Part shown: positions 1 to 46,799 of the stretch, piece by piece
Numbering within the stretch: the stretch's first letter is position 1
Layout of the letters: every line of letters starts with the position of its first letter
Assembly (NCBI GenBank): GCA_001799485.1
Contig: MGTO01000124.1
Location: forward strand, 1-46,799
Origin: Desulfuromonadales bacterium GWC2_61_20
GTDB lineage: Bacteria; Desulfobacterota; Desulfuromonadia; Desulfuromonadales; UBA2197
DNA length: 46,799 nucleotides
Direction: 5' to 3'
Position numbers and translations under genes: made by a program
The notes under the pieces: model-generated
Seen by the model: only the letters and a program-made list of their open reading frames with translations
Database searches by the model: none
What the model was told of the DNA's origin: nothing

Positions 1-2
1 CC

Positions 3-491
3 CTCGGCTTTTCGGCGCTCTGCCTGGTTGCTCTCTTCGTAGTGAGCGGCTGTTGCGGCATGTGCAGGCAGGGACAGACTGGTGCGGCCGCCCCCTGTTG
101 CCTGAAAGGCGCGGCCGCCGCCGCAGCGATGCCGGCCGCCGAAGGGACGCGCAAAGATGTGTTGTACACCTGCAATTGCGGCCCGGATTGCAAGTGCAAC
201 GCGGTCAGCACCCAGCCGGGCAACTGTGCCTGCGGCAAGCCGATGCGCTGGGCACATATCGTCAAGGTCGAAGGGACCGAGGCGCTCCTCTGCACCTGCG
301 CCGAAGGCTGTGCCTGCAAACTCGACCCGAACGATCCGAGCAAATGCGGCTGCGGCGAAGCGGTCAAACGGGTCGACCTGAAGGGATCGGGACTCTTCTT
401 CTGCAACTGCGGCGGCAGCTGTACCTGCAATACGGTCAGCGACAAAGTAGCCGAGTGCGGCTGCGGTATGCCGTTGAAGCAGCACCAGTAA
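3..491 (+). CDS. Cys-rich metallothionein-like lipoprotein (5' end truncated by the window)
   Basis: The frame is open from base 3: LGFSALCLVALFVVSG|C is a hydrophobic stretch with a lipobox-like VSGC. Three repeats of CxC-x3-CxC-x9-CxCG follow. Stop TAA at 489-491. Confidence 0.75.
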   Translation, partial: LGFSALCLVALFVVSGCCGMCRQGQTGAAAPCCLKGAAAAAAMPAAEGTRKDVLYTCNCGPDCKCNAVSTQPGNCACGKPMRWAHIVKVEGTEALLCTCAEGCACKLDPNDPSKCGCGEAVKRVDLKGSGLFFCNCGGSCTCNTVSDKVAECGCGMPLKQHQ

Positions 492-542
492 GAGAGCGAA
501 GCCGGCCCTACGGCATCGCGGCCGGCATTACTGCTCTCCAGC

Positions 543-579
543 CAGCAACAGCCCGCCCCGCGCGGGCTGTTGCTGTTTC
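543..579 (+). terminator. Intrinsic terminator-like hairpin
   Basis: CAGCAACAGCCCGC / GCGGGCTGTTGCTG 14-bp stem followed by TTTC, downstream of the Cys-rich gene. Confidence 0.6.
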
Positions 580-748
580 AACGCCGCCATCCGGGGGAGC
601 GATCTCCCGATGGTGTCAAAGACTGACCTCGGACAGAGAGGGCTTCCTGCCGATTGACCTTGCCAGCATTTCCGCTAGGATTAAGGCAGTGCATCTCCTT
701 TCGCGGAAATCAGCCGCTTGATTGCAACTGAGCAGGGCGAGGTAAGCA

Positions 749-1288
749 ATGTCGACGCGCATCTTTGGGAATCTCTTTTACCACTGGCCGGAAAAGCTGG
801 TCATCATTGCCCTCTCCCTGATGGTCTCCATCACCATCTTCGTCACCCTGGCGCAGGCAGGGCTGGTTCTCTATCAAGCCATCGTCACCGAACAGTCTTT
901 TCTCAACCACAACGCCTTCATCAAGGTCTTTGGCGCCTTCATGACGGTACTCATCGCCATGGAATTCAACCACACGGTCTTCACCGCCATCAGCGGATCC
1001 ACTCCGACGGTCAAGGTCCGCTCTGTCCTCCTCGTCTCCCTCCTGGCCCTGGCGCGCAAGGTCGTTCTCATCGACCTGCAGGACTACGACTATACCTCCC
1101 TCATCGCCCTGGCGATCCTCATCGCCGGGGTCACCCTGGCCTACTGGGTCGTGGCGCGTTTCGAGCCGCCTCCGGAGAATCTGCAACCTGTGGTCGAGCG
1201 CCTCCGCGCCCTCTTCTCGGAAAACGTGGAGAAGAAGCCGGAAGAAGAAAATCACAAAACCATGCCATTGGGGACACCCCCATCCTGA
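749..1288 (+). CDS. Phosphate-starvation-inducible PsiE-family membrane protein
   Basis: Four hydrophobic segments and the pattern 'MEFNHTV...VKVRSVLLVSLLALARKVVLID' typical of the PsiE family. Candidate promoter TTGACC-16-TAGGAT at 654-681. Confidence 0.75.
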   Translation: MSTRIFGNLFYHWPEKLVIIALSLMVSITIFVTLAQAGLVLYQAIVTEQSFLNHNAFIKVFGAFMTVLIAMEFNHTVFTAISGSTPTVKVRSVLLVSLLALARKVVLIDLQDYDYTSLIALAILIAGVTLAYWVVARFEPPPENLQPVVERLRALFSENVEKKPEEENHKTMPLGTPPS

Positions 1289-1389
1289 CAACCACCATTC
1301 CCTGACGTACGGGTCGGCACCTCATCCGACCTGCACTTAGCAGAATTTTCAAGCCAGGATAGTTTTGACAGAACGAAAAGGAGAAAGTG

Positions 1390-1896
1390 ATGGGATCGAG
1401 AGCACGGGAAATCCTCGGCATGGATGTGGACAAACTCATCGAACTGCTGCGCCGGGCCTACTGCGACGAGTGGCTCGCCTACCACCAGTACTGGCTCGGC
1501 GCCAAACTGGTGAAGGGGCCGATGAAGGATGCCGTCGGCGCCGAACTGCTGCAACATGCCACCGAGGAGTTGCTGCACGCCGACATGGTGACACTGCGCA
1601 TCATCCAGCTCGGCGGGACCCCGCCGACCAAGCCGTCGGAGTGGTATACCCTGACCAATTGCGGCTACGACGCCCCCGACGACCCCTTCGTCAAGACCCT
1701 GCTGGAGCAGAACATCAAGGGGGAACGCTGCGCCATCAACACCTACAAGGAGTTGCTCGATATCACCAAGGACAAGGACCCGATTACTTACAATACGGTC
1801 TTGCAGATTCTGCAGCAGGAGCTTGAGCATGAAGAGGACTTGCAGGCCTTGCTGGAGGACTACGAGTTGATGATGGCGGCGTTCCGCCAAGGCTGA
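1390..1896 (+). CDS. DPS-like (DPSL/thioferritin-type) ferritin-like protein
   Basis: DEWLAYHQY, EELLHAD, RIIQLGGTP and ELEHEEDL diiron ligand motifs. Cys pair (TNCGY, GERCAI). AGGAG RBS. Confidence 0.85.
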   Translation: MGSRAREILGMDVDKLIELLRRAYCDEWLAYHQYWLGAKLVKGPMKDAVGAELLQHATEELLHADMVTLRIIQLGGTPPTKPSEWYTLTNCGYDAPDDPFVKTLLEQNIKGERCAINTYKELLDITKDKDPITYNTVLQILQQELEHEEDLQALLEDYELMMAAFRQG

Positions 1897-1937
1897 CCGC
1901 ATCCGTGCCAAAACCCCGCAGCAACCTCCTTCTCGCG

Positions 1938-1946
1938 TGCTATGAT
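1938..1946 (+). promoter_or_regulatory. Extended -10 promoter element for the small ORF
   Basis: TGcTATGAT about 33 nt upstream of ATG 1979. Confidence 0.5.
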
Positions 1947-1978
1947 GTTACTGAGAGCCAACAAAAGGAGGTACCGTC

Positions 1979-2158
1979 ATGAAAGGGACGAAAAGGACAC
2001 AAATGCGACCGCCACGGCCGCAAATCAAAGAGATGAAGCACATGCCGAGCGATCGTGTCCATCACGAACTGCTGGTCCGGCGCAGCACCAACCACAATGT
2101 GCACGTCATCACGGCGCACGGCAACGTGCATCTCGGTCGCAAGGGGCGCAGCAGTTGA
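1979..2158 (+). CDS. Small basic His-rich protein (59 aa; absent from the ORF track)
   Basis: AAAAGGAGGT RBS, then MKGTKRTQMRPPRPQIKEMKHMPSDRVHHELLVRRSTNHNVHVITAHGNVHLGRKGRSS*. It has its own promoter and terminator. Confidence 0.65.
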   Translation: MKGTKRTQMRPPRPQIKEMKHMPSDRVHHELLVRRSTNHNVHVITAHGNVHLGRKGRSS

Positions 2159-2225
2159 TTCGGCTTTCCGGCAATCGGCGCGGAAGATGGCGTGAGCCTC
2201 CAGGAAATGCAGTTGTTGCCTCTTC

Positions 2226-2250
2226 AGCCCGCCTCGCGCGGGCTTTTTTC
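2226..2250 (+). terminator. Intrinsic terminator
   Basis: AGCCCGC-ctcgc-GCGGGCT followed by a T run. Confidence 0.75.
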
Positions 2251-2305
2251 TGTTCCGCGCCCAAAGCTGCCCAGTGCGGCTGTCGTCTCTCTCCACCCCG
2301 CTCCA

Positions 2306-2334
2306 TTGACCGTACGGTCATCCTCGGCTATCCT
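2306..2334 (+). promoter_or_regulatory. Sigma70-like promoter overlapped by a perfect palindromic operator
   Basis: TTGACC-17-TATCCT. The palindrome TGACCGTACGGTCA (2307-2320) covers the -35 element. Confidence 0.55.
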
Positions 2335-2369
2335 TGCAGCCACCCCCCTCGCCATGACAAGGGAACTCT

Positions 2370-2726
2370 ATGACTACCCACCGCCCGCCCAGGCTCCCCG
2401 AGAAGCGAAAATCTCCTCGTGTCGACAAGCTTTACTTGATCGCCTATGTCCCCCAGAACGACGGCCCGCAAAAGACGCAAATCTCGCTGGGACGCACCCT
2501 GAATATCAGCCCGTCCGGGGTTGCGATGGAAATATACCGCGAGATCCCCTTGGGGACAGCCCTCGAACTGGAGATCGACTTCGACGATGTGACGGTTTCG
2601 GCCTGGGGCAAGGTCATCAGAAGCGACGACCTCGGCGGCGGGGACTTTACTGTCGCCATCAAATTCGATGAGCAGCAGGTACAGATGTCGGCGCGACTTG
2701 CGGCGCTGTTGCAGCAGGAGCCATAG
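2370..2726 (+). CDS. PilZ-domain (c-di-GMP receptor) protein
   Basis: RKSPR (RxxxR) and NISPSG (D/NxSxxG) motifs, followed by a beta-barrel pattern. Confidence 0.85.
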   Translation: MTTHRPPRLPEKRKSPRVDKLYLIAYVPQNDGPQKTQISLGRTLNISPSGVAMEIYREIPLGTALELEIDFDDVTVSAWGKVIRSDDLGGGDFTVAIKFDEQQVQMSARLAALLQQEP

Positions 2727-2746
2727 GCCCTGGCACCCCTCTTTTC

Positions 2747-2786
2747 GACACAAAAAAGCCTGCTGATTAGCAGGCTTTTTTGTGTC
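2747..2786. terminator. Bidirectional intrinsic terminator
   Basis: GACACAAAAAAGCCTGCT-gatt-AGCAGGCTTTTTTGTGTC between convergent genes. Confidence 0.85.
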
Positions 2787-2800
2787 ATCGGGACCTCGGA

Positions 2801-4426
2801 TCACAGCACGGCACTGAGCCCCGAATCGCGCTGATACAGATCGGGGCGAAACTGGACCTCCCCGTTGTCTTCGATCCAGGCTGTCCAGTAGACGATGTGG
2901 ATCGGCCTCGGCTCCGGCAGATGAACGATGCGGCCGCCGCCTTCGTCGAGGGCTGCCGTGAGCGCCGCAACGCTGGCGTAGGAGGTGCCGGCGAGCAGCC
3001 GCAGGGCGAGTTCGCGCGGCTTAGCGACACGAATACAGCCGGAGCTGAATGCCGGAGTTGTCGCGGAGAAAAGGGATCGGGACGGAGTATCGTGCAGGTA
3101 GATACGCTCGTCATTGGGGACGATGAATTTGAGCCGGCCGAGGGCATTGTGTGGGCCAGGCTCCTGGACCAGATGATAGGGAAAGTTCTCCCGCCCCAGA
3201 GACGACCAATCGATGGAGGCGGGGTCGAGTTCGTCCCCGTTCCGGTGCCCGGCAGCATAGACGTGAAAACCGCGACGGATCAGGTAGCTGGCATCCGCTT
3301 GCGCAAGGGGCAGGAGATCGGCGACGGCGATACTATGGGGCACATCCCATTGCGGATTGAGTACGACGGCGGTAATCGTGCTGGAAAAGTTCGGGGTCTG
3401 CCGGGCCTGGCGGCCGACAATGACCCGCATCGCCAAGGTAACGCGCTTCTTATCCCAGAGTTGCAAGGTAAAGCCGGGGATGTTGACGAGGAGGGCGCGC
3501 TCGGAGAAATTGCGCGACAGCCAGCGACGGCGTTCGAGATTGAGGGCCAGCTGCCTGGCGCGAGCAGACGCCGGGACATTGAGCGCCGCCCGAGTTTTCG
3601 CCCCGACGACACCATTGACGGCGAGCCCGTAACGGCGCTGGAAAGTGCGGACCGCAGCCTCCAGCTGCGCGTCGAAGCACTCGCCATTGAGCGCTACGGC
3701 GGGCAGCTCCCCTTCACTGGCCAGACGCTGGCGCAGAAGGGAGACGCTCCGCCCGGTACTCCCCCGGCGGAGCACGGGCTGGTCAGGAATTCGTGGCCAG
3801 CCGCCGTTTTCCGCAATCTTTTGGTAACGCTGCCAGGCCGCGCGCAGGGCCGCATAGTCGGGATGGGTGGGGAGCAGACTCTGGAGCGTGGTCCGCACCT
3901 GGCCACCGACCAGAGCCCGATCGAGGAGCTGTGCCAGCTCGCGCGGAGCTTCGGGTGACGGCTCGCGTCCATGGGCATGCGCAGGGGCTGAGCGGCCATG
4001 GTGAAAGTCGCAGGCGAGTTGAAAAAAGGCATCACTGAGGAGCAATTCTAGATCGTTCGCCAATTCACCGACGGGGGTCAAAAGATAACGACGGCGCAAG
4101 ACATCAAGGGCCGCAGCATGATAGTGACGCGGCTCGAGTCCCTCTTCCGCCGCGGCAGCGATCACGTCGAGAAGTTCCACCGCCCCCGGACGCAGGTATG
4201 AACCGATGGTCCAGACGGGTTGATAGGCGTGCCCTTCGTAAAAGGCGACCAGCGCAGGAGTCTGATAAAGCGGCTCGGCGGCAACCTCCATCCGCAGGGG
4301 CGCACCGACCCCTTGCAGCCGTTGTTGCAGACCGGAGCCGAGATCGAGGGCGTGCGTTGTCTGCGGCCAGGACCCGAGCAAGGCGAGAACGAGCCAACTT
4401 CGGAGCAAGTCGTTGCGTGTGACCAT
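2801..4426 (-). CDS. L,D-transpeptidase, YcbB/LdtD type, with peptidoglycan-binding domain
   Basis: Signal peptide, scaffold domain, PG-binding motif 'AVRTFQRRYGLAVNGVVG', catalytic 'IYLHDTP...FSSGCIRV'. Confidence 0.9.
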   Translation of the reverse strand: MVTRNDLLRSWLVLALLGSWPQTTHALDLGSGLQQRLQGVGAPLRMEVAAEPLYQTPALVAFYEGHAYQPVWTIGSYLRPGAVELLDVIAAAAEEGLEPRHYHAAALDVLRRRYLLTPVGELANDLELLLSDAFFQLACDFHHGRSAPAHAHGREPSPEAPRELAQLLDRALVGGQVRTTLQSLLPTHPDYAALRAAWQRYQKIAENGGWPRIPDQPVLRRGSTGRSVSLLRQRLASEGELPAVALNGECFDAQLEAAVRTFQRRYGLAVNGVVGAKTRAALNVPASARARQLALNLERRRWLSRNFSERALLVNIPGFTLQLWDKKRVTLAMRVIVGRQARQTPNFSSTITAVVLNPQWDVPHSIAVADLLPLAQADASYLIRRGFHVYAAGHRNGDELDPASIDWSSLGRENFPYHLVQEPGPHNALGRLKFIVPNDERIYLHDTPSRSLFSATTPAFSSGCIRVAKPRELALRLLAGTSYASVAALTAALDEGGGRIVHLPEPRPIHIVYWTAWIEDNGEVQFRPDLYQRDSGLSAVL

Positions 4427-4540
4427 ACCACCCGTATCGAATCGAGGGAAAAAGATGTGAAGACTGTGCCGGCACCTGGGAACAGCCTCTCATCCTCTTC
4501 CCCCGCTGTCAAAGATTTTCCCCATAGTTGCAACCAACGA

Positions 4541-4569
4541 TTGACCTTGAGCCCGGCTTGTTCTAATCT
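4541..4569 (+). promoter_or_regulatory. Putative sigma70 promoter for corA
   Basis: TTGACC-17-TAATCT, implying a leader of about 100 nt. Confidence 0.5.
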
Positions 4570-4678
4570 GATGCCGGTTTTCCTCTGCCTGGAATGCGGT
4601 CCGGCACTTCTCGCCGCCGCCTGCGACAAGGAGCCCTTCCCGGTCGATCCAAGTCAGGGACAGCGAGGGGATGGCATC

Positions 4679-5641
4679 ATGCTGCGAGTCTTCAACTTTC
4701 AGGGCAACAAGGTCGCCGAGATTCATATCGAGGCTGAAAACCTGGCCAGAACCATCGCCGCCGCCGGATGGATCGATGTCCTCGATCCGACGGAAGAGGA
4801 GCGTGACGAGCTCGAGCAATATCTGCGGACCGAGCTTCCCGAGTCTGACGATGTCGAAGAGATCGAATCGTCGGCCCGCTACTTTATCGACAGCGCCGGG
4901 ATGCACGTCCACTCCCTCTTTCTCGGCCAGTCCGAGGGGCGCCACACCACCGTCACTGTTGCCTTCATCCTGCAGCCTGACCGGCTTATCTCCCTGCGCG
5001 AAGAAGACTCCCCCGACTTTCGTCTTTTGCGCATGCGCGCCCGCCGCGGCCAGATCGAGGCGGGGAATCCCCTCGATTTTCTCCTTTCCATCTTCGAGCA
5101 CAAGGTCGAGAATCTGGCCGACACCCTCGAAGATATCCATCGCGAACTGGAAAAGGTCAGCGAGATGGTTCTGGAGGAAGCTCAGGCGGCCGAGGGACAT
5201 CTCGAAGAGGCCATCGGCGAGTTGGCCCGTCTGGAAAACAGTAACGGGAAAGTCCGCCTCTGCCTCATGGACACCCAACGTTCCATCTCCTTTTTGCAGA
5301 AACATCAGCGTTACCCGGCGGAACACTTCGCCACCGCCCACGATATCATGCGCGACGTCGAAACCCTCCTCTCCCACACCACTTTCCTCTTTGAGAAGAT
5401 CAACTTCCTCATGGATACGGCCCAAGGTTTTATCAACATCGAACAGAATCAGGTCATCAAGATCTTTTCCATCGCCGCCGTCGTTTTTCTGCCGCCGACC
5501 ATGGTCGCCAGTATCTATGGCATGAACTTCCAGTTCTTCCCCGAACTCGGCTGGCGCTATGGCTATCTCTGGGCCCTGGCGGTGATGGTCGTCTCGGGAA
5601 TTGCCCCCTATTGGTATTTCAAGCGCAAGGGATGGTTGTAA
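4679..5641 (+). CDS. corA: Magnesium/cobalt transporter CorA
   Basis: IEsSARYF, FLPPT, the YGMNF signature and two C-terminal TM helices. Start placed at MLRVF after GAGGGG. Confidence 0.93.
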   Translation: MLRVFNFQGNKVAEIHIEAENLARTIAAAGWIDVLDPTEEERDELEQYLRTELPESDDVEEIESSARYFIDSAGMHVHSLFLGQSEGRHTTVTVAFILQPDRLISLREEDSPDFRLLRMRARRGQIEAGNPLDFLLSIFEHKVENLADTLEDIHRELEKVSEMVLEEAQAAEGHLEEAIGELARLENSNGKVRLCLMDTQRSISFLQKHQRYPAEHFATAHDIMRDVETLLSHTTFLFEKINFLMDTAQGFINIEQNQVIKIFSIAAVVFLPPTMVASIYGMNFQFFPELGWRYGYLWALAVMVVSGIAPYWYFKRKGWL

Positions 5642-5669
5642 CCGCCACCTTCCCCACCTCAATTCAAAG

Positions 5670-5701
5670 CGCAAAGAGCCCGCATTCGCGGGCTCTTTGC
5701 G
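5670..5701. terminator. Hairpin terminator between convergent genes
   Basis: CGCAAAGAGCCCGC-attc-GCGGGCTCTTTGCG. Confidence 0.75.
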
Positions 5702-5717
5702 TATAACGGCGGTCTCG

Positions 5718-5918
5718 TCAATGCAGCCCCGGCGTGGCGCAGAAAAGACAGATCGGCTGCAACTCGTAGAGGCGGCTCTCGACATTGTAAACCGAGCGCA
5801 CCTGCAGATGCGCCGGGCAGGTGATCTTGAAGCAGACGGCGCAGGCCTGGCCCTCACCAAGGGTCGAGCGGGCATCGCAGACGTGACAAATCCACGGGCT
5901 GTTGGCGTCTTCACTCAT
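5718..5918 (-). CDS. Small binuclear Zn-finger protein (66 aa)
   Basis: C-x2-C-x11-C-x2-C-x4-C-x2-H-x19-C-x2-C. GGAAG upstream. It fills the gap between the lipoprotein gene and the terminator. Confidence 0.7.
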   Translation of the reverse strand: MSEDANSPWICHVCDARSTLGEGQACAVCFKITCPAHLQVRSVYNVESRLYELQPICLFCATPGLH

Positions 5919-5966
5919 GGCGTGCTTCCGGCAGGGTTTCGTCGCTTGTGAGGCGGCCCCTTTCGC

Positions 5967-7124
5967 CTACTGGTACTGGATATACAGGGGTTGGGGATTG
6001 AGTCGAAGCAGGTCTGCCGGCGCCATCAATGGATCCCCCTTCTTGGTGTCATTATGATAGAAGATCTTGAAACCGGTATATTGCACCGGTTCGGCGACCA
6101 CGTAATCCCGGTACGAGGTACGCTTCAACCACGACCCGCCCCAGCCATCCATGTGCATGACCACCTGCACCTCGGGACGCAACACGATCTTGCGGGCATT
6201 GGTGACACCATTCTGGGTAAAACGATGGACCGTCAACACTTTCGGCGGCAGCTTGTATTTCTGCACCAGACCCTGCAGGAATTCGGTGACGAAATTGATT
6301 TCAGCCGCATCGTAAGTACCGATTTTGGTTCCGGGGACGACGAGGCTGGTCACCAGATTGAACTCGGGATCGATGCCGAGATGAACATCGGGGTTTTTCA
6401 GGATCCACTCGAAACGGGGGAGGAGGGTGCGGATGTCCTCATGTCCAGTCTGGATATCGAGAAAGAGGAGGGCCTTTTCTTCCTTGGCCCAGGCATAGAC
6501 CATATTGACCATGTCATCATCCATGATCTTACGGTATTTACCCGATTTCCCGGGGATGTCCTGCGCCACCACGGCAACGAGGTGCAGGGCCGGTTGCACC
6601 GGCAGCTTCGGATCGGCCTTCTCCCACTCGTTTACTTCCTCCTTGAGGCGCTTGAGCATCTCCTCCTTGGGGTACTGGCCGAGAGCACCCATGCGCCGCG
6701 ACATGGGATTGCCGTAATAGGCGACGATGCGCTTGGCCGGGAGAATTGCTCCCGGCAGCGGTTCCGAGCAAGCAACCGGCCAGCCGCACTTGCGCGCGAA
6801 CTCGGGATCCTCGCCGGCTAGCCGGCCCGACTTCGCCGCCACCGGCTTGACCGCAGCCGCCGGGACCGCAGACGGAACCGCCGCCGCTTCGGGGCCGACG
6901 CCGGGCGCCACCGGCGAAGTCGGCGCCGGCGGCACAACGACTGCGGCTGGCACCGGCAGCTCCGGCGGCAAGGTCGGCGGGTTTTCGATCTTAACGCTTG
7001 GCAGGGGGGGGTCGGCGATCGCGCGCGGGGCTGCAGGCTTGTCCGCCCAGCAGCCGGCAAGAAAGAAAGTAAGACTGATAAGGAAAAGGACCCGGGGACG
7101 AGAAGGCAAGGAAAGGGATAGCAC
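5967..7124 (-). CDS. Lipoprotein with Pro/Ala-rich linker and conserved C-terminal alpha/beta domain of unknown function
   Basis: Lipobox FLAGC, a Pro/Ala/Val-rich stretch, then 'IVAYYGNP...LDIQTG...HLGIDPEF...MDGWG...GFKIFY'. Start GTG 7124 follows AAGGA; the exact start is uncertain. Confidence 0.7.
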   Translation of the reverse strand: MLSLSLPSRPRVLFLISLTFFLAGCWADKPAAPRAIADPPLPSVKIENPPTLPPELPVPAAVVVPPAPTSPVAPGVGPEAAAVPSAVPAAAVKPVAAKSGRLAGEDPEFARKCGWPVACSEPLPGAILPAKRIVAYYGNPMSRRMGALGQYPKEEMLKRLKEEVNEWEKADPKLPVQPALHLVAVVAQDIPGKSGKYRKIMDDDMVNMVYAWAKEEKALLFLDIQTGHEDIRTLLPRFEWILKNPDVHLGIDPEFNLVTSLVVPGTKIGTYDAAEINFVTEFLQGLVQKYKLPPKVLTVHRFTQNGVTNARKIVLRPEVQVVMHMDGWGGSWLKRTSYRDYVVAEPVQYTGFKIFYHNDTKKGDPLMAPADLLRLNPQPLYIQYQ

Positions 7125-7432
7125 TGATTCATCCTTCTGGGAATTATGGCGGCAACCGGTTGCCCGGCGGGATTGAAGCATCATCTTTTTTTGGCGATTG
7201 ATAATGCAAATCGCGACACTCCGCAAGCTTTTTCTTCACTTGCGAAAAAATACTGTAACTTACTGATCCTTCGTCTTTCTCACCCTGTTCTTTTCCTCCC
7301 GCGAGGGGATCTCGGCTTAAACATCGGAAGGGAACGGGGCATAGCCGTAATTTCTGTTGTGTACGACCTGCGGAAGGTTGTAAAATCGCCAACGTACGTG
7401 AAATGACTTCCACCACGACAAGGAGCGCGCGC

Positions 7433-8299
7433 ATGCTGAAGAACATCGGCTTCCTCGGACTCGGTACCGTTGGCAGACATATGGCTGCCAATTTGCTTAA
7501 GGGGCACTATGCCCTGATGGTTTATGACTCCGACCCGGCCGTTGTCGCCGAACTGGTCACCCTTGGGGCCAGAGGCGCCAAATCCCCGAAGGAAGCGGCC
7601 AAGGGGATGGATATGGTCATCATCATCCGTCCCGAAAAGGAACGCTTGCGCCCCGACATCTTCGGACCGGACGGCATCTTTGCCGGTATCGATCCCGGCA
7701 CCATTCTCGTCGACATGGGGACGCACTCCATCGAGAGTACCATGGAAATTGCCGAGGAAGCCGCCAAGCACCGGGTCATGTTCCTCGACGCTCCGGTCTG
7801 GGGCACCAAGGAGCACGCGGTCAACGGGCTGATGACGATTTTGACCGGCGGCGACCCCTCGGTGGTCAGCCGCTGCCGCGAAGCCTTCACCTTCTTCGGC
7901 CTCAATACCATCCACATCGGCGGAGTCGGTGATGCCACCCGCATGAAATTCGTCGTCAACCTGGTTCAGGCCGAATTGATGCAGGCCTTGGCCGAGGCCC
8001 TGGTCTTTGGTGAAAAGATGGGCCTGCCGGCGGACAAGATTCTTGAGGTTCTCGACTCCGGCGGCGTTGCCTCCCCCCTCTTCCACTCCAAGGGGCGCAG
8101 CATCGCCCGCGGGGACTTCACCCGCAACCTCGCCCTCAAATACGTGCACGAGCATCTCGAATTGGTTCTCGAGGCCGCGCGCAAGGCCAACCTCTTCCTC
8201 CCCGGCGCCGAAAGCGCCTGCCGCCTCTATGCCCAGGGCGAAAAGGACGGCCGCGGCGAGGAAGACTTCTCGGCGGTGATCAAGGTGCTGCGCAAGTAA
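7433..8299 (+). CDS. NAD(P)-dependent beta-hydroxyacid dehydrogenase (3-hydroxyisobutyrate/6PGDH family)
   Basis: IGFLGLGTVG Rossmann motif, FLDAPV, catalytic Lys in 'TRMKFVVN'. AAGGAG RBS. Confidence 0.88.
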   Translation: MLKNIGFLGLGTVGRHMAANLLKGHYALMVYDSDPAVVAELVTLGARGAKSPKEAAKGMDMVIIIRPEKERLRPDIFGPDGIFAGIDPGTILVDMGTHSIESTMEIAEEAAKHRVMFLDAPVWGTKEHAVNGLMTILTGGDPSVVSRCREAFTFFGLNTIHIGGVGDATRMKFVVNLVQAELMQALAEALVFGEKMGLPADKILEVLDSGGVASPLFHSKGRSIARGDFTRNLALKYVHEHLELVLEAARKANLFLPGAESACRLYAQGEKDGRGEEDFSAVIKVLRK

Positions 8300-8318
8300 C
8301 TGCTTCTCTCCTGCAATA

Positions 8319-8353
8319 TCAAGAGGGCGACCCTGACGGGGTCGCCCTCTTGA
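8319..8353. terminator. Hairpin terminator between convergent genes
   Basis: TCAAGAGGGCGACCC...GGGTCGCCCTCTTGA. Confidence 0.75.
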
Positions 8354-8422
8354 GTTAAAATCTGGTCTGACTGAGGTCGCAACGACCCGCCTCCCCTGTC
8401 TTTCTGCCTTACTCCCTCCCCT

Positions 8423-10144
8423 TTAGCCACAGACTCCGCAGCGATGGCACCCCGGCACACAACGTGACGTCAATTCCCCGAGTTGCGCTCGCTGGTATTC
8501 ACGCCAGAGATGACTACGACTGACCCCGCTGTCGAGTACTTCCCAGGGGAAATGTTCGTCTTCCCCGCGTTCACGGGTGACGAAAAAGCCCGGATCGAGA
8601 TCGACTTCGCGGCAGGCGGCGCGCAGGTTTTTCCCGGATGCCAGGATCGGCAACGTTGCCCCGACCCGGCGGTCGCCACGGGCGAAAAAGGCCTGGAGGA
8701 CCGCCGCGCGCAGCGACTCGCAGATCATCTCGACATTGCCGATGCGACTGATGGCGGAGCGCAGCTGTTTGAGGCGACCTTCGAGGATTTTTTCGTCGGC
8801 CATCGCTGCCCACTGCAAGGGAGTGAAGGGCTTGGGGATGAAAGGGTTGAAGGAGAGGGTGATGTGGCCGAGGCGACCGCGCTTCTTCCCTTCGGCAAGC
8901 CAGACTTCGCGGATACGACCGATGAGGGTGAGGAGTTCGTCCATGTCGGCGGCGTTCTCCGTCGGCAGACCGAGGAGAAAATAGAGCTTGAGATTGGGAA
9001 TCCCCCCGACCGCCAGGAGCTGCACCGCCCGCAGAATCTGCTCCTCACCGATTCCCTTGTTGATGAGATCGCGCAGCCGCTGACTCCCCGCTTCCGGGGC
9101 CAGGGCAACGGTGCGGTGGCCGCTGGCGGCGAGGGCGGCGACCTCCTCTTCTGTCAGGGCATCGAGGCGCAGGCTGGAGACCGAGACCGCGCCGTCGCGT
9201 TCGAGAATCGCCGCCTGCAAGGCGCCGATCTGGCTGTAATCGGAGACGGCAGCGCCGACCAGCCCCTGTTTCTTGCGCGCGCAGAGTCCCGCTTCGATCT
9301 GGCCGACGAGATTGGCCAGGCTGCGCTCGCGCGGCGGCAGGTAGAGGAAGCCGGCGGCGCAGAAGCGGCAGCCGCGCGAGCAGCCGCGGGAGACCTCGGT
9401 CAGGGCCATGTCGCCGAATTCGGTGGCACTGGTGGTGATAAAGGAGCGACTCGGCGAGGCGTCGAGATCGGCCAGCCACTGCCGCGCCACCCGCGGCGGC
9501 GCCGGCGGCGTCGCCCGGTAGCCGGCAATGGTACCGTTGATAGCGTAGTCGATCTGATAGAGGGAGGGGACATAGAGCCCGGGGAGCTGCGCCAGGGCAG
9601 CAAGGAGAGCCGGACGGGGGCCGCCGGCGCGCAGGACAGCGATCAGCCCGGGGAGGAGTGGTTCGGCCTCGCCGACGGCAAAGGCATCGAAGATCTCCGC
9701 CAGCGGCTCGGGATTGAGAAAGGCGCAGACCCCGCCGCAGAGGAGGAGGGGATGGCGGGCCTCGCGCTGTGCCGCCCACAAAGGCAAGCGGCCGAGTTCG
9801 AAGAGGGTCGGCAGGTGGAGGTAATCGTTCTCGAAGGAGATGGAGAAGGCGACGAGGTCGAAGTCGGCCAGAGGGTGGCCGCTCTCCAGGGAGAAGAGGG
9901 GATAGCCGGTGGCGCGGTGTTCCTTGAGGTCATCGGGATCGGGGAGGAAGAAGCGTTCGCAGAGGCAGTCGTCGCGGCTGTTGAGGAGATGGTAGACGGT
10001 GAGAAAACCGAGGTTGCTCATGGCCTGGTGGTAGGTATTGGGGAAGACCAGGGCCACCGTCAGCCGTCCCCCCCAGGGGTTGGCCGCCGCGCCGTCTTCC
10101 GCCGCCAGCCGCTGGCGGGCTTTGTCGATGAGGGTGCGGGACAT
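8423..10144 (-). CDS. Radical SAM protein (TIGR03960-like family)
   Basis: SRGCSRGCRFC (CxxxCxxC), N-terminal 'FPNTYHQAMSNLG', 'PFIPKPFTPLQW' and C-terminal CxxxCxxCGVC. Confidence 0.85.
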   Translation of the reverse strand: MSRTLIDKARQRLAAEDGAAANPWGGRLTVALVFPNTYHQAMSNLGFLTVYHLLNSRDDCLCERFFLPDPDDLKEHRATGYPLFSLESGHPLADFDLVAFSISFENDYLHLPTLFELGRLPLWAAQREARHPLLLCGGVCAFLNPEPLAEIFDAFAVGEAEPLLPGLIAVLRAGGPRPALLAALAQLPGLYVPSLYQIDYAINGTIAGYRATPPAPPRVARQWLADLDASPSRSFITTSATEFGDMALTEVSRGCSRGCRFCAAGFLYLPPRERSLANLVGQIEAGLCARKKQGLVGAAVSDYSQIGALQAAILERDGAVSVSSLRLDALTEEEVAALAASGHRTVALAPEAGSQRLRDLINKGIGEEQILRAVQLLAVGGIPNLKLYFLLGLPTENAADMDELLTLIGRIREVWLAEGKKRGRLGHITLSFNPFIPKPFTPLQWAAMADEKILEGRLKQLRSAISRIGNVEMICESLRAAVLQAFFARGDRRVGATLPILASGKNLRAACREVDLDPGFFVTRERGEDEHFPWEVLDSGVSRSHLWREYQRAQLGELTSRCVPGCHRCGVCG

Positions 10145-10207
10145 CTGTCGCTTTCTACGAGGGGAATATCGGGCTGGTCGATCTTACCTTATACCAACGG
10201 ACGCACC

Positions 10208-10238
10208 AAAGAAAAAGGGACCGCACGATGCGGTCCCT
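10208..10238 (-). terminator. Intrinsic terminator closing the dcw/ftsZ transcript
   Basis: Minus strand AGGGACCGCA-tcg-TGCGGTCCCT followed by TTTTCTTT. Confidence 0.85.
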
Positions 10239-10400
10239 GCAGACGAGGGAGTCGTCATTTCACTTCATACATCATCACTTCCCCCGCACTACGCCGGGCG
10301 GAGAACCGGCGCGAAGGGAGTGGTGCAGCTGCAAGAGGCTCGCGATCTTCAGCCCCGTTGTTGTTGTCCTCCCGACACAACAGACTGCGTCGGGAATTTC
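10208..10400 (-). ncRNA. Candidate structured ftsZ 3' UTR or 3'-UTR-derived sRNA complementary to the ftsZ 5' UTR
   Basis: About 200 nt between the ftsZ stop and the terminator, with three hairpins, a 15-nt perfect complement to 11600-11614 and two anti-SD elements (see findings). Confidence 0.5.
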
Positions 10401-10414
10401 TTTTTCCTCGACCT

Positions 10415-11572
10415 TTAATCGACGCGCTTGCGCAGAAAGGTCGGGATCTCGTATTCGGCATCGTCACCGGCGCTGGCGCTGACGGCGGCGCGCAGCCCGA
10501 CGGGAGCATCTTTTTGCTGATTGCGGATGAAGGTCGGCACGTCGCGATCGACCTTGTTCAGGGGGATGGCCCCTTTCAGGCGAATCTCGTCATGGCCGCG
10601 CCGACCCTTTTCAAAGCAGTTGCCGAAACCGGTGGCGATGGCGGTGACCTTGATCGTCTCCCCCATCTCCTCGTCGATGGCGAGGCCGATGATGATGTTG
10701 GCGTCTTCGTGGGCCTTTTCGTGGATGACGCGGGAGACTTCGTTGAAGTCGTCCATGGTCATGCTCGCCGAGCCGCTGACGTTGACCAGAATCCCCTTGG
10801 CCCCGGAGATGTCGATCTCCTCCAGCAGGGGACTGCTGATCGCCTGCTGGGCCGCCTCGGTGGCGCGTTTTTCGCCGGAGGCGACACCGATCCCCATGAT
10901 CGCCATGCCGCGCACGCTCATGACCGCACGGACGTCGGCGAAGTCGACGTTGATCAGGCCTTCGGTGGTGATGAGGTCGGAAATCCCCTGCACCGCCTGA
11001 CGCAGCACGTCGTCGGACGGTTTGAAGGCGTCGAGGATCCCCATGTTCTTGCCGGCGAGACCGAGGAGGCGGTCGTTGGGGACGACGATGAGGGAATCGA
11101 CGACCTCCTTGAGGGCGAGAATCCCTTCCTCGGCCTTGGTCGAGCGCTGCTTCCCTTCGCGGGAGAAGGGGCGCGTCACCACGCCGACGGTGAGGGCGCC
11201 GACTTCGCGGGCGACCTCGGCGATGATCGGGGCGGCGCCGGTGCCGGTGCCGCCGCCCATGCCGGCGGCGATGAAGACCATGTCGGCGCCTTTGAGGATT
11301 TCGGCGAGGCGGGCGCGATCCTCCAAGGCCGCCTCACGGCCGATCTCGGGGTTGGCGCCGGCGCCGAGGCCCTTGGTCAGTTTGCCGCCGAGCTGCACCT
11401 TCATCGGCGCCGCACTGCGGCGCAAGGCCTGGGCATCGGTGTTGGCGGCGATGAACTCGACGCCGCCGACCTTGGCCGCGATCATGGTGTTGATGGCGTT
11501 GTTGCCGCCGCCGCCGACGCCGATGACCTTGATTTTCGCCGTCTGGTCCACTGTCTCGTCAAACTCGAACAT
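10415..11572 (-). CDS. ftsZ: Cell division protein FtsZ
   Basis: [23 protein letters not shown] and C-terminal IPTFLRK. Start MFEFDE follows GAGGGAG. Confidence 0.98.
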
Positions 11573-11670
11573 GACTCCCTCACTTTCGGCTGTGCCGGTC
11601 GCCGGTTCTCCGCCTGCGACCGCCGGGTTGACTAACCATTCCACGACAATATGGCATCGGTCCGACGCGC

Positions 11671-12900
11671 TCAGAAGAACTCGCCGAACCACTCTTTCAT
11701 GCGTTTGGTGATACTGCCGAAGGTATCCTTCTGGCCGCGGCTGAAATTCTTTACCTCGACGTTGCGGCTGCCGTACTTGACCAGACCGACGCCGGTGGCA
11801 TAGACCGGCGAGTTGACGACGTCGATGAGCCCGCCGATATCCTGCGGCGAACCGCGCCGCACCGGCAGATTGAAGATCTGCTCGGCCAGCTCCGGCATGC
11901 CGGCGAGGATGGAGGTGCCGCCGGTGAGGACGATGCCCGAGGCGATGAGATCCTCGTAGCCGCTCTTGACGATTTCGCGGTTGACCAGGGTGAAGATCTC
12001 CTCGACCCGCGGCTCGAGAATCTCGGCGAGGAGCTGGCGCGAGAGGACCCGCGGTTCCCGCCCGCCGACAGAAGGTACCTCGATCGTCTCGGTCTTGCCG
12101 ACCATGGAGGTGAGACAGCAGCCGTAGGCCTGCTTGATCTTCTCGGCCTCGGCCATCGGCGTGCGCAGGCCGACGGCGATGTCGTTGGTCAGGTGGTTGC
12201 CGCCGAGGGAGAGGACCGAGGTGTGCTTGATCGCTCCGTCGACGTAGATGGCGATGTCGGTGGTGCCGCCGCCGATGTCGATGAGGGCGACGCCGAGTTC
12301 CTTCTCGTCGGCGGCGAGGACCGCCTCGCTCGAAGCCAGTTGCTCGAGAACGATATCGGCGACATCGACCCCGGCGCGGTTGCAGCTCTTGACGATATTC
12401 TGCGCGCTCGCCACCGCCCCGGTGACGATGTGGACCTTCGCCTCCAGGCGCACGCCGCTCATGCCGAGGGGCTCGCGGATGCCATCCTGGTCGTCGATGA
12501 TGAACTCCTGGGGGAGGATGTGGATGACTTCGCGATCCATGGGGATGGCGATGGCCTTGGCCGCGTCGATGACCCGGCGCAGGTCGTCGGCATTGACCTC
12601 GCGATTTTTGATGGCGATGATCCCCTGGGAGTTGAAGCCCTTGATATGCCCCCCGGCGATGCCGGCAAAGACCGACTTGATCTCGCAGCCAGCCATGAGT
12701 TCGGCTTCCTCGATCGCCTTGCGGATGGCGCCGACGGTGGCTTCGATGTTGATCACCACCCCCTTGCGCAGGCCTTTGGAGGGGCTGGTGCCGATACCGA
12801 CAATATCGAGACCGTCCTCGGTGAGGTTGCCGACGATGGCGCAGATCTTGGTGGTGCCGATGTCGAGGCCGACAATGATGTTCTCGCGTCCGCTGCTCAT
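11671..12900 (-). CDS. ftsA: Cell division protein FtsA
   Basis: [18 protein letters not shown] and a C-terminal amphipathic helix (MKEWFGEFF). Confidence 0.97.
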
Positions 12901-12903
12901 GGG

Positions 12904-13857
12904 TTATCCCTTCCGCCCTGGATTGTCCTCTTTACTGAGGGTGAGGCTGGCGTCGACCTTGACAATGACCCGGTCGACGACATTGAGATCGATGGACTGC
13001 AGTACCGCGAAACGCGGCACCAGTTCGGTATAGATACTTTCCAGCCGGTCGAGCTTGTCACTGAAATCGGAAAAACCAAGCCGCACCGGAATGCCGCCGA
13101 GGAGGGTGTAGAGAGCGAAACCTTCCACCGGATCGATGCGGATCTCGGAGACCTGGTCGAGACCGAAGACCCGCCGCTTGCCCAACTCCTGCAGCAGTGC
13201 CATCGCCTCCCCGAGCAGGCGCTTGGCTTCCTCCGGCTGATCGAGGAGATACTGGCGGTCGATGCCGGTAACGACCGGGTAGTCGACGCGATCGCCGAGG
13301 CCGAGGGGCTTGAAGACCGTCCCGTCGCGCCCGACATAGTAGAGACAGCCGAGATTGGCCACCGCCACCGGCACGTGCTCGCTGACGCGGATGACGATGT
13401 CGCGGGGGAAGACCCGCTCGACCCGGGCATCGGCGATCCAGGGATTCTCGGCGATCTTGCGGCCGATGAGTTCAAGATCGAGGCTGAAGATGTTCATCCC
13501 CGGCTGGATGTCGGAAAGCTCGCGGATATCGTCGGCCGCCACCCGCTGCATGTTCTCGACCCGGATCGTTTCGACCCGGAAGAAGCGCGAATCGGTGACG
13601 ACCTCCCAGAGCATCAGTCCCCCGACCACGGTCAACGCCGCGCCGCCGCAGACCACTCCGACGGTGAAGGTGCGCTGGAGGATCTTGGTCCAGTCGCGCG
13701 GCTGCCGCTCGTCGAGGCAGCGGTTCTCCCGGCGCTTGAAAGGGATAGCGAGCAGTGCCAGCCAGCGGAAGAGTTTTTTCCAGTCGCGGGGCTGCCGCAC
13801 CGGGACGCGCCGGTTGGCTTTGAACTTTTGCGGTCTTCGCTCTTTCAGATCGCGCAT
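12904..13857 (-). CDS. ftsQ: Cell division protein FtsQ/DivIB
   Basis: Basic N-terminal tail, one TM, POTRA domain ('[28 protein letters not shown]') and position in the dcw cluster. Confidence 0.92.
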
Positions 13858-13879
13858 GTTACCCCTTGCCGCCGTTGTG

Positions 13880-14806
13880 CTACTTGCTCAGTCCCGCACC
13901 GTCCAGGATCCGTTGCGTCAGTTCAGCGAAAGAGATACCGACATGCCCCGCCGCCTTGGGCAGCAGGCTCGTTTCCGTCATCCCCGGGATGGTATTGACC
14001 TCCAGACAGAAGATCTCGGCGCCGCGCACCATGAAATCGATGCGTGCCGCGCCGCTGCAGCCGACCGCCCGGTAGGCGGCGACAGCCGCCTGCTGCAGCC
14101 GCTCGTAGACGGCGGCGGCGAGGGGGGCGGGGAGGAGATATTCGGTGCGGCCGACGGTGTACTTGTTGGTGTAATCGTAAAACCCTTCCTTGGGGACGAC
14201 CTGGATGATCGGCAGGACGGTGCCGTCGATGACGGCGACGGTGACTTCCGCCCCGGCAATGAACTCTTCGACCAGGATCGTCGAATCATGGCGCAGCGCC
14301 TCAGCGAAACCGGCCGCGAGTTCGGCGCGATTGCGGACGATGCTGATGCCGATGGTCGAGCCTTCCCGCGCCGGCTTGACCACAAGAGGGAAAGGACCGC
14401 ATTGCCCCAGGAAGGAATCCCGCTCTTCGCCCCGCCTGTAGACGCGGAAGGCGGGGGTCGGCAGACCGTGATAGAGGAGCATCTGCTTGGTCGCCACCTT
14501 GTCGATGGCGAGGCTGGAAGCGAGGACGCCGCTGCCGGTGTAGGGGATGGCGAGAAGTTCGAGGAGCCCCTGCACCGTCCCGTCTTCGCCGAAGCGCCCA
14601 TGCAGGGCGATAAAGGCGACGTCGGCGCCGGCGCCGGCGAGTTGCGCCGGCAGTTCGCGGCTGACATCGATGGGAACGACACGGTAGCCGGCCGAGGTCA
14701 GTGCCGTCGCCACCGCCTTGCCGGTGCGCAGCGACACTTCGCGCTCGGCCGAGAGCCCGCCCATGAGAACGGCAATCGTCTTTTGTTTCAGTTCATCTCG
14801 CGTCAT
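13880..14806 (-). CDS. ddl: D-alanine--D-alanine ligase
   Basis: IAVLMGGLSAEREVSL, LHGRFGEDG, YDYTNKY and EVNTIPGMT. Confidence 0.96.
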   Translation of the reverse strand: MTRDELKQKTIAVLMGGLSAEREVSLRTGKAVATALTSAGYRVVPIDVSRELPAQLAGAGADVAFIALHGRFGEDGTVQGLLELLAIPYTGSGVLASSLAIDKVATKQMLLYHGLPTPAFRVYRRGEERDSFLGQCGPFPLVVKPAREGSTIGISIVRNRAELAAGFAEALRHDSTILVEEFIAGAEVTVAVIDGTVLPIIQVVPKEGFYDYTNKYTVGRTEYLLPAPLAAAVYERLQQAAVAAYRAVGCSGAARIDFMVRGAEIFCLEVNTIPGMTETSLLPKAAGHVGISFAELTQRILDGAGLSK

Positions 14807-14817
14807 CGTTGCCTCGC

Positions 14818-16194
14818 TCAAACCTTGGTCTTTTGCAGATTGGCAAAGTCTTCGCCGACCTGCCACACATTCCCCGCTCCCAGGGTGATGACGATGTCCC
14901 CCGGCCGCACCACATCGCTCAAATGCTTGACCACCACTTCCCGCTCGCCGAGGTAATGGACGTCGCGATGACCATGCCCGGCAATGGCGGCGGCAAGCTG
15001 CTTGGCATCGACCCCGGGGATGGCATCTTCGCCGGCGGCATAGACATCCATCACCACCAGATGATCGGTCTGATAAAAGGCGGTGGTGAATTCCTGAAAC
15101 AGTGCCGCGGTGCGGCTGTAGCGGTGCGGCTGAAAGACCGTCACCAGGCGCCGGTTCCACCCCCCCCGGGCGGCGGCGAGGGTCGCCTTGATCTCGGCCG
15201 GGTGGTGGCCGTAGTCGTCGACGACCATGATCCCGCCCCCATCGTACTTGATCTGAAAACGGCGCTGCACCCCGCCGAAATCGCGGAAACCCTCGGCGAT
15301 GACGGCAAAGGGGAGTTGCAACTCCATCGCCACCGTCGTCGCCGCCAAGGCGTTGAGGACATTGTGCCGGCCCGGCATCTTGAAGGCGAGGCGGCCGAGC
15401 ACCTTGTCCTTGTGGTTGACGGTGAAGCTCGTCTTGAGGCCGTCATGCTCGACTTCGCTGGCGTAGAGGTCGGCCTGGGCCGAGAAGCCGTAAGTGGCGA
15501 AACGCTTCTTCACCAGCGGAATGATCGACTGGATGTTGGGATCGTCGAGGCAAAGGACGGCGAGTCCGTAAAAGGGGACTTTGTTGATGAAATCGACAAA
15601 GGTTTCCTTGATCTGGTCGAGGTCGCGGTAGTAGTCGAGATGGTCGGCGTCGATATTGGTGACGACGGCGATGGTCGGCGATAGCTTGAGAAAAGAACCG
15701 TCCGATTCGTCGGCCTCGGCGACGAGGAACTTCCCCTGGCCGAGCTTGGCGTTGGAGCCGAGAAGGTCGAGGCGCCCGCCGATGACCGAGGTCGGATCGA
15801 CGCCGCCATGGGAGAGGACGGTGGCGACCATGCTCGTCGTCGTCGTCTTGCCGTGGGTGCCGGCGATGGCGATGCCGTATTTCATCCGCATCAGTTCGGC
15901 CAGCATCTCGGCCCGCGGAATGACCGGGATCAGGCGGCGGTGGGCTTCGAGGAGCTCGACGTTGTCGGCCCGCACCGCCGTCGAGGTGACGACGACATCG
16001 GCCTGCTGCAAATTTTCGGCGCGGTGGCCATAACTGACGACTCCGCCGAGGTCGCATAAGCGGCGGGTGATCTCCGACTCCTTGAGATCGGAGCCGGAGA
16101 CCTGATAACCGAGATTGATGAGGACCTCGGCGATGCCGCTCATGCCGATGCCGCCGATGCCGATGAAATGGATGTTGCGGATACGTCCGTACAT
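14818..16194 (-). CDS. murC: UDP-N-acetylmuramate--L-alanine ligase
   Basis: [27 protein letters not shown] and DDYGHHP. Confidence 0.97.
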
Positions 16195-16197
16195 CTC

Positions 16198-17274
16198 TTA
16201 AACCCTTTCCAGGATGGTGCGACATTCTTTCAGGATCACTTCAGCGGCCTGGGGCTTGCCGAGGGAACGGGCGATATCGGCCATCTGCAGCAATCGCGGA
16301 CGGTCGTCGAGGAGCCCGGCCAGCAACTGCCCGAGAACTTCCCCGGTCATCCCCTTCTGCTCCAGCAGCAGTGCCGCCCCCTGCCGCGCCAGGGCCCGGG
16401 CATTGGCGCTCTGATGGTCGCCGGCGGCAAAGGGAAAGGGGACCAGCACCGCCGGACGCCCGCAGGCGGTCAGTTCGGCGATGGTCGTCGCCCCGGCCCG
16501 GCAGAGGACGAGATGGCTGCGCCGGTAGGCGGCGGCCATGTCGTTGATGAAGGGGACGACCTTTGCCTCATCCCAGCCGGCACTGCGGTAACCGGCGGCG
16601 ATGCGTTCGTGGTCGTCGCTGCCGGTCTGGTGGACGATCCCCAGCTTCCCCCGCAGCGAAGCGAGAAAGGGCAAGGCCTCGATAACCGCGTTGTTGATGG
16701 CGCGGGCGCCGCGACTGCCGCCGAAGATCAGCAACTGGGCAGCGCCCTCGGCGAGGCCCGGGCACTCGGTCATGCCGGCGCGGACCGGGTTGCCGGTGAC
16801 GATGGTCGCCCCGGTGTGAAAGGCACTCTCGGCTTCGGCGAAGGAGAGGCAGATACGCTCGGCCCAGCGCGCCAGCAAGCGGTTGGTCAGCCCCGGCCAG
16901 GCATTCTGTTCGTGAATCAGATAGGGCAGTCCCCGCCATTTGGCCGCCAGCAGCACCGGCGCCGAGGCATAACCGCCGACGCCGATGACGAGGTCGGGGC
17001 GAAAATCGTCGAGGATGGTCAGGGACTGGCGGACACTGCGCGCCAATTGCGGCAACACGGCGAGCTTTTCGCCGAGGCCGCGGCCGACAAAGCCCTCGAT
17101 GTCGATGGTACGTAACGGCAAACCCAGTTCCGGCAGGACCCGGGCTTCAATGCCGCGATCGGTTCCGACAAAGAGAACCTCGGCCCGCCACTCCTCGGCG
17201 AGAAACTTTTGCGCCAGGGCCACCGCCGGGAAGAGATGGCCGCCGGTACCGCCACCGGCCAGGAGGATTCTCAT
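16198..17274 (-). CDS. murG: Undecaprenyl-PP-MurNAc-pentapeptide GlcNAc transferase
   Basis: GGGTGGHLFP, HEQNA, GNPVR, GGSRGA and DHQ. Confidence 0.97.
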   Translation of the reverse strand: MRILLAGGGTGGHLFPAVALAQKFLAEEWRAEVLFVGTDRGIEARVLPELGLPLRTIDIEGFVGRGLGEKLAVLPQLARSVRQSLTILDDFRPDLVIGVGGYASAPVLLAAKWRGLPYLIHEQNAWPGLTNRLLARWAERICLSFAEAESAFHTGATIVTGNPVRAGMTECPGLAEGAAQLLIFGGSRGARAINNAVIEALPFLASLRGKLGIVHQTGSDDHERIAAGYRSAGWDEAKVVPFINDMAAAYRRSHLVLCRAGATTIAELTACGRPAVLVPFPFAAGDHQSANARALARQGAALLLEQKGMTGEVLGQLLAGLLDDRPRLLQMADIARSLGKPQAAEVILKECRTILERV

Positions 17275-18383
17275 GCCCCCTCCTGCGACCGGCTCTGCCG
17301 GGAGATATTGAGGAGGATGCCGACGGCCAGCAAGGTACAGAGGAGACTCGAACCGCCATAGGAGATGAAGGGGAGGGTCAGCCCCTTGGTCGGCACCAAC
17401 CCCATGACCACGGCGATATTGACAAAGGCCCCGAGGCCGAGGAGGAAACTGAGGCCGAAGGCGAGATGGCGACCAAAGTCGTCAGGGGCGTTGAGGGCGG
17501 TGCGCAGACCGCGCAGGACCAGGACAAGAAACATCGCCGCGGTGACGAAGACCCCGACATAGCCGAGCTCCTCGCCGATGACCGAAAAGATGAAGTCGGT
17601 ATGGGCCTCGGGAAGGTAGAAGAGCTTCTGTTTGCTCTCGCCGAGGCCGTTGCCGACCAATCCGCCGGTGCCGAAGGCGATCCAGCTCTGGATGATTTGA
17701 AAACCGTCGCCGGTCGGATCCTGCCAGGGATCGAGATAGACCATGACCCGTTTGAGGCGGTAGGCTTTGTGCACAATCGCCCAGCCGATGAAGGGGAGAG
17801 CGAGAATGGCAACGCCGAAGAGATAGGAGAGTCGCGTCCCCGCCGCCAGCAACATGGTCATGGCGACGACGCCGAGGGTCAGGGCGCTGCCGAGATCGGG
17901 CTGCAGCAGCAACAGGAGCAGGAGCATGGCCAGGACGACCATGTAGGGGACGAAGCCGAGCTTGAAGTCGCGAATCTTGTCTTTCTTCTTCGCCAGGGAG
18001 TGGGCCATGTAGAGGATCAGGCCGAGCTTGGCCACTTCTCCCGGCTGAATCGTCACCGGACCGAGGCGCAGCCAGCGCGTCGCCCCGCCGGCGCGGCTGC
18101 CGAGCCCGGGGATGAAGACGGCCAGCAGCAGCAGGGCGCAGAAGAAGAGGAAGGGAAGCGCCAGCCGGCGCAGGTGGTGGTAATCGACCCTCATCGCCAC
18201 GGTCATGACGAGAAAGCCGGCGATGGCATAGATCGTCTGCCGCTTGAGAAAATAGAGGCCGTCGCCGTGATAACGCTTGACCGCCATGACCGAGCTGGCG
18301 GAATAGACCATGACGATGCCGAAACAGGTCAGGGCCACGGCCAGGAGGAGGAGGGTGCTGTCGAACTCGCGCTTTTCGCTCAT
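17271..18383 (-). CDS. ftsW: SEDS peptidoglycan polymerase FtsW
   Basis: MVYSAS, GATRW, QPDLG, LPEAHTDFIF and PFISYGGSS. Confidence 0.96.
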   Translation of the reverse strand: MSEKREFDSTLLLLAVALTCFGIVMVYSASSVMAVKRYHGDGLYFLKRQTIYAIAGFLVMTVAMRVDYHHLRRLALPFLFFCALLLLAVFIPGLGSRAGGATRWLRLGPVTIQPGEVAKLGLILYMAHSLAKKKDKIRDFKLGFVPYMVVLAMLLLLLLLQPDLGSALTLGVVAMTMLLAAGTRLSYLFGVAILALPFIGWAIVHKAYRLKRVMVYLDPWQDPTGDGFQIIQSWIAFGTGGLVGNGLGESKQKLFYLPEAHTDFIFSVIGEELGYVGVFVTAAMFLVLVLRGLRTALNAPDDFGRHLAFGLSFLLGLGAFVNIAVVMGLVPTKGLTLPFISYGGSSLLCTLLAVGILLNISRQSRSQEGA

Positions 18384-19747
18384 CGCCCCTCCTCGCCCCT
18401 TGCAGGGAGTGCCAGAACCGCCCGGGTGAAGACCTCGCCGCGCTCGACGTAACCGGAGAACATGTCGAAACTCGAACAGCCCGGAGAGAGGAGGACGGAA
18501 CCGCCGGCCGGCGTGACTTCCCGGGCCAGCTGAACCGCTTCTTCCAGGGACGCCGCCCGGCGTGTCGTCGTCAGGTGACCGAGGGCGGCGGCGATACGGT
18601 CGGTCGCCTGGCCGATGAGGACCAGAGTGGTCACCTTCTCCTTGATCAGCGGGGCGAGGGGGAGGTAATCGCCCCCCTTGTCCTTACCGCCGGCGATGAG
18701 GGTGACCGGACGGTTCAGGCCGGCCAGGCTCTTGACAACGCTGCCGACATTGGTCCCCTTGGAATCGTTGTACCAGGTCACCCCGTCGAGAACCCGCACC
18801 ACGCGCATGCGATGCTCGAGTCCGGCAAAAGCGCAGGCGGTTTGCCAGGCAAGCGCGGCCGGGCAGCCCGCAAGGAGGGGGGGCAGCAGCGCCGCCATGA
18901 CATTCTCCAGGTTGTGCGTCCCCCGCAACTGTAGTTCGGCCGCGGCGAAGCGGACTTCCCTCCCGGCATGGCGCCAGACCAGAGCCGTTCCGTCGAAACC
19001 GATCCCCTCGGGGAGGAGACGCCGGGAGGAGAAATAGACCCGCCGCGGGGCAATGGCCGCCGTCGCCGAAAGAACCAGAGGGTCTTCGGCATTGAGGATG
19101 GCGACGTCGTCCGCGGTCATCCTTTCGAAAATCCGCAGCTTCGCCGCGACATAGGCGGCCATGTCGGGATAGCGGTCGAGGTGGTCTTCGGTGAGATTCA
19201 ACAACAAGCCGTAACGCGGGTGAAATTGGTCGATGGCCTCGAGTTGGAAGGAGGAGATCTCGGCGACGATCCAGTCCCAGTCGTCTCTCTTAGTCGCCTC
19301 GATCAGGGGGGTACCGAGATTGCCGCCGACAAAGGTCGTTTTGCCCCAGGCGGCGAAGATCTCGCCCATAACTGTCGTCGTCGTCGATTTGCCGTTGGTA
19401 CCGGTGATCGCCACCAGCGGCGCGGTGCAATCACGCGCGGCGATTTCGATCTCGCCGAGAACCGGCACGCCGGCGGCGGCGGCGGCGATCAGAGCGGGGA
19501 CGTCGAGGGGAACGCCGGGGCTGATGACAACCAGATCGGCGGCGACAAAACGGGCGGTGGCATGGCCGCCGAGATCGAGCTCGACGCCGGCGGCCACCAG
19601 CGGTGCCAGCCCGGCTATGGCTGCGGCCTGGCGGCGGTCGGAAAGGAGGACCCTGGCTCCCCGCTGGCAAAAATAGGTGCAGAGAGCGAGTCCGGTACCA
19701 CCGGCGCCGACCACCACCACCTGCATGTCGCGGTAAGAGCGTTTCAT
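18380..19747 (-). CDS. murD: UDP-MurNAc-L-Ala--D-glutamate ligase
   Basis: ITGTNGKSTTT, EISSFQL, DHLDRY, NDSKGTN and SPGCSSFD. Confidence 0.96.
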   Translation of the reverse strand: MKRSYRDMQVVVVGAGGTGLALCTYFCQRGARVLLSDRRQAAAIAGLAPLVAAGVELDLGGHATARFVAADLVVISPGVPLDVPALIAAAAAGVPVLGEIEIAARDCTAPLVAITGTNGKSTTTTVMGEIFAAWGKTTFVGGNLGTPLIEATKRDDWDWIVAEISSFQLEAIDQFHPRYGLLLNLTEDHLDRYPDMAAYVAAKLRIFERMTADDVAILNAEDPLVLSATAAIAPRRVYFSSRRLLPEGIGFDGTALVWRHAGREVRFAAAELQLRGTHNLENVMAALLPPLLAGCPAALAWQTACAFAGLEHRMRVVRVLDGVTWYNDSKGTNVGSVVKSLAGLNRPVTLIAGGKDKGGDYLPLAPLIKEKVTTLVLIGQATDRIAAALGHLTTTRRAASLEEAVQLAREVTPAGGSVLLSPGCSSFDMFSGYVERGEVFTRAVLALPARGEEGR

Positions 19748-19748
19748 G

Positions 19749-20825
19749 TCATCTCAACTTGAGGGTGGAGAGAGCGACCAGCGCCAGAATGATGCTGACA
19801 ATCCAGAAACGCACGATGATCTTCGGCTCCGGCCACCCCTTGAGTTCAAAATGATGATGGATCGGCGCCATGCGGAAGATGCGCTTGCCATAGAGGCGGA
19901 AGGAGGTGACTTGGGCGATAACCGAGAGGGCCTCCATGACGAAGATGCCGCCGACAATGACGAGGACGATCTCCTGTTTGGTGATGACGGCGATGGTGCC
20001 GAGGGCACCGCCAAGGGAGAGGCTGCCGACATCGCCCATGAAGACCTGGGCCGGGTAGGTGTTGAACCAGAGGAAACCGAGGCCGGCGCCGACCATGGCG
20101 CCGCAGAGGACCGCCAGTTCGCCGGCACCGGGGACGGCACTGATCTGCAGGTACTCGGCAAGTTTGGCGTTACCGGCCAGGTAGGCGAAGAGCATGTAGG
20201 TCCCCGAGGCGATGATCATCGGCCCGATGGCGAGTCCGTCAAGACCGTCGGTGAGGTTGACGGCGTTGCCGGAACCGACCACCACCAGCATGGCGAAGAG
20301 GATGTAGAAGAGGCCGAGATCGGGGTGCAGCGCCTTGAAAAAGGGGAAAGCCAGGGTCGTCTTGAACCCGGGGTGGAGGTAGAGCAAGACCCCGGCCGCC
20401 AGCGAAATCAGCATCAACCAGACCATCTTCTGCCGGGCCGAGAGTCCATCGCTGTTCTTCTTTTTGACCTTGCGCCAGTCATCGACGAAACCGACAGCGC
20501 CAAATCCGATCGTCACCAGCAGCGTCACCCAGACGTAAAGGTTGGTCAGGTCGGCCCAGAGGAGGGTCGGCAGGACAATGGCGAGGAGGATCAAGGTGCC
20601 CCCCATGGTCGGGGTCCCCTCTTTCTTGAAATGCGACTCGGGGCCGACCTTGCGGATACTCTGGCCGATCTGGTGCTCCGAGAGCTTGTTGATCAGCCAC
20701 GGCCCGAGGATGAAGGAGATAACCAGGGCGGTAATGGCGGCATAGATGGTGCGGAAGGTGATGTACTTGAAGACGTACAGCGCCGAAAAGTGCGTATGCA
20801 GCGGATAGAGCAGATGATAGAGCAT
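19749..20825 (-). CDS. mraY: Phospho-N-acetylmuramoyl-pentapeptide transferase
   Basis: [26 protein letters not shown] and MAPIHHHFE. Confidence 0.98.
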
Positions 20826-20843
20826 CTGTGGTGTCCTTTGCCT

Positions 20844-22238
20844 CTAGTTCCCCGGCCCGGCCGGAAAGCTCATCCCTGACAGTGCCGACGAAATCCGTTC
20901 CATCCGCATCCCCCGCGAACCTTTGACCAGAACGCGGTCGCCGCCGCGCAACTCGTGCCGCAGCAGCTCGATCGCGGCTTCATGGCTCCCCGGCAGCAGG
21001 ACCTGAGCTGCCGCCAAACCGCCCTTGCGGGCGCCCGCGGCCACCGCCTCGGCCTGGGCGCCGAGGACAACGAGAAGATCGACGCGGCGGGCCGCCTCGA
21101 CGCCGATCTCGTAATGCATCGCAGCCGTCCCCTCACCGAGTTCCAGCATGTCGCCGAGAACGGCGACCCGCCGCCCGCCGCCGCCAACCGTTTCGTCCAG
21201 CGCCACGAGGGCCGCACGCATGGAGAGGGGATTGGCGTTGTAGCTGTCTTCGAGGAGGAGGAGATCGCTATCGAGGAGGAGGACTTCCATGCGCCCCTTG
21301 CCGGCTCGAAAGGTTTCGAGGCCGCGGACGATGAGATCGGGCGCGACCCCCAGGGCGGTCGCCGCGGCCGCGGCAGCGAGGGCATTGGCGACGTTGTGGC
21401 GGCCGGCACATTGCAGGGTCACGCTCCGCGTCCCCTGCGGCAGCAACAGGCGGAAACCGACGGTGGCGCCGCTGACGGTTACCGCTTCGCCGCGAATCTC
21501 GGCCTGCGGTGAGGCGCCGAAGAGGAGCCGGCGCACGCCGTTGGCCACCGGCAAACCGGCAACGCGCGGGTCGTCGGCATTGATGACGGCCGTCCCCCCT
21601 GGTGGCAATGCGATGAAGAGTTCCCCCTTGGCCCGCGCCACCCCTTCCAGGGTTTTCAGCGTCTCCAGATGGGCGGGTCCGACGTTGGTGATGATGCCGA
21701 CCGACGGCGTCGCAATCTCGGCCAAGCGGGCGATTTCCCCCCGTTCGCTCATCCCCATTTCGAGGACGGCCCAGCGATCTGCCTCCTTGAGGGCAAAGAG
21801 GGTCAGGGGCAAGCCGACCAGGTTATTGAGGTTCCCCGCCGTCTTCAGCCCCGGTCCGGTCTGGGCGAGGATCGCCGCCAGCATCTCCTTGGTCGTCGTC
21901 TTCCCCGAGGAGCCGGTGACTGCCACCAGTGGCAGGGCGAACTGGGCGCGCCAGGCGCGGGCCAATTCGCCAAGGGCACGCAGGCTATCGCCAACTTCGA
22001 TCTGCGGGATGGGCAGGTCGGCTACCGGGCGTTCGCACAAAGCCGCGGCCGCCTCCCCTGCGGCGGCGACTCCGAGAAAGGCATGCCCGTCAAAATTGGG
22101 GCCGCGCAAAGCGACAAAGAGCTCACCGGGAGCGATCTTGCGACTATCGGTGGAAACGCCGGCAACACTCCCCCGGGCTGTTGCCGGATGGAGGCGCCCG
22201 CCGGTCGCACGGACAATCTGGGCAAGATCGAAATTCAT
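20844..22238 (-). CDS. murF: UDP-MurNAc-tripeptide--D-Ala-D-Ala ligase
   Basis: TDSR, VTGSSGKTTTK, DSYNANP, LGDMLELG and KGSRG. Confidence 0.96.
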   Translation of the reverse strand: MNFDLAQIVRATGGRLHPATARGSVAGVSTDSRKIAPGELFVALRGPNFDGHAFLGVAAAGEAAAALCERPVADLPIPQIEVGDSLRALGELARAWRAQFALPLVAVTGSSGKTTTKEMLAAILAQTGPGLKTAGNLNNLVGLPLTLFALKEADRWAVLEMGMSERGEIARLAEIATPSVGIITNVGPAHLETLKTLEGVARAKGELFIALPPGGTAVINADDPRVAGLPVANGVRRLLFGASPQAEIRGEAVTVSGATVGFRLLLPQGTRSVTLQCAGRHNVANALAAAAAATALGVAPDLIVRGLETFRAGKGRMEVLLLDSDLLLLEDSYNANPLSMRAALVALDETVGGGGRRVAVLGDMLELGEGTAAMHYEIGVEAARRVDLLVVLGAQAEAVAAGARKGGLAAAQVLLPGSHEAAIELLRHELRGGDRVLVKGSRGMRMERISSALSGMSFPAGPGN

Positions 22239-23740
22239 CGGGAACTCCGGGACAGGGCCAGTCGCAACTCTTCACGATCGTCGAAATGGAACTTTTCCCT
22301 GCCGATGATCTGATAATCCTCATGTCCCTTCCCCGCGACCAGCAAGACATCGCCCGGGCGCAGGGCGGTCACGGCCAAGGCAATGGCGGCTCGGCGGTCG
22401 GGGACGACGACATAGCCCCGGCCGACGCCACGCAGGGCTTCGGTCTCGCTCCAGGCCCGCGCATGAACCCGGGCCACCCCCTGGCAAATCTCGGCGATGA
22501 TCGCCTGCGGGTCCTCCGTGCGCGGATTGTCCGAGGTCACGATCGCCAGATGCGACATGCGGGCACAGATCTCACCCATGACCGGACGCTTGCGGCGATC
22601 CCGGTCGCCGCCACAGCCGAAAACAGTGAGGATCCGCTGTGGCTGCAATGCGGCGACAGTCGTCAGGACCTTGTCGAGGGCGTCGCCGGTATGGGCGTAA
22701 TCGACGAGGATCTGGGCACCGCGCTCGTTTTCCACCCGCTCCAGACGACCCGGCACCTGCGGCGCCCGCGCCAGGCCTTGGGCGATCTGCTCCAGAGTAA
22801 GGTCGAGAACCTGGGCGGCGGCGATGGCCCCGAGGAGGTTCTGCAGATTAAAGCGCCCGAGGAGGGGCGAGTGCAACGTCAACACCCCCTGGGGCGTCAG
22901 GATCGTCCCGTGAATCCCCTCCAGAGTCACAGCCACCTCCAGCGGCCGCACCTGGGCATCCGCCGCCAGGCCGAAGGTCACGGCCAGCGGCAGTTCGTTC
23001 GCCAGCCGCCGGCCGTAACTGTCATCGACAGAAATGACGGCGCGGCCGCCCACCGCCGGCAGGATCTCGACGAAGAAGCGCCGCTTGCTGGCGAAGTAAC
23101 GCTCCATGTCGCCATGATAATCGAGATGCTCGGGGGTCAGGTTGGTGAAGATGCCGGCGGCAAAGCGGATCCCGTCGATGCGAAACTGATCGAGGGCATG
23201 GGACGACACCTCCATGATGGTAGTATCGGCCCCGGCGGCGACAAAAGTCGCGGCCGTGGCGAGGAGTTCCAGGGCATCGGGAGTGGTGTGCGCAGCGGCT
23301 AGAATCTTGTCGCCGAAACGATAGCTGACGGTACCGAAGACCGCGGGGCGACGACCGGCGGCGACCAGAATCGCTTCGAGCAGATAGGTCGTCGTGGTCT
23401 TGCCGTTGGTCCCGGTAATGCCGACGACCGCTCCCTGCCGGCCGGGGTCGCCGAACCAGCGCGCCGCTACCAGCGCCAGGGCCCGGCGGGTATCGGCAAC
23501 CAGTACACCCGTGACCCCGGCGGGCAAAGCCCGTTCCTCTTCCGCGAAAACGACCGTGGCGCCGGCAGCGACGGCCTGAGCGATAAAGTTGTGGCCATCC
23601 GCCACCCCCCCCCGTAACGCAAAAAAGGCCGTTCCGGGAACGACCTGCCGCGAATCGTGACACAGGGTGACGACATCGACCTCGGTCGAACCGGTCACAT
23701 TGAGGAGCGAAAGGGGCTGAAGGAGGTCTTTAAGTCTCAT
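22235..23740 (-). CDS. murE: UDP-MurNAc-L-Ala-D-Glu--meso-DAP ligase
   Basis: TGTNGKTTT, MEVSSH, VDYAHT, DNPR (DAP-specific) and AGKGHE. Confidence 0.96.
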   Translation of the reverse strand: MRLKDLLQPLSLLNVTGSTEVDVVTLCHDSRQVVPGTAFFALRGGVADGHNFIAQAVAAGATVVFAEEERALPAGVTGVLVADTRRALALVAARWFGDPGRQGAVVGITGTNGKTTTTYLLEAILVAAGRRPAVFGTVSYRFGDKILAAAHTTPDALELLATAATFVAAGADTTIMEVSSHALDQFRIDGIRFAAGIFTNLTPEHLDYHGDMERYFASKRRFFVEILPAVGGRAVISVDDSYGRRLANELPLAVTFGLAADAQVRPLEVAVTLEGIHGTILTPQGVLTLHSPLLGRFNLQNLLGAIAAAQVLDLTLEQIAQGLARAPQVPGRLERVENERGAQILVDYAHTGDALDKVLTTVAALQPQRILTVFGCGGDRDRRKRPVMGEICARMSHLAIVTSDNPRTEDPQAIIAEICQGVARVHARAWSETEALRGVGRGYVVVPDRRAAIALAVTALRPGDVLLVAGKGHEDYQIIGREKFHFDDREELRLALSRSSR

Positions 23741-23762
23741 TGGTAGAGGCAGTTTCCCTTGA

Positions 23763-25754
23763 TTAATGTGTCACTGTCAAGAGCTCTTCGGCCGGTGCCG
23801 CCAGCCGCACCCAGGTCTCGCCGCCGTAGGCGATGGGTTGCCCCGGCGGAGGGGCCTGATCGACCACGCGGCCGCTTCCGACCAGACGGATATTGAGGCC
23901 GCTCCGCGCCATTTCACGCAGCACTTGCCGGCTGCTCAACCCGACGAAATTCGGCATCAGCGGCGCATCGTCGGGATTGTCGATCGGCTCTGCCGGCAGT
24001 TCGTCGGGCAGGCTTTCCGTCTCAACCACCAGCGGTAGCGGGTAGTCCTGGGCCGGCACCGGCAGTGTTGGCTGAACGTTGAGATATTGCATCGCCTGAG
24101 CGGCAAAACGCGAAAAGATCGGGGCCGCCACCAGTCCGCCATAGACCTGATCGGACGGTTCGTCAACCATGACCAGCACGACCAGTCGCGGCGCTTCGGC
24201 CGGAAGGAAGCCGACAAAGGAAGAGACCCTCTTGTCGGCCGAATAACCACCGGTGACCGCATCGACCTTCTGCGCCGTGCCGGTCTTGCCGGCAACGCGA
24301 AAGCCGGGAACGGCCGCCAGAATCCCGGTCCCCTTCTTTTCCGTTACGGTCACCATCATCTCCCGGACCTGTGTCGCGACCTCGGGGGAGACAACCTGAC
24401 GTAAGACCTTGGGACTCCGCTGCTCGACGGTTTCACCATTGCCGTCGACGATGTGGTCGACGACATAGGGTTGCATCAGCACCCCGCCATTGGCGATGGC
24501 ACCGACGGCCGAGGCGAGTTGCAGCGAGGTCACCGTCACCCCCTGACCGAAGGAGATGGCCGCCAGGTCGGCCTCAAACCACTTGCCTGGACGGCGCATG
24601 AGGCCACCGCTCTCACCCGGCAGATCGACCCCGGTAGCTGACCCGAAGCCAAAGGCACTGAGATAGCGGTGATAGCGCTCGCGCTCAAGCATCTTGCCGA
24701 TCTTGGCCGAGCCGATATTGGAACTGTACTGGAGAATCTCTTTCGGGGTGAGCCGGGCATAAGGGTGATGGTCATGAATCACCCTCCCCCCGACCTTGAA
24801 GGTACCGTTTTCGCAATCGATGGTCTGGCGTTCCTTGAGCAAACCCTCGTTGAGGGCGGCGGCGAGGAGGAAGATCTTGAAGGTCGAGCCCGGCTCGAAG
24901 GTGTCGACCAGGGCCCGGTTGCGCCACTGACTCGGCCGATGGTTCTGGAAGGCGTTGGGATTGAATCCAGGCCGGTTGGCCATGGCCAGGACCTGCCCGG
25001 TCGCCGGATCGAGGACCACGACCGATCCGGCCTCGGCCCGTGTTGCCGCGATGCCTGCCGCCAACTCCTTCTCGGCCAGATACTGCAGGTTTTTGTCGAG
25101 GGTGAGATAGAGGTGGCCACCGGGAGCCACCCCCTCCACCTTGTTGCCGCCGGGCCCGATGCCACGGCCCAGGGCATCGCGCTCGGTGACCAGATAGCCG
25201 CCCTGGCCGAGGAGGACACTGTCATATTTGAGTTCGAGCCCCTCCAGCCCCTCGGGATCGAGGCCGGTAAAGCCGATGAGCTGGGCGCCAATCTCGGAGC
25301 TCGGGTAATAGCGGCGATGTTCCTTGATGAAGTTGACCCCGGCCAGGTTCAATGCCTTGACCCGGGCACTTTCCGCCGGCGAAACCTGCCGTTTGAGCCA
25401 GAGGAAGCTTTTTTTCGAGGTCAGTTTGGTTGCGACCTGTTTTTGCGGCAAATCGAGGGCCAGGGCCAGAGATCGCGCGGCCTCGCCCCCTCCCGCGACT
25501 TTTTGCGGCTCGAGAAAGATCGAATCGACTTCGAGACTCAAGGCCAGCTCCTGCCCGTTTCGATCATAGATACTTCCGCGCTGGGGAATCAGGGGAACGA
25601 CACGCTGATATTGATTTTCCGCCCGTTTGCGCCACTCATCGCGAGCGAGTACCTGCAACTGAAACGCCCGGATGGCGACCAACAGAAAAACGACGACGAA
25701 ACAACCGCCGATGAAGTAAATGCGGACCCGCGTCCACTTTTCACCTTTGTCCAT
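23763..25754 (-). CDS. ftsI: Class B penicillin-binding protein FtsI/PBP3 with C-terminal PASTA domain
   Basis: RGSIYDRNG, SxxK (STFK), SSN and KTG motifs, plus PASTA-like 'MPNFVGLS...GSGRVVDQAP'. Confidence 0.95.
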   Translation of the reverse strand: MDKGEKWTRVRIYFIGGCFVVVFLLVAIRAFQLQVLARDEWRKRAENQYQRVVPLIPQRGSIYDRNGQELALSLEVDSIFLEPQKVAGGGEAARSLALALDLPQKQVATKLTSKKSFLWLKRQVSPAESARVKALNLAGVNFIKEHRRYYPSSEIGAQLIGFTGLDPEGLEGLELKYDSVLLGQGGYLVTERDALGRGIGPGGNKVEGVAPGGHLYLTLDKNLQYLAEKELAAGIAATRAEAGSVVVLDPATGQVLAMANRPGFNPNAFQNHRPSQWRNRALVDTFEPGSTFKIFLLAAALNEGLLKERQTIDCENGTFKVGGRVIHDHHPYARLTPKEILQYSSNIGSAKIGKMLERERYHRYLSAFGFGSATGVDLPGESGGLMRRPGKWFEADLAAISFGQGVTVTSLQLASAVGAIANGGVLMQPYVVDHIVDGNGETVEQRSPKVLRQVVSPEVATQVREMMVTVTEKKGTGILAAVPGFRVAGKTGTAQKVDAVTGGYSADKRVSSFVGFLPAEAPRLVVLVMVDEPSDQVYGGLVAAPIFSRFAAQAMQYLNVQPTLPVPAQDYPLPLVVETESLPDELPAEPIDNPDDAPLMPNFVGLSSRQVLREMARSGLNIRLVGSGRVVDQAPPPGQPIAYGGETWVRLAAPAEELLTVTH

Positions 25755-26071
25755 CACCGGACGCTGATGACCTGGCTTGGATTCGGCAGACGCAAGCCGA
25801 GTTCACTGACGGCGACTTGTTCGATGCGCCCGGGATGACGCAGGCTAGCCGCTTCCAAGCGCAGGCGACTCGTCTCCTGCTGGCCGCTGCGCAGTTTGCC
25901 TTCCAGGCTGGAAATGCCGTACTCCAGCTGCAGCACCGACAAGCGCGACCAGACAAAGAAAAGGGAAAGGATCAGGAGCAGGGCAATGAAGCCGAGGGTT
26001 GGCAGCAGAGGCGGCCGACGCGGAATCTGCGTGGCGAGACGCGGCAGGGAAATGGAAGGGGTCTGAAACAT
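25754..26071 (-). CDS. ftsL: Cell division protein FtsL
   Basis: One TM, a leucine heptad coiled coil and 'RIEQVAVSELGLRLP'. Located between rsmH and ftsI. Confidence 0.88.
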   Translation of the reverse strand: MFQTPSISLPRLATQIPRRPPLLPTLGFIALLLILSLFFVWSRLSVLQLEYGISSLEGKLRSGQQETSRLRLEAASLRHPGRIEQVAVSELGLRLPNPSQVISVR

Positions 26072-26119
26072 GGCAGCGCCTCCGTGGCGAAAATTGCATA
26101 CAAAACAGATAATTATGTA

Positions 26120-27076
26120 CTAGTCGTCCTGAGCAACTTTGCGTATCCCCCGCAGTACGGCACTGCGGGCGCGCGGATTACCTTCAACTTCCTCATGGCC
26201 TGCCCGCACCCCCTTGCGGGTCAGGGCCTCGGCCCGCGGCGTCAAACCACAACAGCAGATCGGCAGTCCCGGCGGGCAGGTACACGGCTTGAGCAACGAC
26301 TGAAAATACTGCTTGACGATACGGTCTTCCAGGGAGTGGAAACTGATCACTGCCAGCCGGCCGCCGGGACGCAAACTCTCGAAGCCGGCGGCAATCCCTT
26401 GAGTGACTTGATCCAGCTCACCATTGACATAAATCCGCAGGGCCTGAAATACCCTCGTCGCCGGATGTATGCGTCCCGGCACCTTTCCGCCCGGCACCGT
26501 CTCTCGCACCAGTTCGGCCAGTTCATGCGTCGTGGTCAGCGCCTTCTGGCCACGGACCTTGACGATACGGCGGGCAATCCGCCCGGCCCAGCGCTCTTCG
26601 CCGTAAACCCGAAAAATTCGCGTCAGCTCCTTTTCGTCCCGTCCGTGCAGGACCTCCGCCGCCGTCTCCCCGCGCGTCGGGTCCATGCGCATATCGAGGG
26701 GACCGTCGCTGCGAAAGGAGAAGCCGCGATGCCCGGCATCGAGCTGGTAGGAAGAGACGCCGAGATCGAGAAGGAGACCGTCGATTCCGGCGATGCCCAA
26801 CTCGGCGAGCACCTCCTGCAGCGCGGCGAAGGCCGCGTGACGCAGGACGACGCGATCTCTGAAAGGGGCCAGCACTTCGGCAGCCCTTGCCAGTGCTTCG
26901 GGATCGCGATCGAAACCGATCAGCCGTCCGTCAGGTGCCGTCGCTGCGAGAATCAGCCGGGCATGCCCCCCGCCACCGACGGTCCCGTCGACGAAGAGCT
27001 CGCCCGGGGCTGGGCGCAACAGTCCGAGAACCTCGTCTGCCAGCACCGAAACGTGCCTGAATACCGTCGCTGTCAA
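26120..27076 (-). CDS. rsmH: 16S rRNA m4C1402 methyltransferase
   Basis: DGTVGGGGHA, DLGVSS, LDMRMD, FHSLEDR and NPRARSA. Confidence 0.97.
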   Translation of the reverse strand: MTATVFRHVSVLADEVLGLLRPAPGELFVDGTVGGGGHARLILAATAPDGRLIGFDRDPEALARAAEVLAPFRDRVVLRHAAFAALQEVLAELGIAGIDGLLLDLGVSSYQLDAGHRGFSFRSDGPLDMRMDPTRGETAAEVLHGRDEKELTRIFRVYGEERWAGRIARRIVKVRGQKALTTTHELAELVRETVPGGKVPGRIHPATRVFQALRIYVNGELDQVTQGIAAGFESLRPGGRLAVISFHSLEDRIVKQYFQSLLKPCTCPPGLPICCCGLTPRAEALTRKGVRAGHEEVEGNPRARSAVLRGIRKVAQDD

Positions 27077-27080
27077 AGAA

Positions 27081-27524
27081 CTAGAATCCCATCTCGGCTA
27101 CGATCCGGGCATCGGCGCGCAACAGATCGCCCGACCCGCTGGTCACTTGCTCGTAGCGAAGCTGACTGTAAATCTCGATCTTCTCGAACATGCCGAGGAC
27201 CACCACCTCTTTTTCCAGAGCACCGTGCGTGCGCAAGGACTGGGGAATCTGAATCCGCCCCTGCTTGTCAAAGAGGCATTCGACTGCCGGCGCGATAAAA
27301 AACCGGGTCGCCGATTCTTTTTCCGGGCTGGCCGGACGCTTGCGCACCCCTTCGACGACAGTCTGCCAATGCGCCACCGGGTAGGCCGTCAGCCCTCCCT
27401 GCAGGTTTTTGGTCAGCACCACACACTCGTCCCCCTGCTGCATCAGCTGCTCCCGGAACTTTGCCGGAATGCTTGCCCGCCCCTTGGGATCGATGGTGTT
27501 GTGATATTCGCCGGTAAAGTTCAT
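27081..27524 (-). CDS. mraZ: Transcriptional regulator MraZ
   Basis: Two DxKGR/DKQGR SpoVT-AbrB motifs. Start at MNFTGEY. Confidence 0.95.
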   Translation of the reverse strand: MNFTGEYHNTIDPKGRASIPAKFREQLMQQGDECVVLTKNLQGGLTAYPVAHWQTVVEGVRKRPASPEKESATRFFIAPAVECLFDKQGRIQIPQSLRTHGALEKEVVVLGMFEKIEIYSQLRYEQVTSGSGDLLRADARIVAEMGF

Positions 27525-27548
27525 CGCCTGCCTTTGTTTGGGCCTGTA

Positions 27549-27602
27549 TCCCACTCTTTTACACTTTTTGGGAAATATAGACGCCATCCCCCCTGATGTC
27601 AA
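27549..27602 (-). promoter_or_regulatory. dcw promoter plus MraZ-type direct repeats
   Basis: Minus strand TTGACA-17-TATATT (27602-27574), followed by AAAGTGTAAA-AGAGTGGGAT (GTG repeats 10 bp apart). Confidence 0.75.
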
Positions 27603-27835
27603 GAATATTTTCCATTTTTTCAGGGGGTTAATCGATTTCGAGGAGGAACGGAACCGAACCGAGGTAACGGCTGTGCTCCAAGGGAGAACCTATAGGGGAA
27701 ATGGGCCGAGAAGGGCGAGCCGCCGGCAGGCGAAGAGGCCGGCAAACAAGCAGGATCAGACGCGAAACCGGGGGACGATGACGGGGGGGGGAAGACGACA
27801 GGTTTTTACGGCACTTTCAGGTCGGGCGGAAAAGC

Positions 27836-28492
27836 TCAGGGGATGATGCCGAGGAGTTTGTGGACCTGCAGCAAGTCGGCGGTTTCGGCAACGAGGATGG
27901 TCGGGATGCCAAGGGCATTGGCCGGCTTGAGATCGACCTGCTCGCGGTCGCCGACAAAAAGGAAACTCTCGGGCGGGCCGCCGATATTTTCCAGCACCCG
28001 ACGCAGGGCTTCGGGATCGGGCTTGGGCAGTCGGGAGAATTCGATGGTAAAGAGGCCACGGAACTGGTCCTCGACGCCTAGGAGCGCCAGAATCTTGCGG
28101 GTCAGGGGGAGATTGTTGTTGGTGTAGATATACAGTTCGCAACGCGAACGCAGGGAATCGAGGAGCGCACCGAGAACCGGATCGGCCGTCAGGTGACGCT
28201 CGGGGCGCACCCTGGACTGGAAGACCCGATGCAACTCACCCACCTCGATCCCGAGTTCGAGACAAGTACGCGTCAGGGTCGGCTCTTCTTCGAGGATTTC
28301 GGCGAGACGGCGCCGGGCCGCACGGATCAGCCCGCGCCCTTCTGCGGCCGAAACACCGCGGCTGACGGATACCAGTTCTTCGGCCGCGCGCTCGATCTCC
28401 TGGGCGAGTCCGGGAGAAACATACAGGGTCCCGTCCAGATCGAAGACAATGGAGCGAATGGCGTCGGGGGATGTGGGAAGGTGTCGGGTCAT
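27836..28492 (-). CDS. HAD-superfamily hydrolase (nucleotidase-like)
   Basis: FDLDGTL motif I, YTN motif II, KPDP and FVGDREQVD motif IV. Confidence 0.9.
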   Translation of the reverse strand: MTRHLPTSPDAIRSIVFDLDGTLYVSPGLAQEIERAAEELVSVSRGVSAAEGRGLIRAARRRLAEILEEEPTLTRTCLELGIEVGELHRVFQSRVRPERHLTADPVLGALLDSLRSRCELYIYTNNNLPLTRKILALLGVEDQFRGLFTIEFSRLPKPDPEALRRVLENIGGPPESFLFVGDREQVDLKPANALGIPTILVAETADLLQVHKLLGIIP

Positions 28493-28533
28493 ATTGTCAT
28501 CATTCGAGGAAGAACCTTCTTGTCTCCGGTTAA

Positions 28534-28570
28534 CACCACTTTCCTATAACACGCGTACCCCCGATGTCAA
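28534..28570 (-). promoter_or_regulatory. Putative promoter resembling the mraZ promoter
   Basis: Minus strand TTGACATCGGGGGTACGCGTGTTATAGGAAAGTGGTG. Confidence 0.5.
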
Positions 28571-28585
28571 TTCTTATCGCATTGA

Positions 28586-29353
28586 TTATTCCTGCAATTT
28601 CAAGGTAGTTTGCTTCGATTTAAGATGTTTTGCCACGCATTGCGGATCATTGACAAAGAGACCTGACACCCCCAGCAGCAAAAAACGGTCGACCTCGGCC
28701 GCGGCATCGATGGTCCAGGGGTAGACTGCCAAACCAGCTGAGCGACATGCCCGCAGAAGAGGGCGGCTCACCAGATCGGCACGCGGATGGTAGCTTTCGG
28801 CGCCTGCCGCTACGGCCCGCCGCACCCCGCGCCGCCAGAAACGGGTCTCTCCGAGAAAACCGAGGGAAAGCTCGGGGTCCTGCTGGTGCAGTTGCGTCAG
28901 CAGCCGATGATCGAATGAGGAGACCAACACCCGGCTGCGGGGAAAGTCCCGCAGCAAGCGCAACACCGCGGCCCCGGCGGCGGCGGTCTTGATCTCGATG
29001 TTGACGCGCAGTCGCTCCCCGGCCCAGGCCAGAACCTGCTCCAGCGTCGGAATCCGCTCCCCGGAAAAAGCCGGAGCAAACCACCCACCAGCGTCAAGAA
29101 GAACCAGCTCCGCCGCACTCCAGCGTGCCACCTGACCGTGCCCGTTGCTGGTGCGTTCCAAGGTTTCGTCATGAATGACAACCGGTATGCCGTCACGGCT
29201 GAGATGGACATCGAGTTCGATGCCGCCGGCACCGGCACCCTCGGCAGCGCGAAAAGCGGCCAGGGTGTTTTCCGGGGCCACCGCCGAGGCGCCCCGATGG
29301 GCCCAGAGAAAAAGGGTTGCCGCCTGCGCTGCCGACCCTTCCGGGCATCGCAT
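28586..29353 (-). CDS. Glycerophosphodiester phosphodiesterase (GDPD/UgpQ family)
   Basis: AHRGASAVAPENTL, IELDV, IHD and NIEIK. The start overlaps the rhodanese stop. Confidence 0.9.
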   Translation of the reverse strand: MRCPEGSAAQAATLFLWAHRGASAVAPENTLAAFRAAEGAGAGGIELDVHLSRDGIPVVIHDETLERTSNGHGQVARWSAAELVLLDAGGWFAPAFSGERIPTLEQVLAWAGERLRVNIEIKTAAAGAAVLRLLRDFPRSRVLVSSFDHRLLTQLHQQDPELSLGFLGETRFWRRGVRRAVAAGAESYHPRADLVSRPLLRACRSAGLAVYPWTIDAAAEVDRFLLLGVSGLFVNDPQCVAKHLKSKQTTLKLQE

Positions 29354-29742
29354 CACGGCGCGCCCTGCAGGACCGGGTAGCCGCGCACCTGCCAGCCCAT
29401 GATGCCGCCGGACATGTTGTAAACCTCGGCATAGCCCTTTTGCGCCAGATAACCGGCAACCTGGGAACTGCGCGAACCGACGGCACAATAAACCACCAGC
29501 GGCCGGTTTTGCGGAATTTCACCCTGGCGGGCGAGCACCTGATCGATGGGAATAAGCTGGGCTCCGGCAATGCGGACCTGCATAAACTCTCCCGTCGTCC
29601 GCACATCAAGGAGAAAGGGTAGCGGGGCCTTGCTCAGCAGCTCGCGCGCCTCGGCGGGGGAAACATCGCGCACCGGCGCCGCCATCGGCGAAGAGACCAG
29701 CAGGAAAAAGCAGAGAGTGGCGGGCAAAAGATATCTACACAT
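29353..29742 (-). CDS. Exported single-domain rhodanese-like protein
   Basis: Signal peptide, LDVR, active-site loop YCAVGSRS and GGIMGW. Confidence 0.88.
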   Translation of the reverse strand: MCRYLLPATLCFFLLVSSPMAAPVRDVSPAEARELLSKAPLPFLLDVRTTGEFMQVRIAGAQLIPIDQVLARQGEIPQNRPLVVYCAVGSRSSQVAGYLAQKGYAEVYNMSGGIMGWQVRGYPVLQGAP

Positions 29743-29882
29743 AGGGTCGAGCCTCCGTGATAATGGATGAATGCTTCAGGAAAATTGTATTCGCCTTTCA
29801 ATATGTTTTCCACCCCAAAACTTGTCATTACGACCGAATCATGCCATCATGCCCCGATTTCATCCCCCCTTGGAAGGAGTTC

Positions 29883-30842
29883 ATGAGCATGGATCGCAAC
29901 CTCGCACTGGAACTGGTCAGAGTCACGGAGTCTGCCGCCCTGGCCTGCGGACGCTGGGTCGGCAAAGGGGATAAGAATTCCGCTGACGAAGCAGCCACCA
30001 ACGCCATGCGGCGGACCCTCGATTCCATCGGTATCGACGGGACCGTTGTTATCGGCGAGGGGGAAATGGACGATGCGCCGATGCTCTATATCGGTGAGAA
30101 GGTCGGCAACGGCTCGGCACCCCAGGTCGATATCGCCGTCGACCCCCTGGAGGGGACCAATATCTGCGCCAAAGGGACAAGCGGCGCCATTACCACCATC
30201 GCCCTCGCCCCCCGCGGCGGCTTTCTCAACGCTCCCGACATGTATATGGAAAAGATCGCCGTCGGCCCATCGGCCCGCGGCGCGATCGACATCAATGCCT
30301 CGGCCACGGAAAATCTTACGCGGGTGGCCGCCGCTAAAAAATGTTATGTCGAGGATTTGACGGTGGTCATCCTCGATCGTCCCCGGCACGAAAAGCTTGT
30401 CGAAGAGATTCGCCGGGCCGGCGCCCGCATTCACCTTATTCAGGATGGCGATGTCGCCCCGGCCGTCGCTGCCGCCGTCGAGGGGAGCGGTGTCGACCTG
30501 CTCATGGGGATTGGTGGCGCCCCGGAAGGGGTTCTGGCCGCCGCTGCCCTCAAGTGCATGGGGGGCGACATGCAGGGACGCCTCGTGTTTATGTCGAATG
30601 AGGAACGGGAGCGGGCACTGACCATGGGCATCAGCGACTTCGAAAAAGTCTATACCACCGAGGAAATGGCCAAGGGGGACGTTTTTTTTGCCGCGACCGG
30701 CGTCACCAACGGCGACCTGCTGCAGGGGGTCCGCTACTACTCCGGCGGCGCCGAAACCCACTCCATCATCATGCGTTCGAGAAGCCGTACTGTACGCTTT
30801 GTCACCTCGCGCCACTGCTTCGATTTCAAGCCAGCGTACTGA
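29883..30842 (+). CDS. glpX: Fructose-1,6-bisphosphatase class II
   Basis: VIGEGEMDDAPMLYIGE, DPLEGT, APDMYMEK and GGAPEG. Start is 29883 or 29889. Confidence 0.96.
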   Translation: MSMDRNLALELVRVTESAALACGRWVGKGDKNSADEAATNAMRRTLDSIGIDGTVVIGEGEMDDAPMLYIGEKVGNGSAPQVDIAVDPLEGTNICAKGTSGAITTIALAPRGGFLNAPDMYMEKIAVGPSARGAIDINASATENLTRVAAAKKCYVEDLTVVILDRPRHEKLVEEIRRAGARIHLIQDGDVAPAVAAAVEGSGVDLLMGIGGAPEGVLAAAALKCMGGDMQGRLVFMSNEERERALTMGISDFEKVYTTEEMAKGDVFFAATGVTNGDLLQGVRYYSGGAETHSIIMRSRSRTVRFVTSRHCFDFKPAY

Positions 30843-30958
30843 ACAGACCAGAGCTTCCCCGGTGCTCCGCACGAGGGCGGGATAAATGCTTGTCATTTCA
30901 GAAACATGCTGATAAAATCCGGCCGTTTTGTGCTTCAATCCGTAGCGAGGGAGTTCCC

Positions 30959-31795
30959 ATGGCAATCATCACCATCTCAAGGGAAATGGGCAGCGGTGGC
31001 ATCCCCATTGCCCACAGAACAGCGGAAAAACTCGGCTACACCCTGGTCGACGGCGACTCCATTGCCGCAGTGGCCGAAAATTATGGTCTCACTCCGGAGG
31101 CCCTCGAGAACGCCGACGAAAAGCCTCCGGCCTTCGTTGAAAAGATCGATGAAAAGGTCGAGACTGACTTCCATCGGGTCGAGCTGATCATTCTCGACTA
31201 TGCCCTCAAGGGGAACGTGGTGATCTATGGCCGGGGCGGGCAGGATCTGCTCAAAGGGATCAGCAGTGTGCTGCGTGTTCGCGTCATCGCCCCCTTTGAT
31301 GAACGCGTCGAACGCTGGGCCGAACGCGAGTGGATCGATCCCGATCTGGCCCGCATTCTCGTACGCAAGAGCGACCAGCAGCGCGCCGGGTTCATCCGGT
31401 ACTACTTCGATCGCGACTGGCAGGATCCCCTCCATTACGATCTCAGCCTCAATACCTCCCGTATTTCCGATGAAACGGCCGTCAAGCTCATCTGCGAAGG
31501 GGTCAAGGACAAGAACCTGCAGGAGCACAAGGAAGCCGGCAAGAAATTACTGCAAGACCGTATCCTTGGCAAACGGGCGGAGATAAAGCTCCTTGGCGAC
31601 GGCATCATCGAAGGCCTGCATCACTATCACTTCCATATTGCCGTCACCGATGGCGTCATCACCCTGGATGGCCATGTCCACAGCAACGAGCAGCATCAGG
31701 CTGCCCTCGCGGCCGTGCGTTCCCTCGACGGGGTCAAGAGTATCGACGACCAGTTGGAGGTTCGCCACTATCGTTCAACCCCTTCTGAACACTGA
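30959..31795 (+). CDS. Cytidylate-kinase-like protein with C-terminal BON domain
   Basis: ITISREMGSGG, VIYGRGG and YDLSLNTS; C-terminal 'VTDGVITLDGHV...VRSLDGVKSIDDQL'. Promoter TTGTCA-17-TAAAAT at 30890-30918. Confidence 0.85.
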   Translation: MAIITISREMGSGGIPIAHRTAEKLGYTLVDGDSIAAVAENYGLTPEALENADEKPPAFVEKIDEKVETDFHRVELIILDYALKGNVVIYGRGGQDLLKGISSVLRVRVIAPFDERVERWAEREWIDPDLARILVRKSDQQRAGFIRYYFDRDWQDPLHYDLSLNTSRISDETAVKLICEGVKDKNLQEHKEAGKKLLQDRILGKRAEIKLLGDGIIEGLHHYHFHIAVTDGVITLDGHVHSNEQHQAALAAVRSLDGVKSIDDQLEVRHYRSTPSEH

Positions 31796-31813
31796 GCCCC
31801 ATCCCTATCTCCC

Positions 31814-31843
31814 AGAAAGCCGGCCCACAGGCCGGCTTTCTTC
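31814..31843 (+). terminator. Intrinsic terminator
   Basis: AGAAAGCCGGCC-caca-GGCCGGCTTTCT. Confidence 0.75.
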
Positions 31844-31948
31844 GTAATGACCCTTGTCGAGCCATTTCACCGCGTGCTATTATCCGCACCGGAAGAAGAC
31901 GCACGGCATTCCTCCCAATTTTTTTTGCACAAGGAGAAGACGGGAACC

Positions 31949-32695
31949 ATGTCAGGACACAGCAAGTGGGCCAACATCAAACACCGCAAGGGCGCGCAGG
32001 ACGCCCGTCGCGGCAAGATTTTCACCAAGCTCATCAAGGAAATAACCGTTGCCGCCAGGATCGGGGGCGGCGATGCCGATGCCAATGCCCGGCTGCGCAC
32101 GGCCATAGACAAGTCCAGGGTCGAGAACATGCCCAAGGACACCATTGAACGGGCCATCAAAAAGGGGACCGGCGGGCTCGATTCGGTCAATTATGAGGAA
32201 GGTACTTTTGAAGGTTACGGCCCCGGCGGGGTGGCGGTTATCGTTGAATTCATGACCGACAATCGGACCCGTACCGTCGCCGACGTTCGCCACATCTTCA
32301 GCAAGCATAACGGCAGTCTCGGCGTCAATGGTTCCGTGGCTTTCCTCTTTGATCGCAAGGGATTGATTTCCTTCCCGGCCAGCCACAACTTCGACGAGAT
32401 ATTCGAAGCGGCACTCGAGGCCGGAGCCGAGGATGTCAAGGACGAGGGGGATGTCTACGAAGTTATCACCGAGCCGACCACCTTTCACGCTGTTCGTGAT
32501 ACCTTGGCCACCCGTGGCCTCAAATGGGAAACGGCCGAGATCACCATGATCCCGCAGACCATGGTCAAGCTGGAAGGGAAACCGGCCGAGCAGATGCTGA
32601 AGATGATGGAAAAACTCGAAGACAACGATGACGTGCAGAACGTCTATGCCAATTTCGATATTTCCGAGGAAGAGATGTCCAGCCTCATGGATTGA
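31949..32695 (+). CDS. yebC: YebC/PmpR-family protein
   Basis: [28 protein letters not shown] and DDVQNVY. Confidence 0.96.
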
Positions 32696-32719
32696 CCGCG
32701 GGCGAGAAACTGCTAACGG

Positions 32720-32752
32720 GGCGAAGGGACTCGTGGCCTTTCGCCTTTTTTT
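32720..32752 (+). terminator. Intrinsic terminator between yebC and ruvC
   Basis: GGCGAAGGG...CCTTTCGCC followed by T7. Confidence 0.65.
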
Positions 32753-32782
32753 CTGAATGCCCCACATTGAAAGTCAGCAAAC

Positions 32783-33301
32783 GTGCGTATCCTCGGCATT
32801 GATCCCGGCACCCGCATTACCGGCTATGGCATTATCGAGCAGCGGGGAAACCGGCTCATCCATATTGACAACGGCGCCCTGTCCACGCGGTCTGGCGACG
32901 ACCTGGCGCCCCGCTTGAAGGTCATCTATGATGGCCTGTGCCGGGCCATCGACACTTATCGCCCGGAGGTTGTTGCCGTCGAACGTATCTTCCTGGCCCA
33001 CAACGTCCTCTCTGCCCTCAAGCTCGGGCATGCCCGCGGAGCGGCCCTGTTGGCGGCAGCCAATGCCGGCCTCCCGGTCTGCGAATACACCGCCTTGCAG
33101 GTCAAAAGTGCCGTTGTCGGTTACGGGCGGGCGGCCAAACCGCAGGTTCAGCAGATGATCAAGACCCTTCTCGGACTGCCGGAAATTGCCCGGGAGGACG
33201 CCTCCGACGCCTTGGCGGTGGCCGTGTGTCATGCCCACAGTCGCACCTTTATCTCCCGCGCCCCCGATCAGTCGACCGCGAACTTACAAGGGAAATCATG
33301 A
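32783..33301 (+). CDS. ruvC: Holliday junction resolvase RuvC
   Basis: ILGIDPG, AVE, HARG and DASDALAVA. Confidence 0.96.
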
Positions 33302-33891
33302 TTGCCCTCCTCTCCGGCGATATCGCCTTCAAATCCATTGACCACGTGATCATCGATGTCGGTGGGGTCGGTTATCGACTGCTGATCCCCCTCTCGTCCT
33401 TCTATGCTCTGCCGGAACAGGGAAAAGTGCGCTTCCACGTCCACACCCATGTCCGGGAAGATACCCTTGCTCTTTACGGCTTTCTGACTTTAGAGGAAAA
33501 GGAACTCTTCCTTCTCCTTCTTTCCGTCAGCGGGGTCGGCCCGAAACTGGCACTCAACATCCTCTCACATATTCCCGCCACAGGTCTGCGGGAAGCCCTG
33601 GCCGGCAGCGACATCAAAGGGCTTTCCTCCCTCCCCGGCATCGGCAAGAAGACTGCTGAACGCCTCGTCCTGGAACTCCGGGAGAAGGTCGCACGCCTCG
33701 GCGACGGCCCCACTCCCCGCCCCCCCCTCGCGGCTCGAGCCGGTGACCACCTCGACGATACGCTCTCCGCCCTGCTCAATCTCGGCTACAAGGAAAATCA
33801 GGCGCGCAGGGCTCTCGAAAGCCTGGAGATCCCGCCGGGGACCCCTCTCGAGGAGATCCTCAAAGGGGCGCTGAAAGTGCTGGCGAAATGA
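33298..33891 (+). CDS. ruvA: Holliday junction DNA-binding protein RuvA
   Basis: [25 protein letters not shown] and [11 protein letters not shown]. Start MIALL overlaps the ruvC stop. Confidence 0.95.
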
Positions 33892-33955
33892 TGCCCGTTA
33901 TGGCAGTAAATGGACATCCACGGGGGATTGCCTGCATGACGCCAGCGGTGACCCT

Positions 33956-34975
33956 ATGAACGAGCGGATGATCAACGCCGGACTCGCTGGCGACGACGAC
34001 CGCTTCGAGCAGTCGCTGCGTCCCCGGACCCTCGATGAATATATCGGCCAGATCAAGGCTAAAGAGAATCTGCAGGTATTCATCGATGCGGCGCGAGGGC
34101 GTCACGAGGCTCTCGACCATGTCCTCTTTTACGGCCCCCCCGGCTTGGGCAAAACCACACTCGCCAACATCATCGCTGCGGAGATGGGCGTGAACATCAA
34201 GAGTACCTCCGGGCCGGTCATCGAAAAGGCCGGGGACCTGGCTGCCGTCCTCACCAATCTTGAAGCAGGGGATGTCCTCTTTATCGACGAGATCCATCGT
34301 CTTTCGCCGGTTATCGAGGAGGTCCTCTATCCCGCCATGGAGGACTTCCAGCTCGATATCATGATCGGTCAAGGCCCGTCAGCTCGAACGATCAAGCTTG
34401 ACCTCCCCCGCTTCACCCTGGTTGGGGCCACCACTCGCGCCGGGCTCCTCTCCTCCCCCCTGCGTGACCGTTTCGGGGTGATCAGCCGCCTTGAATTCTA
34501 CACCCCGCAGGAACTGGAAATCATCGTCCGTCGCAGCGCCGGCCTGCTGAATATCCCCATCGACAGCGAGGGCGGGAACGAAATTGCTCGTCGCAGCCGG
34601 GGCACTCCACGCATCGCCAACCGACTCCTCCGCCGGGTGCGGGATTTTGCCCAGGTCAAAGGAACGGGAATCATCGATCAGGCGTTGGCCGATCTCGCCC
34701 TGGGACGGCTTGAAGTCGACCAGTGCGGTTTTGATCACATGGACCGGCGCCTACTCCTGACCATCATTGATAAGTTCGCCGGTGGACCGGTCGGTCTGGA
34801 AACCCTGGCGGCCGCCATTGGTGAGGAGAAAGATACCATCGAGGACGTCATCGAGCCCTTCCTGATGCAGCAGGGTTATCTCAACCGCACGCCACGAGGT
34901 CGGACCGCTACGTCCTTGGCCTATCGCCATTTCCAACGCTTGCCACCGGCAGGAGAGAACCCCCTCTTCGCCTAG
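33956..34975 (+). CDS. ruvB: Holliday junction branch-migration ATPase RuvB
   Basis: [28 protein letters not shown] and RTPRGR. Confidence 0.98.
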
Positions 34976-34987
34976 GGGTCCACTTGT

Positions 34988-36334
34988 ATGTCAAACAGCC
35001 AGCCCAGCGCTTCAGGCACACGGTGGCAACTTAACGTCACCGAGAAGATCGTCGCCGGCTATCTTGCCCTCGCTTTCTTCAGCTTCGGCGCCCTGCTTCT
35101 GGCCCTCTTTGCCATCCACAGCCAAGCGGCAATTTCACGGGGTCTGGTCAACCGCGATTTCAAGGCGGTCGGCCTGATCCGTGACCTGCGCGGCAATCTG
35201 GCCGCTCAGGAGCGTCTGGAGCGCCAGTTCCTGATCCTGCACGATAGCGATCTCCTCTCCTTGCGACAGTCCCGATCCCAGGAGTTTTCTGCGAGCTGGA
35301 AGGCACTTGCCCTCCTCGATCTCGACGATATCCTGCCATTACACACCACAGCCGCAGCACTGATGCGGCAGCAGGAGACCCTCGGTGCATTACTCCAGGG
35401 AAATAGCCCCGCCGCAGAACTTTTGCTCGAAAAAGAGCTTCTCCCCTTACGCTCGACCCTGGATAAGGGTCTTCTCGAAGCCTCCCACAATCGGGAAGCG
35501 CTCATTGATCGTTCCTTGCAGCAACTTTACAATGAAAGCGACCGCGCCTACCGCTTCACGCTGGTCCTTCTGGTCGTCGGGGTTGCCATCGGCGGCGGCA
35601 TCGCCATCCGGGTAGTCCAAAGCATTCGTCACTCGCTGCGACGCTTGACCGAAGCTGTCCGCGATACTGCCGAAGAGCGCTTCAACCCTTCCCTGCATGA
35701 AATCGGTGACGACGAATTCGGCCGTCTGGCCGGGGAATTCGTCCAGATGGGGATCAAACTGCGCGACCTGAAACGCCAGCATTTGGACGCCAACCCGCTG
35801 ACCCATCTCCCCGGCAATCTTGCCATCGAACGCGAACTGGAGCGGCGCATCGCCAGTGGCGAACCCTTTGCCCATGTCTATATCGATCTTGACCATTTCA
35901 AAGCCTATGGCGATCGCTATGGCTACCAGAAGGGGAGCGATGTCCTGGCTTTCACCGGCGAGCTGATTCGCCGCAATGTCGAGGTCAACGGTAATCCCGC
36001 CGACCTGGTCGGCCACATCGGCGGAGACGATTATCTGGTCCTGACCACTCCGGGCTGTGCCGAGCCGATCGCTCGCAGCATCATCAAAGAATTTGACGAA
36101 GCACGAAAAACCTTCTATACCTCAGAAGACTGCGCGGATGGTCAGTATGAGGGAATCGATCGTTTTGGAGAAAAACGCACCTTTCCGCTCATGAGTATCT
36201 CCATTGCCATCATTTGCTCGGACAATGTCATTAACCCGACCCGACACTCCATCAGCGCGGAGAGTTCAAAGATGAAAGAACATCTCAAGCAGCTTCCAGG
36301 GAGTAATTATCTTGTCGATCGGCGCAAAAGATAG
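34988..36334 (+). CDS. Membrane diguanylate cyclase (periplasmic sensor-HAMP-GGDEF)
   Basis: Two TM segments, HAMP (DEFGRLA), DANPLTHLPGN, YIDLDHFKAYGDRYG and GHIGGDDY. Confidence 0.88.
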   Translation: MSNSQPSASGTRWQLNVTEKIVAGYLALAFFSFGALLLALFAIHSQAAISRGLVNRDFKAVGLIRDLRGNLAAQERLERQFLILHDSDLLSLRQSRSQEFSASWKALALLDLDDILPLHTTAAALMRQQETLGALLQGNSPAAELLLEKELLPLRSTLDKGLLEASHNREALIDRSLQQLYNESDRAYRFTLVLLVVGVAIGGGIAIRVVQSIRHSLRRLTEAVRDTAEERFNPSLHEIGDDEFGRLAGEFVQMGIKLRDLKRQHLDANPLTHLPGNLAIERELERRIASGEPFAHVYIDLDHFKAYGDRYGYQKGSDVLAFTGELIRRNVEVNGNPADLVGHIGGDDYLVLTTPGCAEPIARSIIKEFDEARKTFYTSEDCADGQYEGIDRFGEKRTFPLMSISIAIICSDNVINPTRHSISAESSKMKEHLKQLPGSNYLVDRRKR

Positions 36335-36338
36335 TCTC

Positions 36339-36707
36339 GTGTGGCGCGCCCTGCTGATCGTCATCTTCGCCCTCAGCGGCTGCCTGGCGCCCCCCCCTCC
36401 GTCCCGGAGCGAGCTGGCCCAGGCTGACCGCCTGCTCGTTACCGGCATTACGGATTTTCTTGAAAATCGTCCCCTCTCTGCCCTGGAAACCTTAACAACC
36501 AGCTACCCCCGAACGCATCAAGCCGAACTGGCGCGACAGATTCTCGGCTGGAAGCAGGCACACCCGGAAACGGTTTCGCCCCTGGCCACTAAAAAGTCTG
36601 TGAGTGACTCGGAATTGCACGAGTTGCGTGACGAAAATCAACGTCTCCGCTCCGATATTGAAAAACTGCGGCGCATCCTTATCGACAGTGAGCGCCGCAC
36701 CCCCTGA
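36339..36707 (+). CDS. Lipoprotein with C-terminal coiled coil (QseG/YfhG-like)
   Basis: Lipobox ALSGC, a helical body and the coiled coil SDSELHELRDENQRLRSDIEKLRRILIDSERR. Start uncertain (36312 or 36339). Confidence 0.75.
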   Translation: MWRALLIVIFALSGCLAPPPPSRSELAQADRLLVTGITDFLENRPLSALETLTTSYPRTHQAELARQILGWKQAHPETVSPLATKKSVSDSELHELRDENQRLRSDIEKLRRILIDSERRTP

Positions 36708-36785
36708 CGGCGTGCCGATTTTCCGGACGCCCCCACGCCTGCACTCTCGCCGAAGTGGCCATCTCCCCTGAAACCCGCCTTAAAT

Positions 36786-39116
36786 ATGCCGATGAATAAG
36801 CAGACCCTTCGTACTTTTTGCCAACAGTTGGCTGCCTGGGCCCAAACCGCTATCGACGAGGGGAATTACCCCTACCGCAAGGTCGAACTCTTTCCATCGT
36901 TACTGAGCGCGAGCGGGGAACTCACCCCACCACTGGTTTTCTGGATCAATCGAGACAGCTTCATGGCCGGCGCGGTTGTGTTCTTCCCCGATAACGACGC
37001 GGAAGAGCATCTCACCCCAGAGCAAAATTGTACCACCGCCCTCGGCCTCGACTATTTTGTCACCTGGGGGCGCAATGAAATCATCTGCTGGAAGGTCGAG
37101 GAGGAAAAAACCACTCGCTTCCGGACCCTGTCGGCTCGCCCCCCGGCAGCAGATTCTCCCGCAGCCTATCGCCACCTCCTGCTGCAATTGCTCGGTGAAA
37201 TGCAACCCTTGTCCGCCAGGGGTCTGTTACCAGCGGAACGTCTCTCTCCCTACTATTTTGCCAATCTCTTCCGTACCGTACTCACCGCCACCCTCCCCGG
37301 TCTCCGCGACCAACTGCGCCGCAAGCGCGTTGGCGCACTAGCGCCGGAAGCTCTCCCTCCCGATGCCGCAGCCCTGAGAAAGGCGGTCACGAGTCTGTTA
37401 CGGCTGGTGGCACTGGTCGGCTTTGATGCCCTTCCGGCTTCGGTACAGCCGGAGGGGCTGGAGCAGGCGGCGCGTTACGCCCTCGAGACGCTACCGCCCG
37501 AACTGCACCCCTCCCTCGCTTTTTCCGGGAATGAGCTTCCCCTCACCCCCGCCGCCGCAATCCGTTTTCACCATTTACTGCGTCGGCTCACCCAGCTACG
37601 GATGCACTGTGATCTTGCTCGGACGGCCACGGCACTCGAACTGCTCCTGGACAGCTATCGTCACCAGCTTGGCGGGATGCCGCATCTCGCCGACTCCCCC
37701 CTGGCCGGGCCGGGCAACCTGCTGATCAACCCAACGACCACGATCTCTCCTGAGCCCCCTTTCTTTGAAAGTGCCTCGCCCCCACTCCTGGCATTTTTCT
37801 CCCTCATCCGGGCCTTCAAGAAGATGCCCGCAGCCACACAACAATTCACTTCGCCACTTTTTGTCGGCGCAGCGGTTCGTCCCCGCTCGATATGCGGCGT
37901 GCTGGGAGAGAGCCGGATCCCTCCCTTGCGGGAGCATTCCCTCCTGGCGACGTATCTGCGCATTTCGTGGCCAGGCAGACGTTGGGTTTTCCCGCCGGGA
38001 ACCCCACGCTGGGCCTGGGATTTGCTGCATCTCCTCGGTCTCGCCGAACCTGGCGCCACCATCGACGTGACCACCCCGGGGCGATGGTTAGCCAGCCCCT
38101 TCGCCACGATCCTCTGCGAAGTATGCTGCGAGCACTGCTCGCTCCAGCAGGTTCACCTAAGCAACACGGCTGAACTACGTTTTTCCCTCACCAAATCTGT
38201 CTCCACGCACGAGTCGGTCCTTCTCCTGACCCCACATGGGGAGCGTTCCCTTCCTTACAAACGGCTCCGCCAGGCCCCCGGATCGATCCTTGCCCTCGCT
38301 CTCGCTCTGCCACCCAACCTTTTCCCCCTACTCGCAGAGGGCCATCTACGCCCAGTAGCAGCAGGATTAAGTGGCGATCAGTTGGCCGGGGCCGATTTTT
38401 TTGCCACCTCGACACTGGGGCAGCTGCTGACAACCATCCTGAGCGCACATGGTGCGGCGATACCCAGGGGCCTGCGGTTCGATCCGCAAAGCTATCCTCT
38501 CCCCGATCCGCAGTTGCTTGGGCAATTGGCGACAGATTTGCCGGAGAGGACCCCACCGTCGCAAGAGACGTTCGACCAGGAAGTAAACAGCTGCCCCCCC
38601 ACCCCACCCCTGGTCCTGTCGACCGGGGCAGAGCTGTTCTTGCCCCCATCGAAGTTGGTCAACAGAGGAAAATCGTTGTCAGCCCTGATGGAGTTGCTTA
38701 TCCAAACGGTTTTTGCCGACGGCATACCACTTTTCCCGGATCACTATCTTTTCGCTTACCTGAACCCGGAGACCTTCTGCATTGATCTCCCCGAGCCTTT
38801 AGCCTTTGCTGAAACCTTCTTCGATCGCGCAACACTGACCGCGGCATCCGGTCGCCGACTCGACATAGAAGGACTGGCGACTGCCCGGGCGATCGTGCTC
38901 TGCTCCCATGGCCGCAAGCACCAGGTAAAGCTCCCCGTCGACCCAACGATTATGCGGGCAATCCTTGAGCGTTATCTGGCCGATCTGCGTCGACTCCACC
39001 ACACCCTGCGCCAGCTGGCCCACCAACACCTTGGCAGCGCGCGCCAAGCCGACAACCTTGCTACTCGGATCTGGAAGGACATGCACCTTCCCCCACCCGA
39101 CTTGTTTGACAGCTAG
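36786..39116 (+). CDS. Hypothetical 776-aa protein, probably a degenerate Type IIG restriction-modification-like protein
   Basis: Long intact ORF with residual RM-like segments (YFVTW, RHQLG, LLINP, PGATIDVTTPGRWL) but no FxGxG or NPPY. Confidence 0.6.
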   Translation: MPMNKQTLRTFCQQLAAWAQTAIDEGNYPYRKVELFPSLLSASGELTPPLVFWINRDSFMAGAVVFFPDNDAEEHLTPEQNCTTALGLDYFVTWGRNEIICWKVEEEKTTRFRTLSARPPAADSPAAYRHLLLQLLGEMQPLSARGLLPAERLSPYYFANLFRTVLTATLPGLRDQLRRKRVGALAPEALPPDAAALRKAVTSLLRLVALVGFDALPASVQPEGLEQAARYALETLPPELHPSLAFSGNELPLTPAAAIRFHHLLRRLTQLRMHCDLARTATALELLLDSYRHQLGGMPHLADSPLAGPGNLLINPTTTISPEPPFFESASPPLLAFFSLIRAFKKMPAATQQFTSPLFVGAAVRPRSICGVLGESRIPPLREHSLLATYLRISWPGRRWVFPPGTPRWAWDLLHLLGLAEPGATIDVTTPGRWLASPFATILCEVCCEHCSLQQVHLSNTAELRFSLTKSVSTHESVLLLTPHGERSLPYKRLRQAPGSILALALALPPNLFPLLAEGHLRPVAAGLSGDQLAGADFFATSTLGQLLTTILSAHGAAIPRGLRFDPQSYPLPDPQLLGQLATDLPERTPPSQETFDQEVNSCPPTPPLVLSTGAELFLPPSKLVNRGKSLSALMELLIQTVFADGIPLFPDHYLFAYLNPETFCIDLPEPLAFAETFFDRATLTAASGRRLDIEGLATARAIVLCSHGRKHQVKLPVDPTIMRAILERYLADLRRLHHTLRQLAHQHLGSARQADNLATRIWKDMHLPPPDLFDS

Positions 39117-39196
39117 AAATCCCTTCCCTTCGAATTCCGTACTGTTATAATGAGACGGCACATGAAATGCCGTTCTCTCCTGGAGTCATGGAACAC

Positions 39197-39736
39197 ATGA
39201 AGATCCTCCTCCACCTCTGCTGCGCCAACTGCGCCATCTATCCGGTCAAGGTATTGCGGGAACAGAATCATGATCTCGCGGGCTTCTTTTTCAATCCCAA
39301 CATTCATCCTTATCTCGAGTTCAAACGTCGACTCGATGCTGTTCGTGATTATGCGGCCTGCACAGAGCTTGAGGTCTGCTACCGTGACGAGTACTCCCTT
39401 GAAACATTTCTCGCACAAGTTGCACACAACCCGGGGACCCGCTGTGGCTATTGCTATCACTCCCGACTGGAACTGACTGCGCAAATAGCTGTCGAGCAGG
39501 GGTATGACGCATTCAGCACATCCCTTCTCTTCTCTCGCTATCAGAACCACGCAATGGTCAGAGACCTCGGCGAGGCATTAGCCAACCGCTACGGAATCAC
39601 TTTTCACTACGCAGATTTCCGTCTAGGTTGGAAGGAAGGCAACGACACTTCACGGACCATGGGACTTTATCGTCAGCAATACTGCGGCTGCATTTACTCG
39701 GAAAAAGAACGGTATTACCCCCGTAGCAGCAACTGA
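39197..39736 (+). CDS. queH: Epoxyqueuosine reductase QueH (DUF208)
   Basis: LLHLCCANC, FFNPNIHP, RCGYCY..RL and LYRQQYCGCIYS. Extended -10 TGTTATAAT at 39143-39151. Confidence 0.92.
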   Translation: MKILLHLCCANCAIYPVKVLREQNHDLAGFFFNPNIHPYLEFKRRLDAVRDYAACTELEVCYRDEYSLETFLAQVAHNPGTRCGYCYHSRLELTAQIAVEQGYDAFSTSLLFSRYQNHAMVRDLGEALANRYGITFHYADFRLGWKEGNDTSRTMGLYRQQYCGCIYSEKERYYPRSSN

Positions 39737-39835
39737 ATCCCTGAAAAAGCAACATTCGGCTGAAATAGAGTTCAAGTGTGATCAGCCCAACCCTTTGCGG
39801 CAGGCAGTGCGCAACCTTGCATGGAGGTGACACCA

Positions 39836-40141
39836 ATGATCGAACTTGTCGAGAAAGCGATGATGGTTGGCATGGGCGCTTTATCCCTGAGCCAGAAAAA
39901 AGCCGAGGAACTTCTTCAGGAGCTGAAGACTCGCTGCAATGTCAGCGAAGAGGAGGGGAAAGCCTTACTTGAACGCATGCAACAGTTTGCTGATGAAAAC
40001 CAGAAAAAGTTCACGTCCCTGGCTCAGGAAGAAGTCAAGAAGACCTATGAGCGGATGGGTCTTGTGGAGCGGGAAGAGTTCGAAAAATTGCGCAAAAAAG
40101 TGACTCTTCTCGAGAAACGTCTGAAGGATGCGGGCAAATAG
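39836..40141 (+). CDS. Phasin/PHA-regulator-like coiled-coil protein
   Basis: 'VGMGALSLSQKKAEELLQEL...EEGKALL' and 'LVEREEFEKLRKKVTLLE'. GGAGGT RBS. Sits directly before ubiB. Confidence 0.75.
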   Translation: MIELVEKAMMVGMGALSLSQKKAEELLQELKTRCNVSEEEGKALLERMQQFADENQKKFTSLAQEEVKKTYERMGLVEREEFEKLRKKVTLLEKRLKDAGK

Positions 40142-40152
40142 CCCCTCATTTC

Positions 40153-41844
40153 ATGCTGAAGTTTTCTCGAATCAATCGCAACATACGCTCCATCCGGCGC
40201 TATCGGACTATCCTGAGTGTCCTGATTAAATACGGTTTTGGACACATCGTCGAGCAGCTCAACATCAATTATTACCTTGAGCTCGGGCGCAAGATCGTCA
40301 CCTTTAACCGGGCCCCCCGGGAAATTGACCGCCTCAGCCAGCCAGAGCGACTGCGGCTGGCCATGGCTGAACTGGGTCCAACCTTCATCAAACTCGGGCA
40401 ACTCCTGTCGACCCGGCCCGACCTCATTCCCAAGGAGTACGCTGAAGAATTTGGCAAACTTCAGGATCAGGCCCCCTTCGTCCCTCTCCCCCTGATCAGA
40501 AAGCAGATCGAAGAAGACTTTTCCTGCCGCGTCGAAGAGTTTTTTCTCGACTTTTCCCCGACGCCTCTTGCCGCCGCTTCAATAGCCCAGGTCCACCGCG
40601 CCCGCTTGCTCAGCGGTGAAGACGTCGTCGTCAAGGTCCGGCGGCCCGGCATTAGGGATCTCCTCGAAACCGACCTCGATATTCTCATGGGGCTCGCCTA
40701 CCTCATTGAACGCCATCTCCCGACCAATGAAGTCTATGAGCCAACCACAATTGTCAAAGAAGCACGGCGAACTCTCCTGCGTGAAATCGACTTCACCCGC
40801 GAAGGACACACCATCAATCGTTTCGCCGCCAACTTTGCCGGAGATCATGCCATCGTCATTCCCAAAGTTTTTTGGGAGCAGACCTCCGAACGCGTCTTGA
40901 CCTTGGAGTTCATCGATGGCATCAAGGTCTCCGAACTCGAACAACTGTCCCAAGCCGGCTATGACTGTCGGACCATCGCGCGCAATGGCGCGGAAGCTTT
41001 TCTTCGGCAGGTTCTTTTCCACGGTCTTTTCCATGGCGACCCCCACCCGGGCAATATCTTTGTCCTGCCCCGCAATACGATTTGCATGCTTGATTTCGGC
41101 ATGGTCGGGAGAATCGGGGAAGACCTGCGTCAGCAGCTCGTCGACCTCCTCCTTGCGGTCCTGGCACGAGATGCCGACCGCATCATTTCGCAATTGCTCT
41201 ACTCGGGTGAATTGACCGAGGATGTCAACATCCGCGATTTAAAAAGAGATCTGACTGACTTTATCGATGATTATTACGAGATTCCGCTTCACGAGATCAA
41301 CGCGGGCAAACTTCTGGGTGCGTTTATCGAGATCCTTTCCCATTACCGCATCAAATTCCCCGCCGATTTAATGCTTTTGGCCAAGGCTCTGGTCACCATG
41401 GAGGGAGTCGGCCGTCAACTCGATCCCAACTTCAATATGATCGGCCACCTCAAACCCTTCATGGAGAAGTTGGTCCGCGAGCGCACTTCTGCCAGCGGCA
41501 TCGCCCGCGAGGCTGGGCGCTCCCTCCTTGCCTATGGTTCGCTGTTACGCAATCTCCCGCGTGACCTCAAAGAACTCATAAACCGTCTTAACCGCAACAA
41601 GTTCAAGATCGATCTGGAACACCGCGGCCTCGACAAACTCATTACCGACCTTGATAAAGCGAGCAACCGCATTTCCTTCAGCCTCCTGATATCGGCGCTG
41701 ATCGTCGGGTCCTCCCTGATTATGCAGACCAACAAAGGTCCAATGCTGTTCGAGTTCCCCATCCTCGGTTTTCTCGGGTATTCCATCGCCGGCTTTTTAG
41801 GTCTTTGGCTCGCCATTGCCATTCTTCGCTCCGGTCGACTCTAG
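40153..41844 (+). CDS. ubiB: ABC1/AarF/UbiB-family atypical kinase
   Basis: [42 protein letters not shown] and two C-terminal TMs. Confidence 0.92.
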
Positions 41845-41881
41845 TAACCTCTGAGGCGGGATGATCGACTGGTGCAATAAG

Positions 41882-42009
41882 TGTGGCTGCGACAACACAA
41901 CCTCCTTGCATAAATGCCACAACCGCGCCTGACGGCCCTCAGTACCATCTAAATTGCATAATAACTACATATAGTTATAATGACGATAACCCATGGCAAG
42001 GATTTTGCT
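41882..42009 (+). promoter_or_regulatory. Sigma54 promoter of lpxC with upstream activator site
   Basis: TGGCAAGGATTTTGCT (-24 GG, -12 GC) at 41994-42009. TGT-N10-ACA at 41882-41897. AT-rich spacer at about 41950-41990. Confidence 0.75.
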
Positions 42010-42053
42010 AGAGGTAGCTCCAGGTAACTATTGCAGAAACAGGAGAGACCGTC

Positions 42054-42974
42054 ATGGGCCACCAATACACAATCAATCGCACCATTCAGCTTTCTGGTAT
42101 TGGCTTGCACACCGGCAAAACCATCAACATGGTCCTGCGGCCCGCAGTCGCAGGGACAGGGATCGTTTTTCATCGCAGTGAAGGAACGCGGGTCGTTTCG
42201 ATAGAGGCCATTTCCGCCAATGTCGTCGATACGAGACTGGCGACCGTCCTCGGTAAAGACGGTCTCTCCGTCTCCACCGTCGAGCATATTCTTGCAGCGG
42301 CAAGTGCTCTGGGTATTGACAATCTGCATATCGATATCGACGGGCCTGAAGTCCCCGTACTTGACGGAAGTGCCGCCCCCTTTGTGCATCATTTTCGCAC
42401 CGCCGGCCAGCGGCGGCTGAGCCAGCATCGCAAATTTCTCCAGATTCGCAAACCCCTAATGGTCGTCGATGGGGACAAGTGGGTGCGCCTCGTACCCTCA
42501 CGTTTCCTGCGCATCACCTGCGACATTGCCTTCGATCATCCGTGTATTTCAGCGCAATCGCGCACCGTCAAGGTCACTCCAGACGTTTTCTCCTCGGAGA
42601 TCGCACCTGCGCGTACTTTCGGTTTTCTGCGCGAGGTTGAGTACCTCAAGGCCAACGGGCTGGCACGTGGTGGTTCTTTGGAGAATGCAGTTGTCATCGG
42701 GGAGAAGCAAATCCTCAACCCCGAAGGGCTGCGCTACCCCGACGAATTCGTACGCCACAAGATTCTTGACGCCCTTGGCGATTTCAGCCTGGCCGGTTTT
42801 CCGATCATCGGACATATCAAAGCGAACAAGCCCGGGCATGATATGAATCACCGCATGGTGGAAACATTGCTCGCGTCACCAGAGTGCTGGAAGATCGTAG
42901 AGTTGCCGCGGTACAGTGAGCAAATCCAGCCTTTGCCCGCCTTCTCTGCAGAACTGGCATTATCCCGAGCTTGA
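42054..42974 (+). CDS. lpxC: UDP-3-O-acyl-N-acetylglucosamine deacetylase
   Basis: GIGLHTG, STVEH, EVPVLDGSA, ARTFGF and RHKILDALGD. Confidence 0.96.
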   Translation: MGHQYTINRTIQLSGIGLHTGKTINMVLRPAVAGTGIVFHRSEGTRVVSIEAISANVVDTRLATVLGKDGLSVSTVEHILAAASALGIDNLHIDIDGPEVPVLDGSAAPFVHHFRTAGQRRLSQHRKFLQIRKPLMVVDGDKWVRLVPSRFLRITCDIAFDHPCISAQSRTVKVTPDVFSSEIAPARTFGFLREVEYLKANGLARGGSLENAVVIGEKQILNPEGLRYPDEFVRHKILDALGDFSLAGFPIIGHIKANKPGHDMNHRMVETLLASPECWKIVELPRYSEQIQPLPAFSAELALSRA

Positions 42975-42994
42975 TGGGTTCTGATTTCAACACG

Positions 42995-43043
42995 TATCAA
43001 ATGGGAACGGGCAGCCGATTTGGCTGCCCGTTCCCATTTGATA
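42995..43043. repeat. Perfect 22-bp inverted repeat (terminator or stabilising hairpin)
   Basis: TATCAAATGGGAACGGGCAGCC-gattt-GGCTGCCCGTTCCCATTTGATA. Confidence 0.8.
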
Positions 43044-43117
43044 ATTCTTGCAATACCGTTATGTCGCGCGTAATACTGGGTCGAGAGCAATAACGGCTAT
43101 CAGGGACGTTAGAGAAT

Positions 43118-45334
43118 ATGGAACCGACATCAAAACGCGGACAACGTTGGGAATGGCTACTTATCCTTCTCATTATTGCTACTGTTGCCATTATCTCCCG
43201 ATTCGAACTACAGCTCTTTGAACTGGCCAGACGCATCCCTCTCAGCAGCAATATTCTTGTTTTGGCGCTAGTCAACATCAACCTATTATTAATCGCCCTC
43301 TTTCTTTTCCTGATACTGCGCAATGTTTTCAAGCTCATCCTTGAACGACGTCGTCAAATTCCCGGAACTCGCCTTCGAACAAAGTTAGTTATCGCCTTTA
43401 TCGGGCTTTCACTGATTCCAACCATGTTGTTATTTTTTGTTTCCGCAGGTTTTATTACAACTTCAATACAAAATTGGTTCAGCACTCAAATTGAAACTTC
43501 TTTGGGAGAATCCCTCGAAGTAGCCCAGACCTATTATCAGAACTCTGCTACCAATGCACTTTTTTACGCGGACCAGCTCGCCCGCACCATTAAAGATGAG
43601 AAACTTCTCAATCAGAACAACCTGCCAAAGCTCAAAGAATTGATAAAAAATAAACAACAGGAATATAATCTAGGGGTTGTCGAAGTATTTTCGTCGACGC
43701 GTGAAGAACTCGTTCGTGCAACCAATCCGAATATCCCCGAGTCAGACTACAGCAACCCAAACTCTGTGAATATCGACGATGGTTTCAAAGGAAAGCGTTT
43801 TACTGATGTCACTCCCATTGGTAAGGCTGATTTAATTCGTGGGATTGTACCTGTGTACTCCAACTGGAATCCTGATGATATTGTCGCGGTTGTAGCCGTC
43901 AACTATTATGTTCCATATTCTCTTGTCAATAAAATGAAGGAGATATCGAATTCCTTCGAGCAATACAAAAACACGAAGGCTATCAAGGTCCGCATTCAAA
44001 AGATTTACATTATTGTCCTTTTACTCATTGCCTTGATTATAATTTTCCTGGCAACATGGTTCGGTTTTCATCTGGCCCGAAGCATAACCGGCCCGATTCA
44101 GGAACTGGCGGAAGCAACGATACGGGTAGCAGGGGGAGATCTCAACGTCAGTATAGCCCCCCAAAGCAAGGATGAAGTTGGGTTGTTAGTTGCCGCGTTC
44201 AATACCATGACCGGGGATTTGCGCCAAGGTCGAGAACGGTTGCAAGCAGCCAATCAGGATCTTCTGGCATCCAATACCGAGCTTGATCAACGTCGTCGCT
44301 ATATGGAAATAGTACTAAAAAATGTTACCGCTGGCGTCATTTCTTTAGACCGGCAAGGATGCCTGACGACTGTCAACCATTCAGCTGAGCGACTTCTTAG
44401 GATCCCGGCAGGCTCGGCTATCGGCCAACCACTCCGTGACATGATTGGTGCTGAGCAGATGCCCGTCATTCGTGAATTCCTAAATGAATTGTATTCTTCT
44501 GGCAAGGATTCTTTGCGCAAGCAGTTATTACTGACTATACAGGACTCCAAGCTGACCCTGCAGGTTACTGTCACCAACCTGCGTGATGAGTCGGGCGAAA
44601 TTATGGGGACGGTCGTAGTCTTCGACGATCTCTCCGACCTGATGAAAGCTCAGAGGATGGCGGCATGGCGTGAAGTGGCTCGACGAATCGCCCACGAGAT
44701 CAAAAACCCCCTGACTCCGATTAAACTCTCGGCGCAGCGGTTGCGTAAGCGCTATCTAGGGAATTTCCCTCCGGAAGATCGTGTCTTCGACGAATGTACC
44801 CGAATGATCGAAAAACAGGTCGATGAACTTAAAACCCTTGTCGACGAATTTTCTAGTTTTGCCCGCATGCCGGCCAGCAACCCGACGCCTAACAACCTTA
44901 ATGACCTTATTGCCGAAGCTCTGGTTCTCTACCAGGAAGGTCATCGATCCATTCAGTTCGCATTCAGACCTGACCCGCATATCCCGGCTCTCCATCTTGA
45001 CCGCGAGCAGATTAAACGTGTTATCGTCAACCTATTGGACAACAGTGTGGCCGCAGTAGATGCTGAGCCCGTTATTGAAATTGAATCAAGTTATAATCCC
45101 GAGTTGGGGATCGTTCAATTTTCAGTTGCCGATAATGGCTGTGGAATTTCGGCTGAAGATAAGCCGCGTCTTTTCGAACCATATTTTTCGACAAAGAAAA
45201 CGGGGACAGGTCTTGGACTCTCCATTGTCTCAACAATAATTACCGACCATAACGGGTATATTCGGGTCAAAGACAACAGCCCCAAAGGCACACGTTTCAT
45301 TATTGAATTGCCGGCAGGCGATAGAACAACCTAG
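43118..45334 (+). CDS. ntrY: NtrY-like sensor histidine kinase (TM-HAMP-PAS-HisKA-HATPase)
   Basis: 'AAWREVARRIAHEIKNPLTPIKLSAQRL', NLLDNS, DNGCG, FEPYFSTK and GTGLGL. Confidence 0.9.
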   Translation: MEPTSKRGQRWEWLLILLIIATVAIISRFELQLFELARRIPLSSNILVLALVNINLLLIALFLFLILRNVFKLILERRRQIPGTRLRTKLVIAFIGLSLIPTMLLFFVSAGFITTSIQNWFSTQIETSLGESLEVAQTYYQNSATNALFYADQLARTIKDEKLLNQNNLPKLKELIKNKQQEYNLGVVEVFSSTREELVRATNPNIPESDYSNPNSVNIDDGFKGKRFTDVTPIGKADLIRGIVPVYSNWNPDDIVAVVAVNYYVPYSLVNKMKEISNSFEQYKNTKAIKVRIQKIYIIVLLLIALIIIFLATWFGFHLARSITGPIQELAEATIRVAGGDLNVSIAPQSKDEVGLLVAAFNTMTGDLRQGRERLQAANQDLLASNTELDQRRRYMEIVLKNVTAGVISLDRQGCLTTVNHSAERLLRIPAGSAIGQPLRDMIGAEQMPVIREFLNELYSSGKDSLRKQLLLTIQDSKLTLQVTVTNLRDESGEIMGTVVVFDDLSDLMKAQRMAAWREVARRIAHEIKNPLTPIKLSAQRLRKRYLGNFPPEDRVFDECTRMIEKQVDELKTLVDEFSSFARMPASNPTPNNLNDLIAEALVLYQEGHRSIQFAFRPDPHIPALHLDREQIKRVIVNLLDNSVAAVDAEPVIEIESSYNPELGIVQFSVADNGCGISAEDKPRLFEPYFSTKKTGTGLGLSIVSTIITDHNGYIRVKDNSPKGTRFIIELPAGDRTT

Positions 45335-45367
45335 CGAATCCCAACGCATCGGCAAAGGAATCAAGAG

Positions 45368-46738
45368 ATGAAAACTGTTTTAGTTGTCGATGACGAGCAA
45401 AGCATACGCGAGAGCCTTAAAGGTATTCTTCAGGACGAGGGTTTTCGTGTTGTTTTTGCCGAGAATGGCGATACGGGACTGTCAATGGTCCGCGAGGAGA
45501 GCCCTGATCTGGTGCTTCTTGACATCTGGATGCCCGGGACTGATGGGATTGAAACGTTGCGGCTTATTCGCGAGGCCGTTCCAAACCAACTTGTCATCAT
45601 GATGAGCGGGCACGGGAATATCGAAACGGCGGTCAAAGCCACCAAGATTGGTGCTCATGATTTCATTGAAAAGCCACTATCCCTCGAAAAAGTTCTTCTC
45701 TGCATTCAGAATGCATTGCGCTTACGCATTCTGGAAGAAGAGAATCAAGCCCTCAAAAATCAACTAGTTCATGAACACGAAATAATTGGTACGAGTCCTG
45801 CCATCGTTGATTTAAAGCGACAAATCGAAATGGCGGCGCCAAGTTCAGCCTGGGTTTTGATCACAGGTGAAAACGGGACGGGGAAGGAACTAGTTGCGCG
45901 CAGCCTGCACACATTTTCCCGGCGTAAAGACAAACCGTTTATCGAGGTTAACTGCGCGGCAATCCCTGAGGAATTGATCGAATCGGAACTTTTCGGCCAC
46001 GAAAAAGGCTCCTTCACCGGCGCCACCAACCAGCGCAAGGGGAAATTCGACCTGGCTCACGAGGGGACACTGTTTCTCGACGAAATTGGCGATATGAGCC
46101 TAAAAACACAGGCAAAAGTTCTCAGAATACTGCAGGAAAGAAAATTTGAACGCGTTGGTGGCTCCCGCACTATCGAAGTGGATGTCCGCGTCGTTGCCGC
46201 TACCAACAAGGAGTTGGAAGAAGAAATCCGTGATGGGAGATTTCGTGAAGACCTCTTTTACCGGCTAAATGTAATTCCTTTTCACGTTCCTGCGCTCCGT
46301 GAACGGCAAGAGGATATACCATTGCTGGCCCAGCATTTTCTTGAGGAGTTTTGCAGCAAGGAGGGACGACCGAACAAATCACTTTCCCGCGAGGCAATCC
46401 AAGCTCTCGAAGAGTATCATTGGCCCGGCAATGTGCGAGAGTTGAAAAACATCATAGAAAGAATTGTAATTATGACAGCGACCTCTGGGATCAGCGAAAA
46501 GGATTTACCGCAGAGTCTGCAATTAAAAAAAAGTTCTCTGGCACGGCTACCCTTCCCCCACAAATCAGAAGAGATAACATTCAAGGATGCAAGAGAGGGG
46601 TTTGAGCGAGAGTACATTCTCAACAAACTAATGGAGAATGATTGGAATATTTCTCGCACAGCTGAAGCAATCGACATGGAACGGTCTAACCTTCACCGCA
46701 AAATCAAGTCGTTCGGGATTGAATTAAAGAAAGGTTGA
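45368..46738 (+). CDS. ntrX: NtrX-like sigma54-dependent response regulator (REC-AAA+-Fis HTH)
   Basis: LDIWMP, MMSGHG, GENGTGKE, ESELFGHEKGSFTGA, WPGNVREL and the HTH 'NISRTAEAIDMERSNLHRK'. Confidence 0.9.
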   Translation: MKTVLVVDDEQSIRESLKGILQDEGFRVVFAENGDTGLSMVREESPDLVLLDIWMPGTDGIETLRLIREAVPNQLVIMMSGHGNIETAVKATKIGAHDFIEKPLSLEKVLLCIQNALRLRILEEENQALKNQLVHEHEIIGTSPAIVDLKRQIEMAAPSSAWVLITGENGTGKELVARSLHTFSRRKDKPFIEVNCAAIPEELIESELFGHEKGSFTGATNQRKGKFDLAHEGTLFLDEIGDMSLKTQAKVLRILQERKFERVGGSRTIEVDVRVVAATNKELEEEIRDGRFREDLFYRLNVIPFHVPALRERQEDIPLLAQHFLEEFCSKEGRPNKSLSREAIQALEEYHWPGNVRELKNIIERIVIMTATSGISEKDLPQSLQLKKSSLARLPFPHKSEEITFKDAREGFEREYILNKLMENDWNISRTAEAIDMERSNLHRKIKSFGIELKKG

Positions 46739-46799
46739 TATGCAGACTATAAAGCAGAATCTGGTTATCCACTCCGCTCAAGTTGACACCGGGGACAGC

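Follow-up and report, generated by a model that had tools for sequence, protein, structure and literature searches.

The 3′ untranslated region (UTR) of the ftsZ gene in Desulfuromonadales bacterium GWC2_61_20 complements the leader of the same gene, and this complementarity suggests that the ftsZ message controls its own translation. The 3′ UTR contains an element whose structure, exclusive linkage to ftsZ and conserved complementarity to the leader were observed in the order Desulfuromonadales, together with the joint presence or absence of the partner motifs. The gene lies on the minus strand of the window, which is the whole stretch of 46,799 nucleotides analyzed here (contig MGTO01000124.1). 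An earlier reading of this stretch from its letters alone (the sequence-only reading) had proposed that loops of the 3′ UTR complement a leader loop and the Shine-Dalgarno (SD) sequence of ftsZ. This core idea was supported by the order-wide conservation, by motifs that are usually present or absent together and by a few compensatory changes, while its details came out differently in part.

The ftsZ locus and its inverted repeat

The coding sequence of ftsZ (385 amino acids and the stop codon) was located by translation at 10415-11572, and residues 1-385 of FtsZ were matched by 41 of 41 relatives with identities of 69-79%. An intergenic leader of 98 nt (11573-11670) separates it from the ftsA open reading frame, which ends at 11671. 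The leader contains a hairpin at 11596-11622 (fold and hairpin scan, -14.0 kcal/mol), whose stem cggucgc/gcgaccg displays GCGGAGAA (11613-11606), and the translation initiation region GAGGGAGUC-AUG (11570-11581), which consists of the SD, a spacer and the start codon. Downstream of the gene, a spacer with a local hairpin (10331-10414; fold z -1.86), which keeps neither its sequence nor its length among relatives, precedes the conserved 3′ element (10207-10326; 97.5 bits with covariance model R1). The element folds into an extended hairpin, P1 (10273-10325), with the inner stem CGCCGG/CCGGCG and the loop UUCUCCGC (10305-10298), a second hairpin, P2, GACGA[CUCCC]UCGUC (10242-10256), and then a predicted intrinsic terminator with a 10-bp stem and a U-tract (10206-10238).

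The statements of the sequence-only reading about the sequence itself were all borne out on the minus strand. Both the pattern search and the repeat search returned the perfect 15-nt complement between leader and 3′ UTR, with the 5′ arm GGCGGAGAACCGGCG at 11600-11614 and the 3′ arm CGCCGGUUCUCCGCC at 10297-10311; the arms are 100% complementary and 1288 nt apart. The 7-nt complement to AGGGAGU of the SD (11580-11574) was also present: ACUCCCU occupies 10321-10315, and 3 nt separate it from the 3′ arm that follows it. This heptamer makes up the 5′ strand of the outer stem of P1 (10315-10321), and the stems of the 3′ UTR folded as claimed, with cgccgg/ccggcg extended by cacuccc/ggggaagug and the loop UUCUCCGC unpaired (MFE -48.6, z -2.7).

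The repeat was rare in its surroundings. When up to two mismatches were allowed, the 15-mer had two sites in the window, as compared with a mean of 0.41 in shuffled sequences, 4 of 100 of which had at least two. Apart from hairpins, no other exact 15-mer was repeated in inverted form within 2 kb anywhere in the window, and 3 of 20 dinucleotide shuffles of the window contained such a repeat. The 2.78-Mb assembly held two exact copies only, both at ftsZ, and three sites with one mismatch, against three for the reversed control pattern. A dispersed repeat or MITE was ruled out by the two copies of the 15-mer and by the single strong R1 match per genome. The energies were likewise more favorable than those of the controls. 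The cofold gain in the window was -18.0 kcal/mol against -9.7 ± 3.6 with shuffled 3′ UTRs (5 of 300 as good), and the duplex energy of leader and 3′ UTR was -70.3 against -58.6 ± 4.6 (11 of 1000 as good). The 15-nt duplex is a lineage-specific feature, peculiar to this genome, and relatives keep a loop-loop core of 6-10 nt only.

A structured element downstream of ftsZ

The covariance model R1, which describes the P1 hairpin with the loop UUCUCCGC, the P2 hairpin with the loop CUCCC and the terminator, was searched against 151 genomes of the order, and 150 matches were listed. Of the 104 listed matches of at least 33 bits, 101 closely follow ftsZ on its own strand, with -27 to 468 nt (median of 81) between gene and element, and the remaining three were plain terminators with neither P1 nor P2. 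Each genome had one strong match. The P1 inner stem was 89.4% paired in 94 sequences, with double changes at 4 of 6 pairs, and in family f4 the CUCCG loop is kept while the stem of the P1 hairpin is entirely replaced. The terminator, helix 3, was 97.3% paired and showed double changes at 9 of 9 pairs. Because the alignment A7 mis-registers the pairs of P2 (25% paired), this hairpin was counted by a separate hairpin scan, in which it was found around CUCCC in 53 of 91 elements, 39 of them identical in sequence.

Among the loci and genomes searched outside the order, the element was not found next to ftsZ. As a negative control, 80 ftsZ loci, mostly outgroups, were collected by FtsZ similarity; the element was present in one, and that one is labelled Desulfuromonadales. 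Other orders of the class gave weak R1 matches only (20 of 75 genomes, 33.4 bits at most), the best five of which were not at ftsZ, and the ftsZ loci of sister orders had neither the leader hairpin nor P1. One sister-order genus has a C-rich terminator loop at ftsZ. When the 18-mer of P1 was used as the query, 22 of the 80 named records listed carried the whole element; 21 of these are labelled Desulfuromonadales, Desulfuromusa, Geopsychrobacteraceae, Geobacteraceae or delta-proteobacterial, and one Chloroflexota. The other 58 listed loci were chance matches in other phyla, and they did not carry the element. A scan of 9900-11900 against Rfam 15 (E up to 10) gave 12 matches, none near its gathering score; the best on the 3′ UTR was sX14, with 17 bits against a gathering score of 80. 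A literature search, which left supplementary files aside, found no paper on an ftsZ 3′ UTR element in this lineage.

The leader hairpin and the loop-loop complementarity

The sequence-only reading had the leader stem display GCGGAGAA as an open loop. The hairpin was confirmed, but the MFE fold of the window partly closes the loop by CGG/CCG and leaves AGAA open, and the leader fold alone was unremarkable (z -0.62). In relatives, the loop NCGGAGA is kept while the stems differ completely between families. In the alignment A4, for which the seeds were picked by a hairpin finder, 82.7% of the cells of the leader stem were paired as compared with 50.8% in shuffles, double changes were found at 12 of 12 pairs, and the covariation score was 0.868 against 0.13-0.23 for slid controls. 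Matches of R2 were at the leader position in 52 of 55 cases, and there were none in 6 outgroup loci. The final leader-hairpin picks include mis-picks at L012, L026, L097, L108, L146, L158 and L170.

The leader loop and the P1 loop were complementary over a contiguous helix of at least 6 bp in 89 of the 99 loci with both motifs, and of at least 7 bp in 70. Both complementary segments sit in hairpin loops in 89 of 128 loci, which is the arrangement of a kissing-loop contact. Several loci carry compensatory changes. ACGGAGA/UCUCCGU occurs in L026 and also in L090, L101, L162 and L176, as compared with GCGGAGA/UCUCCGC in sisters of the same genus; GUGGAGAA/UUCUCCAC occurs in L126, and GCGGAGU/ACUCCGC in L112, L097 and L108. 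These amount to about two independent events per position. Covariation across Desulfuromonadales, by which the sequence-only reading had proposed to judge the pairing, was clear in the stems and present as few compensations in the loops. Conversely, the 6-nt loop-loop core is invariant across genomes and, since it never varies, cannot covary, and mismatches at the helix ends were left without compensation in the 99 loci (A.C 23, A.A 10, U.U 3 and C.A 3).

A nested cofold of the leader and the element against shuffled elements, a method that cannot model kissing loops and in which shuffling destroys the element's own structure, gave no signal over the 70 relatives covered from a set of 94 (median z -0.3). 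No more than 2 of 40 shuffles were as good in 6 of these 70, and the window alone stood out (z -6.2).

Complementarity to the ribosome-binding site

The sequence-only reading had also placed an anti-SD sequence in the 3′ UTR. Its existence held up, but ACUCCCU was not the conserved site. The corresponding position in relatives is a variable C-rich stem strand, and ACUCCCU itself is lineage-specific. The conserved anti-SD is GACUCCCUC at 10253-10245, in the P2 hairpin beside the terminator, which complements the 9 nt GAGGGAGUC (11581-11573) of the SD and spacer, an anti-RBS arrangement of the type of icaR. When the initiation region was paired with the 3′ region, the longest Watson-Crick helix had 9 nt in 55 of 128 loci and 10-11 nt in a further 10. 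Its 3′ partner always adjoins the terminator, and loci without the element gave 5-7 nt. The variants of the two partners track each other, as in AGGGAGACA/UGUCUCCCU (L088, L100), GGAGGGAUG/CAUCCCUCC (L021), GGAGGGAGUU/AACUCCCUCC (L029) and AGUCAUGA/UCAUGACU (genus g5 of family f4), and in some lineages the complement reaches the start codon. CUCCC is a generic anti-SD sequence, however, and could act on many mRNAs.

Joint presence of the motifs and transcription

Among the 128 loci with both flanks, both motifs were present in 89 and neither in 20, while 18 had the 3′ motif alone and one the leader motif alone. The 18 are mostly false negatives with a weak hairpin that still carry the leader motif. 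The joint absence maps to at least six separate clades (f1 g2, f23 g24, f9, f17 g18, f27 and part of f8 g9). The 3′ loop is kept without the leader motif in L173, and the anti-SD alone is kept in L016.

From the ftsZ stop codon to the element in the window, neither a promoter-like site nor an earlier terminator was found, and the spacer between ftsZ and the element is as short as 9-30 nt in relatives. The element ends in the terminator of ftsZ and complements its parent transcript, as OppZ and CarZ do. Seven RNA runs, which share 4-8% of words, were available as assembled contigs giving no ends, strand or level; these mostly match the conserved portions of ftsZ from relatives, and stretches that they leave uncovered carry no information. 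One RNA-library contig of a relative (X4) joins 10341 to 10419 with a skip of 77, from the end of ftsZ to P1, which is no proof of a single transcript, and another contig (X2) covers 11493-11636, the leader hairpin included.

Discussion

We consider it somewhat probable that the element is a repressor of ftsZ translation that acts by autoregulatory pairing of the 5′ and 3′ UTRs or as an sRNA derived from the 3′ UTR. From the sequences we infer that the two partners pair in vivo, that the effect on translation is negative and that the action is in cis or in trans. In such a mechanism, the 3′ end of the ftsZ mRNA would be formed by the conserved, structured module of about 120 nt, in which the P1 loop matches the loop of the leader hairpin, and the P2 loop with its flanks matches the SD and spacer, and the start codon too in some lineages. 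A kissing contact between the first pair of loops would nucleate the pairing, and the anti-SD hairpin would then cover the ribosome-binding site, so that less FtsZ is translated. This may happen within one molecule through a 5′-3′ UTR contact, or a 3′ fragment protected by the terminator may target other ftsZ transcripts as an sRNA, in which case FtsZ synthesis would be under negative feedback. Against this reading stand the negative nested cofold in relatives, the invariant loop core and the uncompensated helix ends, the small number of independent compensations, the choice of leader seeds by a hairpin finder, the generic character of CUCCC, the elements in which P2 is not a hairpin, and L173 and L016, which keep part of the motifs only. 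We put forward only tentatively, as somewhat less than an even chance, the wider proposal of an ancient, order-wide RNA feedback device in the ftsZ mRNA, in which the two-site contact closes the message or the 3′ fragment titrates new transcripts and thereby steadies the output of FtsZ, hence the FtsZ:FtsA ratio.

The same loops could instead belong to an sRNA that works mainly in trans, made from the 3′ UTR or from its own promoter, whose C-rich loops repress many mRNAs at their SD sequences with ftsZ as one of many targets or not as the main one. The CUCCC just upstream of the terminator is at the typical position of an sRNA seed, Hfq is encoded in the genome, the element is 200-468 nt away from ftsZ in some genomes, and DinR is reported to pair with ftsZ by a segment that precedes its own terminator (PMC10907235). 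We regard this as unlikely, however, in view of the single-copy element that is always linked to ftsZ, the match of the P1 loop to the motif shown in the ftsZ leader hairpin, and the anti-SD complement, which reaches past the SD to the ftsZ-specific spacer and the start codon and co-varies with them; a promoter of its own also finds no candidate upstream of the element in the window. A search of the 151 genomes with the two-site pattern CGGAGA-N12-50-GAGGGAGU gave no shared second target, with three matches in the window's genome against two for the control, and this pattern is so loose and so barely above the control that it decides little on other targets. It is also improbable that the two modules are independent and complementary by coincidence, with the leader serving as a protein site, a 5′ stabiliser or a standby site and the 3′ module as a terminator or stability element. 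The leader loop and the SD both contain GGA, like sites of the CsrA type, and the cores are SD-like (GGAG) and anti-SD-like (CUCC) and may recur for reasons related to the ribosome; the frequent uncompensated mismatches at the helix ends and the negative nested cofold in relatives point the same way. Against this stand the compensatory changes in both helices, the joint absence in at least six clades, alongside hardly any clean loss of one motif alone, and the position of both partners in loops whose stems turn over, and a CsrA gene was not found in this assembly, which is 79% complete.

The sequence-only reading had offered a further role for the long-range helix, as an RNase III substrate that excises or destabilises a monocistronic ftsZ mRNA. 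The helix of 15 + 7 bp in the window would suit it, and the 5′-3′ UTR duplex of icaR is reported to be cut by RNase III (PMC7821165). This genome alone has the long duplex, however, and relatives keep only 6-10 bp and about 9 bp, so that RNase III processing is very unlikely as a conserved function because these helices are short for the enzyme. Finally, some 60 nt separate the end of the terminator from the next gene in the same orientation, and a radical-SAM-like gene follows ftsZ in 90 of 135 loci, as would be expected of a leader or attenuator for read-through into that gene. We give this very little credence. The element and the radical-SAM gene occur without association (67 with and 30 without it among the 97 element-bearing loci, counted within 650 nt, vs 23 and 15 among the 38 element-less loci), and the loops complement the ftsZ leader and nothing downstream. 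The element tracks ftsZ, not the downstream gene.

The level of FtsZ is critical for division, and to our knowledge RNA control of ftsZ known so far is exerted by the accessory enterobacterial sRNAs DicF, DinR and StfZ. If the autoregulatory reading is true, the element would be the first riboregulator of ftsZ that the gene itself encodes. In kissing-loop antisense control, as in plasmid copy-number and toxin-antitoxin RNAs, recognition starts between complementary hairpin loops of 6-8 nt; those RNAs are fully complementary cis-antisense transcripts, whereas the ftsZ partners share a strand, lie 1.3 kb from each other and are complementary in their loops only. Both DicF (PMC5069750) and DinR, which is released from an mRNA 3′ end (PMC10907235), are reported to sequester the ftsZ ribosome-binding site. 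They are encoded elsewhere (in a prophage and at dinI, respectively), respond to other signals and are not homologous to the element, whereas the candidate regulator described here belongs to the ftsZ transcript. OppZ and CarZ of Vibrio cholerae are likewise autoregulatory sRNAs from an mRNA 3′ end. Theirs is a system with RNase E processing, Hfq dependence and Rho termination, while the ftsZ element is known from sequence, is unrelated to them in sequence and is predicted to target the leader of its own cistron with kissing-loop geometry.

The closest likeness in the ribosome-binding site contact is with icaR of Staphylococcus aureus, in which UCCCC in the 3′ UTR is reported to pair with the RBS of the same mRNA and inhibit translation initiation (PMC7821165); here CUCCC of the 3′ UTR complements the ftsZ SD. 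The two differ in gene, phylum and sequence, RNase III cleavage is not indicated for ftsZ, and the ftsZ system appears to add a loop-loop complement to a dedicated leader hairpin and is kept across the order. The review PMC7821165 describes known 5′-3′ UTR interactions as lineage-specific, with the icaR motif absent from S. epidermidis and hbs and other functional 3′ UTRs not conserved in close relatives. If true, the present case would be a conserved bacterial 5′-3′ UTR interaction, and a self-encoded regulator across an order would show that such communication can be ancient and selected. It also provides a defined RNA motif, not in Rfam, with about 100 natural sequence variants. In the hbs mRNA of Bacillus subtilis, a 14-nt pairing of the 5′ and 3′ UTRs is reported to protect from RNase Y (PMC7821165). 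This too is pairing within one mRNA, but it serves protection and not a block of the RBS, and by analogy the 5′-3′ pairing of ftsZ may have a stabilising role.

Complementarity between the ftsZ leader and 3' UTR in the window

On the minus strand of the window, ftsA ends at 11671 and leaves a 98-nt leader before ftsZ (11572-10415, 385 aa), and the position of an intrinsic terminator (10238-10216, minus strand) gives ftsZ a 3' UTR of about 200 nt. The sequence-only reading had pointed to a perfect 15-nt complement between leader and 3' UTR, and to an ACUCCCU that would pair with the Shine-Dalgarno (SD) sequence. Both complementarities were recovered on the minus strand, the 15-nt arms at 11614-11600 and 10311-10297 and ACUCCCU at 10321-10315, 3 nt away and in the right register. 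With the window considered by itself, the 15-nt complement exceeds local chance only moderately. The 15-mer had no other near-copy in the window (shuffle mean 0.41; two or more copies in 4 of 100 shuffles), and it was the sole long-range exact 15-mer inverted repeat with arms at most 2 kb apart; 3 of 20 shuffled windows had one. The cofold gain of the window's leader and 3' UTR was -18.0 kcal/mol against -9.7 ± 3.6 kcal/mol for shuffled controls, 5 of 300 of which were as good. A search of the 2.78-Mb assembly, which is 79% complete, found no exact copies beyond these two, so a dispersed repeat was ruled out. Perfect local inverted repeats of at least 15 nt at 2747-2786, 8319-8353 and 42995-43043 are likely strong terminator hairpins.

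A conserved structured RNA follows ftsZ

Folding of the 3' UTR (MFE -48.6, z -2.7) reproduced the extended hairpin that had been described, here called P1, with its loop UUCUCCGC, and placed before the terminator a second hairpin, P2, GACGA[CUCCC]UCGUC, absent from that description. The three modules were common to the post-ftsZ UTRs of 29 relatives, in which FtsZ identity was only 69-79%. A covariance model of the element, built from 22 sequences, was run on 151 genomes sampled from the Desulfuromonadales, in 148 of which ftsZ was mapped. Among the 150 matches listed (225 weaker ones besides), 104 scored at least 33 bits, and 101 of these were located on the ftsZ strand, their starts -27 to 468 nt (median 81) past the last codon of ftsZ. 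The remaining three (G087, G006, G094) were ordinary terminators with a similar stem, without P1 or P2. Five weaker matches (27.6-31.1 bits) also adjoin ftsZ, bringing the total to at least 106 genomes. In 94 strong matches, pairing reached 89.4% in the P1 inner stem, where 4 of 6 pairs showed double changes, and 97.3% in the terminator stem, where 9 of 9 did. P2 was mis-registered in this alignment and was therefore counted by a separate scan, which placed CUCCC within a hairpin in 53 of 91 elements. The 3' element is thus a conserved structured RNA linked to ftsZ. Terminators of unrelated genes in the order (L387-L389, and many weak model matches) often share the stem GGGGACCG...CGGUCCCC, so the conserved terminator sequence is not specific to the element.

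Two loci (L007, L082) carry two copies of a ~170-nt repeat between ftsZ and the element, 0-480 nt after ftsZ; this apparent small mobile or repeated insertion shifts the element ~400-480 nt downstream. In L019 and L021, a 9-nt unit (caacggaca) is repeated in long tandem arrays right after the terminator, 200-330 nt past ftsZ.

The leader hairpin and its co-occurrence with the 3' element

Most relatives have a hairpin in the ftsA-ftsZ spacer that keeps the loop N-C-G-G-A-G-A on stems wholly different in sequence between families. When 28 of these hairpins were aligned without gaps, 82.7% of cells were paired against 50.8% in shuffled alignments, a fraction biased upward because the sequences were chosen by a hairpin finder. 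The diversity of pair types is free of this bias: double changes occurred at 12 of 12 pairs, and the covariation score was 0.868 as compared with 0.13-0.23 with a slid partner. The stems of the leader hairpin and of P1 both covary. A model built from the 28 hairpins gave 55 matches at E ≤1 in 154 loci, 52 of them at the leader position and 24 non-seeds, and none in six outgroup loci.

In 128 loci with both flanks, threshold-based scoring found both motifs in 89, neither in 20, the 3' hairpin only in 18 and the leader hairpin only in one. On inspection, most of the 18 still have the leader motif in a weak hairpin, in a few the 3' hairpin is a chance CUCCG hairpin well downstream, and the lone leader-only locus (L114) does have the 3' hairpin. 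Two loci are truly discordant: L173, with the 3' loop alone, and L016, with the anti-SD alone. At least six distinct clades lack both motifs: f1 g2, f23 g24, f9, f17 g18, f27, and some members of f8 g9, whose leader has GCGAAGA. Presence and absence of the two motifs therefore usually go together.

In many families a short conserved box YMAAC(C) (such as gucAACC, caucAAC, guuAACC) stands 1-8 nt 5' of the leader hairpin (window 11625-11630, minus strand; L002-L028); it might mark where transcription starts or the RNA is processed, or be a -10-like element of an ftsZ-proximal promoter. Family f11 (L069, L075, L085, L097, L108, L118, L128, L141, L146, L151, L156, L160, L164, L168, L171, L174, L177, L180) has an extra SD-like AGGGAGGG in the last 40 nt before ftsZ and an in-frame AUG 21 nt upstream of the ftsZ AUG. 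The upstream AUG could extend the N terminus by 7 codons or serve as an alternative start, with the usual GAGGGAGUC-AUG retained inside.

Complementarity at two sites

The leader loop and the P1 loop were compared in 99 loci with both motifs, a few leader picks being wrong. A contiguous helix around GGAG/CUCC reached at least 6 bp in 89 of the 99, at least 7 bp in 70 and 10-11 bp in 13, and the 15-nt duplex of the window is the extreme case. What is conserved is the core CGGAGA/UCUCCG. Several double changes were found: ACGGAGA with UCUCCGU in L026 (f15) and in L090, L101, L162 and L176 (f23 g39), the remaining g39 genomes having GCGGAGA with UCUCCGC; GUGGAGAA with UUCUCCAC in L126; GCGGAGU with ACUCCGC in L112, L097 and L108; and the extended CGGAGAAC/GUUCUCCG in L007 and L082. 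Each type of compensatory change represents only one or two independent events, and the helix ends often carry uncompensated mismatches (A.C in 23/99, A.A in 10/99, U.U and C.A in 3/99 each). In family f4 the GC-rich P1 stem is gone, and the CUCCG loop is kept on an unrelated stem, facing the leader loop UUACGGAGAAA.

For the second site, the last 19 nt before ftsZ plus the AUG were searched against 520 nt downstream in 128 loci. In 55 loci the longest Watson-Crick helix was 9 nt, and in another 10 it was 10-11 nt; its partner always lay just 5' of the terminator, and loci without the element gave 5-7 nt, as by chance. Beyond the generic SD, the helix takes in nucleotides of the spacer and start codon, and variants on the two sides track each other: AGGGAGACA/UGUCUCCCU (L088, L100), GGAGGGAUG/CAUCCCUCC (L021), GGAGGGAGUU/AACUCCCUCC (L029), AGGGAGUCAU/AUGACUCCCU (L110, L128) and AGUCAUGA/UCAUGACU (f4 g5). 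The conserved predicted partner of the SD is P2 and not ACUCCCU, which forms the C-rich 5' side of the outer stem in P1 and varies among relatives.

Proposed regulation and alternatives

From these patterns we lean, somewhat beyond even odds, towards two-site pairing by which the 3' UTR module would repress ftsZ translation. The P1 loop would make a kissing-loop contact with the leader hairpin of the same gene, the ribosome-binding site would then be occluded, and repression, in cis or by a terminator-protected 3' fragment, would give feedback on FtsZ. The architecture of the sequence-only reading is supported, with its anti-SD reassigned to P2. An RNase III processing stem, its other suggestion, is unlikely as a conserved role because the helices are short in relatives. 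That the leader hairpin and the 3' element are two independent modules seems improbable; in its favour, the nested cofold gain gave no signal in 70 relatives (median z -0.3; at most 2 of 40 shuffles as good in 6 of 70), a calculation that cannot represent kissing loops and rewards unstructured shuffles.

Alternatively, the element might attenuate the downstream gene (8423-10144, minus strand), whose 573-aa product begins MSRTLIDKARQRLAAE and which we take to be radical-SAM-like. Of 135 loci, 90 have a homologue of this gene after ftsZ and on its strand, but element and gene were not associated (67/30 vs 23/15), and attenuation is therefore not supported. A broader trans-acting sRNA seems as improbable as two independent modules, although Hfq is encoded in the genome; a CsrA gene was not found in the 79%-complete assembly. 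Seven RNA runs, all available as contigs, contain 4-8% of the sampled words. One such contig, from a relative, bridges the ftsZ 3' end and P1, and another spans the leader to 11636; neither reveals where a transcript ends or its strand.

The proposed repression by two-site pairing would resemble the 5'-3' UTR pairing of icaR (PMC7821165) and the autoregulatory 3' UTR sRNAs OppZ and CarZ, and its predicted target is the ftsZ site that DicF and DinR are described as targeting (PMC10907235). The element has no homology to any of the five, and differs from them in its dedicated leader hairpin and order-wide conservation. No description of an ftsZ 3' UTR element in this lineage was found in the literature searched.

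Distribution of the element

No Rfam family matched the element. Of 75 genomes from other orders of the class, 20 gave model matches, all of them weak (≤33.4 bits); the five best were not at ftsZ, and neither P1 nor the leader hairpin was found in their ftsZ flanks. Among 80 ftsZ loci, mostly of other lineages, from a peptide-pattern search, one had the element (L183, in a record titled Desulfuromonadales). The full element was present in 22 of 80 listed named records bearing the exact P1 18-mer; 21 are titled Desulfuromonadales, Desulfuromusa, Geopsychrobacteraceae, Geobacteraceae or delta-proteobacterial. The other, a 4.9-kb contig titled Chloroflexota (L290, 74.2 bits), is probably a mis-binned contig from the order. 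In two loci of a sister-order genus (L382, L383; g67) and in L184, the ftsZ terminator hairpin has a C-rich loop (CCCCCUCC, CUUCCCCCCUCC) and the ftsZ SD is G-rich (AAGGGGGUAGGG, AAAGGGGGUAG); outside the order, this loop may be a simpler analogue of the anti-SD.

Follow-up and report, generated by a model that had tools for sequence, protein, structure and literature searches.

The QseE/GlrK-QseG pair of Escherichia coli and Salmonella is the closest described system on the side of signal input, with structures available as PDB entries 9m08, 9m07, 8jwd and 7x6f (PMC12691602, PMC6075780). In this pair, residues E69, R70, R73, Q74, V77, L78 and D80 of the sensor QseE contact the lipoprotein QseG. 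On the partner side, L209, E213, R214 and R219 of Salmonella QseG bind the kinase, and the substitutions L209D and R219A abolish QseE binding (PMC12691602). On the side of signal output, the closest described protein comes from Geobacter sulfurreducens: GSU1937, the second GGDEF protein of the 'Hypr' kind and a 3',3'-cGAMP synthase. It is described as having a TM/HAMP region, Ser348 and a GGDDF motif, as well as 'many homologues within Deltaproteobacteria' (PMC8835794). When GSU1937 was deleted, the signal of a cGAMP reporter fell by about 25% with fumarate and by about 70% with Fe(III) citrate; its catalytic domain, when fused, produces both cGAMP and c-di-GMP, and the full-length protein could not be made active in E. 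coli (PMC8835794). In the text of the GSU1937 paper the words 'lipoprotein' and 'periplasm' are absent, and neither the periplasmic sensor nor a neighbouring lipoprotein is discussed (PMC8835794); GGDEF and Geobacter, in turn, do not appear in the paper on QseG and QseE (PMC12691602). Our literature search found no paper connecting a QseG-type lipoprotein with GGDEF or GSU1937.

The window analysed here is a stretch of 46,799 nucleotides from Desulfuromonadales bacterium GWC2_61_20 (contig MGTO01000124.1), and the parts of the cyclase locus described below lie on its forward (+) strand. The stop codon of ruvB is followed after 12 nt by a gene for a sensor cyclase of 448 aa (34988..36334), the domain make-up of which could be established: a periplasmic bundle of four helices lies between TM1 and TM2, and HAMP and a GGDEF domain of variant type come after it. 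A second gene on the same strand overlaps it by 23 nt and encodes a lipoprotein of 131 aa (36312..36707); its ORF opens with TTG, with GGGAG 8 nt upstream, and an alternative GTG start is located at 36339. An earlier sequence-only reading of this DNA had placed a HAMP-GGDEF gene and then a lipoprotein gene at these positions, and the ORFs, Pfam matches and lipobox all agree with it. We propose that the two genes form an envelope-sensing module, in which a QseE-type sensor is joined to a 'Hypr' GGDEF cyclase and attended by an accessory lipoprotein; we would give this proposal an even chance of being right.

Two hydrophobic stretches, TM1 (residues 21-43, 35048..35116, picked by eye from the translation) and TM2 (residues 190-210, 35555..35617, deduced from the sequence), enclose a periplasmic domain (residues 44-189, 35117..35554) which both the structural model and profiles mark as a QseE/GlrK-like four-helix bundle. 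The sequence-only reading had likened this domain to the GlrK/QseE sensor, and the likeness held with broad profiles but was weak in narrower comparisons. Pairwise BLASTP with E. coli GlrK gave 31% identity over 103 aa at E 0.098, and hhalign against an alignment of Enterobacterales GlrK alone was likewise weak (3.6% probability, P 0.012). In contrast, with 44 sensors of the QseE type, drawn from Enterobacterales as well as from further Gamma/Beta lineages, hhalign reached a probability of 95.4% (P 1.7e-8, columns 3-76 aligned with 3-76); the match was co-linear from TM1, and the reversed controls stood at P 0.034 and 0.04. The relation was reciprocal: each of the 27 family sensors was matched by the QseE-sensor HMM, and each of the 44 QseE sensors by the HMM of the family. 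When 1.84 billion proteins were searched with a profile, 76 matches came up, including the kinases P0065, P0075 and P0085, which are themselves matched by E. coli GlrK at 212-223 bits. The family sensor profile had no match in E. coli K-12 up to an E-value of 10, and none of the 27 sensor domains was assigned to a Pfam family at a useful level. We consider homology of the sensor as directly established; its likeness to QseE/GlrK is better than chance and is seen only with broad profiles, and its assignment as a QseE-type four-helix bundle is supported.

The AlphaFold2 model of the sensor (pLDDT 87.5) has four helices and was aligned by VIA with 4HB sensors at Z 13.5-15.9. In a structural comparison, as the sequence-only reading had envisaged, the fold is a four-helix bundle and QseE (8jwd) was matched at Z 13.5 with 123 residues aligned, but chemoreceptor ligand-binding domains are nearer (Z 15.9). 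Because these domains score above QseE, the fold by itself says only '4HB'. With chemoreceptor ligand-binding domains as its best structural matches, the sensor might instead be an ordinary small-molecule-binding bundle of the NarX/Tar kind, and the co-transcribed lipoprotein would then exert no QseG-like control and serve another envelope role or another site of the sensor. We regard this explanation as unlikely, though it deserves serious weight. It is opposed by the specificity of the QseE-type profile: among the 23,421 six-frame ORFs of the genome, the QseE-sensor HMM matched the present cyclase alone (E 2.1e-6), whereas two generic Pfam 4HB_MCP_1 proteins of the same genome scored below zero (-3.9 and -5.5 bits).

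At the end of helix 1 lies the tip motif QERLERQFLILHD (residues 74-86, 35207..35245), delimited by alignment to the stretch of QseE which contacts QseG. In this alignment E75, R76, R79, Q80, I83, L84 and D86 of the sensor are equivalent to E69, R70, R73, Q74, V77, L78 and D80 of QseE, respectively. The tip stretch is the most conserved part of the sensor family; its Q and D are invariant (27/27), and the position of R76 is occupied by Arg in 22 of 27 sequences, as counted manually from the alignment. Loss of the motif was also looked for in eight sensors from lineages lacking the lipoprotein, where it had diverged in two and was kept in six, giving no discrimination. As the motif persists where no lipoprotein is detectable, it cannot exist solely for lipoprotein binding. 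This retention counts in favour of the small-molecule-binding bundle, and so does the conserved Arg of the tip helix, which is a ligand-binding hallmark also in NarX and McpN (PMC12691602).

The translation of the second gene contains a lipobox, LSGC, with Cys24 as the lipidated residue (36372..36383); this Cys is invariant in 24/24 mature sequences, and no Asp occurs at position +2 among the relatives listed. In the lipoprotein model (pLDDT 87.6), a small three-helix part (residues 32-83, 36405..36560), bearing a YP.SPW signature in relatives, looks TPR-like. Its matches to TPR proteins are weak (VIA Z up to 7.2; Foldseek 2xev_A, 45 columns, rmsd 1.4), and the lipoprotein profile meets the N-terminus of BamD at E 0.0019. 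The rest of the model is dominated by a long C-terminal helix of 45 residues (85-129, 36564..36698; mature residues 62-106 by DSSP), probably a coiled coil. The C-terminal motif KLRRILIDSERRTP (36663..36704) includes L119, E127 and R129, all invariant in 24/24 sequences.

The same sequence-only reading had compared the C-terminus of the lipoprotein to QseG; a lipoprotein is indeed encoded by the adjoining gene, but it resembles QseG only marginally. With NF007997, the QseG model of NCBIfam, it scored 13 bits (E 0.044, confined to residues 96-123), where the cut-off is 234 bits and the positive control, E. coli QseG, reached 359 bits, and BLASTP between the lipoprotein and QseG returned nothing. 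No QseG chain was present among the matches listed by Foldseek and VIA for the lipoprotein model, every Z being below 8, and in E. coli the lipoprotein profile picked the coiled coils of MukB and ZapB, QseG not being among the matches. In its own genome, the lipoprotein was not matched by a broad QseG HMM (top match a CpoB-like ORF, E 0.014), and the NF007997 search found no second QseG-like gene of interest there (top match a 747-aa ORF, E 0.045). Over 300 genomes of the class of E. coli, NF007997 yielded one match above the cut-off; QseG diverges too fast for this model, and genes downstream of QseE-like kinases were therefore taken as the QseG-like set. An hhalign comparison of the full-length lipoprotein aligned the signal peptides alone, and mature sequences were compared instead.

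When set against a group of 36 QseG-like proteins, the mature lipoprotein aligned by its C-terminal helix only, at 83.7% probability (P 8e-6). Since the reversed controls gave 35-51% (P 1.5e-4 and 3.9e-4), much of this score reflects coiled-coil composition. In the register of this alignment L119 corresponds to L198 of E. coli and L209 of Salmonella QseG, and when the register is extended, R129 corresponds to R208 and R219, respectively, so that the spacing from L to R is 10 residues in the lipoprotein and QseG alike. The invariant Glu of QseG (E202) has no counterpart in this register, and the invariant Glu of the lipoprotein family falls on S206 of QseG. In non-enteric QseG-like proteins the motif is also found 1-17 residues from the C-terminus. 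The likeness to QseG is weak and limited to the C-terminal helix, of which just the end resembles the kinase-binding helix of QseG, and by no sequence model is the lipoprotein a member of the QseG family. A sequence likeness barely over that of coiled-coil controls would suit a bundle that binds small molecules and a lipoprotein with some other role, but L and R, which never vary at the end of the helix and are spaced as in QseG, speak against it. The predicted complex of two sensor domains and two mature lipoproteins scored 0.46 versus 0.29 for one control, a difference under the required margin that speaks neither in favour of binding nor against it.

Many families of the order keep the sensor and lipoprotein genes next to each other. 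Of 30 loci examined, 29 have the cyclase gene upstream of the lipoprotein gene, intact in 27 and broken in 2, and the thirtieth lipoprotein locus is the end of a 1.8-kb contig. Among the 201 genomes of the order, profile searches detected the sensor in 134 and the lipoprotein in 130, with family tallies running in parallel. Conservation of the gene pair, which the sequence-only reading had named as a check, was directly established, and such tight, overlapping pairing over many families argues against a lipoprotein unrelated to control of the sensor. The catalytic part has 1283 relatives at E<=1e-10, each of about 440 aa, and those named include Desulfuromonas, Malonomonas, Geoalkalibacter, Syntrophotaleaceae and Geopsychrobacteraceae.

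The lipoprotein gene is often followed, as it is here, by a gene encoding a 776-aa protein of no recognised family (ORF at 36786..39116), the part of which in the module is uncertain. This protein had no match in Pfam, NCBIfam or PADLOC. Its gene adjoins the pair in 14 of the 30 loci examined and stands directly after the cyclase gene in two families without the lipoprotein. The Atlas, as a lead only, places it near proteins of Eco57I/MmeI-type methyltransferase architecture (score 0.91, TM 0.45). Together with this lead and with the direct succession of the cyclase and 776-aa genes in two families, the fact that GGDD is also the motif of Cas10 cyclases might indicate that the cyclase, the lipoprotein and the methyltransferase-like protein constitute an anti-phage or other mobile signalling system. 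We consider this very improbable: PADLOC matched none of the three proteins, G+C content is even throughout the region, and four of ten larger regions have the locus inside a deeply conserved housekeeping block extending from yebC-ruvCAB to queH, lpxC and ntrYX, while the remaining six have the cyclase-lipoprotein pair without the 776-aa protein.

On the cytoplasmic side, TM2 is followed by a HAMP domain (residues 209-259, 35612..35764; Pfam PF00672, E 1.9e-6) and the variant GGDEF domain (residues 270-448, 35795..36331; Pfam PF00990, 43.6 bits, E 3.5e-11). The latter aligns with solved diguanylate cyclases (best 5euh, E 1.7e-10), and the protein contains no EAL or HD-GYP domain. Its active-site variants were established directly by alignment and differ from those of canonical enzymes of the PleD/WspR type. 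The active-site motif is GGDDY (residues 345-349, 36020..36034), which is present in 24 of 27 relatives, the other three having GGDDF, and it is preceded by His343 where canonical enzymes carry Arg. Five residues ahead of the GG motif, NPAD stands at the position of the RxxD inhibitory site (35993..36004), and Arg at this position is absent from all 27 aligned relatives. The solved chain has GD where the cyclase has GS; the Ser, Ser317 (codon 35936..35938), occupies the position of Asp344 in PleD and Ser348 in GacA. GS is found at this 'Hypr' specificity position in 27/27 aligned relatives, whereas two of eight lipoprotein-less relatives have Asn in place of the Ser. In the GSU1937 paper, the matching residue is the one to which the role of 'Hypr' specificity residue is assigned (PMC8835794).

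The earlier statement that a GGDDY site is present without RxxD was confirmed by these alignments, and because the feedback site is missing, the cyclase is predicted to be free of I-site product inhibition. The diguanylate cyclase output proposed at the same time did not stand, as the combination of GGDD(Y/F) with the 'Hypr' Ser in 27/27 relatives is not that of an ordinary diguanylate cyclase. We infer that the domain belongs to the GSU1937 kind of 'Hypr' GGDEF, with GGDD(Y/F) and the specificity Ser, and its product would therefore most likely be 3',3'-cGAMP, possibly with some c-di-GMP. For this reason a PilZ protein of the window (2370-2726), which had been brought forward as a receptor, is indeed present but not an obvious receptor. 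As a part of the module it was rejected, being 32 kb distant from the cyclase locus and beyond the dcw cluster, with no link seen. Seven riboswitches of the GEMM-I class were found in the genome, which counts in favour of the proposed output.

Alternatively, the GGDEF domain could be a plain c-di-GMP synthase, or a catalytically dead receptor or scaffold, and its output would then not be cGAMP. The Pfam match spans just profile positions 5-110 of 161, and the window protein has Gly308 in the position of a canonical Asn kept in 19 of 27 relatives, which might affect activity. From the GSU1937 report it can be added that motifs of the GGDDF type are mostly inactive, that wild-type GSU1937 is inactive in E. 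coli and that its active fusion makes c-di-GMP besides cGAMP (PMC8835794). However, the variant active-site residues GGDD(Y/F) and Ser are strictly kept across families (27/27), as expected of a working site. In addition, that report describes a lower cGAMP reporter in vivo after GSU1937 deletion, and a GADDF mutant of the fusion that was dead (PMC8835794). We hold this alternative to be quite improbable and retain cGAMP as the expected product.

According to the proposed module, the first gene would encode a dimeric inner-membrane cyclase with a periplasmic bundle homologous to QseE/GlrK, from which the signal would pass through HAMP to the GSU1937-kind 'Hypr' GGDEF domain and result in a cyclic dinucleotide. 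The second gene, presumably coupled to the first by translation, would supply a lipoprotein with a TPR-like head and the 45-residue C-terminal helix, acting as an accessory partner of the sensor. By analogy with the C-terminal helices of QseG that straddle QseE, two lipoprotein helices might bridge the sensor dimer at the tip facing away from the membrane, resting on ER..(K/R)Q..(I/V)L.D, and this contact might set the activity of the cyclase. Binding of the lipoprotein, its binding site and the sign of its effect are inferred, as is the nucleotide made. A wider picture can be drawn, in which the coiled coil of an outer-membrane-anchored lipoprotein spans the periplasm to the sensor tip and turns on the cyclase, so that the state of the envelope or contact with minerals is converted through 3',3'-cGAMP into control of extracellular electron transfer in Desulfuromonadales. 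We offer it tentatively and consider it somewhat doubtful.

Within the proposed module, the adjoining lipoprotein is a concrete candidate for the activator of this type of cGAMP synthase, and the candidate interface, with mutable residues on both partners, makes the question directly testable. If the module is real, the accessory-lipoprotein mechanism solved for QseE-QseG (PMC12691602) would reach past Pseudomonadota and past two-component kinases, to cyclic dinucleotides. If the wider picture holds as well, the QseE-QseG mode of activation would predate the split of these phyla and have been joined to a non-kinase output. The silence of full-length GSU1937 in E. coli would then also be explained by a missing lipoprotein partner.

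Compared with known systems, the locus shares with QseE/GlrK-QseG a sensor that has two TM helices and, between them, a four-helix bundle of one sequence family, a conserved contact motif where helix 1 ends, a lipoprotein gene directly downstream, and what appears to be a comparable long C-terminal lipoprotein helix with conserved Leu and Arg 10 residues apart. It differs in output, which is HAMP-GGDEF here, whereas QseE is a histidine kinase that works with QseF, a sigma-54 regulator; HisKA/HATPase_c domains and QseF are both missing from the present locus, where the gene after the lipoprotein encodes the 776-aa protein and not a response regulator. The lipoprotein is half the size of QseG, appears to have a TPR-like head instead of the helical globule of QseG, and fails the QseG model. 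The lineages are also different, namely Desulfuromonadales here and, for qseEGF, Gamma- and Betaproteobacteria and Acidithiobacillia (mBio paper).

With GSU1937, compared by its published description only, the cyclase shares the N-terminal TM region and HAMP, the 'Hypr' Ser, GGDD(F/Y), the lack of EAL and HD-GYP, and a source among deltaproteobacterial metal reducers, while it differs in that its motif ends in Tyr and Gly replaces the canonical Asn. The first 'Hypr' GGDEF to be described, GacA (GSU1658), is soluble, carries a receiver domain and has GGEEF as its motif; it has the specificity Ser in common with the cyclase, is promiscuous and makes 3',3'-cGAMP. It differs, according to the GSU1937 report, in being without the N-terminal TM domain of GSU1937 and in having Glu at the fourth motif position (PMC8835794). 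The top NCBIfam full-length likeness of the cyclase is to DgcN/YfiN (43.7 bits, far below the cut-off of 325), and with the YfiBNR/TpbB (DgcN) system it shares an inner-membrane HAMP-GGDEF cyclase and, in the proposed module, a lipoprotein that makes activity depend on the envelope. The action of YfiB, the outer-membrane lipoprotein of YfiBNR, is indirect, since it sequesters YfiR, a repressor in the periplasm, and YfiN is a canonical GGDEF enzyme with a PAS-like sensor, not a four-helix bundle.

The dcw cell-division cluster is followed in the window by yebC-ruvCAB and then by the cyclase gene (34988-36334, + strand), which starts 12 nt past the ruvB stop at 34975. The 448-aa product consists of a first transmembrane segment (residues 21-43), a 146-residue periplasmic domain (44-189), a second transmembrane segment (190-210), a HAMP domain (Pfam, E 1.9e-6) and a GGDEF domain that Pfam matches weakly (43.6 bits, profile positions 5-110 of 161). 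The lipoprotein gene (36312-36707, +; 131 aa, lipobox LSGC) overlaps the end of the cyclase ORF by 23 nt and is followed by a 776-aa ORF (36786-39116, +) and queH; no terminator-like sites were found between these genes. Given the 12-nt gap and the yebC-ruvCAB-cyclase order retained in four of ten larger regions from other families, the cyclase gene may share a transcript with the Holliday-junction resolution genes. The 776-aa protein had no match in Pfam, NCBIfam or PADLOC; in the ESM Atlas it lies close to Eco57I/MmeI-type N6 methyltransferases (feature score 0.91, structure TM 0.45), as a lead only. An L,D-transpeptidase gene (2801-4426, minus strand) neighbours that of a stand-alone PilZ-domain protein (2370-2726, +; Pfam E 3.5e-9).

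The sequence-only reading had likened the periplasmic domain to that of the enterobacterial sensor kinase GlrK (QseE), a resemblance which is faint in BLASTP (31% identity over 103 residues with E. coli GlrK, at equivalent positions after the first transmembrane segment, E 0.098) but becomes stronger with diverse profiles. Comparison of the profile of 27 family sensors with that of 15 Enterobacterales GlrK sensors gave a probability of 3.6% (P 0.012), and the family sensor profile found no match on the E. coli K-12 chromosome. Among 1.84 billion representatives, it retrieved 76 proteins at E<=0.001. Of these, 29 were scanned for Pfam domains: 19 contained GGDEF (mostly with HAMP), six were histidine kinases and one was a chemoreceptor, with the more distant proteins touching 4HB_MCP_1 or CHASE3. 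Kinases P0065, P0075 and P0085 from this search were matched by E. coli GlrK at 212-223 bits, and their N-terminal 200 residues were matched as well (E 1e-8 to 4e-9). Among 300 genomes of the class to which E. coli belongs, 57 supplied QseE-like kinases (this tally counts the unpublished genome G337, which contributed nothing further). With a 44-sequence sensor alignment built from them, hhalign placed columns 3-76 of the family on columns 3-76 of QseE at 95.4% probability (P 1.7e-8, score 53.5), against a score of 17 for reversed controls (P 0.034 and 0.04). Reciprocal HMM-to-sequence matches were complete (27/27 and 44/44). Out of 23,421 six-frame ORFs of the host genome, the QseE-sensor HMM matched one, the cyclase (E 2.1e-6), while the two Pfam 4HB_MCP_1 proteins of this genome scored negatively. 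The AlphaFold2 model of the sensor is a four-helix bundle (pLDDT 87.5) with chemoreceptor ligand-binding domains as top structural matches (Z 15.9); QseE (8jwd) followed with Z 13.5, and had the top sequence identity among the matches listed. Because chemoreceptor domains outscore QseE, the fold indicates a 4HB domain in general, and it is by sequence profiles that the sensor is QseE-like.

The predicted adjacency of the two genes was kept in 29 of 30 lipoprotein-centred loci, where the cyclase gene is located directly upstream on the same strand, intact in 27 cases and broken in two; the remaining locus runs into a contig end. In loci L095 (genome G013) and L113 (genome G530), an intact lipoprotein gene sits beside a cyclase gene broken up over two or three frames, owing to either sequencing error or decay. 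Only three close relatives of the lipoprotein were present in a collection of 5.8 billion proteins. A profile of its distant relatives was positive in 130 of the 201 Desulfuromonadales genomes and the sensor profile in 134, with near-identical tallies in most families (sensor and lipoprotein 17/17 and 17/17, 40/42 and 42/42, 20/42 and 21/42, 5/24 and 5/24), and a sister genus within the same family was negative for both (0/4 each). The 776-aa protein adjoins the pair in 14 of the 30 loci and directly follows the cyclase in two families lacking the lipoprotein. In a third such family (f9; loci L167, L169, L170 and L174), the cyclase is followed by a membrane protein of ~69-79 aa with the motif GKLPGD..F....F.FYFPL. 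Four of ten larger regions are syntenic over GDPD, yebC-ruvCAB, cyclase, lipoprotein, 776-aa protein, queH (detected in three of the four), ABC1, lpxC and ntrY; in the other six, the pair is located elsewhere and without the 776-aa protein.

The proposed likeness of the lipoprotein to QseG was weak and confined to the C-terminal helix, and no sequence model identified the protein as QseG. Common to all 24 mature lipoproteins are the Cys, a head of the form L-F..G ... Y-P-x-S-P-W and the C-terminal sequence K-L-K-x-L-L-I-D-x-E-x-R, in which L, E and R are invariant. The model (pLDDT 87.6) shows a 45-residue helix in addition to three short ones, the head giving weak TPR-type matches to CpoB, BamD, NlpI and PilF (Z up to 7.2). 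As QseG diverges quickly, genes directly downstream of QseE-like kinases were collected; 22 of them encode a lipobox and a coiled-coil end. Alignment of the mature family with 36 QseG-like proteins reached 83.7% probability (P 8e-6, 49 helix columns), which, with reversed controls at P 1.5e-4 and 3.9e-4, is a modest excess over the coiled-coil background. This register pairs the invariant Leu with QseG L198 (Salmonella L209) and, by extension, the invariant Arg ten residues further on with R208 (Salmonella R219); mutation at either Salmonella position is described as abolishing QseE binding (PMC12691602). The motif [LIM]xx[ILMV][ED]xx[ILM]xx[RK] occurs in 29 of the 36 QseG-like proteins, lying 1-17 residues from the C-terminus in the non-enteric ones, as it does in the lipoprotein family, while the conserved Glu of QseG has no equivalent in the family in the hhalign register. 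From its sequence, the lipoprotein is not a member of the QseG family, and the similarity of the two helices could reflect common origin or convergence. The best, non-significant match of the QseG-like HMM in this genome was a CpoB/YbgF-like ORF (contig C126, 6346-7062, minus strand), in which a coiled coil precedes the TPR, the opposite of the domain order in the lipoprotein.

The cryo-EM account of QseG-QseE describes a 2:2 complex, in which a QseG dimer sits with its C-terminal helices astride the QseE bundle at its membrane-distal tip; E67, E69, R70, R73, Q74, V77, L78, D80, T82 and E140 of QseE touch QseG, and R70A abolishes binding (PMC12691602). These contact residues align on the best-conserved stretch of the cyclase family, Q-E-R-L-E-(K/R)-Q-x-L-(I/V)-L-x-D (residues 74-86), whose Q and D are invariant in 27/27 relatives. 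The motif was retained in six of eight sensors examined from families without the lipoprotein, which argues that it serves more than lipoprotein contact.

Alignment of the catalytic domain to solved diguanylate cyclases and across the 27 relatives departed from the ordinary diguanylate cyclase output assumed at first. The canonical GG(D/E)EF is GGDD(Y/F), preceded two residues earlier by His in place of Arg, and Ser occupies the guanine-specific Asp position, all fixed in the family; two cyclases of family f9 have Asn, not Ser, at the Hypr position. The RxxD inhibitory site, whose lack in this cyclase had been noticed, is absent throughout, and the C-terminus is distinctive. These features point to GSU1937, the Hypr GGDEF described as the second 3',3'-cGAMP synthase of Geobacter sulfurreducens. 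Its deletion is reported to lower a cGAMP reporter by ~25% on fumarate and ~70% on Fe(III) citrate; in E. coli, the wild-type protein was silent, and one fusion containing its catalytic domain yielded both cGAMP and c-di-GMP (PMC8835794). The cyclase is a putative orthologue of GSU1937, judged by comparing these defining features with the published description of that protein. Named relatives come from Desulfuromonas, Malonomonas, Geoalkalibacter and kin. The host genome contains seven riboswitches of the GEMM-I class, which includes Geobacter cGAMP receptors (contigs C65, C158, C111, C28, C66 and C75; loci L175-L181); three are c-di-GMP-I-GGC variants according to Rfam. The L179 riboswitch (1501-1590) has A at the first G of the GGCAAA consensus, which we take to mark cGAMP-selective GEMM-Ib aptamers.

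The sequence-only reading was largely right in its observations; its interpretation holds in outline, but misjudged the output and leaned too heavily on QseG. The module joins two recently described mechanisms in a new combination, and the locus offers a direct experiment on an open question in cGAMP signalling. Domain content, homology of the sensor, the active-site variants and conservation of the gene pair are established here; the product, the lipoprotein-sensor contact, its site and the sign of its effect we infer as follows. A lipoprotein dimer, its C-terminal helices seated on the four-helix bundle at its tip, would hold the dimeric inner-membrane cyclase in one signalling state; HAMP would relay the change to the GGDD(Y/F) output domains, and these, free of product feedback, would synthesize 3',3'-cGAMP. 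As none of the family members listed has Asp at +2, the rule for lipoprotein sorting in E. coli would place the lipoprotein in the outer membrane. From there, its helix (~67 Å), together with the head and the sensor bundle, could bridge a large part of the periplasm, as is the case for QseG-QseE.
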